A stretch of 34,644 nucleotides of DNA from Octopus sinensis (lineage: Eukaryota): positions 1 through 34,644 of the forward strand of contig NW_021831678.1 of assembly GCF_006345805.1 (NCBI RefSeq). The letters run 5' to 3'. This document shows, one piece after another, positions 1 through 34,644 of this stretch. Positions within the stretch are counted from its first letter, which is position 1, and each line of letters starts with the position of its first letter. The position numbers and the translations under genes were made by a program. The notes beneath the pieces are model-generated. The model did no database searches. It saw nothing but the letters and a program-made list of their open reading frames with translations, and was not told where the DNA came from.

Positions 1-217
1 GAATCATTTTAAAATAGTTTAATTTGAAAGAGAGAAAAACATTATGAAGTAGCAGAGATAAGAATGTCCTCACAGAGAGCTTAGAACTTATCATAGAGTT
101 AGATTCAATTCCCTGCTCGCTGTATCTGGGTGCACCAAAACGCACCCGTGTGCATCGAACATCATCTACGGAGTAGATCACTTATCCGAGCTTCAGAAAT
201 GTCTTGCTTTTTGACTA

Positions 218-618
218 AGGCGGCGAGCTGGCAGAAACGATAGCACGCCGGGCGAAATGCGTAGCCGTATTTCATCTGCCGTTACGTTCTGAGTTCAAAT
301 TCCGCCGAGGTCGAATTTGCCTTTCATTCTTTCGGGGTCGATTAAATTAAGTAGCAGTTACGCACTGGGGTCGATATAATCGACTTAATCCGTTTGTCTG
401 TCCTCGTTTGTCCCCTCTGTGTTTAGCCCCTTGTGGGTAGTAAAGAAATAGGTATTTCGTCTGCCGCTACGTTCTGAGTTCAAATTCCGCCGAGGTCGAC
501 TTTGCCATTCATCCTTTGAGGGTCGATAAATTAAGTACCAGTTGCGTACTGGGGTCAATCTAATCGGTTGGCCCCCTCCCCCAAAATTTCTGGCCTTGTG
601 CCTTGAGTAGAAAAGAAT
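218..618 (+). mobile_element. tRNA-derived SINE family A, dimeric copy (full monomer + 5'-truncated second monomer)
   Basis: Head GGCGGCGAGCTGGCAGAAACG, B-box-like GAGTTCAAATTCC twice; the same body recurs at 6147, 14833 and 19352. Confidence 0.9.
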
Positions 619-634
619 ATATGTATTTCAAAAA

Positions 635-722
635 AGGTGGGGAACTGGGAGAAACATTATAGTACGCTGGGCGAAATGCTTAGAAGCATTTCGTCTGTCT
701 TTACGTTCTGAGTTCAAATTCT
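635..722 (+). mobile_element. SINE family A 5' fragment
   Basis: Degenerate head through GTTCTGAGTTCAAATTC. Confidence 0.7.
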
Positions 723-762
723 AATCGGCATTGAATGAAATAAAACCCTGTACAATTATAAT

Positions 763-987
763 TATGAATTGGTTTCAAATTTTCGCTGAAGACCAGCAAT
801 TTTGTGGGGAGGGGCTAAGTCGTTTACATTCATCCCAGTGTTCAACAGGTACTTATTTTATCGATACCCGAAAGGATAAAAGGCAAAGTCGACCCTGGTG
901 GTATTTGAACTCAGAACGTAAAGACGAACGAAATGTCGGTGAGTATTTCGCCCGGTGTTCTAAACGATTCTACCTGTTCACCACCTT
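763..987 (-). mobile_element. SINE family A, degenerate
   Basis: Reverse complement of the family A body (AAGGCAAAGTCGACC...TTTGAACTCAGAACGTAAAGAC). Confidence 0.8.
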
Positions 988-1017
988 AATTAGATTCAGA
1001 TATTTAAAATGCTAGTG

Positions 1018-1198
1018 AAGGCTGCGGACTGGCAGAATCGTTAGTTCGCCCGGAAAAAATGCTTCGCGGCATTTCGTCCGTCTTTGCCCTTTGTCCTTTC
1101 GCGGTCGATAAAATAACTACCATTTGAGCACTGGGATCAACATAATTGACTATCCCCTCCCCCAAACTTTCAGACCTTGTGCCTCTAGTATAAAGAAT
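1018..1198 (+). mobile_element. SINE family A, internally deleted
   Basis: Head CTGGCAGAATCGTTAG and tail GGTCGATAAAATAA...CCTTGTGCC; B-box region missing. Confidence 0.7.
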
Positions 1199-1207
1199 AT
1201 ACAGAAT

Positions 1208-1400
1208 AAGGCGGCCAAGTAGAAGAATTGTCATAATGTCGGACTAAATGTTTAGCGGCATCCCTTCCGATTAATTACGTTCTAAACTTAACTTCTAACT
1301 TCAAATTCTACCGAGGTCTACTTTACCAGTCATCCTTTCGGGGTCGATAAAAGAATAACCAGTTGAAGACTGAAGTCGGTGTAATCAATTATTCCCTTTT
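1208..1400 (+). mobile_element. SINE family A, highly degenerate
   Basis: TTCAAATTCTACCGAGGTC...CATCCTTTCGGGGTCGATAAAA. Confidence 0.6.
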
Positions 1401-1470
1401 ATAAGTTTTCAAGTTTTATACCTTTAACTCAAAGAAAACGCATTTCGAACGTTTATGTTATAATCTTTGT

Positions 1471-1725
1471 GGAGGCGCGTGGCTTAGCGGTTAGGGTGTC
1501 AGCATCATGATCGTAATATTGTGGTTTCGATACCTGGACCGGGCGACGCGTTGTGTTTTTGAGAAAAACACTTCATCTCATGTTGCTCCAGTCCACTCAG
1601 CTGGCAAAAATGAGTAACGCTGCGATGGACTTGGCGACCCGTCCAGCTGGGGAACACATACGCCATAGAAACCGGGAAACTGGGCCCATAAGCTTGGCTA
1701 GGCTTTAAGAAGGGCGCATTTATTT
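1471..1725 (+). mobile_element. tRNA-derived SINE family C
   Basis: A-box TGGCTTAGCGG, B-box-like GGTTTCGATACC; second copy at 17091. Confidence 0.9.
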
Positions 1726-2134
1726 TTTATTATGTTATAATCCCTGCATATCTTCGTAACTATATTCTTCCAGGACAGTTGAAATGTATGGCATCAACTT
1801 ATTCGGGTAATGTATCCCTCTCTTTTAAAAAATACTCTCTCTGGATCTTTAATGATAAAATCTATCATAATTTAGAATCTATTTTCTTTATTTTGTTTTT
1901 ATGGTTGTATATTTGTCTTTGGTAACAAGAATGAATGTAACAACAGACTTGAGCAGAAAATGGAAACGACAACAGCAATGACGAAAATGAAATTAAAACA
2001 AAAACGAAAAATATAGAAAAAAAAATTAGCAAAAAAAAAAAAAACTAAAACAAGAGCAAAAACTGAAACATTATTGAAAGCGAGAGTAACGTTTATCCAA
2101 TCGATAAATATCGAAATAGCATGTTGCTTAGATC

Positions 2135-2490
2135 AATCACCTTCTCTCTATCTCGCTCTCCCTATTTCTCTCTCTCTCTCTGTCTCTCTCTCTCTCGCTC
2201 TCTCTCGTTCTCTATCTCTCTCCCTCTCTCTCTCTATGTCTCTCCTTATCTCTTTATCTCTATCTCCCTCCCTCTCTCTCGCTCTCTATCTCTCTCCTTC
2301 TCTCTCTCTATCTCTCTCCTCTCTCTATCTCTATCTCTCTCTCTCTCCTTCTCTCTCTCTATCTCTCTCTTGCTCTCTATCTCTCTCCCTCTCTCTATCT
2401 CTATCTCTCTTTCTCTATCTCTTTCCCTCTCTCTATCTCTCTCCCTCTATCCCTCTCTATCCCTCCCCCTCTCCCTCTCATTCCCTCTAC
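2135..2490. repeat. Polypyrimidine (CT/CTAT)n microsatellite
   Basis: Direct reading; source of the poly-SL ORFs. Confidence 0.95.
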
Positions 2491-2795
2491 AATATGGCTG
2501 AAAATTATGGACAGTTTATTACTACATTCATACTATTTCCATTTTAAATGACACTTTATGTTTAATGTATCGGCTTTTATTTCTAAACCGCTGACATCAA
2601 ACACGAAAGAATAAAACTGGAGGAACAGTGGAATACAGATAGAGAAAGCGAAAGTGAAAGTAGAGAGAAAAAATGGGAGTGAGGGGGAGGATGGAAGCCA
2701 GAGAGGTGACTGGCGAGGGACGGAGGCAAAAATTATTGAGGTTTACGTATGGAGGAATATCTCCTGATAAAATCCGTCGTCATTCATATATATTG

Positions 2796-3002
2796 GTGTG
2801 TGTGTGCGTGTGTGTGTGTGTGTCTGTGTGTGTGCGTGTGTGTGTATGTGTGTGTTTATCTGTATATAAATCATTTTAACACTGCGATTGTGTAAACGAT
2901 CTCAAAAAACTTTACTAAGCTATTAATTCTTTCAGTTGAAACGATCCAAAATTGGGTTATAATTCCTACTGAATAATTTTATGCATCCATCTGTCTATCT
3001 GT

Positions 3003-3068
<66 letters not shown>

Positions 3069-3083
3069 CTCTCTCTCTCTCTA

Positions 3084-3120
<37 letters not shown>
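2796..3120. repeat. (TG)n then compound (CTAT)n-(CT)n-(AT)n microsatellites
   Basis: Direct reading. Confidence 0.9.
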
Positions 3121-3123
<3 letters not shown>

Positions 3124-3374
3124 ATGATCCTGAAACACGGTGTCCCTAAATGCAGTTCCGGCGGTTGGGGGTATTTGTCTCCCCTTCGTATATGTATATA
3201 AGGACACAGGGAAAAATGTGTCGAAGCTGTCAGGAGGCTTCGATGCCTCCTAGGGCTATACAACGGGGTGTACCCCCTACTGTCACGTTCTTGTTAGATT
3301 GACTGTATACAACCATACTCGCGCTCCACCACCGTACATCTCTCTACGGGAGATTTAGAAATTCAATATTTCTT

Positions 3375-3547
3375 ATATAATATATATATTATATATACAT
3401 ATATAAAAAAAAAATTTTTTTATATACATATATATGTGTGTGTATGTATATATGTATGTGTATGTATATATGTATGTATATATATATAAGTATATATATA
3501 TACATATGTATATATATATATGCATATTTATATATGCATATATATAC

Positions 3548-3613
<66 letters not shown>

Positions 3614-3750
3614 GTGTGTGCGTGTGTGTGCGTGTGTGTGTGTGTGTGTGTGTATGCATATATATATGTATATCTGCTAATTTACACTCGCACACACGCA
3701 GACATGCACATAGGTATGTGTGTGTGTTGCGTGTGTGTTTGCGTGCTTGT
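3375..3750. repeat. Compound (TA)n/(TG)n microsatellite
   Basis: Direct reading. Confidence 0.9.
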
Positions 3751-4119
3751 GTGCATGTGTTTATTATTGTACTGGTCTTTCTCACTGAACGGCGTTCATT
3801 ATGGTACACAAGTTGAATTTTTATTATTCTATTACATCGACCAGACCAGGTTAATTCCAAGTTGATCCCCATCCGAGGACGGTGTATCTGATAAATCAAA
3901 TAAGTGCATCAGAAACTAACTAAAACTAAAAGAAATACCACAAGGGTTTTTTGGTTCAAGATACAGAGTCTCTGACATACCGCACACACACACACACACC
4001 ACACACACACGCACACACATGCATATAAATGCATTGTTGCAGTATCAGTGGAAATGTCATGTGCACACAAATACTCTTCAGATTCAGAAAATAATTTTTT
4101 GTTCGCAAAAATGTTTTGT

Positions 4120-4515
4120 GTATGTGTGGCATGTAGCTTGCTTACCAACCACATGGTTCCGGATTCAGTCTCACTGCGTGGCACCTTGGGCAAGTGTCTT
4201 CTACTATAGCCTCGGGCCGACCAAAGCCTTGCGTGTGGATATGGTAGACGGAAACTGAAAGAAGCCCGTCGTATATATGTATGTATATATATATATAGGT
4301 GTGCGTGTTTGTGTGTGTGTGTTTGTGTGTCTGTGTTTGTACCCCTCCCCAACATCGCTTGACAACCGATGCTTGTGTGTTTACGTCCCCGATAAAAGAG
4401 AGACCAATAAAATAACTACTAGGCGTACAAAGACTAAGTCTTGGGGTCGATTTGCTCGACTAAAGACTATGCTCCAGCATGGCCGCAGTCAAATGACTGA
4501 AAGAAACAAAAGAAA
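4120..4515 (+). mobile_element. tRNA-derived SINE family B (internal microsatellite, LINE-like 3' hairpin)
   Basis: CCTTGGGCAAGTGTCTTCTACTATAGCC central domain, TA/TG tract, tail CCAGCATGGCCGCAGTCAAATGACTGAAA; 9 copies in the window. Confidence 0.9.
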
Positions 4516-4599
4516 CAACAGTTAGCTCTCCACAGATCCAAGATGTAACCCTCAACAGAGTTATGGCCTAACATCTAGGGCAGTACTTTTCGATAGGAA

Positions 4600-4720
4600 A
4601 GCAGATGTTCGTGACGGCGCCCAAAGGAAGGTTACCCCTAACAATTGGAGACGATTGAGCGCGGCTGTTTTCAGGCTGTTGACTGGATACTGACCTTCTT
4701 TAGGCGACAATATGTTTCGA
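4600..4720 (+). pseudogene. Possible I-group LINE C-terminal remnant
   Basis: Translates ...RRLSAAVFRLLTGY*..., resembling the FRLxTGH motif; a single weak motif. Confidence 0.25.
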
Positions 4721-4729
4721 TACTGGAAG

Positions 4730-4761
<32 letters not shown>

Positions 4762-5200
4762 TGCACACATATATACACACATATACACGCAAGTACACAC
4801 ACACACATACACGCACATGCACACATACATGCACACATATACACGCAAGTACACACACACATACACATGCACGCACATGCACACATACATACACACATAT
4901 ACACGCAAGTACACACACACACACGCACGCACATGCACACATACATACACACATATACACGCAAGTACACACACACACATGCACGCACATGCACACATAC
5001 ATACACACATATACACGCAAGTACACACACCACACATGCACGCACATGCACACATACATACACACATATACACGCAAGTACGCACACACACACACTCACG
5101 TACGCGCGGATTTACACATATACATACACGGGTGCGCACACAGACACATTCAGACAAGCAGACGCATATATACACACATGCACACATACAAACATACGCT
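4720..5200. repeat. AC-rich minisatellite, about 50-nt unit, 6 copies of CACGCAAGTAC
   Basis: Unit ACACACGCACATGCACACATACATACACACATATACACGCAAGT repeated. Confidence 0.9.
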
Positions 5201-5478
5201 CGTACATAAAGAAAAACAATTAGGCCAATACAAAGATAAATGGGAGCAGCGGTTTACATACACAAGTATATATAATAAAACGATAATAGCTATGAAAAAC
5301 CTGGTTAAGAACAAAATTCGCCAATAGTCGGAGTACCACGCCGGGGTAATCAAAGAACTCCAACAATATCAGATATCCCCAATTGCTAAGACCACCTCAT
5401 GGAGGCTTTTCTCCTCCATCTGTTTATTCAATCCTACAGGCACAAGCTCCGTATTGACCCTTTCACTCGGGCCCTTCT

Positions 5479-5834
5479 CGCCGTGGTGATCTCATTCTTG
5501 CTCGCAACATCATAAGCGGAAAGTGTAACCTCTCGAAAAAGCTGTTCTTCACTCCCGCTCCAGAGCGTCAGGCTGCGGGGTCACTCCGAAAAGCTCTATC
5601 TGCGACGATTTCATCTCAATCGAAGGAGAGGGGCTTTCTCCGTCCGGGTTGCGGATCCGTGGAATAAGCTGCCGGACGAGATAGTGAAGATGCCGACGAC
5701 CGCTCGGTTCAAAGTCTCTCTTGACCAGAAATGGCCTGAACTCTTTGCATGAACACCACCCTGTACATAACTCCATGTCCCCCTACATGGCCTTGCTTTT
5801 TGCTTTTTGAGCCAAAAAATTAACTTAACATAAC
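5479..5834 (+). mobile_element. CR1/L2-type LINE 3' fragment with UTR and short-repeat tail
   Basis: RRGDLILARNIISG...RGHSEKLYLRRFHLNRR / FSVRVADPWNKLPDEIV...FKVSLDQKWPELFA* (frameshifted; stop 5750-5752); tail TTAACTTAACATAAC. Confidence 0.85.
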
Positions 5835-5839
5835 CATAT

Positions 5840-6449
5840 TCATTCATCTTTCAATAAGTTTAGATGAAAGCACCTCCGAGGCCATCCTCACAATTTTTTT
5901 TTCTTCAGAAATTGGATGGAGACTGAAGTGGAAAGCGTCTGTCTTCATTCCTTTCAGTTTCCTTTGCCACAATCACAGCCTCTTTTACCACAACGAAAAT
6001 GCAGATGAAAACTACGTACTCTCCTCGACCGAAGAAGTTTAGCTGGGCAATCTTCACGACGGAGTTGGCCAATAACCACGTAACTCCACAAGATAACAAT
6101 GCTTGGTTCCTAGACCGGGGCCGAGGAAGGCGGTTTCCTTACTCAGGCGTCGAGCTGGCAGAAACGTTAGCACGCTGGGCGAAATACTTAGCGGTATTTC
6201 GTCTGTTGTTACGTTCTGTGTTCAAATTCCGCCGAGGTCGACTTTGCCTTTCATCCTTTCGGGGTCGATAAATTAAGTACCAGTTACGCACTGGGGTCGA
6301 TATAAACGACTTAATACGTTTGTCTGTCCTTGTTTGTCCCCCTCTATGTTTAGCCCCTTGTGGGTAATAAAGAAACAGATAATAAACTGCAAGAGTTGAA
6401 CATGAGAGTAATCTGCATCACCTTTCCTTCAATACAAGACCCAGCTATC

Positions 6450-6518
<69 letters not shown>

Positions 6519-6523
6519 CCTAC

Positions 6524-6593
<70 letters not shown>

Positions 6594-7140
6594 GTTCTTG
6601 TTTGTCTCTGTGTTTAGCCCCTTGTGGGTAGTAAAGAAATAGTTTCCTTACTCAGTTCATGTCTCAGGCAAGTGCGGCTGTAGAGCTTGCCTGTAGAGCT
6701 AATTCCGTGCTGGCAATGGCACCAGGGAGCATTGCCAGGCCTGAGATTTCTGGAAGTGATGTCGAAGATTCAGCTGAGGACGGAAAGCCCACCGGACCAG
6801 AAATGTTAGTTGATTTCCATCTACACCCAAATTCTTTCTGAGAACTTCGTCACTTTTGCTCGCCACCAATCCCTCGTAGAATGCCATTGTTGGAATTTCC
6901 AGCGACAGCATTGTCCGGAAGACTTTAAACATGTGTACACGCATTACAGATTTAAATTGGAAATATTACCAGCCATCATTATGATGTGGGCTAGAAACAC
7001 GTCAGATTAGGGCTCAGAACAAAAAAAAGGGGTTATTCTGGTGGCGGGTATGCCAATTCCCCAAGACATTAAGATGAAAATGAATCTGCGAGACATTTTT
7101 GGGAATGAAACGCGTTCTTTAGTCGTAACAGAAGTGGGGA
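5840..7140 (-). mobile_element. Degenerate Tx1/L1-like LINE 3' fragment, split by a SINE insertion
   Basis: Pieces AFYEGLV...FQKSQAWQCSLVPLPARN*LYR and SVVKIAQL...VFICIFVVVKEAV resemble the C-terminal region of Tx1/L1 ORF2 (from memory of the family); contiguity restored by removing 6147-6641 plus one TSD copy. Confidence 0.6.
6147..6641 (+). mobile_element. Composite SINE A + 70-nt extension + (CTAT)n + second SINE tail, with 14-bp TSD
   Basis: GTTTCCTTACTCAG at 6133-6146 and 6642-6655. Confidence 0.92.
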
Positions 7141-7179
7141 AACTAGCACAATACTCTAAGAGTTAGATATTGTTGTTGC

Positions 7180-7480
7180 CTTTTGTTCTTTCTGGATCCA
7201 CGCCTAGCTCATAAGGGCTGGTTTCCCGGTTTCCTTGGCGTATAGGTTCCCCACCTGGACGGGACGCCAGTCCGCCGTAGGTGAGCTGCAAGATGCAGGA
7301 GGAAAGAGTGAGAGAAAGTTGTGGCGAAAGAGTCAGCAGACGTTCGCCATTACTTTCTGCGGAGCCGCGTGGAACTTAGGTATTTCGCTCATAAACACTC
7401 ACATCGCTCGGTCTGATATTCGAACCCACGATCCCTCGATTGCGAGTCCGCTGCTCTAACTACTAGGCCTTGTGCCTCCA
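7180..7480 (-). mobile_element. tRNA-derived SINE family D
   Basis: Minus head GGAGGCACAAGGCCTAGTAGTTAGAGC...GGGTTCGAATA; 3' domain GACTGGCGTCCCGTCCAG shared with family C. Confidence 0.85.
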
Positions 7481-7651
7481 CAAGAGTTAGACATACTCAT
7501 CACATAAAAGACAATACTGGTCCTGGTCACTTCGAGATGCATCTTTTTCCAGCAACACCTTTTAAACGGAATTTGTTTGACAGAAAATAAAAGGAGCAAG
7601 CCGTTCGATTGTATGACCGTGCGTGTATCTACACACACACACATATATATA

Positions 7652-7695
<44 letters not shown>

Positions 7696-7910
7696 TGCGT
7701 GTGTGTGTGAGTTAATGTTTTTTCATGCTTTGTTATAAAAACAATCTTACATTAATTTGAGGCGTTACTCCGTACTTTTGGAGAGAAGAGTTGACACTGA
7801 CTTCGAAGTTTTAGCGAATTCAGCCATCGTTGCAATAAATACAATAGAATGCTCACCCAAGGTTTGATATAAGTGTCGAAACTTAAAAATCAACAATGAC
7901 TTCTATAACA

Positions 7911-8258
7911 CCCTCGGGTCGACCAAAATCTCGTGGGTAGAAACTGAAAGACGCCTAGCATGTATACATACATACATACACATATACATATATATATATA
8001 GAGAGAGAGAGCCATATAAATACGAGTGTGTATGTGTGTGCGCACGCGTGTCTGTGGATTTGTGCCTGTGTTTTCCGACACCGCCGCTTGACAACCGGTG
8101 TTGGTATGTTTGCTTCCCCGTAACTTAGCGATTCAGCAAAAGAGGCTGATGAAATAAGAAATAAGCACCAAGCTTAAAGAAGAAGTATTGAGCTTGATTC
8201 GTTTGACCAAGATTCTTGAGGTTAGTGCAGCAGTCTTAACGACTGAAGTAAATAAAAT
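7911..8258 (+). mobile_element. SINE family B, old 5'-truncated copy
   Basis: CCTCGGGTCGACCAAA...TTGACAACCGGTG...ACTTAGCG. Confidence 0.7.
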
Positions 8259-8261
8259 GTA

Positions 8262-8448
8262 TACTCTTTTACTTGTTTCATTTGACTGCGGCCATGCTGG
8301 ATCACCGCCTTTAGTCGAGCAAATCGACCCCAGGACTTATTCCTTGTAAGCCTAGTACTTATTCTATCGGTCTCTTTTGCCGAACCGCTAAGTTACAGGG
8401 ACGTAAACACATCAGCATCGCTTGTCAAGCGCTGTTGGGGAACAAACA

Positions 8449-8504
<56 letters not shown>

Positions 8505-8639
8505 CGACGGGCTTCTTTCAGTTTCAGTCTACCAAATTCACTCACAAGGCTTTGGTCGGCCCGAGGCTATAGTAGAAGACTGAACCCGGAACCATGTGGT
8601 TCGTAAGCAGGCTACTTACCACACAGCCGCTCCTACGCC

Positions 8640-8641
<2 letters not shown>
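8262..8641 (-). mobile_element. SINE family B with 28-nt internal deletion
   Basis: Reverse complement of the family B body. Confidence 0.9.
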
Positions 8642-8674
<33 letters not shown>

Positions 8675-10160
8675 GAAACAGATATATCTGTGTAGCAAGC
8701 AAAATATATAATTATATATAATTATATATAATTATTACTTAGCTTTTACACCATGGACAATACCTCAGCCTTATATAGTAAATAAAACAACTTCTTATAT
8801 TTATCAACTCTTAGAATTGAAACCGTATCTTCATAAAGCCCTTAACTATCGGTATCCTGACGTTGTGATATTCTATTTTCCTCCTCTTTCCCCACGTTCC
8901 TTGTTTTATAGAGAATCCAAACAGATCAGTACATCTATTGTTGCACTTATCAGTCGAGGTATTTTTTTGCGTTCTGTAAATATCTATATAGAATATAAAA
9001 TATAACGAAATATATAAAACTGGGGGGAAAGAAAAAAAAAATCTGTAAATAGAATAACTAAAATTTGTGAAGCAATTTCAAGCCTATATTTTGTTTCTAA
9101 CCTAGCATATCTTAATCTATAACCAGCTGTCATATGTTTTCTAAACACTGATCTAATAATCCCATTTAATAAATTATGTACAAGCTATCTATGTCGGAAG
9201 GTATTGGCAATATCGTAATGAAGAAATACAGCAACATACAAACATATGTGTAAACAGATATAATAAATAAACAAATTAAATAAAAAAAAGAAGAAGAAAG
9301 TAGAAAACTATTTGTAGAAGCCATATAAAGACATTCTTTCTGCCCAGAACTATAGTGAAAAGATAAGTAAAATTCGACAACAAGGAAAGTGAATTAGAAT
9401 TTAAAAATGTTGAAAATCCTACAAAAATAATGAAATTATTTAATATAATTGAGATAATACAGGTATACTCTATGTGTTTGTACTAATTCCTTATCACGTT
9501 CGATTTGTAAAGATTTCCAGAAACTTCATTACGAAAAGAGGCTTCTCTTATTTAACGAATGATGATTTTCGCGAATAAAAAAAAAAAAAAACAGATGTTG
9601 GAAAAAACAAACAGAAACAAAATTAATAGGGAAAGATAGAAAGAGAAAAGAAAGAGAGGGAAATAGATAGATACAGTGGAGGGGGTGCCAGAAAGAAAGA
9701 AAGATAGGAAGAATGGAAGAAGTAATAGGAAAAAAAAAACCCAACTAAAGTAATGAAATTGTAATGTAGAGATAAGGGTAAAAGGAAAAAAAGAAACAAT
9801 AAGAACGGATTGAGTTCGTTCAAGTGAGAGCCGGAGAATGACGCAAGTGTAGCAGAAATGGATTTATAAAAATCTAAAATGGCGTCATCGATGGATTGCG
9901 CAAATGGAACAACGCTAATATGACTACTACACGTTTAACCTATTAGATTTAATAGAGCAATGAAATATAATATATACATTAGATTGTGTACTGTCTCTTG
10001 AATAACTTTCAGTGTTCTTAACATTAAACGTCTTTATATTTTGTCTATATGTGTATGATAGGTGTATCGTGATCATATTTTTTATTGCTTAGAAGCAGGA
10101 GAGAAGGCAAAGGTCACTTCTTTATGAGGCCTTCCCAAACTGGTCGAAACTCTCATGGGT

Positions 10161-10541
10161 TACTCTTTTTTACTCTTTTACTTGTTTCAGTCATTTGACT
10201 GCGGCCATGCTGGAGCACCGCCTTTAGTCGAGCAAATCGACCCCGGGACTTATTCTATGTAAGCCCAGTACTTATTCTATCGGTCTCTTTTGCCGAACCG
10301 CTAAGTGACGGGGACGTAAACACACCAGCATCGGTTGTCAAGCAATGCTAGGGAGACAAACACAGACACAGAAACACATACACACACATACATTTATTCA
10401 TATATACGGCAGGCTTCTTTCAGTTTCCGTCTACCAAATCCACTCACAAGGCATTGGTCGGCCCGGAGCTATAGCAGAAGACACTTGCCCAAGATGCCAG
10501 TGGTTGGTTAGCAAGCTACTTACCACACAGCCACTCATGCG
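10161..10541 (-). mobile_element. SINE family B
   Basis: Reverse complement of the family B body; small deletion in the head. Confidence 0.9.
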
Positions 10542-10959
10542 TTGTTCAATTTTAAAATTAAAATTTTAATTTTAAAAGATATCAAGTACGGGATATACAC
10601 CGTGAGATTCGGTGGGTAAGGGTTAGGAGAGCAGCACGTGAATACTTACGTACACCTAAATAATTTCGAGGAGTAGAACACCTCATATTTGCTGCGAAAA
10701 TGTTTGTGACTGGAAATACCTGTATATGAATCAACAGTTGTTGAGAGATGGGTGAGAGAATCCGTTATTAACTTTCCTGCTCAACCTTAAATCAGCGTTG
10801 ATCAGGCAGATCTATAATTTCAACCATGACATTTCCTTCTTTTCTTGTGAACAGAGGACACCCTAGTTACTTTATCCAATGTGTTCTCTTCCAAGAGTGC
10901 TGTGTGAAGTGTGTTATTTCTAATCAGTCAATCAAATAGGTAAAATTCCTTCGTTGACT

Positions 10960-11130
10960 CGATGCCAAGATTATTTAAGCACTAGCAAAGAAAATACGAG
11001 GAGGATGGTGAAAGGACAATAAACAGGGTGTAATAAGTTGACGCTTAAGAAGACGATCGAAGACGTTTTTAACATTTCGAGTCTATGCACTTCTTCAAAA
11101 ATGATAGATTAGGAGAGAACATAGAGAAAA
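10960..11130 (-). mobile_element. Remnant of a short repeat carrying a decayed hammerhead-like motif
   Basis: Minus TTGAAGAAGTGCATAGACTCGAAATGTTAAAAAC aligns by eye with TCGAAGAGCGTAGGCTCGAAACGTCAAACAC at 29981. Confidence 0.5.
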
Positions 11131-11228
11131 GAAACATGTGTCACAGTTAAATGGTCAATGCATTCAACAAAGCAAACAAACAGCACACCCCAAAAAAACC
11201 AGAAACAATTAAGCACTAGCAAGATGCT

Positions 11229-11555
11229 CTGCGGCCATGCTGGAGCACCATCTTAAAGGGTTTCAGTCGAAGAAATCTACTCCAGAACTTATTCTTTGCA
11301 AGCCTAGTACTTCTTCTCTCGTTGTTTTTAGCTGAACCAGTAAGTTACGGGGACATAAACATACCTGTATCAGTTGTCAATAGATAGCGGGTGGATGGGG
11401 GGGGGCAGACTCACACACACACACACATATATATACATGACAGGCTTCTTTCAGTTTCCCTCTACCAAATCCATACACAAGGCTATGGTTGGCCCGAGAC
11501 TATAGTAGAAGACACTTTCCCAAGGTGCCACACAGTGGGACTGAACCCAGAACTA
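11229..11555 (-). mobile_element. SINE family B-related, degenerate
   Basis: GCGGCCATGCTGGAGCACC...CAAGGTGCCACACAGTGGGACTGAACCC. Confidence 0.75.
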
Positions 11556-11923
11556 TAATAACAATTTATAATTGTCACAAGACCACAATACTGAGGTCAG
11601 GGTTGAGTGGTATTTGATCTCAGGATGTAAAGAGACGAAACGCAACAAGACGCTTTCTCAGAGCGTTCTGTCGATTTTACCAATCTACCATCTATTCCAA
11701 AGAAATCAAGATCATTATCGAACCCGTCACCCTATCGATTGAAATTTCAATTTGTAGAAATTTTAAATTAAATTAAAATCGATACTAATCAATGTAGACT
11801 TAGTACAAGAAAAATGAGAAATCTAAGTAAGCCGTCAGGAATTATCTACGTAAACCGTATGAGTTTGCGTAATGCTTTCAGATTTCTCGTGCAAAGATGA
11901 ATAAGTTTTAATTTGTACAAATA

Positions 11924-12438
11924 ACTAGCAGTATCGCCCGGCGTTGCTCGGATTTGTAAGGGAAATAACTATATAAGCATTTTTAGAGAGTTACTTCCCT
12001 TATAGATGCCAATTCGGGCTTTGTTAGCCATTTCTGTTTTGGTGTCTTCAAGCCATGAAGTCGTTGTTCTAAAAGAACGCTGGTCTCCTTGACAACGCTT
12101 TACGACGTTGATTTCCTTACACTCCCTTCCCCACAGCTTCCCGAGGGAGGGAAGAAGGGGGAGAAGCAAACAGGTGCAGGTGTGACCGTGGACGCCAACT
12201 CCGCCGCCATCGACACACGAAAAATTATGCATTAAAATGGAATAAAAAATGATGTTAAATTATTTTTAAAATCGTAGACTCATCGTAGACGCGCGCTAAT
12301 ACTCAGACGGGCTCGATATGAATTACGACTATAAGATACCTGAATTTGGTTAAACTGCACCGCAAAATGTGGGAGTAGTTAGGAATCTAAATCGAAGGGG
12401 ACAGACACTCACACAACTACAGTTTTATATGTATAGAT
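11924..12438 (+). mobile_element. Non-autonomous Helitron/Helentron (DINE-1/Lep1-like) element
   Basis: 5' ACTAGCAGTATCGCCCGGCGTTGCTCGG and 3' GACAGACACTCACACAACTACAGTTTTATATGTATAGAT match the terminal architecture of that group. Confidence 0.7.
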
Positions 12439-12700
12439 ATGACAATTGTTTAAATTCGTGTGAAAAGAAGGCAGCGAGCGATGCTCACAGGTTTAAAACC
12501 TGCTTGCATTGGAAACGGTATTTGTATTCATCGTAGTGTTGTTGTTTGCAGCAACGAATTTATCACTCCATTTTGCTTTTCTCCTTTAATGACAAGGGGA
12601 CTCATTTAATGACAACGTGATTTGCCTTTCATGAATAACAAATGGTTAAATATCTCCTGCTCTGCTCACAAGCCATATCCAGCTTTTACTTTTCTTAATT

Positions 12701-12702
<2 letters not shown>

Positions 12703-12755
<53 letters not shown>

Positions 12756-12850
12756 GAGAGAGAGAGAGAGAGAGAGAGGACAGAGAGAGAGAAGGGGGGA
12801 AAGAAGGATGGAGAGATAGAGAGAGGGAGAAAGAGAAAGAGAGAGAGAGA
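12703..12850. repeat. (GA)n microsatellite
   Basis: Direct reading. Confidence 0.95.
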
Positions 12851-13237
12851 GGGGGGTGAGAGCAGTGGCAGACATTGGAAATGAGAGGCTATTACTTTTG
12901 AAGATGACAATAGATGGACTACAAAAAAACATATGACATGGTCTCCAATTCTTGTATATTGAGACTCTCAAAACGGTCAAAATTTCAAATAACATCTCTG
13001 AGTTTGTAAGAGTAATCATAGAAAGTTAGCAAACGAATCTAATCGCCAGTGGACATACACTTGGAGATGTTGACTAGAAAGACCCTTTGGTGCTATTTAG
13101 CAAATAGCACTAAGGCAGTCCGTTTTCTCGTCCACTTACCGATGATCTGCTTGTCTAAAATTACCATCCTTTTGCCTCTCTTGAACTTTCCCGGCACCTT
13201 TCTATTCCTTTGGGAGTAGGTTATGCCTCACTAACTA

Positions 13238-13646
13238 TACTCTTTTACACTTTTACTTGTTTCAGTCATTTTGACTGTGGCCATGCTGGAGCACCGCCTT
13301 TAGTCGAGCAAATCGACCCCGGGACTTATTCTTTGTAAGCCCAGTACTTATTCTATCGGTCTCTTTTGCCGAACCGCTAAGTAACGAGGACATAAACACA
13401 CCAGCATCGGTTGTCAAGCAATGCTAGGGGGACAAACACAGACACACAAACATACACATACACACATATATATATATACATATATACGACAGGCTTCTTT
13501 CAGTTTCCGTCTACCAAATCCACTCACAAGGCATCGGTCGGCCCGGGGCTATAGCAGAAGACACTTGCCCAAGATGCCACGCAGTGGGACTGAACCCTGG
13601 ACCATGTGGTTGGTTAGCAAGCTACTTACCACACAGCCACTCCTGC
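13238..13646 (-). mobile_element. SINE family B, near full length
   Basis: Reverse complement of the family B body. Confidence 0.9.
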
Positions 13647-14345
13647 TTTAAACTATGTTTAAATTTCATTCGTAAACATGTTTGTTAACATATTTCCATA
13701 ACATATTCCCATTATAAACAACCGTATTTCGTAAATATGCTTGTTCACATATTTCCATAGTAGTGGCAAACAAGTTATCTGTGTGCAGTTTGAGACCTTA
13801 GTACCCTTCATTTTGTCTTCTATAATAAAAGTGATCTTGCATTAAGTCTTGAAATTTAGGACACTTTGACTCCGAAGGCTTTCAATTAATTATTTAGTCA
13901 AAACTTATCCGGGTGCGTTAATGTTCATCAAACGGTAAAATTTCGGACCGTCCATCTCGGATGCCTTCCCAATAGGTACTTTGGAAGCTTCGCCTATTGT
14001 TTTTCTCTTCTTAGTTCGTTATCTAGGTCCGTCCACTCCAGCTCTTCGTAGTTGATATCTACATCCAAATATCACTCTGAAATTTTCTACATTTCTATGC
14101 ATCTAACACTTCCCCGTTATCAATTTCGGCTCCGTCTATTTTAAAGCAACATTTTCTGATAGTTTGAAACAGCTTGTCTTGCTACAACAGGTCTATTGTA
14201 TTATCTGAATACTTTAACTTAGTTGACTTTGTTGTTACTCGTTACCTCAATTCTCATATAACATTTACCTCCTCCTTATCCTTATTTCCGTTCTATTTTG
14301 CTCTACGTTGTTTTCATAATTCTTTCCTCATTGCAGTTTATTTAA

Positions 14346-14567
14346 CCCTTTTGATACCAACCCGGCCAAAACCGCCTCTGGGTCTGTAGTACAAATGTCT
14401 TGTTTTCATAAGTTTTGAATTAAAATCTTCCACCAAACCTTAGTCACAATTTATGTTCCCAATACTAGCTTAATGATAACTAAGTTCTTTTACTAAATTC
14501 TGTGTTATATTTAAGATAATTTGAATGAAATACAGAGCATCTCAAAAGAAATACGGTAACGAAAGGG
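14346..14567. mobile_element. piggyBac-type MITE (222 bp)
   Basis: TTAA|CCCTTTTGATACC ... GGTAACGAAAGGG|TTAA: 13-bp TIR (2 mismatches), CCC/GGG termini, TTAA TSD. Confidence 0.85.
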
Positions 14568-14832
14568 TTAAAGAGCTGCAATTTGATTCCTTCCTTTCTC
14601 AAATTCATGACAATCTCTGCCTTTTGTCATTATTATTACATTAACATCAAGTTCTCCTTTTATCGTTTCGGAGTGAAACAATTTACTAAGACTCTTGTAA
14701 TGAACATCTTTCTGCTCTAAGAATTAATAAATTTGTTCCAAAATTAAAAAAGTATTATTATTTTTGAGTAAAATACCAATACACGCAATCTCAGTAACGC
14801 TAGGGTACAAATATACGAAGCCCAATATTTAA

Positions 14833-15243
14833 TTCTTTAATGCCCACAAAGGGCTAAACATAGAGGGGGCAGACAAAGACAGAAAAAAGGATTAAGTCGA
14901 TTACATCGACCCCAATGTGTAACTGGTACATTATTTATCGACCCTGAAAGGATGAAAGGCAAAGTCGACCTCGGCGGAATTTGAACTGAGAACGTAATGG
15001 CAGACGAAATAGCGATGTCTTTACTACCGACAAGGAGTTAAACACAGAGGGAACAAACAAGGCAAGACAAACGGATTAAGTCGATCATATCGACCCCAGT
15101 GCGTAACTGGTACTTAATTTATCGACCCCGAAAGGATGAAAGGCAAAGTCAACCTCGGCGGAATTTGAACTCAACGCAGCGGCGGACGAAATACCGCAAA
15201 GCATTTCGCTCGGCGTGCTACGTTTCTGCTAGCTCACCTCCTT
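14833..15243 (-). mobile_element. SINE family A, dimeric copy
   Basis: Two tandem monomer bodies; junction equivalent to the 218-618 copy. Confidence 0.9.
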
Positions 15244-15625
15244 ATATGAAGCCCAATATACTCATGACTACTCGTCTGATAAGGGTACACCAGGCACATG
15301 CATCACAATCATATGTGCGTGATATGGTGACTTCATATCAAGATAGAAAGCCCATGCTGTTGCAGTTGGAGTCCAGTTATAATTTCTTCTGGTTGAGTAC
15401 CTCACCAACCTCAAAAGGTTCCTGCATAACGGTTGTTAAAAGATGATGAAAGAAAAACTCATGCTTCTATGAGTGTATCATTCTAACCCCCAAAGAATCT
15501 TCCGTAATATATCCTATGATGCTCCCACACTAATCCTATTCGTGATCAGAGACACACATATCGTGAACGATATTTCGATATCTTGTGTGTCTTCAACAGG
15601 TTCAAAAAATAATTTTGTCAATCTA

Positions 15626-16901
15626 TCAGGTCTGTCCGAATTTTGAATAAAAAAACAAGTGATCAGATGTTATATTTGATTGAAATTAATCATCACTGTA
15701 CTTTCCATGATTATCTATGACTTCCTTCCATCTATTTACTAGTGTTTTAATCCCGTCAATGTAAAACTCTTTTGGTTTCAAAGCGAAGAACTCTGAAATG
15801 TCAGTTTCGATCTCCTCCTGGCTTGCGAAAGATATGCCCCCCAAATGATTGTGTAAACTACGAAACAAATATTAGTCTGAAGGATCAAGGTCAGGAGAAA
15901 AAGGTGGATGAGGATTTCTTTTCCAACCAAGCTCTTCGATGTTCTGTAATGCGATCTTTGCAGTGTGGGGTCGCACATTGTCCTGATGAAACCTCACACC
16001 TTTTCGATTCACTAAAGCGGGGCTTTTTTATTCAAAGCTTGGTTCAAACGCTGTAATTGCTGACAGTAGACTTGAACATTGATCGTTGCATTATGTGGTA
16101 ACAATTCAAAGTGAATTATTCCTTTGCAATCCCACCAGATAGAGAGAAGAACCTTTTCCCCATGAAGTTTCCTACTTGGTTGTGGTTGAGCATTTTCCCT
16201 TTTACCAAGCGACTGTTTACGACGTTTAACATTTCGATAGAAGATCCAATTTTCGTCACCAGTGACAAGTCTATCCAAAAAGGGTGGTACGAGTTCGCGA
16301 GAATGGAGAGAAGAGAAGATGTCAACACAGAATTCACGGTTGCTTTCAGACAATTCATGAGGCACCCATTTTCCAAGTTTAGGAACATTTCCAAGTTGTT
16401 GCAGATAATGATGAACAGTTGTATGGTTTGAACTAAGCTTTATTGCCAATTCTTCGACTAATAATGCAGGATTTTCTTCAAGTAATACCTCAAGGATCTT
16501 ATCATCAAACTCAACTTGACGTCCTGTTCGATCTTCATCTTCAAGGCTGAAATCTCCACTTCTGAATTTTGCAAACCATCTTCTGCAAGTTCTTTTATTC
16601 AAGCATTCTTTCCCATAAACTGAGTGCATGTTTCGAGTTGCTTCGGCTGCAAAGTTTTCTGTTTTGTACTCATAAAGCATTATGTGCTTCAAATGCTCTT
16701 TGGATACTTCCATATTAGAAAGGGTGTTAATCAAAGAAATTTTAATTCTATTATTCTGTAAAATAATATTTAATTAGGTTAAATGTACACAAATGCATAA
16801 AAATAATTTTCAATTCCATTAGAGATTCTAAAATTCTATTAAATTCCATTCAATTTAAAAAAAAAACGTAAAATCTGCTAGAACCTTATGGTATGACCTG
16901 A
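15626..16901 (-). mobile_element. Full-length mariner transposon (1276 bp)
   Basis: TA|TCAGGTC ... GACCTGA|TA termini with TA TSD; transposase inside. Confidence 0.9.
15686..16713 (-). pseudogene. Mariner transposase (DD34D), inactivated
   Basis: WVPHELS, LVTGDENW, HQDNVRPH, PFSPDLDPSD (34 residues between the last two D); frameshift near 16030 and in-frame TAA at 15872-15874. Confidence 0.95.
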
Positions 16902-17090
16902 TACTTCATTTTGGCTAATACATAAAGGATCGAAGTACGGATATCTGGGTCGATAAAATAGATATCAATCATGTACTAGGGTCCATGCAACCGATTTCCT
17001 TTTCCTTTAGAACTGCTGGTCATGGGCCAAAATATGAAACCATCATATATTCATATATATATATATGTGTGTGTGTGTGTATGTGTGTGT

Positions 17091-17340
17091 GGAGGCGCGT
17101 GGCTTAGTGGTTAGGGTGTCAGCATCATGAACGTAAGAGTGTGGTTTCGATTCCTGGAAGGGGCGACGCGTTGTGTTCTTCAGCAAAACACTTCATTTCA
17201 CGTTGCTCCAGTCCACTCAGCTGTCAAAAATGAGTAACACTGCGATGGACTGGCGTCCCGTCCAGATAGGGAGCACGTACGCCATAGAAACCGGAAACTG
17301 GGCCTATGAGCCTGGTTAGGCTTTAAAAGGGCGCATTTAT
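17091..17340 (+). mobile_element. SINE family C
   Basis: Close match to 1471-1725. Confidence 0.9.
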
Positions 17341-19351
17341 TTTACATATATATATATACATATATACAAACCCAGACACACATATGTGCAATATATAGTT
17401 CAATTGTTTTCAGTACATTTAGTGCACTTATTTCATCATTTCCAGCGGGACGCAAATAAAGTTGATCTAAGTGGAAGTTGAACTTAAATCTCAGAGCCAG
17501 GAAATAAAATGCTATATTGTATTTCCTCCGATAGTTCTAAGTCATTTGTTACCTCACCAGCCTCAACTACAACAACAATTTTAACAACATCAATCGCGCA
17601 ACATAATAAAGAGAAACATATGCAAAAAAAAAAAAACAACACCAAAAAGAAAAAAAAAACACACACACACAAAGAAACACAAATCCCCAAAACAACAACA
17701 AAGCCATGAAACAGAACTAGTATGTCGTCAATAAAGGGGATGAAATGGAAATGTAGAAATTTTGAAAGGATTCTGAATTTTAGGTATAAAAAAATAATGT
17801 TCTGCTTGGAATTTCAATGGAGATTTCAGATTGCCAACATAGATATTCTCATCTCTTCCCTTTTTATTCTCTTACAATAATATTAATTCAAATCGTTTTC
17901 TTCATCCATGCTTTATTCATCATTCACTCCCCAACCTACTCCCTCCTACATTCTTCTTCTTCTTCTTCTTCTTGGTCTCAATGTCTAACCTACGTTTAAT
18001 CTTCTACTTTCATTTTCCCTCTTGTCTGTCAATTTCTCACTTTCTCATCATACCCACACTTTTCCTCTCCTCTTTATCTTTCACCATCATCCTTTCACTT
18101 ATTTTCCTTTCTTTCTTTCTTTCTTATATTTTTCATCTTCATTATTTTTATTTTTTATTTTTTTCAATTAGTTAGCCTCATCTTCGAAAATTCAATCTAT
18201 TTATTCCAATTCCATATTGCCTCATTTGAAAGCGGAAAGTTTCTTGGTCGATTTTTTGGTCTTTTCTGTCCCAATTGTTCTCGAGCTGCTTTTTCTAGCG
18301 TCTAATTCAGATTTAGCTGTTTGATTGTTAGAACATTTTTCTTTTCATTTCCAGTTTATCTATGATTTCTTTGCCCGATTTCTATTATTTTATTTCTTTC
18401 TTTCATCTACTACTCAACCATTCCTATGTAAAAATAAATAAAAATAACTAAATTAAACGAACAAAAACAAACACAAAAATCTATATTCAAATGTCATTTT
18501 CTGGTGATCGGGCCAAAATTGTTCTTTTTCTTTCTCTCTCTCTCTCTCTCTCTCTCTGTGAGTGTACTTTGATGGATTCCACATATATTCTTCTCGTTCT
18601 GGACAATTGATAGGAAGGCAGCTGTTGGTGATTAGGATTCAATGCCCCCACACACCCCAACCTCAATCTTTATATGAAACAATAAAAAAAAAAGAAGAGA
18701 GAGTGAGCGAGGAAAATATCGAAAAAATAAATGGAAACCCACAACATTTTAACGTTTGAAAAGCTTTAAACTTCAAATTTGTAGAAAAGCATTTGTGTTG
18801 CCATTTTCAATGAATTTTCTTCAAAAGAATTGAAAGCATATTTTTCTATTCGATCAGCTCCATTAAACTTAGAATTCTTTCCACTAGAGCTCAGATAATT
18901 TTTCAAACGAATAAATTCTAGAACTCGCTCAAAAATTATTTGCTCTATTTTAATTTTGTTATTTGTTGTCTCGACATATTTTCTTAACAAACATGTTTTT
19001 CTTCAAAAAAAAAAAAAAAAAAATTCTAAAAAAAAAAAAGATAATTTTTCGATAATTATTTGTAAATCAGTTGCAAGCGTTTAAAAACCCATGAGATGAA
19101 GAATACGATGAGGTTTTCGATTCCTGTTTAAACCACAACAAGTCATTTTCGTTCCAAATGCACTTGGAAAATGCATAAAATTTACAAGAAATTATTTATT
19201 TGCCCTCCCCGCTCCATGAAGATATGTGCCATTGTGACAGAGAAAATGAGCTGCGATTAAAATATGCAGTAGTGAATCCATACTTTAAAATTTCAGAATT
19301 TCTGGATTCATGCAATTTAAATTTACTTACGCTCATAATAAAATGCAAGAG

Positions 19352-19590
19352 GGCGGCGAGCTGGGTTCAAATTCCGCCGAGGTCGACTTTGCCTTTCATC
19401 CTTTCGGGGTCGATAAATTAAGTACCAGTTACGCACTGGGGTCGATGTAATCGACTTAATACGTTTGTATGTCCTTGTTTGTCTCCTCTATGTTTAGCCC
19501 CTTGTGGGTAATAAAGAAACAGATAATAAACTGCAAGAGTTGAACATGAGGGTAATCTACATCACCTTTCCTTCAATACAAGACCCAGCG

Positions 19591-19664
<74 letters not shown>

Positions 19665-19670
19665 TTCTCT
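19352..19670 (+). mobile_element. Composite SINE A + 70-nt extension + (CTAT)n, head internally deleted
   Basis: Same extension as 6376-6445. Confidence 0.9.
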
Positions 19671-20012
19671 CTCTTTCTGTATATAAATATTAATTATTGA
19701 TATATCTTTGTTGTGGTTAGTTTAAAATTTGGGATGGGGCAGATTTATAAAATTCACTTCCTGCAGCTAAAATGAATCACGGAAAAAAGCAAGCGGATAG
19801 TATGTGTTAACCCGGAAAAAGCAACTCGGTTTCAATTAACTGTGGCTATTTTAGATTTAACTGTTTTAAAGGCATTTGTAAAAGTTATCAATACAGGCTT
19901 TCTGTTTATAGAAACAATCGGGAAAAAAAAATAGTGATAAATTTGCGAAAGAGTATTTTTCCCAAGAAAATCTGATGATTACTTATGATATAATGTTGAA
20001 GCGCTTGATTTG

Positions 20013-20677
20013 GATCTTTACCATTTGACCGACAGATTAAAAAATAATTTTTTGTAACAAAACACCTTCAAAATTCGGACACTGGTAGAATGTGTCATAT
20101 AAAACATCTTTTACTCTTAGCATTTTTGAGAAAAGAAAACTTATACTTACAAAGTTGTTTCACGTTAAAGTAGTCGTATTGCAGTAATTTCAACCAATCA
20201 AACATGTGTGTTCAACTGAATAAAATTACTATCGGCGGTGTATTTTTCGTTTGTCACTCTTATTTATGACATTGTTCGTGCGTTTGTACTGGTTTTAGCT
20301 TGAAGGTTTAGGGTTAGCGATAGGGTTTTAAGGTTAGGGATAAGGTTTTAGGGTTAGGAATAGCATTTTAGGGTTAGGGTTAAGGTTAAGGCTTTAGGGT
20401 TAGTGTTAGGGATGTCATAAATTACAGTGACAAAGGAAGTTCTTGTTGACAAACAACAGCAGTAATTTTATTCAGCTGAATACATGTCATTGATTGGTTG
20501 AAATTACCGAAATAGGACAAATTTAACGTGAAATAACTTCGTAAATATAAGTTTTTCTAAAAGCTGCTAAGAGTAAAATATGTTTTATATGACACATTCT
20601 AACAATGTACGAAGTTTGAAAGTGTTTAGCTGCAAAAAGATATTTTTTAAAAATCTGTCGGTCAAAAAGTAAAGATC
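20013..20677. mobile_element. Foldback/MITE-like element with about 260-bp imperfect inverted arms and a TTAGGG-like core
   Basis: Arm 20013-20272 is the imperfect reverse complement of 20412-20677 (e.g. GACCGACAGAT/ATCTGTCGGTC, GAATGTGTCATATAAAACAT/ATGTTTTATATGACACATTC). Confidence 0.85.
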
Positions 20678-21170
20678 TCTTGATTTTTTTACGCTCAGGA
20701 AAGTAAAAAAAATGAAATCGTCATAAGTTACTCAAATTTTATTAGGTATATTACAAAGATTGGTGAAATAAGCATCAAAATTACACCTCAAGATTATACA
20801 GTTGTGGGCACGATAAAAGAAGTAGCTTCCAGATAATGATTAAAAGCAACTGAGGGGAAGAAGTTTTCTTTCTTGTTATAACCCTATTAATATAAATATC
20901 GTCGATAATTCTAATATTCTTTAGAAAAGATTGACAGACACAACCAGTCCGATGAGAATATAAATAGAACAAAAGTTCAGTTACATTTTGAAAGTAAAGC
21001 CTAAGAATCGAACAAAATATGATAATGCAAGCATTCAACGGAAGGGACTAATGTTAGGTTGAGCTCAAAATGCAGTAAAACAAGAAAACAAGAAAAACTG
21101 TGTTGGAAATGAAGTCAGTGTTAAATATCTTTTGTTTCTGCAAAAAAAAAGCCATTTATGCACTAAAATA

Positions 21171-21397
21171 TAGGCGTAGGAGTGGCTGTGTGGTAAGTAG
21201 CTTCCTTACCAACCACATGGTCCCGTGTTCAGTCTCACTGCATGACACCTTGGGCAAGTGTCTTTTACTATAGCCTCAGGCCGACCAAAGCCTTGTGAAT
21301 AGATTTGGTAGACGGAAACTGAAAGAAGCCCGTCGTATATATGTATATATATATGTATGTATGTATATGTATATATATATATATATGTGTGTGTGTG

Positions 21398-21428
<31 letters not shown>

Positions 21429-21595
21429 ATGTATGTGTGTGTGTTTACGTCCCCATAACTTAGAGGTTTGGCAAAAGAGACCGATAGAATAAGTACTAGG
21501 CTTACAAAAAGTAAGACCCAGGGTCGATTTGCTCGACTAAAAGATGATGCTCCAGCATGGCCACAATCAAATGACTGAAACAAGTAAGTAAAGAG
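21171..21595 (+). mobile_element. SINE family B, full length
   Basis: TAGGCGTAGGAGTGGCTGTGTGG head to ATGACTGAAACAAGTAA tail. Confidence 0.9.
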
Positions 21596-21665
21596 AGAGA
21601 CCTATGTTCCTTTCAATTTCTCTATAAATGCCGTGCTAAACGAAAGGTTCCTTTCTCAAATTTAC

Positions 21666-21879
21666 CCAAGCTTTTGTCTGAACGGTCTCGTAGCTGCAAG
21701 AGGCTTCATCGGCATCCTCAAAACTATATGTTCTCATTCGGACATTTTCTACCATCGTTCGGCCTCCAAAAAACTGATAACATAATAGAACTGCATATAT
21801 GCAATTTCCAGACATAATTTCCTACTAACTTCTGCACCGAAACGCACATGGTGCAAAAATAACTGAATCAAGTTATCTC
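21666..21879 (-). CDS. Candidate host-gene exon (possible first coding exon, MSGNCIYAVLLCYQFFGG...KAW)
   Basis: Strong acceptor CTTCTTTTTTCTTTCTTGCAG|G, donor TGG|GTAAAT, 50-codon open frame from ATG 21815 in non-repetitive sequence; no homologue recognised. Confidence 0.3.
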
Positions 21880-22089
21880 CTGCAAGAAAGAAAAAAGAAG
21901 CATCTCTCCTGAAAAAAATCCCGTAAACCAAAAAAAAAAAAATCCAGACCACATTGTTGGATTAAGTATCAATTTCATCTATTACATATTTTATTTATTA
22001 TTCTATTTTATCTTTCACTTAGGCCCACATCTTAGTTAAAGTTGCGATCGTCATTTTGTTTGTTTATATTTTCAATAACTGTTCTCGAT

Positions 22090-23270
22090 ATAATAATTTT
22101 CCAGATACTCTATCTTCTAATTAGCCTTAAGATTAAATTAAATAACGTTTAATATTGATACCGTCAAATTAGCCTTAGGATTAAATTAAATAACGTTTAT
22201 ATTGTTTAATATTGTTAATAATTATTGTTAATTAGCCTTAAGATTAAATTAAATAACGTTTAATATTGATACCGTCAAATTAGCCTTAGGATTAAATTAA
22301 ATAACGTTTAATATTGTTTAATATTGTTAATAATTATTGTTAATTAGCCTTAAGATTAAATAAATAACGTTTAATATTGTTTTAATATTGTTAATAATTT
22401 TTCAGATACTCTATCTTCTAATTAGCCTAAGATTAAATTAAATAACGTTTAATATTAAAAACGTCTAATTAGCCTTAGGATTAAATTAAATAACGTTTAA
22501 TATTGTTAATAATTATTGTTAATTAGCCTTAGGATTAAATTAAAAACGTTTAACATTGTTTAATATTGTTAATAATTACTGTTATTAGCCTTAAGATTAA
22601 ATTAAATAACGTTTAATTTGTTTTAATATTGTTAATAATTCTTCAGATACTCTATCTTCTAATTAGCCTTAAGATTAAATTAAATAACGTTTAATATTAC
22701 CCACACTCTAATATAATATTAACATTGCTAATATATTTTCAGATACTCTATCTCCTGATTAGCCTTAAGATTAAATAACGTTTTTATCCACACTCTAATA
22801 TAATATTAATATTGCTAATATATTTTCAGATACTCTATCTTCTAATTAGCCTTAAGATTAAATTAAATAACGTTTAATATTAATAACGTCTAATTAGCCT
22901 TAAGATTAAATTAAATAACGGTTAATATTGCTTAATATTGTATATATAATTTTTCAGATACTCTGTCTTCTAATTAGCCTTAAGATTAAATTAAATAACG
23001 TTTAATATTACCAACACTCTAATATAATATTAATATTGCTAATATATTTTCAGATACTCTATCTCCTAATTAGCCTTAAGATTTAACAACGTTTTTATCC
23101 ACACTCTAATATAATATTAATATTGCTAATACATTTTCAGATACTCTATCCTCCCCCCTAATTAGCCTTAAGATTAAATAACGTTTTTACCCAAATAACG
23201 TTTTTACACACAAACTTTAATATTGTTAATATTTCTTTTTCAAGTACTCTATCTTCTAATTAGCCTTAAT
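22090..23270 (+). repeat. AT-rich tandem array, 17 copies of core TAATTAGCCTTAAGATTAAATTAAATAACGTTT
   Basis: TTAGCCT counted 17 times; linkers drawn from a few recurring types. Confidence 0.9.
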
Positions 23271-23331
23271 ATCTTCCTGTCTTCTCTCGAACATAATTAG
23301 ATAGATAAAAACGATAGACGGATTATCCAGC

Positions 23332-24244
23332 ATGTCCAGAGCATGGAGACGTGACGAGCTGGATTTATTCGTACGAGCATGGGAGTGCGCCGGCGGAGAT
23401 AGCCCTAGGGAGGTGATTGCGGCTGCGCTGAAGAGCAGAGGCTACAAGAGGACAGCGGCTCAGATGGAGCGAAAGAGACAGGAATTCGTGCGCTCATATG
23501 CGCTTGTACGGTCGCACATTGGCGCACTTGATGCCATCTTTGAGAACGAGCGGAGCAAAGATGGCAAGAATGGAGACGATGAAAGAAGTCACCCCCACCT
23601 GGTGGGGACGCCGGGAGGAGGTTTTGAATGAGAAACCTGCCCGGGAAGTGAACCCAGGTGCAAGTTCTCCAACCGGCAGCAAGGGCCATGGAGACGGAGA
23701 ACCCGGTGAAGAGGTAGAGGGAGGAAGAAGAACTAAAAGAAGGACTGGAAGAGCTAAAGGAACAGAAAAAGCTCAAGCAGGACCAAAGTGTGAAACAACC
23801 AGAAATAGAAGTGGAACCGCAAAGGATGGAACCAAACAGCGCACACGGGTGTGTATGTTCTACCTGAGAGGTTCTTGCTGGCATGGAAAGGAAGGTTCAG
23901 GCTGCCGCTTTGCACATCGGGGACCCTGCCACAGAGACACGAGGCAGATGGACAAACCATCAACACAAAGAAAAGGGATGGACCACGCACCACCTGCCCC
24001 AAAACGGAGGTACGCAGATGTTGTGCGCGCCACAAACAGCCAACATGATGTTGTCGAAAGAGCAGCTGCTGAGCAACAATCTTTTTTGTGCATGGCACAA
24101 AAGATTGTACAGCAGCTGACCTGGCTTCATCAAACCCAAGCCCGCAGGTGGGACTACCCACTATATACCAGACCACCACAGCAAACAGACACAGGATGGA
24201 CACCGCCGGCAACAACGTACACCTCACCTCGATACTCCTACTGA
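23332..24244 (+). pseudogene. LINE ORF1: Myb/SANT(trihelix)-like N-terminus + CCCH zinc finger; one frameshift near 23550
   Basis: W..E...F..AW....IA..L..RGY.RT..Q..RK...F..SY pattern; C-x7-C-x8-C-x3-H (CMFYLRGSCWHGKEGSGCRFAH). Confidence 0.7.
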
Positions 24245-27180
24245 ACATCAGAGGACTGCAAACACTCAGTAACAGGACAAAGATCCCGTTCCTGAGAGAC
24301 TTTGTTGCATGCAATCAAGCCTTATGCATAGCACTTACAGAAACGCACCTGAAACCGGACATAGCAGATGCGGAGTTACACATACCACAGTATGCTGTAC
24401 TACGGACCGACAGGAAAGAAAGGAGTCATGGAGGTGTTGCTATGTACATCCGTGAGGACCTCACACCCCAGGTCCTCTTGTCATACTCAAACTCGGTGTG
24501 TGACACACTAATTGTACATATTAGGCAACTTGATGTAGTTGTGTGTGCTACATATCGCCCTCCAGATGCCCCAAGCCATGTGGGCAAGTTTGAAGACTGC
24601 CTTATAAAAATAGAAGAAATTCTAACCACATTAGAGCAACACATAGGTGTGCTTCTTATGGGAGACTTCAATCTGCCAATGTCAGATGGCCCGAGGGCCT
24701 TTCTCTCCCAGGATGACAAGATGTGAACGAGGACAGGCGAGGTCCCTCCTGAACCTCATCAACACCCTGTACATGGAGCAGGTAATACTCCAACCAACCA
24801 GGGCAGGTAACACACTGGATCTCTGCTTCACAAATGACATGGATCTCATCCATAATGTGAAAGTGACACCGACACTACTCTCGGATCACAACATGATAGA
24901 GCTGACCATGTACGGGCCAAAAGAGAGCACGGACATGCAGCCTACAAGAAACCCTCAAAATCTTTCCAGCTTGAACTACCATAAGGCAAACTGGAAACAA
25001 ATTGAGAAAGAGATCCGCAAAACAAAATGGCCTAAATGTCTCTCCTCGCCAGACATCGACGTGAAACTTCAACAATTCATGTCTGTAATGCAAGCCATAT
25101 GCTACAAATGTGTCCCAGAGAGAAAGGCCACTGTACACAAGAACAAAATCCCCAGAGAGAGGAAAATCTTAATGAGACGGCGTACGAAATTTTCAAATCG
25201 CCTAAACAAACAGATTGAAAGCAGTGAAAAGTCCCGCCTAAAAATAAAACTGTTGGAAATCGAAAAATGTCTGCAACTCTCCATGAAAAAGAAAGAGCAG
25301 ACAAAGAAGCCTGGGCTATAGAAAACATAAAATCTAACCCCAGAGCTTTCTACAGGTATGCCAAAGAAACAGCTACAGTGCACTGTAGAATAGGGCCACT
25401 CCTCGAAAAGGATGGCACACTTACAGGAAAACCAATGAGGGTAAGTGAAATACTGAATGAGCAATTCAAGAGTGTTTTCACTCCACCCCTTGGGCATCTC
25501 CAAATCACCAATCCAACTGACTTTTTTACCACTGCAGATATAAAATCAGGCGGCGACGATAGAGATTACATCGATAAAGGAAGACGATGTAACAAGGCTA
25601 TAGATGAAATGAAAACAGACTCAGCTACTGGCCCCGATGGATTCCCGGCAATCCTCCTAAAAGCATGTAAGAGAGTCCTAGCAAGACCACTGCAGTTCCT
25701 CTTTCAGAGCTTCCTTGCAGCTGGCAAACTTCCAGGAAAACTGAAGGAAGGTAAAATATGCCCCATTCATAAAGGAGGTAGCAGAGCGGAAGCCAAGAAC
25801 TATAGACCTATCTCTCTGACCTCACACATCAGCAAGGTCATGGAACGAATAGTCAGAAGGAAGCTGATCACCTTCCTTGAAGAGAATGACTTGCTGCCCG
25901 ACACCCAACATGGTTTCCGACCAGGAGAAGCTGTTTAACTCAGCTCCTACAACACTATGACTGGGTGCTGAAACGGCTGCTCAACCACTCAAATGTGGAA
26001 GTGATATATCTCGACTTTGCAAAGCCTTTGATAAAGTCGATCATGGAATGATATGTCACAAACTGCGTGATCTCAACATAGTTGGAAAACTGGGAGAATG
26101 GCTTCATGACTTTCTGAAGGATAGAAGTCAGGTGGTAGTAGCCAATGGGGCCACTCCATTAACACACAAATAGTGAGCGGTGTTCCGCAGGGCACTGTTC
26201 TGGGACCACTACTGTTCATAATGGCCTCTCAGACATGTCCTCAGCCACGCAGAGAGCCACGATCACAAGTTATGCAGATGATACAAACGTTTCACAGGCA
26301 ATACAGAACCCTGAGGACACTAAACACCTGCAATGTGAGCTGGACAAAATATACAAGTGGGCTGAAAAGAATAGCATGCAGTTCAATGCTGGAAAGTTTC
26401 AAGCTTTATACTATCAGCATGCAAAACTGAATGCAATACCCAATGAATACACTGGACCCGGAGGGATTGCAATCCCAGAGGCACAATCAGTGCGTGACCT
26501 GGGTATTCACATGAGTGATGACGCGACCTTTCATGTACATGTTGCTAAAATGACAATGAAATGTAGACGGCTGGCTGGATGGATTCTTAGAACCTTTAGA
26601 ACAAGAGAACAAAAAACCATGATGGTCCTCTGGAAGACACTTGTCCTAAGCGCGCTTTGACTATTGCTCTCAGCTATGGTCACCATCCAGTGTCAAGTTG
26701 ATCACAGAACTTGAGGCGATCCAACGAAGCTACACAAAGAAGATAGCCTCTATGCAGAATGTAAGCTACTGGGAAAGACTCAAGAGATTAAAATTATATT
26801 CTCTGGAGCGTAGGCGGCAAAGATATGCCATAATATACATCTGGAAGATCCTGGAGGGAAGTGTCCTGAACTTTGGCATCGAGAGTTACGCAAATGCCAG
26901 AACTGGGCGCCACTGCGTGGTGCCTAGGACTCCAACCTGCCATCAAGATGTAGGACAAGATTCTGTGATAGCCTGGGCTTCCGAGGCCCACAGCTCTTCA
27001 ATATCCTCCCGAAGAACCTGAGAGACCTGCATGGGGTGGATACAGATGTCTTTAAAATGAAGCTGGATCTCTTCCTGTCAGGTGTCCCAGATGAACCAAT
27101 TCACGGCGGGAGGGGCAGATGAGGGCAGCTGCTCGAACTCTCTCATGCACCAAATAGCAGTTGCTAGAAAGCCTCCATGA
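24196..27180 (+). pseudogene. LINE ORF2 (AP endonuclease + reverse transcriptase), multiple frameshifts
   Basis: LLNIRGL, LTETHL, YRPPD, GDFNLP, TLDLCFT, NYRPISLTS, QHGFRPG, SGVPQGTVLGPLLF, YADDT, LYSLERRRQRY. Confidence 0.95.
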
Positions 27181-27292
27181 AGTGAAACCAAGTAGCAACA
27201 CCAAATGGCGGTGCCCCAGCATGGCCACAGCTCATAAGCTGAAACTAGAATCAATCAATCAATCAATCAATCACTTCATAATATGGCGTTCC

Positions 27293-27325
<33 letters not shown>

Positions 27326-27639
27326 TATTTCTATAATGTCTATTGACCTCATTAGCCATTTAGTTCGGCCTGCAGTGTCAATAGAGTTTTAAAGATAATT
27401 ATCAGTAGCCAGCCGGCGAGATTTAGATTGTGCTTCAAATCCGTCCCACAAAGCCAAATGAGTTTGACACAGTAAGACGGAAACTGTGTAAATGTATCAC
27501 GTAGTTATGCAACAAATTCAAGATGATATGTAATTTAACACAAATATCAAACTTCAAAGCTTGTCGCACAAAAAAGCTAGGCCATAAATAACAAAATACA
27601 AAGTAAAACACATGCATACATACATTTGCACATATAAGC

Positions 27640-27648
27640 ATATATGCA

Positions 27649-27680
<32 letters not shown>

Positions 27681-27713
27681 CATTATTATATATGATATAT
27701 ATATGTATATATT

Positions 27714-27801
<88 letters not shown>

Positions 27802-28099
27802 ATATTACACACATACACGCACTTACACATAAAAACATATATATTATCTTGATGATTTGAAAATTCTATAATGTTAAAAACACTGTTGATGATCTGAAAA
27901 AGGTAATAAATATTACGATCAGCAATAAAAAGCCTGATGCAGACGATTTGCAGCGCAGTAACATTTGTAAGAGCAAAGACGTAAAAAGCAAATAATAATT
28001 GAAGTTTGTTACATCGACATAATTAATTCTGCCTCGCCTTTCATATGATACACTTGTGTGAGAAAGCGGCATATACATATACATATACATATACATGCA

Positions 28100-28135
<36 letters not shown>

Positions 28136-28147
28136 TAATATATATAC

Positions 28148-28199
<52 letters not shown>

Positions 28200-28224
28200 G
28201 CATACATACATACATATATATATA
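27640..28224. repeat. (TA)n/(CA)n/(CATA)n microsatellite cluster
   Basis: Direct reading. Confidence 0.85.
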
Positions 28225-29238
28225 TGATCTAGTAATCTCAAGATTAATCAGCCGAAATTACTACGATGATCCGGTTCTTGACTGAAGACTGAGGGTTTCG
28301 AATGTCCTGTCCGTGTTTATTGTATCGTCTTCTAAGAGTTATACGTTCTTGTCCATGTTGTATTTTTCTACATACCTTAACATATATTCCAGGCCACGTA
28401 CCCTCTTAACATTAATGTGAGCACATATTCTTAATAACTGGTACGACTCTTTGTTTGTCTCTCTCTCTCTCTCACTTTTACTTGATCTGTCCCCTTCTCT
28501 CTCTACTCATCCTCTTTTTCTCTTCTCTTTCCTCTGATTCTTTGGTCTAATCTTCCACTACCCTCCTATTTCTTTGTCTCGCTCTGCACTCACAGGTCAA
28601 TCTTCGACACCCATCCCTTCTCCTCTCTGATTCCTTCTTTCTCTCTCTTCTCTCTCTTTGTTGCGTTTGTCCCTCCTCTCTCTCTCTCCTCTCTCTCTCT
28701 TCCGTTGCTTCTCTTTCTTTTCTTTTCTCTCTTCTCTGTCACGTGACTGCTGGCCGAAATCTGCCTTTCAGCTTCTGACCAGCGTCGTGTTAACATCGTT
28801 GTTTTTCGTCCGCCGCTATAGGCATCGCCGATAAGGCTCCTTTCCTTGCGCCAGAGAAAAAATTTGTTTGCTTGTTATCAGTCGTAAGACACTTGTTGTT
28901 GTTTTCACCGTTAATGCTTCTGTATTTCATGTTTCTGTATTCCATTATTTTTTTGTTTTTTTATATTCGTCCCTTTTGCTGTCCTGGTGTCCGTATGCAT
29001 TCGATCCTTCTTCCAGGAAATCTACGCTCCCAGCTTACTTTTTCTAATGCTCGTTGCTTAGTTTTTCTTGGAGGGCTGGCCGTGATCTAGTAATCTCAAG
29101 ATTAATCAGCCGAAATTACTACGATGATCCGGTTCTTGACTGAAGACTGAGGGTTTCGAATGTCCTGTCCGTGTTTATTGTATCGTCTTCTAAGAGTTAT
29201 ACGTTCTTGTCCATGTTGTATTTTTCTACATACCTTAA
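28225..29238. mobile_element. 1014-bp non-coding element with identical 156-bp terminal direct repeats (pseudo-LTR/TRIM-like)
   Basis: 28225-28380 = 29083-29238 base for base; flanked by (TA)n on both sides. Confidence 0.85.
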
Positions 29239-29256
29239 TATATATATATATATATA

Positions 29257-29304
<48 letters not shown>

Positions 29305-29306
<2 letters not shown>

Positions 29307-29405
29307 GGGAGATTCTTCTTATAGTAGAAGAAATAGCTAAATTTTTTGGCTGCTATTTCTAAAAGCTCGGTAAGTGTAAAAGCAATTTTTTTTGCTGAAC
29401 CCTAA
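29305..29405 (+). repeat. Fragment of the repeat that also follows the 33430 hammerhead
   Basis: TAGTAGAAGAAATAGCTA...GCTATTTCTA...GCTGAAC matches 33618-33712. Confidence 0.75.
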
Positions 29406-29904
29406 TTATATAAAGTAATATATATACATATATATATATATATATTTATATTTTTATATATATATATATATATGTATGTATAGATGCATGTGTAGTGTTT
29501 GTATGTATGGATATCGTGGAGAGAGATTAGCTTCTATTAGCGGAATTATTTGCTCATGGATTATTGTGTAAGGGGCTACAATTTTCAGATGTAGAACCAG
29601 CATGACAGCATGTGACAGGATTCCAATATTTATTTAGCGTTACAATCACCCAGGTGGGGCCTTTTTTTATTTCAGTTACTGTCTGTCTAACACAATTCAC
29701 CACGAAAAGGCTGGCCTGGCACTTTAAAACGGACCCGTGCACAACGTGCGTCAAGGGTTGGGATCGAACTCGAGACGCTGTGATTACCAGAAAAACTTTT
29801 TCACTCTATGATGTGCGTGTGTCTCTTTCTCACTCTTTCTGTACATATGTGTGTGTGTATGTGTGTGTGTGTGTGTGTGTGTGTTTGTATGTGTTTGTGT
29901 GTGT

Positions 29905-30100
29905 GTATGTAAGTATATACATTTTTGTTCTCTCTGCCTTTCTGCGTTCTCTCTCCATTTCTTCCCTTCAATCCTTTCTATCGAAGAGCGTAGGCTCGAA
30001 ACGTCAAACACTTTTCCATTTCTCCCAATTGTCAACCTAATACACTTGCTTTTTGCTCCTTAAACTATCTTCGTCTTTTGTTTTCTGTAAATTTGAACTA
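29905..30100 (+). mobile_element. Short repeat between microsatellites with a decayed minimal hammerhead
   Basis: CTTT-CTATCGA-A-GAGC GTAG GCTC-GAAACGTC-AAAC; related to 10960-11130. Confidence 0.55.
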
Positions 30101-30147
30101 TACACACACACACACACGCATATATGTGTGTATGTGACTATATATAT

Positions 30148-30186
<39 letters not shown>

Positions 30187-30302
30187 TGCCTATGTGTGCG
30201 TACGTGTATGTATGTGTGTGTGTCTGAGTCTGTGTGTTTATGCGTGTGTGTATATTAATGCTTGCTTTTATGTCGAGTTATAACCCTTTCCTGTCGACGA
30301 TA

Positions 30303-30483
30303 GGCAGTAGGATTGAAATTTTGGTGGAGATTGGCTCTTAATTACATCAACGGCGTTTCTCAACTGTAACACTCATGTTATCGACCCCGAAAGGGAAGAA
30401 AAAGCAAATTCGACCTCGGCTGATTTTGAACTCAGAACGCAAGGACAAACGAAATGTTGCTAACGATTCTGACAGCTTGTCAC
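30303..30483 (-). mobile_element. SINE family A, degenerate
   Basis: TATCGACCCCGAAAGG...TTCGACCTCGGC...TTTGAACTCAGAACG. Confidence 0.7.
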
Positions 30484-30535
30484 ATTCATATTGATTTAAA
30501 ATAAAACATTTCACCTTAAAACTTGTAATATCTAT

Positions 30536-30921
30536 ATTCTTTTACTTGTTTCAGTCATTTGACTGCAGCCATGCTGGAGCACCGCCTTTAATCGAGCAAA
30601 TCGACCCCGGGACTTATTCTTTGTAAGCCTAGTACTTATCCTATTAGTCTCTTTTGCCGAACCGCTAAGTGACGGGGACGTAAACACACCAGCATCGGTT
30701 GTCAAGCAATGCTAGGGGGACAAACACAGACACACATATATATATATACATATATACGACAGGCTTCTTTCAGTTTCCGTCTACCATATCCACTCACAAG
30801 GCATTGATCGGCCCAGGGCTATAGCAGAAGACACTTGCCCAAGATGCCACGCAGTGGGACTGAACCCGGAACCATGTGGTTGGTTAGCAAGCTACATACC
30901 ACGCAGCCACTCCTGCGCCTA
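30536..30921 (-). mobile_element. SINE family B, full length
   Basis: Reverse complement of the family B body. Confidence 0.92.
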
Positions 30922-30989
30922 TATATTTTTATCTTCCTTTAACAAGAAAGGTGCTAACATTTACTTCAAGTTTCAGCCAGCTATGATTC

Positions 30990-31680
30990 ATCGGGCTCTC
31001 CGTTGTCGGCAAGTAGGCTGAAACTCTGATTTCTGGGGGTTGAGAGAGATGGAAAGCAGGCGACTAGACGTGTTCAGATGAGATGTCTGACGGCTATGTT
31101 GGTGCGACACGGATGGACAGGATGAGGAGTGAGTGGATGCGAATGCGAGCAGGAATGAGGGAAAAACTAACAACGAAGATATATAGACAAATGTTGAATT
31201 TAAAATTTAATAAGAGTAGAAATTGATATTAATCAATTAAAACCAGTGGCCCAGCATATCAAAAAATCCGAAGATTAAAATATTTTTACATACAAAATTT
31301 AAAGGACTGACCACTCAAAAAGTGGACAGTCAACATGCTAGATATAGACGTCAAATCGCTATTTTCCACAAACATATTCTTTGTGGAAAATAGCGATTTG
31401 ACGTCTACATCTAGCATGTTGACCGTCCACGTTTTGAGTGGTCAGTCCTTTAAATTTTGTAGACAAATGTTGAGGTATTTGGCCACATGGAGAGGATGGA
31501 TGAGGAGTGGATGCATAAGGAGGTTGATGAAGGCAGAAGTGTTAGGCGGCAGAACCAGAGGCAAACCACAGTTTGTGTGGAAAGACTGAGTGAAGAAAGC
31601 TTTGGTAGTTATAGGCGTTGGAGTGAGAGAGGCAAGTGAGTTTATGAATGACAGGAAACTTTATTTGTGGACAGATGATT
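30990..31680 (+). mobile_element. RTE-clade LINE 3' fragment, interrupted
   Basis: Frameshifted pieces ...ESRRLDVF...TRMDRMRSEW...RQMLRY(F)GHMERMDEE...MKAEVLGGRTRGKPQFVWKD. Confidence 0.75.
31198..31461. mobile_element. Insertion ending in an 82-bp-arm palindrome, flanked by a 14-bp direct repeat
   Basis: Arms 31291-31372 / 31380-31461 (3 mismatches, 7-nt loop); TAGACAAATGTTGA at 31184-31197 and 31460-31473. Confidence 0.85.
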
Positions 31681-31889
31681 GAATTTGATGCTGTTCGAAG
31701 GGGTATGGAACTAGCATGATGCGGCGGGGGTGAACCAGCATATGATATTGGGGGTAGAGTTCTAGGCCTTGACCCGAGCATAGAACGGGGATCGACTGTT
31801 TGAGTTGGGAAATGAATGGAATGCCTGGTGTGTCTTGTTGTGGCTACCCCTCCTAGAAGATTGGAAAATGGGCTGGGTATACAAAAATA

Positions 31890-32202
31890 TAATATATATA
31901 TACAATATATAGATATATATATATATAATATATATATATATATATAGATATAAACATATTTATCTCTCTCTTTCTGTATATATGTATATATATATTATAT
32001 ATTACGTCATATGTAAACAAAAATAAGTTTGTTTTTGAAACGTTGAAGTGTATTGTAGAACAAGTAGAAGTATATATTTTTCAACACGTAAATGCTGAAT
32101 AGTATACAAAAAGGATGAAATCCTTTTAAGTGCAGAAAAATTTGTCGGCTTTTAAAACGATTTTATTCTTTATATATACTATTCAGTAATTACGTGGTGA
32201 TG

Positions 32203-32267
<65 letters not shown>

Positions 32268-32467
32268 ATTGATATATATATATATATATATATATAAATG
32301 TATATATATAATATATATATTGTATATATATTATATATACAAACAAGTATATATATATGTATGTATATATATATATATATATATATACGTATATATGTAA
32401 GTATATGTTTTAAACATATATATATATATATTATATAATATATTATATATATAATATATATATATAT
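31890..32467. repeat. (TA)n-rich microsatellite region
   Basis: Direct reading. Confidence 0.85.
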
Positions 32468-33030
32468 ACACAAAATTTAAAGGACTGACCACTAAAAAAA
32501 TGGACAGCCTATATGCTAGATAAAGACGTCAAAATCGCCATTTTCCACGAAAATTATTCTCTCAAGAAAAAATTCAGTAAAATTTCAAAGTGTAAAAATA
32601 ATCAAGACAAATGAAAATTCGGTAGAAAATTCGGGTTTACGTGAAATTTTTTATATAATATATAAATAAATAAATGGAATTTAACGCAGGTGTAATTCAA
32701 ATGATTTTACTTCCGACACATGTTTCGAAGATATCACTGATATTATTCCCTATATATGTATGTATATAATTTAAGAGAAATAACCTTTATTAAGAAATTC
32801 ATTAGTGAAAGACATTATGAATATTAGATATATAAAAAATTAAATATACTACATTAAATATTATCCAAAAATTCACTAATACATTTAATGTCTTTCACTC
32901 TTGAATTACTTAATAGAGGTTATTTCTCTTAATTATATACATATATTATATATTGTGAAATTTGATTTAGAAATTGCTGAATTGAATTTTTCCCTGTAAG
33001 TTTGGAAGTATATTCTCAACTATTACATAT
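32468..33030. mobile_element. Degenerate element related to the 31291 palindrome arm, with an internal inverted repeat
   Basis: CAAAATTTAAAGGACTGACCACT...GCTAGAT...GACGTCAAA matches 31293-31370; inverted repeat 32762-32940. Confidence 0.7.
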
Positions 33031-33056
33031 TATATATATATTTATATATATATATA

Positions 33057-33277
33057 TGCGAGGGTGTGTAGAAAGGTTCCTGGTTGCAGGTAAAGTAAAA
33101 GACGGGAGGAACAGTTAATTATGAGTTTATTCAATATAGCCCGGTTTCAGACTCACACACATGTTGCAGCAGTCCTTCATTTTTACTAAGCCCTGTAAAA
33201 GAATTCGGACGGTTGGGTCTCCAACCATGCCTTTTGTGATACCCTTAAAACTAGGTATTTGTCAGCGCTCCCATGTA
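33057..33277 (-). mobile_element. Mini-mariner (about 220 bp) retaining the transposase C-terminus
   Basis: CGAGGGTGTGTAGAAAGGTTCCTGG terminus, degenerate partner at 33245-33277; minus strand reads AWLETQPSEFFY. Confidence 0.6.
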
Positions 33278-33429
33278 TATATATATATATAATATATATA
33301 TAATATATATATTTCACAAATTTGAATTCGGTGATACTAGTGAGGATTCTAGCTCGCTCTGATACTGAGTTGAGTTGGTACCTCCTAGTATCTCAAAATT
33401 CAATATATAATCATTTATGATTATAGTAT

Positions 33430-33536
33430 TCCACGCTGAAGAGAAAAGAAGTTTCGGTAAGATAGAATTATTTAATATTTAATATTTTAATTCTTCTGCT
33501 TTCCTAAAACTTGATTTCGAAACGTACGTCCGTGGA
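33430..33536 (+). ncRNA. Type I hammerhead ribozyme, intact catalytic core
   Basis: Stem I TCCACG/CGTGGA; CTGAAGA 33436-33442; long stem II closed by G33443-C33518; GAAA 33519-33522; palindromic stem III ACGTACGT; GUC cleavage after 33530. Confidence 0.85.
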
Positions 33537-33768
33537 TAACTTTAAAAATGTTTGATAGATTGCGGTTAATTCATTCTCTCTTACCTGTTGTGTCAGCCTT
33601 CCAATTGCTGGTTTTACTGAGATCTTCCTTTTAGTAGAAGAAATAGCTATAACCCTTTGACTGCTATTTCTAAATTCGGTATTGTGGTAAGGCAATTCGT
33701 TGCTGAACACTTATTGCTTAGTATTACTTATATATATATACATATATATATATATCATAAACATATTT

Positions 33769-33991
33769 TACTCTCTTTATTCTTTACATGTTTCAGTCAT
33801 TTGACCGCGGTCATACTGGAGCACCGCCTTTATTCTTTGTAAGCCGAGTACTTATTCTATCGATCTCTTAGGACGAACCGCTAAGTTACGGGAACGCAAA
33901 CATACCAGCATCGGTTGTCAAGCGATATTGGGGGGGGACAAACACAAACACAGACACACACACACACATATACACACATACATAGACACAG

Positions 33992-34034
<43 letters not shown>

Positions 34035-34188
34035 CACATATACACGTATACAAAGGGCTTCATTGAGTTTCCGTCTACCAAATCCACTCACAAGGCTTTG
34101 GTCGGCCCGAGGCTATAGTAGAAAACACTTGCCCAAGGTGCCACGCAGTGGGACTGAACCTGGAACCAAGTGGTTAGTAAGCAAGCTA
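33769..34188 (-). mobile_element. SINE family B, 5'-truncated
   Basis: Reverse complement of the family B body. Confidence 0.9.
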
Positions 34189-34201
34189 TCTATTACGTGT
34201 T

Positions 34202-34250
34202 CTCGACTGAGGAGGAATAAACTAGCTCGAAACCAAATCGGTCTCGCGAG
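34202..34250 (+). ncRNA. Second type I hammerhead ribozyme candidate, weak stems
   Basis: CGA-CTGAGGA-G...C-GAAA-CC aaatc GG-TC-TCG; all core nucleotides present, stem I 3 bp (extendable with a bulge), stem II 2 bp. Confidence 0.55.
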
Positions 34251-34644
34251 CCTGGAGGGTGGTATATGTTCGCTCCCCTGTTGGTCATATATATGTACAG
34301 TGTGCACGTTGCACCTATGAGCATCTGGTGGAAGAACTGCCTGTAATTAAACTACTAGTAACACTGAACAGCCATATTGATGTGGTCATTAACTTTACAT
34401 GTTTATATCTATCTTTCTATCTATGTATATTGTGTGAGTGAACTAGTGACTGATGAAGACCCACTAAATCGGAACAAACGTATTCCGAGTGAAAGTAGTT
34501 TCTACAATTATATTTTGAACTGAGAAAATGATGCATAGCATAGGAGACGTATTTTAGCTCAATCAGTTATAGAACCATTGACCTAAGGGAAATTGAGACG
34601 ACTAGAAACTAGCAGAACTTGAATTTTTGTTTTTTTATAATCCA

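What the first reader, a model, noticed from the sequence alone, without database searches (positions are those of the whole stretch)
23332..24244. LINE ORF1 with a Myb/SANT (trihelix)-like DNA-binding domain fused to a CCCH finger
Seen: the N-terminal roughly 60 aa (MSRAWRRDELDLFVRAWE...IAAALKSRGYKRTAAQMERKRQEFVRSY) follow the W-x-x-x-E...W...IA..L...GY.RT..Q...K...Y pattern of Myb/SANT-like trihelix domains. After one frameshift comes C-x7-C-x8-C-x3-H. Established: ORF1 proteins of APE-type LINEs usually carry RRM, CCHC, PHD, esterase or coiled-coil modules, while Myb/SANT-like proteins are typical of PIF/Harbinger transposons. Inference: a captured DNA-binding domain giving a distinct ORF1 architecture.
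Basis: partly seen in the sequence, partly recalled or inferred. Interest (0 to 1): 0.75.

Follow-up and report, generated by a model that had tools for sequence, protein, structure and literature searches.

The report
Octopus LINE ORF1 with Myb-like domain
A decayed jumping gene (LINE) from an octopus-type genome has a first protein built from a Myb/SANT-like helical domain, a CCCH zinc finger and a long C-terminal helix. Intact relatives in other octopods share this make-up, and I found no published survey of LINE ORF1 proteins that lists it.

Summary
Window 23332-24244 is ORF1 of a full-length but broken APE/RT LINE (about 23290-27275). One extra base at 23611 splits it into two frames.

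The same one-piece architecture occurs in other octopod copies:
- Argonauta hians: an intact element with a 291-aa ORF1 and a 1021-aa ORF2.
- Octopus sinensis and O. vulgaris genomic copies.
- Several database proteins.

All carry three conserved modules:
- **N-terminal helical domain:** about 80 aa and basic. Its only recurrent Pfam match is Myb_DNA-bind_4 (9 of 19 members). The family consensus scores 26.4 bits against a cutoff of 27. The AlphaFold model is confident (pLDDT 88).
- **CCCH finger:** C-x7-C-x8-C-x3-H.
- **C-terminal helix:** long and confidently predicted.

Sister LINE lineages (about 40% ORF2 identity) have the same CCCH finger and helix but a PHD finger at the N-terminus. The Myb-like domain therefore sits in the slot where they carry a chromatin-reading module. 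The CCCH finger is ancestral, not newly fused.

No donor gene was found, DNA binding is untested, and the RT clade within the Jockey/CR1 group is unresolved.

Verdict: a real, conserved new variant of LINE ORF1, of moderate interest. In passing, an abundant ~150-bp SINE-like repeat in the window shares this LINE's 3' end.

The parts
22095..23275 (+). AT-rich tandem array with units of about 48-111 bp built around TTAGCCTTAAGATTAAAT. It ends 56 bp before the ORF1 ATG. It may be the element's 5'UTR repeat subunits, but this is not shown.
   Evidence: TRF rows. There are 15 motif copies, all in 22121-23179 and nowhere else in the window. Unrelated tandem duplications sit directly upstream of ORF1 in L002 and L007. 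Repeating 5'UTR subunits are described for CR1-group elements (PMC13343379). No target-site duplication was found.
23332..23610 (+). ORF1 first part (frame 1), residues 1-93.
23332..23571 (+). Myb/SANT-like N-terminal domain (aa 1-80). Predicted helices are aa 7-20, 25-35, 42-60 and 63-79. It is basic (pI 9.9).
   Evidence: PF13837 matches. AlphaFold2 pLDDT 88. Foldseek top list is enriched in Myb/SANT structures but not significant. pI.
23611..23611 (+). Frame change: one extra base, or an equivalent indel within a few bases.
   Evidence: Peptide mapping. P0142 and the Argonauta and O. vulgaris copies read through this stretch in one frame.
23612..24244 (+). ORF1 second part (frame 2): disordered basic linker, CCCH finger, YAD.V motif and C-terminal helix, ending at the stop 24242-24244.
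23852..23917 (+). CCCH zinc finger, C-x7-C-x8-C-x3-H.
   Evidence: Cys, Cys, Cys and His are invariant in the three-way alignment. The isolated segment scores 21.0 bits against PF00642 (cutoff 20.5), and the consensus scores 23.5 bits. hhalign to the sister-lineage finger gives probability 89%, E 2e-6.
24005..24031 (+). Conserved (K/R)x-Y-A-D-x-V motif, here RRYADVVRA.
   Evidence: Alignment A4. Coordinates.
24011..24154 (+). Long C-terminal amphipathic helix (..AAAEQQSFLCMAQKIVQQLTWLHQTQ..). It is the likely oligomerisation element.
   Evidence: The AlphaFold2 model of the intact relative P0123 has a helix at residues 234-275 with pLDDT 92-94. Conservation is shown.
24196..27190 (+). ORF2: APE at about 24244-24900 and RT at about 25765-26510, followed by a C-terminal region. 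In this copy it is broken by about 13 frame changes. The end coordinate is approximate.
   Evidence: Pfam Exo_endo_phos, Exo_endo_phos_2 and RVT_1 on the pieces. A frameshift-aware alignment to the Argonauta ORF2 covers 24244-27153 at 58% identity, with 13 frame changes and no in-frame stop.
27207..27250 (+). Conserved 3' end, GGCGGTGCCCCAGCATGGCCACAGCTCATAAGCTGAAACTAGA, predicted to form two hairpins.
   Evidence: It is shared by the window, L001, L002, L007 and by SINE-like repeats. RNAalifold predicts two hairpins, and 2 pairs show compensatory changes.
27249..27273 (+). Microsatellite tail, (AATC)6, in place of poly(A).
   Evidence: TRF. Other families end in different short repeats.

Best explanation
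Window 23332-24244 is ORF1 of a full-length, inactivated APE-type LINE of the Jockey/CR1 group in an octopod-type genome. I infer the host from the relatives: every named one is Octopus or Argonauta.

The ORF1 protein is about 303 aa once the single frame change is bridged. It has four parts:
- an N-terminal basic Myb/SANT-like (PF13837-type) helical domain of about 80 aa
- a disordered basic linker
- one CCCH zinc finger (C-x7-C-x8-C-x3-H)
- a YAD.V motif leading into a helix of about 40 residues

Shown: this architecture is one ORF and is conserved across diverged octopod families, including an intact Argonauta element. Also shown: the CCCH finger is shared with sister LINE lineages whose ORF1 starts with a PHD finger instead.

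Inferred mechanism: as in other LINEs, ORF1p coats the element's RNA. Here the CCCH finger and basic linker would do this, and the C-terminal helix would drive oligomerisation. The N-terminal module is an exchangeable chromatin or DNA tether. It is a PHD histone reader in sister lineages and a Myb/SANT-like domain in the octopod lineage. This tether would bring the ribonucleoprotein particle to chromatin or DNA for target-primed reverse transcription by ORF2p.
For: ORF and frame structure.

Single-ORF relatives:
- Argonauta L002 has ORF1 4529-5404 (291 aa) followed by an intact 1021-aa ORF2 with APE and RT.
- O. sinensis L007 has ORF1 in one frame over window residues 1-303, E 5e-50.
- O. vulgaris L001.
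- Proteins P0122, P0123, P0124, P0127 and P0132.

Myb-like assignment:
- PF13837 is the only recurrent Pfam family, hit by 9 of 19 members. The consensus scores E 9.5e-6, 26.4 bits.
- The AlphaFold2 helical bundle has pLDDT 88.
- The best structural neighbours include the PHR1 MYB domain (6j4k), the GT-1 trihelix domain (2jmw) and the DMAP1 SANT domain (3hm5).
- The domain is basic, with pI 9.5-9.9.

CCCH finger.

Domain layout of an intact member (ordered N-terminal domain, disordered linker, finger, long helix).

Sister lineages have PHD + CCCH cluster + helix + Q/P-rich tail. Their first finger has the same spacing, and hhalign gives E 2e-6. No Myb-like match occurs in those loci.

LINE group:
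- Exo_endo_phos_2 and RVT_1 domains, with nearest named hits labelled 'X-element'.
- A microsatellite tail instead of poly(A), which fits CR1-group elements other than Zenon (PMC13343379).

Literature: surveys of ORF1 domains list CCHC, RRM, PHD, esterase, coiled coil and zf/lz, but not Myb, SANT or CCCH (PMC4120745; PMC13343379; searches).
Against: - No individual sequence reaches the PF13837 gathering score. The window scores 20-21 bits and the consensus 26.4, against a cutoff of 27.
- Foldseek E-values are all above 1.
- A profile search of PDB sequences found no Myb protein.
- The canonical second and third tryptophans of Myb repeats are replaced by aliphatic residues.
- No nucleic-acid or chromatin binding was tested.
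- SANT-type domains often bind proteins rather than DNA.
- The window copy is itself dead: one frame change in ORF1 and about 13 in ORF2.
- The RT clade was not resolved by phylogeny.
Confidence: 0.72

Rival explanations
1. The N-terminal 80 aa form a conserved helical bundle that is not homologous to Myb/SANT. It could be a family-specific dimerisation or protein-binding module, and the Pfam matches would then reflect only a shared helical and basic composition.
For: All PF13837 scores are below the gathering cutoff. Foldseek finds nothing significant, and EF-hand, PEX14 and winged-helix proteins are interleaved with the Myb/SANT hits. PDB sequence searches give only chance-level hits, such as ribosomal protein S8 and TFIIB.
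Against: PF13837 is hit by 9 of 19 members, and every other family by at most 1. It is the sole hit of the consensus, 0.6 bits under the cutoff. The match covers the same residues (3-62) and profile positions (2-72) in sequences only about 30% identical. Helix order and lengths fit a Myb/SANT or trihelix domain with a long third helix.
Confidence: 0.2
2. In the window's family the Myb-like part and the CCCH part are two separate overlapping ORFs (an ORF0 and an ORF1), or are joined by programmed frameshifting. There would then be no mutation at 23611.
For: As assembled, the window has two overlapping frames, and an in-frame ATG (MARMET..) exists at 23558 in the second frame.
Against: Every informative relative reads through this region in one frame. 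These are Argonauta L002 and P0123, P0122, P0124, P0127, O. sinensis L007, and P0142 across the exact junction. The same copy has about 13 further frame changes in ORF2, so indels are common here.
Confidence: 0.04
3. The Myb-like segment is foreign to the element. It would be part of a host gene or another transposon (for example a PIF/Harbinger Myb-like gene) that happens to abut a 5'-truncated LINE.
For: Myb/SANT-like proteins are typical of PIF/Harbinger elements (established knowledge). The 5' boundary of the element could not be fixed by a target-site duplication.
Against: The segment lies at the N-terminus of ORF1 in four genomic copies: three in named species and one in the window's own host. 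In all four it is followed by the same ORF2. The exhaustive search found only ORF1-like relatives, plus one lipin gene model that carries a piece of the ORF1 linker.
Confidence: 0.02
4. These are domesticated host genes derived from a LINE ORF1 rather than parts of a mobile element.
For: Some copies are annotated as 'uncharacterized protein' genes in Octopus.
Against: The annotated proteins are mostly truncated fragments (69-160 aa) that end at mutations. The copies are multi-copy, belong to diverged families, and are each followed by ORF2 and the LINE 3' end.
Confidence: 0.02

Closest known systems
PHD-type (Type III) ORF1 of CR1/L2-like LINEs (Kapitonov & Jurka 2003; Khazina & Weichenrieder 2009; Metcalfe & Casane 2014, PMC4120745)
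   Same: ORF1 lies upstream of, and overlaps, an APE+RT ORF2. The tail is a microsatellite. The nearest non-octopod relatives found here have a PHD-like finger followed by the same CCCH finger, a helix and a Q/P-rich tail.
   Different: The octopod lineage has no PHD finger. A Myb/SANT-like domain occupies the N-terminal position, and only one of the clustered Cys/His fingers is kept.
R2 retrotransposon N-terminal domain (zinc fingers plus a Myb motif that recognise the 28S rDNA target; PMC11204384, PMC10499050)
   Same: A Myb-type helical DNA-binding module combined with a zinc finger at the N-terminus of a LINE-encoded protein.
   Different: R2 has a single ORF with a restriction-like endonuclease. 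Its fingers are C2H2 and its Myb motif sits on the RT protein. Here the domain is on ORF1p of an APE-type element, the finger is CCCH, and no site specificity is evident (3' flanks).
Myb_DNA-bind_4 / trihelix family (PF13837; e.g. the Arabidopsis GT-1 DNA-binding domain, PDB 2jmw) and the Myb-like second protein of PIF/Harbinger transposons
   Same: The W..E...L..AW ... I..AL...G..RT..Q...K......Y pattern, three helices with a long third helix, and basic character.
   Different: Scores are below the family cutoff. The internal tryptophans are replaced. There is an extra fourth helix. The domain is encoded inside a retrotransposon ORF1, not in a transcription factor or a DNA-transposon accessory gene.
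CCCH RNA-binding zinc fingers (PF00642; also the PARP12/ZAP-like and Torus/RBM22-type families)
   Same: Cys3His ligands with flanking aromatic and basic residues. The isolated segment passes the PF00642 cutoff.
   Different: The C2-C3 spacing is 8, against the usual 4-6. There is one finger rather than a tandem array. The context is a LINE ORF1p.
L1 ORF1p (coiled coil + RRM + CTD)
   Same: The presumed job is the same: an oligomeric RNA-coating chaperone encoded upstream of ORF2. Both have a long helix suited to oligomerisation.
   Different: There is no RRM, CTD or Transposase_22 match. The helix is C-terminal rather than N-terminal, and RNA binding would be by a zinc finger.

Membership tests
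Myb_DNA-bind_4 (PF13837) / Myb-SANT-like fold | Profile match at or above Pfam's gathering score (27 bits) | tested here: not met
   The window scores 20.0-20.7 bits, Argonauta 19.3 bits and the best member E 1.1e-4. The family consensus scores 26.4 bits. The match is consistent but sub-threshold.
Myb_DNA-bind_4 (PF13837) / Myb-SANT-like fold | Three-helix bundle with a helix-turn-helix arrangement of helices 2 and 3 | tested here: inconclusive
   The AlphaFold2 model (pLDDT 88) has helices at residues 7-20, 25-35, 42-60 and 63-79. Foldseek neighbours include MYB, trihelix and SANT domains with TM 0.5-0.67, but all have E > 1.
Myb_DNA-bind_4 (PF13837) / Myb-SANT-like fold | Sequence-specific DNA binding through the third helix | not testable with these tools
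   The only indirect support is a nearly invariant basic helix 3 (R40, Q44, K48, Y56; pI about 11).
zf-CCCH (PF00642) | Cys-Cys-Cys-His ligand set, conserved across relatives | tested here: met
   C175, C183, C192 and H196 are invariant in the three-way alignment. They are kept in all non-degenerate full-length members and in the sister lineages.
zf-CCCH (PF00642) | Profile match at or above the gathering score (20.5 bits) | tested here: met
   The isolated window segment scores 21.0 bits and the consensus 23.5 bits. Within the 248-aa piece the score is only 17.4 bits. The C2-C3 spacing of 8 is atypical.
APE-type LINE, Jockey/CR1 group | ORF2 with an N-terminal APE endonuclease and an RT, preceded by ORF1 | tested here: met
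   Pfam Exo_endo_phos, Exo_endo_phos_2 and RVT_1 match the window pieces and the intact Argonauta ORF2. ORF1 and ORF2 overlap.
APE-type LINE, Jockey/CR1 group | 3' end with a conserved structured region and a short tandem-repeat tail instead of poly(A) | tested here: met
   The tail is (AATC)6 in the window, and other short repeats end L002 and L007 (L001 ends in an A-rich stretch). The 3' 43 nt are conserved and predicted to form two hairpins. Among CR1-group elements, poly-A tails are restricted to Zenon (PMC13343379).
APE-type LINE, Jockey/CR1 group | Placement of the RT domain within a named clade (CR1, L2, Rex1, Kiri, Daphne, ...) by phylogeny with reference sequences | not tested
   No reference RT set was available. 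The supplements held no sequences. The only indication is source names such as 'X-element' on related ORF2s.
PHD-type (Type III) LINE ORF1 | PHD finger (Cys4-His-Cys3) in ORF1 | tested here: not met
   No PHD match or pattern occurs in the window, O. vulgaris or Argonauta ORF1. It is present in the sister lineages L008 (E 1.1e-4) and L004 (E 0.033), and as a Cys4-His-Cys3 pattern in L006.

The most novel reading that the evidence does not exclude
The N-terminus of ORF1p in this LINE group is an exchangeable slot for chromatin or DNA readers: PHD in most lineages, Myb/SANT-like in octopods. The Myb-like version would give the ribonucleoprotein particle direct DNA or nucleosome recognition, either for target choice or for binding the element's own tandem 5' repeats. 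This would be in the LINE lineage that also supplies the 3' end used by an abundant octopus SINE. ORF1p would then be a DNA-targeting factor and not only an RNA chaperone.
Probability: 0.3. Interest if true: 0.7.

Novelty: new variant of a known kind. Interest (0 to 1): 0.5.

Why it matters
LINE ORF1 proteins are known to be modular. The catalogued modules are RRM, CCHC, PHD, esterase, coiled coil and zf/lz.

A conserved Myb/SANT-like + CCCH + helix ORF1, present in an intact element, adds a new combination. It also offers a natural domain swap (PHD versus Myb-like on the same CCCH-helix chassis) for asking what the N-terminal module of ORF1p does.

If the module binds DNA or chromatin, target recognition in APE-type LINEs would be assigned partly to ORF1p, not only to the ORF2 endonuclease.

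The family also shares its structured 3' end with a SINE-like repeat present in at least 8 copies in this 35-kb window. It may therefore be the autonomous partner behind part of the octopus SINE load.

Tried and rejected
- **Other copies in the window:** none found.
- **Exact-protein look-up of the window's 248-aa frame:** not on record, so the source genome could not be named.
- **Profile and consensus searches of PDB sequences with the N-terminal domain:** only chance-level hits (ribosomal protein S8, TFIIB) and no Myb protein.
- **Foldseek against PDB:** no significant match, so it counts only as consistent.
- **Word-indexed profile search with the N-terminal alignment, to find host Myb proteins or a donor:** it returned only three family members already known.
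- **Structure job that included a row translated from the Argonauta locus:** It was repeated without that row.
- **Target-site duplication search, to fix the 5' boundary:** only low-complexity matches. Whether the tandem array at 22095-23275 belongs to the element stays open.
- **RT phylogeny for clade placement:** not done, because no reference sequences could be obtained.
- **My first guess for the frameshift position (about 23580):** wrong. It was corrected to 23611 using P0142.
- **dN/dS between families:** considered and dropped, because at 30-50% amino-acid identity synonymous sites are saturated.

Full report
**1. What is at the coordinates**

The window is AT-rich, microsatellite-rich eukaryotic DNA. 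A second frame runs to the TGA at 24242-24244 and contains CMFYLRGSCWHGKEGSGCRFAH (23852-23917), which is C-x7-C-x8-C-x3-H.

ORF2 starts at ATG 24196, overlapping ORF1 by 49 nt. It carries APE (Exo_endo_phos, Exo_endo_phos_2) and RT (RVT_1) matches on several frame-shifted pieces. The element ends with a conserved 43-nt 3' region and an (AATC)6 tail at 27249-27273, not poly(A).

**2. One ORF or two?**

The only word-indexed database hit was an Octopus vulgaris protein whose N-terminus (MLKRPHIKTLDNIIEN..) matches the end of the window's first frame. It then continues in frame through the CCCH finger to the C-terminus. In its genomic locus (L001) the Myb-like segment lies just upstream, interrupted only by an indel in an A-run.

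An ORF2 search then led to Argonauta hians. Locus L002 holds an intact element. ORF1 at 4529-5404 is 291 aa in a single frame, reading MSRNWLKDEMRLLVEAW...CRYYIRGKCRHTQNGTQCRFAH...NEQINFLKVAQEMVTHLTWMH... An uninterrupted 1021-aa APE+RT ORF2 follows it.

An O. sinensis copy (L007) aligns to window ORF1 residues 1-303 in one frame (E 5e-50), with a single nonsense codon.

An exhaustive phmmer scan of 1.84 billion representatives found 29 relatives. Among the strongest hits:
- Five have the N-terminal domain and the finger (or, in P0127, its degenerate remnant) in one ORF: P0122, P0123, P0124, P0127 and P0132. Three of these (P0122, P0123, P0124) also keep the C-terminal helix.
- Many others are truncated fragments.
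- Every hit that a source names is Octopus vulgaris or O. sinensis.

One of them, a lipin (LPIN3) gene model of O. sinensis, ends in an exonised piece of the ORF1 linker. It reads ...GHPHLVDAQEENSSERPAREVNPG... in a single frame. This places the window's frame change after HPHLVGT, at one extra base at 23611.

**3. Is the N-terminal domain Myb/SANT-like?**

Evidence for:
- Pfam's Myb_DNA-bind_4 (PF13837) is the best match for the window (E 9.4e-4 on the 99-aa frame, 5.7e-4 on residues 1-81). It independently matches the Argonauta protein over the same residues (E 1.5e-3). Both scores are below the 27-bit cutoff.
- Across 19 aligned N-terminal domains with 47% mean column identity, 9 hit PF13837 (best E 1.1e-4). 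No other family is hit by more than one member.
- The HMM consensus of the family hits only PF13837, at E 9.5e-6 and 26.4 bits.
- AlphaFold2 with this alignment gives a confident model (pLDDT 88) with helices at residues 7-20, 25-35, 42-60 and 63-79.
- The domain is basic (pI 9.5-9.9). Helix 3 carries the nearly invariant R40, Q44, K48 and Y56.

Evidence that is weak or negative:
- Foldseek against PDB finds nothing significant. The neighbours include the PHR1/PHR2 MYB domains, the GT-1 trihelix domain, and the DMAP1 and MTA1 SANT domains (TM 0.5-0.67), mixed with EF-hands and winged-helix proteins.
- PDB sequence searches were uninformative.

I rate homology to Myb/SANT-like domains as probable, about 0.8, but not proven.

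**4. The rest of ORF1**

The Cys3His ligands are invariant. The isolated window finger passes the PF00642 cutoff (21.0 bits against 20.5), and the consensus scores 23.5 bits.

A full-length AlphaFold2 model of the intact relative P0123 shows:
- an ordered N-terminal domain
- a disordered linker of about 85 aa
- the finger, with pLDDT about 73
- a 42-residue C-terminal helix, with pLDDT 92-94

The helix begins at a conserved YAD.V motif and contains the SFL..AQ.IV..LTW motif.

**5. Comparison with sister lineages**

ORF2 relatives at about 40% identity sit on marine metagenome contigs (L004, L006, L008). Their ORF1 has:
- a PHD-like finger (Pfam PHD E 1.1e-4 in L008 and 0.033 in L004; a Cys4-His-Cys3 pattern in L006)
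- a cluster of Cys/His fingers, whose first has the same C-x7-C-x8-C-x3-H spacing in L006 and L008
- a helix (..FLEIMKVLQSDMQQM..)
- a Q/P-rich tail ending in aromatic residues

Profile-profile comparison aligns the octopod finger with theirs at probability 89% and E 2e-6. The Myb-like HMM finds nothing in those loci.

The CCCH finger therefore predates the split between these lineages. The helix has the same position and general character in both, although the profile alignment did not extend to it. What differs is the N-terminal module, PHD versus Myb/SANT-like.

The direction is unresolved and no donor was detectable, since only ORF1-like proteins were found at E <= 1e-3.

**6. Mechanism**

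What is shown is the architecture, its conservation, and its presence in an intact element.

What is inferred from established properties of the domain classes:
- CCCH fingers are RNA binders.
- LINE ORF1 proteins oligomerise and coat their RNA.
- PHD fingers read histone tails.
- Myb/SANT-like domains bind DNA or histone tails.

On this basis ORF1p would bind the LINE RNA through the finger and basic linker and oligomerise through the C-terminal helix. It would use the N-terminal module as a chromatin or DNA tether. The 3' flanks of four copies show no common target beyond AT-rich or microsatellite context, so site specificity is not supported with this few copies.

**7. Known or new?**

ORF1 surveys list CCHC, RRM, PHD, esterase, coiled coil, Transposase_22 and zf/lz. 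They do not mention Myb, SANT or CCCH (PMC4120745; PMC13343379). Full-text searches for these combinations found nothing relevant. The octopus LINE literature concerns RTE and Dong elements (PMC9115989).

Myb motifs in LINE proteins are known from R2, where N-terminal zinc fingers plus a Myb motif read the rDNA target (PMC11204384, PMC10499050). The principle is therefore not new, but its placement in ORF1p of an APE-type LINE appears to be.

I classify this as a new variant of a known kind. The RT clade within the Jockey/CR1 group was not determined.

**8. State of the window copy**

The copy is dead as assembled. ORF1 has one frame change. ORF2 aligns to the Argonauta ORF2 over 24244-27153 at 58% identity, with about 13 frame changes but no in-frame stop. 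That pattern could partly reflect assembly indels.

The 5' boundary is open. A 1.15-kb AT-rich tandem array (22095-23275) ends 56 bp before the ATG and occurs nowhere else in the window. Unrelated tandem duplications also precede ORF1 in L002 and L007, and repeated 5'UTR subunits are described for CR1-group elements. No target-site duplication could be found.

Noticed in passing
window 13240-13400 (-), 10165-10324 (-), 30539-30688 (-), 8262-8411 (-), 21440-21587 (+), 4396-4512 (+), 11229-11361 (-), 33769-33902 (-); also L001 about 4050-4130: A SINE-like repeat of about 150-160 bp has at least 8 copies in the 35-kb window. Its 3' end (GGCGGTGCTCCAGCATGGCCRCAGTCAAAATGACTGAAAC, then A-rich repeats) matches the LINE's 3' end. 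RNAalifold predicts two hairpins in the shared region, and two base pairs change in a compensatory way between LINE and SINE. This suggests the LINE group is the SINE's autonomous partner. ARAGORN finds no tRNA-like head.
   Followed up: partly
window 22095-23275; L002 about 4290-4500; L007 6511-6795: Tandem repeats lie directly upstream of the ORF1 start in three different families, with unrelated unit sequences. The window has AT-rich units of about 48-111 bp. Argonauta has about 100 bp x2. O. sinensis has 152 bp x1.9 in a CT-rich leader. They may be 5'UTR or promoter monomers, but whether they belong to the elements is untested.
   Followed up: partly
protein P0142 (O. sinensis XP_036355764.1, 'phosphatidate phosphatase LPIN3, partial'): The C-terminal ~70 aa of this lipin gene model derive from the ORF1 linker of this LINE family. 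This is either exonisation or a mis-annotation. It was useful here for locating the window's frameshift.
   Followed up: no
window 24244-27153: Relative to the intact Argonauta ORF2, the window's ORF2 has about 13 frame changes but not a single in-frame stop codon. That is an indel-heavy pattern and might reflect assembly errors rather than decay. The positions are not obviously in homopolymers.
   Followed up: partly
window 24005-24031 and the aligned positions in P0122, P0123, P0124, P0127: A short, strongly conserved (K/R)-x-Y-A-D-x-V motif lies between the CCCH finger and the C-terminal helix. Its function is unknown.
   Followed up: no
L004 6544-7878 (-), L006 523-2385 (+), L008 1-1428 (+): Marine-metagenome contigs from unidentified eukaryotes carry related LINEs. 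Their ORF1 combines a PHD-like finger with a cluster of CCCH-like fingers, a helix and a Q/P-rich tail. I did not see this CCCH cluster described in the ORF1 surveys I consulted.
   Followed up: partly
window 21206-21583, 27435-28241, 29160-30283, 31878-32468: There are long TA, CA/TG and TATG-type microsatellite tracts throughout the window. They produce spurious ORFs rich in Y, I, C, H and T.
   Followed up: no

What the first reader, a model, noticed from the sequence alone, without database searches (positions are those of the whole stretch)
33430..33536. Intact hammerhead ribozyme with an unusually long stem II and a dimer-type stem III
Seen: all conserved hammerhead nucleotides are in the correct register (CUGAAGA, G10.1-C11.1, GAAA, GUC) with a 6-bp stem I. 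Stem II is a roughly 75-nt AT-rich rod (GAAA/TTTC, AAGTTT/AAACTT, AGAATTA/TAATTCT) instead of the usual short hairpin. Stem III is the perfect palindrome ACGUACGU with only a 2-nt loop. Established: type I hammerheads with palindromic stem III occur in Penelope-like elements and retrozymes and can cleave as double hammerheads. Inference: this is a still-functional self-cleaving RNA in a roughly 400-bp non-coding element (about 33313-33720) between (TA)n tracts.
Basis: partly seen in the sequence, partly recalled or inferred. Interest (0 to 1): 0.85.

Follow-up and report, generated by a model that had tools for sequence, protein, structure and literature searches.

The report
Hammerhead ribozyme in octopus retrozyme repeat
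The motif is an intact type I hammerhead ribozyme sequence, sitting in a truncated solo copy of a young, roughly 601-bp non-coding tandem repeat of Octopus sinensis that inserts into (TA)n microsatellites like a Penelope-type retroelement; it is a new example of a known kind (animal "retrozymes"), with an unusually long helix II.

Summary
Window 33430-33536 (+) has every hammerhead core nucleotide in register, a 6-bp helix I, a 76-nt helix II rod and the palindrome ACGUACGU as helix III, with C17 at 33530. Rfam scores it below threshold (21.7 bits against 34) and finds it only in a short scan.

The "400-bp element" is the 3' 70% of a ~601-bp unit with one hammerhead per unit. The genome is Octopus sinensis. 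It holds at least 1,151 exact copies of the cleavage-site 28-mer, in tandem arrays and solo copies.

At least 1,007 insertions end in (TA)n at three preferred 3' ends (unit positions 414, 420 and 517). None ends at the ribozyme cut site. Their 5' ends vary. Inverted pairs are always head-to-head (23 to 0), and in 22 of 23 pairs the two arms end at different sites. Local Penelope-like elements also end in (TA)n.

The circular unit RNA is predicted to be unusually structured (z = -6.6) and has no ORF over 80 aa.

Best reading: a non-LTR retrozyme whose dimer-type hammerhead processes multimeric transcripts. The window copy is intact in sequence but is a dead-end fragment. Catalysis, circles and the mobilising enzyme are inferred, not shown.

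The parts
33276..33312 (.). Upstream (TA)n microsatellite: the 5' flank and target remnant of the insertion
   Evidence: TRF, and sequence. Every sampled array or solo copy of the family is flanked by (TA)n on both sides.
33313..33730 (+). 5'-truncated solo copy (unit positions 1-420 of ~601) of the hammerhead-bearing repeat, with 8 differences from the family consensus
   Evidence: BLAST against array units. Differences from the consensus are listed. Its 3' junction TTGCTTAGTATTACTTA|TATATATA is one of 193 identical junctions in the genome.
33430..33536 (+). Type I hammerhead ribozyme motif, 107 nt
Evidence: Rfam RF00163, 21.7 bits, model positions 1-45 of 45. Also found by the descriptor scan.
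33430..33435 (+). Helix I, 5' strand (UCCACG). Helix I may continue beyond a 2x2 internal loop into the flanks.
   Evidence: The extended fold of 33400-33570 continues the pairing.
33436..33442 (+). Core C3-A9: CUGAAGA, with N7 = A
   Evidence: The 7-nt string is unchanged in 95 of the 98 sampled genomic copies; three show a single base difference or 1-nt gap within it.
33443..33518 (+). Helix II domain, 76 nt: 4 bp GAAA/UUUC, an AG/GA internal loop, then an imperfect A/U-rich rod
   Evidence: Folds: -13.1 kcal/mol, z = -1.8 against shuffles. The window-specific A>C at 33496 lies in a predicted internal loop.
33519..33521 (+). Core G12 A13 A14
33522..33529 (+). Helix III palindrome ACGUACGU (A15.1 to U16.1). 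It is not stable as a hairpin and forms an 8-bp duplex between two copies.
   Evidence: the hairpin alone gives 0.0 kcal/mol, the duplex -9.8, and the cofold gives the double-hammerhead topology.
33530..33530 (+). C17: the predicted cleavage is 3' of this base
   Evidence: Register of the motif
33531..33536 (+). Helix I, 3' strand (CGUGGA)
33639..33671 (+). Hairpin AGAAAUAGC/GCUAUUUCU in the 3' module of the unit (unit positions ~309-405). The module is shared at 78% identity with a sister repeat at window 29309-29407.
   Evidence: Circular fold and BLAST. The stems are identical in the two families and the loops differ.
33731..33756 (.). Downstream (TA)n, the 3' flank. The junction is blurred by TA microhomology.

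Best explanation
Window 33430-33536 is a genuine type I hammerhead ribozyme sequence. It belongs to a high-copy, very young, non-coding ~601-bp repeat of Octopus sinensis that behaves as an animal 'non-LTR retrozyme'.

**Proposed cycle.**
1. Tandem arrays are transcribed on the hammerhead-sense strand.
2. Neighbouring hammerheads pair through their palindromic helix III into double hammerheads and cut after C17. This releases ~601-nt units.
3. A host RNA ligase closes the units into highly structured circles.
4. A Penelope-like element's GIY-YIG nuclease nicks a (TA)n microsatellite.
5. Its reverse transcriptase starts cDNA synthesis at preferred sites of the RNA (unit positions 414, 420 and 517). 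It runs round the circle, or along an uncut multimer, and stops at variable points.

This would give arrays or sub-unit fragments with fixed 3' ends and ragged 5' ends. It often gives two head-to-head arms with different 3' ends.

The window copy is one such product: a single 0.7-unit arm ending at position 420.

**Shown here:** the motif, the unit, the copy numbers, the insertion architecture, the target, the strand-specific predicted structure, the absence of coding capacity, and abundant local Penelope-like elements that share the target.

**Inferred:** catalysis, dimer dependence, circularisation, reverse transcription, and the identity of the mobilising enzyme.
For: **Motif.** All core positions and three helices are present. 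Chance gives 0 of 300 shuffles as good. The hammerhead fold is essentially the MFE.

**Family.**
- The unit is ~601 bp with one hammerhead each, in arrays of up to at least 18 units on many chromosomes.
- The 28-mer across the cut site occurs 1,151 times exactly; the reversed control gives 0.
- Copies are 96-100% identical and the core is near-invariant (3 of 98 copies carry a single difference in CUGAAGA).

**Retroelement-type architecture.**
- (TA)n flanks both sides.
- Exact 3' junctions number 514 (position 414), 193 (position 420) and 300 (position 517).
- There are 0 junctions at the most TA-rich internal site.
- There are 0 and 0 at the ribozyme cut site.
- 5' ends are scattered.
- Ten of 31 loci have both orientations, and all ten are head-to-head.
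- On two chromosomes there are 23 head-to-head and 0 tail-to-tail pairs (p = 2e-7). In 22 of 23 pairs one arm ends at 517 and the other at 414/420; 42% is expected (p = 9e-8).

**Match to Penelope-like elements.**
- The literature describes a (TA)n preference, inverted 5'-truncated copies and a one-sided 'tail' (PMC8557442).
- This genome has at least 4,846 GIY-YIG candidates, with ORFs up to 883 aa.
- L078 carries RVT_1 plus a C-terminal GIY-YIG.
- In five sampled copies, the 3' end ...ACAAATA (truncated to ...CTTCTTT in L072) abuts (TA)n directly in four; L076 carries a ~45-nt tail before its (TA)n, and two 5'-truncated copies start right after (TA)n.

**RNA.**
- The circular (+) unit folds at -160.4 kcal/mol, z = -6.6. 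The (-) strand gives z = -3.0 and ten control segments give -2.6 to +1.0.
- The longest ORF in tandem copies is 80 aa.

**Dimer type.** The helix III hairpin is unstable, and the cofold gives a double hammerhead at -12.4 kcal/mol relative to two monomers. This is the known behaviour of animal type I hammerheads (PMC4209133, PMC7229834).

**Comparison between families.** Two other octopus hammerhead families have different helix I, II and III sequences. They keep complementarity and the helix III palindrome (ACGUACGU, ACGAUCGU, ACAUGUGU).
Against: - The Rfam score is below the gathering threshold, and the match disappears in larger scans.
- There is no covariation within the family because the copies are too alike.
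- The helix II rod is only marginally more stable than shuffles (z = -1.8).
- No expression, cleavage or circle data could be examined.
- No sequence similarity was found between the unit and the 12 Penelope-like loci in hand, so the partner element is unidentified.
- None of those loci has a canonical hammerhead.
- Fixed 3' ends with none at the cut site fit an uncut multimeric transcript as template as well as a circle. The hammerhead's role in mobility is therefore not demonstrated.
- The read-through marker at unit position 414-425 is twice as frequent (2,340) as the hammerhead 28-mer (1,151). This is only partly explained.
Confidence: 0.8

Rival explanations
1. It is ordinary satellite DNA spread at the DNA level: unequal exchange, and rolling-circle amplification with reinsertion of extrachromosomal circles at fragile (TA)n tracts. 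The hammerhead would be a relic or passenger with no role.
For: The arrangement is tandem with a ~600-bp period and very high homogeneity. (TA)n tracts are break-prone, and the junctions show TA microhomology. No RNA evidence is available.
Against: - DNA-level spread does not predict three sharply preferred ends on one side (1,007 junctions) with ragged ends on the other.
- It does not predict zero junctions at the most TA-rich internal site.
- It does not predict exclusive head-to-head pairing with systematically different arm ends.
- It does not predict hundreds of short 3'-terminal fragments.
- The strand-specific predicted structure (z -6.6 against -3.0) and a near-invariant core (95 of 98 copies) point to an RNA-level function.
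Confidence: 0.1
2. The motif is a chance or decayed hammerhead look-alike that does not cleave. The 76-nt helix II and the unstable helix III would make it catalytically dead, and the repeat spreads without it.
For: - The score is below the Rfam threshold.
- Minimal hammerheads from Penelope-like elements show low activity in vitro even as dimers (PMC4209133).
- No insertion ends at the cut site, so processing is not needed to explain the insertions.
- Canonical helix II is 4 bp with loop-loop contacts, and those may be lost here.
Against: - None of 300 shuffles gives a motif this good.
- The core and helices I and III are unchanged in nearly all of the 98 sampled units (core in 95), and the cut-site 28-mer is exact in 1,151 copies.
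- The first 4 bp of helix II plus an internal loop mimic the canonical helix II and loop 2. A second octopus family shows the same design, derived from a canonical short hammerhead by an insert inside loop 2.
- The hammerhead fold survives in the MFE of the whole circular unit.
Confidence: 0.15
3. The repeat is cargo or the terminal part of another mobile element that targets AT/TA sites, such as a Helitron or Helentron. Alternatively it is simply the terminal repeat of an autonomous Penelope-like element rather than a non-autonomous retrozyme.
For: The insertions lie in TA. There is a hairpin about 50-90 nt before the preferred 3' end. Hammerheads of Penelope-like elements lie in terminal repeats (PMC4209133).
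Against: - There is no fixed 5' end and there are three alternative 3' ends.
- No Helitron-type termini were seen at the junctions.
- Arrays of up to at least 18 units have no ORF over 80 aa.
- The sampled 1.5-kb flanks of 30 loci show microsatellite and unrelated DNA rather than further family sequence; they were not screened for RT or EN genes.
- The unit has no similarity to 12 Penelope-like loci.
Confidence: 0.05

Closest known systems
Animal non-LTR retrozymes (Cervera & de la Pena 2020, PMC7229834; Li, Clavereau & Pollet 2026 preprint, 10.64898/2026.07.22.740005)
   Same: - Non-coding tandem repeats with one type I hammerhead per unit.
- High copy number, with a mix of multimers and solo copies.
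- A strongly self-paired predicted unit RNA.
- Coexistence with Penelope-like elements.
- The dimer-type helix III seen in amphibian retrozymes.
   Different: - The unit is ~601 nt, against the 170-400 nt first described, though it lies inside the 51-972 bp range of the 2026 survey.
- Helix II is a 76-nt domain instead of about 4 bp plus a loop.
- No paper in the searchable library reports such an element in a cephalopod.
- Circles and expression were not tested here.
Hammerheads and insertion architecture of Penelope-like elements (Cervera & de la Pena 2014, PMC4209133; Craig et al. 2021, PMC8557442)
   Same: - A type I hammerhead with a palindromic helix III that is expected to act as a dimer.
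- (TA)n target preference and 5' truncation.
- Partial tandems.
- An inverted 5'-truncated copy placed head-to-head.
- An extension ('tail') at only one end of the insertion.
   Different: - There is no RT/EN ORF in the unit.
- The one-sided extension is about 100 nt (positions 415-517) rather than 30-40 bp.
- No sequence similarity was found to the sampled octopus Penelope-like elements.
- Those elements carry only a degenerate hammerhead-like block in the 3' UTR.
Hammerhead-bearing satellites: newt satellite 2, Schistosoma Sm-alpha, Dolichopoda pDo500 (PMC2837043)
   Same: Transcribed-type tandem repeats of a few hundred bp with one type I hammerhead. Double-hammerhead models have been proposed for them.
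   Different: Those hammerheads are about 45-50 nt with a short helix II. The insertion-site signatures shown here were not part of their description.
Rfam RF00163 Hammerhead_1
   Same: The match is full length (model positions 1-45) with all conserved positions. The consensus helix III, ACGcgCGU, is of the same palindromic type.
   Different: A 72-nt insert replaces about 10 consensus loop positions. The score is 21.7 against a gathering score of 34, and the match is lost by the speed filters in larger scans.
Plant LTR retrozymes and viroid-like circular RNAs (PMC4918200)
   Same: The unit RNA size (600-1000 nt in plants). Processing of multimers into circles by a hammerhead. Dependence on an autonomous retroelement.
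   Different: Those have type III hammerheads, LTRs, primer-binding sites, Ty3-type partners and target-site duplications. None of these features is seen here.

Membership tests
Hammerhead ribozyme, type I | Conserved core: C3 U4 G5 A6 N7 G8 A9, G12 A13 A14, A15.1-U16.1, H17 not G, G10.1-C11.1 | tested here: met
   CUGAAGA, G...C, GAA, A...U and C17 are all in register. The 5' core string CUGAAGA is unchanged in 95 of 98 sampled units, and the 3' core positions show no base substitution (a few 1-nt gaps only).
Hammerhead ribozyme, type I | Three helices around the core, with helix I open (5' and 3' ends in helix I) | tested here: met
   Helix I is 6 bp and helix II is a 76-nt closed domain. 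Helix III is a closed palindrome but is not stable as a hairpin, as in most animal type I hammerheads (PMC4209133).
Hammerhead ribozyme, type I | Score at or above the Rfam RF00163 gathering threshold | tested here: not met
   The score is 21.7 bits against 34. No hit appears at gathering or in a 1,251-nt scan. The shortfall coincides with the 72-nt insert in helix II.
Hammerhead ribozyme, type I | Compensatory changes that preserve the helices | tested here: inconclusive
   The copies are too similar. An older long-helix-II family showed no covariation in 9 decayed copies. Only between families are helices I-III different yet still complementary or palindromic.
Hammerhead ribozyme, type I | Site-specific self-cleavage | not testable with these tools
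   This needs in vitro transcription or mapping of RNA ends.
Animal non-LTR retrozyme | Non-coding tandem repeat units, each with one type I hammerhead | tested here: met
   The period is ~601 bp with one hammerhead per unit. The longest ORF is 80 aa. The window itself holds only 0.7 of a unit.
Animal non-LTR retrozyme | Unit size in the described range | tested here: met
   The 601-bp unit is outside the original 170-400 nt (PMC7229834) but inside the 51-972 bp of the 2026 survey.
Animal non-LTR retrozyme | Highly self-paired unit RNA | tested here: met
   The circular MFE is -160.4 kcal/mol, 64% paired, z = -6.6. Controls give -2.6 to +1.0. This is a prediction only.
Animal non-LTR retrozyme | Expressed as linear and circular unit-length RNAs | not testable with these tools
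   No transcriptome data are reachable.
Animal non-LTR retrozyme | Co-occurrence with autonomous Penelope-like elements | tested here: met
   There are at least 4,846 GIY-YIG candidates with ORFs up to 883 aa. RVT_1 plus a C-terminal GIY-YIG is seen in L078.
Animal non-LTR retrozyme | Sequence relationship to the terminal repeat of a Penelope-like element | tested here: inconclusive
   No similarity was found to 12 loci, but these represent few families. Only a short TTAC(N2-3)ATA-like resemblance exists at the 3' ends. No more genome sequence could be fetched.
Penelope-type insertion signature | Preference for (TA)n targets | tested here: met
   All sampled junctions lie in (TA)n, and there are 1,007 exact junctions. 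In five sampled local Penelope-like copies, four 3' ends abut (TA)n directly and the fifth (L076) reaches (TA)n after a ~45-nt tail.
Penelope-type insertion signature | Defined 3' end, variable 5' truncation, partial tandems | tested here: met
   Three preferred 3' ends against scattered 5' ends.
Penelope-type insertion signature | Head-to-head inverted 5'-truncated copy, and an extension at one end only | tested here: met
   There are 23 head-to-head and 0 tail-to-tail pairs. In 22 of 23, one arm ends at 517 and the other at 414/420. The extension is ~100 nt rather than 30-40 bp.
Helitron/Helentron | Fixed 5' and 3' termini with a subterminal 3' hairpin, inserted between A and T | tested here: not met
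   The 5' ends are variable and there are three 3' ends. The only hairpin lies about 50-90 nt from the end.

The most novel reading that the evidence does not exclude
The family may be a currently active cephalopod retrozyme whose insertions preserve the footprint of its integration mechanism.

Two target-DNA ends of one nicked (TA)n site would each prime reverse transcription on the same circular or multimeric RNA, at different preferred sites (414/420 and 517). This would give head-to-head arms that are each a rolling-circle product. If so, it would be genomic evidence for how Penelope-type enzymes build their odd tandem and inverted structures.

The 76-nt helix II would be a functional add-on. 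It has arisen at least twice in octopus by insertion into loop 2, and it may serve as a stability or recognition domain rather than as junk.
Probability: 0.3. Interest if true: 0.65.

Novelty: new member of a known kind. Interest (0 to 1): 0.45.

Why it matters
**Why the family is likely to be missed.** Standard annotation is likely to overlook it, because the long helix II pushes the Rfam score below threshold and the speed filters drop the match. None of the papers found in the searchable library describes hammerheads or retrozymes in cephalopods, including a 2026 Octopus vulgaris repeat annotation.

**What the family offers.** It is large (over 1,000 insertions) and extremely young. It could be a good natural system for three open questions:
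- whether animal retrozymes really move through RNA circles;
- which Penelope-like enzyme moves them;
- how the tandem and inverted insertion structures arise.

**On the hammerhead itself.** The family gives a natural test of how much helix II can be extended while the loop-2 position is kept as an internal loop.

**For the scan.** The window copy is an ordinary dead-end fragment of this family.

Tried and rejected
- **Rfam.** The scan at gathering thresholds found nothing. Only a 511-nt E-value scan shows the hammerhead. A 1,251-nt scan of two array units shows no family at all, so no second ribozyme class was detected.
- **Covariation within the family.** This was impossible: 98 unique units differ by about 0.2 non-consensus bases per site, much of it 1-nt indels.
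- **Covariation in the older long-helix-II family.** Nine copies gave only 7 invariant or broken pairs, which is uninformative.
- **Second hammerhead or minus-strand hammerhead.** None was found in the window.
- **Coding capacity.** None.
- **Link to an autonomous partner.** The unit has no BLAST similarity to 12 Penelope-like loci. None of them gives an Rfam hammerhead at E <= 1. A single descriptor hit in L075 lies on the strand opposite to the ORF and was judged weak.
- **Similarity to the other hammerhead loci.** None between the unit and loci L034-L071.
- **Linear self-cleaved unit as integration template.** Rejected: there are 0 junctions at the cut site on either side.
- **3' ends set by TA microhomology alone.** Rejected: there are 0 junctions at the richest TATATA site.
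- **Cricket pDo500 hammerhead as a long-helix-II precedent.** Rejected: it is 49 nt.
- **Fetching more of the genome.** I did not try to reach the same DNA through other tools.
- **Related species.** No other cephalopod genome is reachable with these tools.
Full report
**1. The observation**

The sequence at window 33430-33536 (+) reads UCCACG | CUGAAGA | G...(76 nt)...C | GAA | ACGUACGU | C | CGUGGA.
- Every conserved hammerhead position is in register: C3-A9 with N7 = A, G10.1-C11.1, G12 A13 A14, A15.1/U16.1 and C17.
- Helix I is 6 bp.
- ViennaRNA's minimum free energy fold of the 107 nt is the hammerhead fold except for helix III (-19.9 against -19.8 kcal/mol when constrained).
- Helix II starts with 4 bp (GAAA/UUUC), then an AG/GA internal loop, then an imperfect A/U-rich rod. 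Alone it gives -13.1 kcal/mol with z = -1.8, which is only marginal.
- In a longer context, helix I continues beyond a 2x2 internal loop. This is the usual layout of natural type I hammerheads.

**2. Is it more than chance?**

- My own descriptor asks for CUGANGA, GAAA within 130 nt, helix I >= 4 bp, helix II >= 3 bp, helix III >= 2 bp and H17 not G. It finds one hit on both strands of the window.
- In 300 block-wise dinucleotide shuffles it gives 0.017 hits per window, and none as good as the real one.
- Rfam is less kind. There is nothing at gathering thresholds. RF00163 gives 21.7 bits (gathering 34), E = 0.011, only when 511 nt are scanned, with a 72-nt insert in helix II.
- A 1,251-nt scan of two array units reports nothing at E <= 1.
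- So the motif alone would not be significant genome-wide. The case rests on the family context.

**3. What the 400-bp element is**

- The genome is a 2.72-Gb eukaryote with 13,516 contigs.
- It is Octopus sinensis. A LINE reverse-transcriptase relative named as an O. sinensis protein lies on a contig of 174,423,281 bp, which is the length of G000:C3.
- Window 33313-33720 matches dozens of places at about 98% identity.
- These places are tandem arrays with a ~601-bp period. About 190 bp of each unit is missing from the window copy.
- The window copy is therefore unit positions 1-420 only: a solo, 5'-truncated fragment. It has 8 differences from the consensus. One lies in the hammerhead (33496 A>C), in a predicted internal loop.
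- The 28-mer spanning the cut site occurs 1,151 times exactly (596 forward, 555 reverse). The reversed control gives 0.
- The first 100 of these fall in 31 loci: 10 solo and 21 multi-copy, with up to 18 units.
- Ninety-eight unique units from 18 loci differ by about 0.2 non-consensus bases per site. The hammerhead core is near-invariant: three of the 98 units carry a single difference within CUGAAGA.

**4. How it spreads: what is shown**

*Flanks and ends.*
- All sampled array ends lie in (TA)n on both sides.
- In hammerhead-sense orientation, the 3' ends cluster at unit positions 409-420 and 517, while the 5' ends are scattered.

*Genome-wide exact junction counts.*

| Junction or marker | Count |
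|---|---|
| Position 414 + (TA)n | 514 |
| Position 420 + (TA)n (the window's type) | 193 |
| Position 517 + (TA)n | 300 |
| Most TA-rich internal site | 0 |
| Ribozyme cut site, 3' side | 0 |
| Ribozyme cut site, 5' side | 0 |

- The ends are therefore site-specific. They are not set by TA microhomology alone, and the integrated template was not a self-cleaved linear unit.
- Many 3' junctions have no hammerhead nearby, as expected for short 5'-truncated copies (searches compared).

*Inverted pairs.*
- When both orientations occur at one locus they are always head-to-head. This holds for 10 of 10 loci. On chromosomes C1 and C2 there are 23 head-to-head and 0 tail-to-tail pairs among 187 junctions (p = 2e-7).
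- In 22 of 23 pairs, one arm ends at 517 and the other at 414/420. Random pairing predicts 42% (p = 9e-8).
- This amounts to a one-sided ~100-nt extension.

**5. Comparison with Penelope-like elements**

- Craig et al. 2021 describe, for Penelope-like elements, partial tandems, an inverted 5'-truncated copy upstream, a 30-40-bp 'tail' often at one end only, and (TA)n as the preferred target of Neptune and Naiad elements (PMC8557442).
- The octopus genome has at least 4,846 GIY-YIG candidate places, with open frames up to 883 aa.
- In five sampled copies of that family, the 3' end ...TTTTTTACAAATA abuts (TA)n directly in three (L078, L079, L083). L072 ends earlier (...CTTCTTT) but also abuts (TA)n, and L076 carries an extra ~45-nt tail before its (TA)n.
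- Two 5'-truncated copies start right after (TA)n.
- So the local elements share the target and the truncation pattern with the hammerhead repeat.
- I could not find sequence similarity between the unit and the 12 Penelope-like loci in hand. The partner is therefore unidentified.
- A small resemblance exists at the ends: TTACAAATA, TTACGGATA and TTACTTA. It is only a hint.

**6. RNA properties (predicted)**

- As a circle, the 601-nt sense RNA folds at -160.4 kcal/mol. It is 64% paired, with z = -6.6 against dinucleotide shuffles.
- The antisense strand gives z = -3.0. Ten control segments of the window give -2.6 to +1.0.
- The hammerhead's helices I and II persist in that fold.
- The 414-420 end site lies in the longest predicted single-stranded stretch. 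Position 517 lies at the edge of a hairpin loop.
- Tandem copies have no ORF longer than 80 aa.

**7. Dimer-type helix III**

- ACGUACGU cannot form a stable hairpin (0.0 kcal/mol).
- Two copies form an 8-bp duplex (-9.8 kcal/mol).
- Cofolding two hammerheads gives the classical double-hammerhead topology, with swapped helix I strands, at -12.4 kcal/mol relative to two monomers.
- This is the normal state of animal type I hammerheads: helix I of 6 bp, helix II of 4 bp, and a helix III of 1-2 bp with a palindromic loop that is active as a dimer in tandem repeats (PMC4209133). Amphibian retrozymes behave the same way (PMC7229834).

**8. The long helix II**

- This is the feature that departs from the canon.
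- The genome also holds a canonical short family: GUAC CUGAAGA GACCC AGAAY GGGUC GAAA CAUGUG UY GUAC. It occurs in units of about 230-430 bp, sometimes tandem or inverted.
- An older family is the same hammerhead with a ~62-nt insert inside loop 2: GACCC AGA[CUGC...GCAG]AAU GGGUC.
- The window's family has the same design: 4 bp, a small internal loop, then an extension.
- Long helix II domains have therefore arisen or been kept at least twice here, with the loop-2 position retained as an internal loop.
- Whether that preserves the loop 1-loop 2 contacts is untested.

**9. Most likely mechanism and its limits**

- The best-supported reading is a non-LTR retrozyme. Arrays would be transcribed, cut by double hammerheads into units, circularised by a host ligase, and copied into (TA)n sites nicked by a Penelope-like enzyme.
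- Priming at fixed RNA sites followed by rolling-circle or multimer copying would explain arrays at each new site.
- The data show the insertion architecture and the motif. They do not show cleavage, circles or reverse transcription.
- An uncut multimeric transcript would fit the junction data as well as a circle.

**10. Novelty**

- Retrozymes with type I hammerheads are established in cnidarians, molluscs (mussels), arthropods and amphibians. Recorded unit lengths run from 51 to 972 bp.
- Full-text searches found no paper that describes hammerheads or retrozymes in octopus. A 2026 O. vulgaris repeat annotation that lists Penelope-like families does not mention ribozymes.
- I file this as a new member of a known kind. 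It has two points of specialist interest: the helix II extension, and the asymmetric two-arm insertion footprint.

Noticed in passing
window 29305-29412 (+), between (TA)n tracts at 29238-29304 and 29413-29470: A short element 78% identical to unit positions 309-405 of the hammerhead repeat, with the same hairpin stems and a different loop. It ends at the equivalent 3' site. It belongs to its own family (~157 bp matches at 89-93% identity). Some copies are spaced ~578 bp apart and some are in inverted pairs on G000:C12703. It may be a sister retrozyme family sharing a 3' module.
   Followed up: partly
window 29150-29237 (+): The 3' end of another repeat with many 97-100% identical copies in the genome. 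It stops exactly at the same (TA)n tract, so it may be a further (TA)n-targeting element.
   Followed up: no
L078 about 510-560 (- strand); same block in L079, L072, L076, L083: The best-conserved block of the 3' UTR of the octopus Penelope-like element looks like a degenerate hammerhead: UUGAUAA GGUUC...GAACC GAAA CAUGU. It has U3 and A8 instead of C3 and G8, which is a pair that could still form. It lies about 120 nt from the element's end. L083 has a further change at position 4, and L072 at G12.
   Followed up: partly
L078, L079, L083, L072, L076 (Penelope-like 3' ends): Three copies (L078, L079, L083) end in ...TTTTTTACAAATA fused to (TA)n, and L072 ends earlier (...CTTCTTT), also fused to (TA)n. 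L076 has an extra ~45-nt tail before the (TA)n. L076 and L083 are 5'-truncated copies that begin right after (TA)n.
   Followed up: yes
L034-L063 (G000, many chromosomes): A canonical short type I hammerhead family of 42-48 nt scores up to 48 bits, above the Rfam threshold. It sits in ~230-430-bp units at 73-92% identity. There are tandem copies 431 bp apart (C16) and close inverted pairs.
   Followed up: partly
L064-L071 (G000): An older hammerhead family with a ~75-nt helix II. It derives from the short family by an insert inside loop 2 and is often found as head-to-head inverted pairs. Many copies have U at position 17 or core damage.
   Followed up: partly
G000 genome-wide: The read-through marker at unit positions 401-425 occurs 2,340 times, against 1,151 for the hammerhead 28-mer. 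Truncated copies ending at 517 explain only part of the excess. Further 3' ends, or another family sharing this segment, are likely.
   Followed up: no
window 23432-26660 (+): A degraded non-LTR retrotransposon with its frames broken into pieces. It has a weak Torus/zinc-finger-like ORF1 region, an AP-type endonuclease (Exo_endo_phos) and a reverse transcriptase (RVT_1). Its closest named relatives are in Octopus sinensis and Argonauta hians.
   Followed up: partly
window 16012-16773 (-): A mariner/Mos1-type transposase remnant (HTH_48 plus Transposase_1), truncated.
   Followed up: partly
window 33830-34190 and at least 7 further places (4134-4502, 8085-8577, 10160-10499, 11289-11547, 13238-13624, 21198-21597, 30531-30894): A SINE-like repeat with an internal (CA/TA) microsatellite, at 80-90% identity between copies. 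One copy lies directly downstream of the hammerhead fragment's (TA)n flank.
   Followed up: partly
window 22118-23193: An A/T-rich (21% G+C) complex minisatellite with nested periods of 48, 64, 87, 111, 242 and 311 bp.
   Followed up: no
window 33250-33760 compared with L032 2500-3750: Method note. The same hammerhead is reported by the Rfam E-value scan of 511 nt but not by the scan of 1,251 nt or of the whole window. Hammerheads with a long helix II are likely to be under-counted by routine Rfam annotation.
   Followed up: yes
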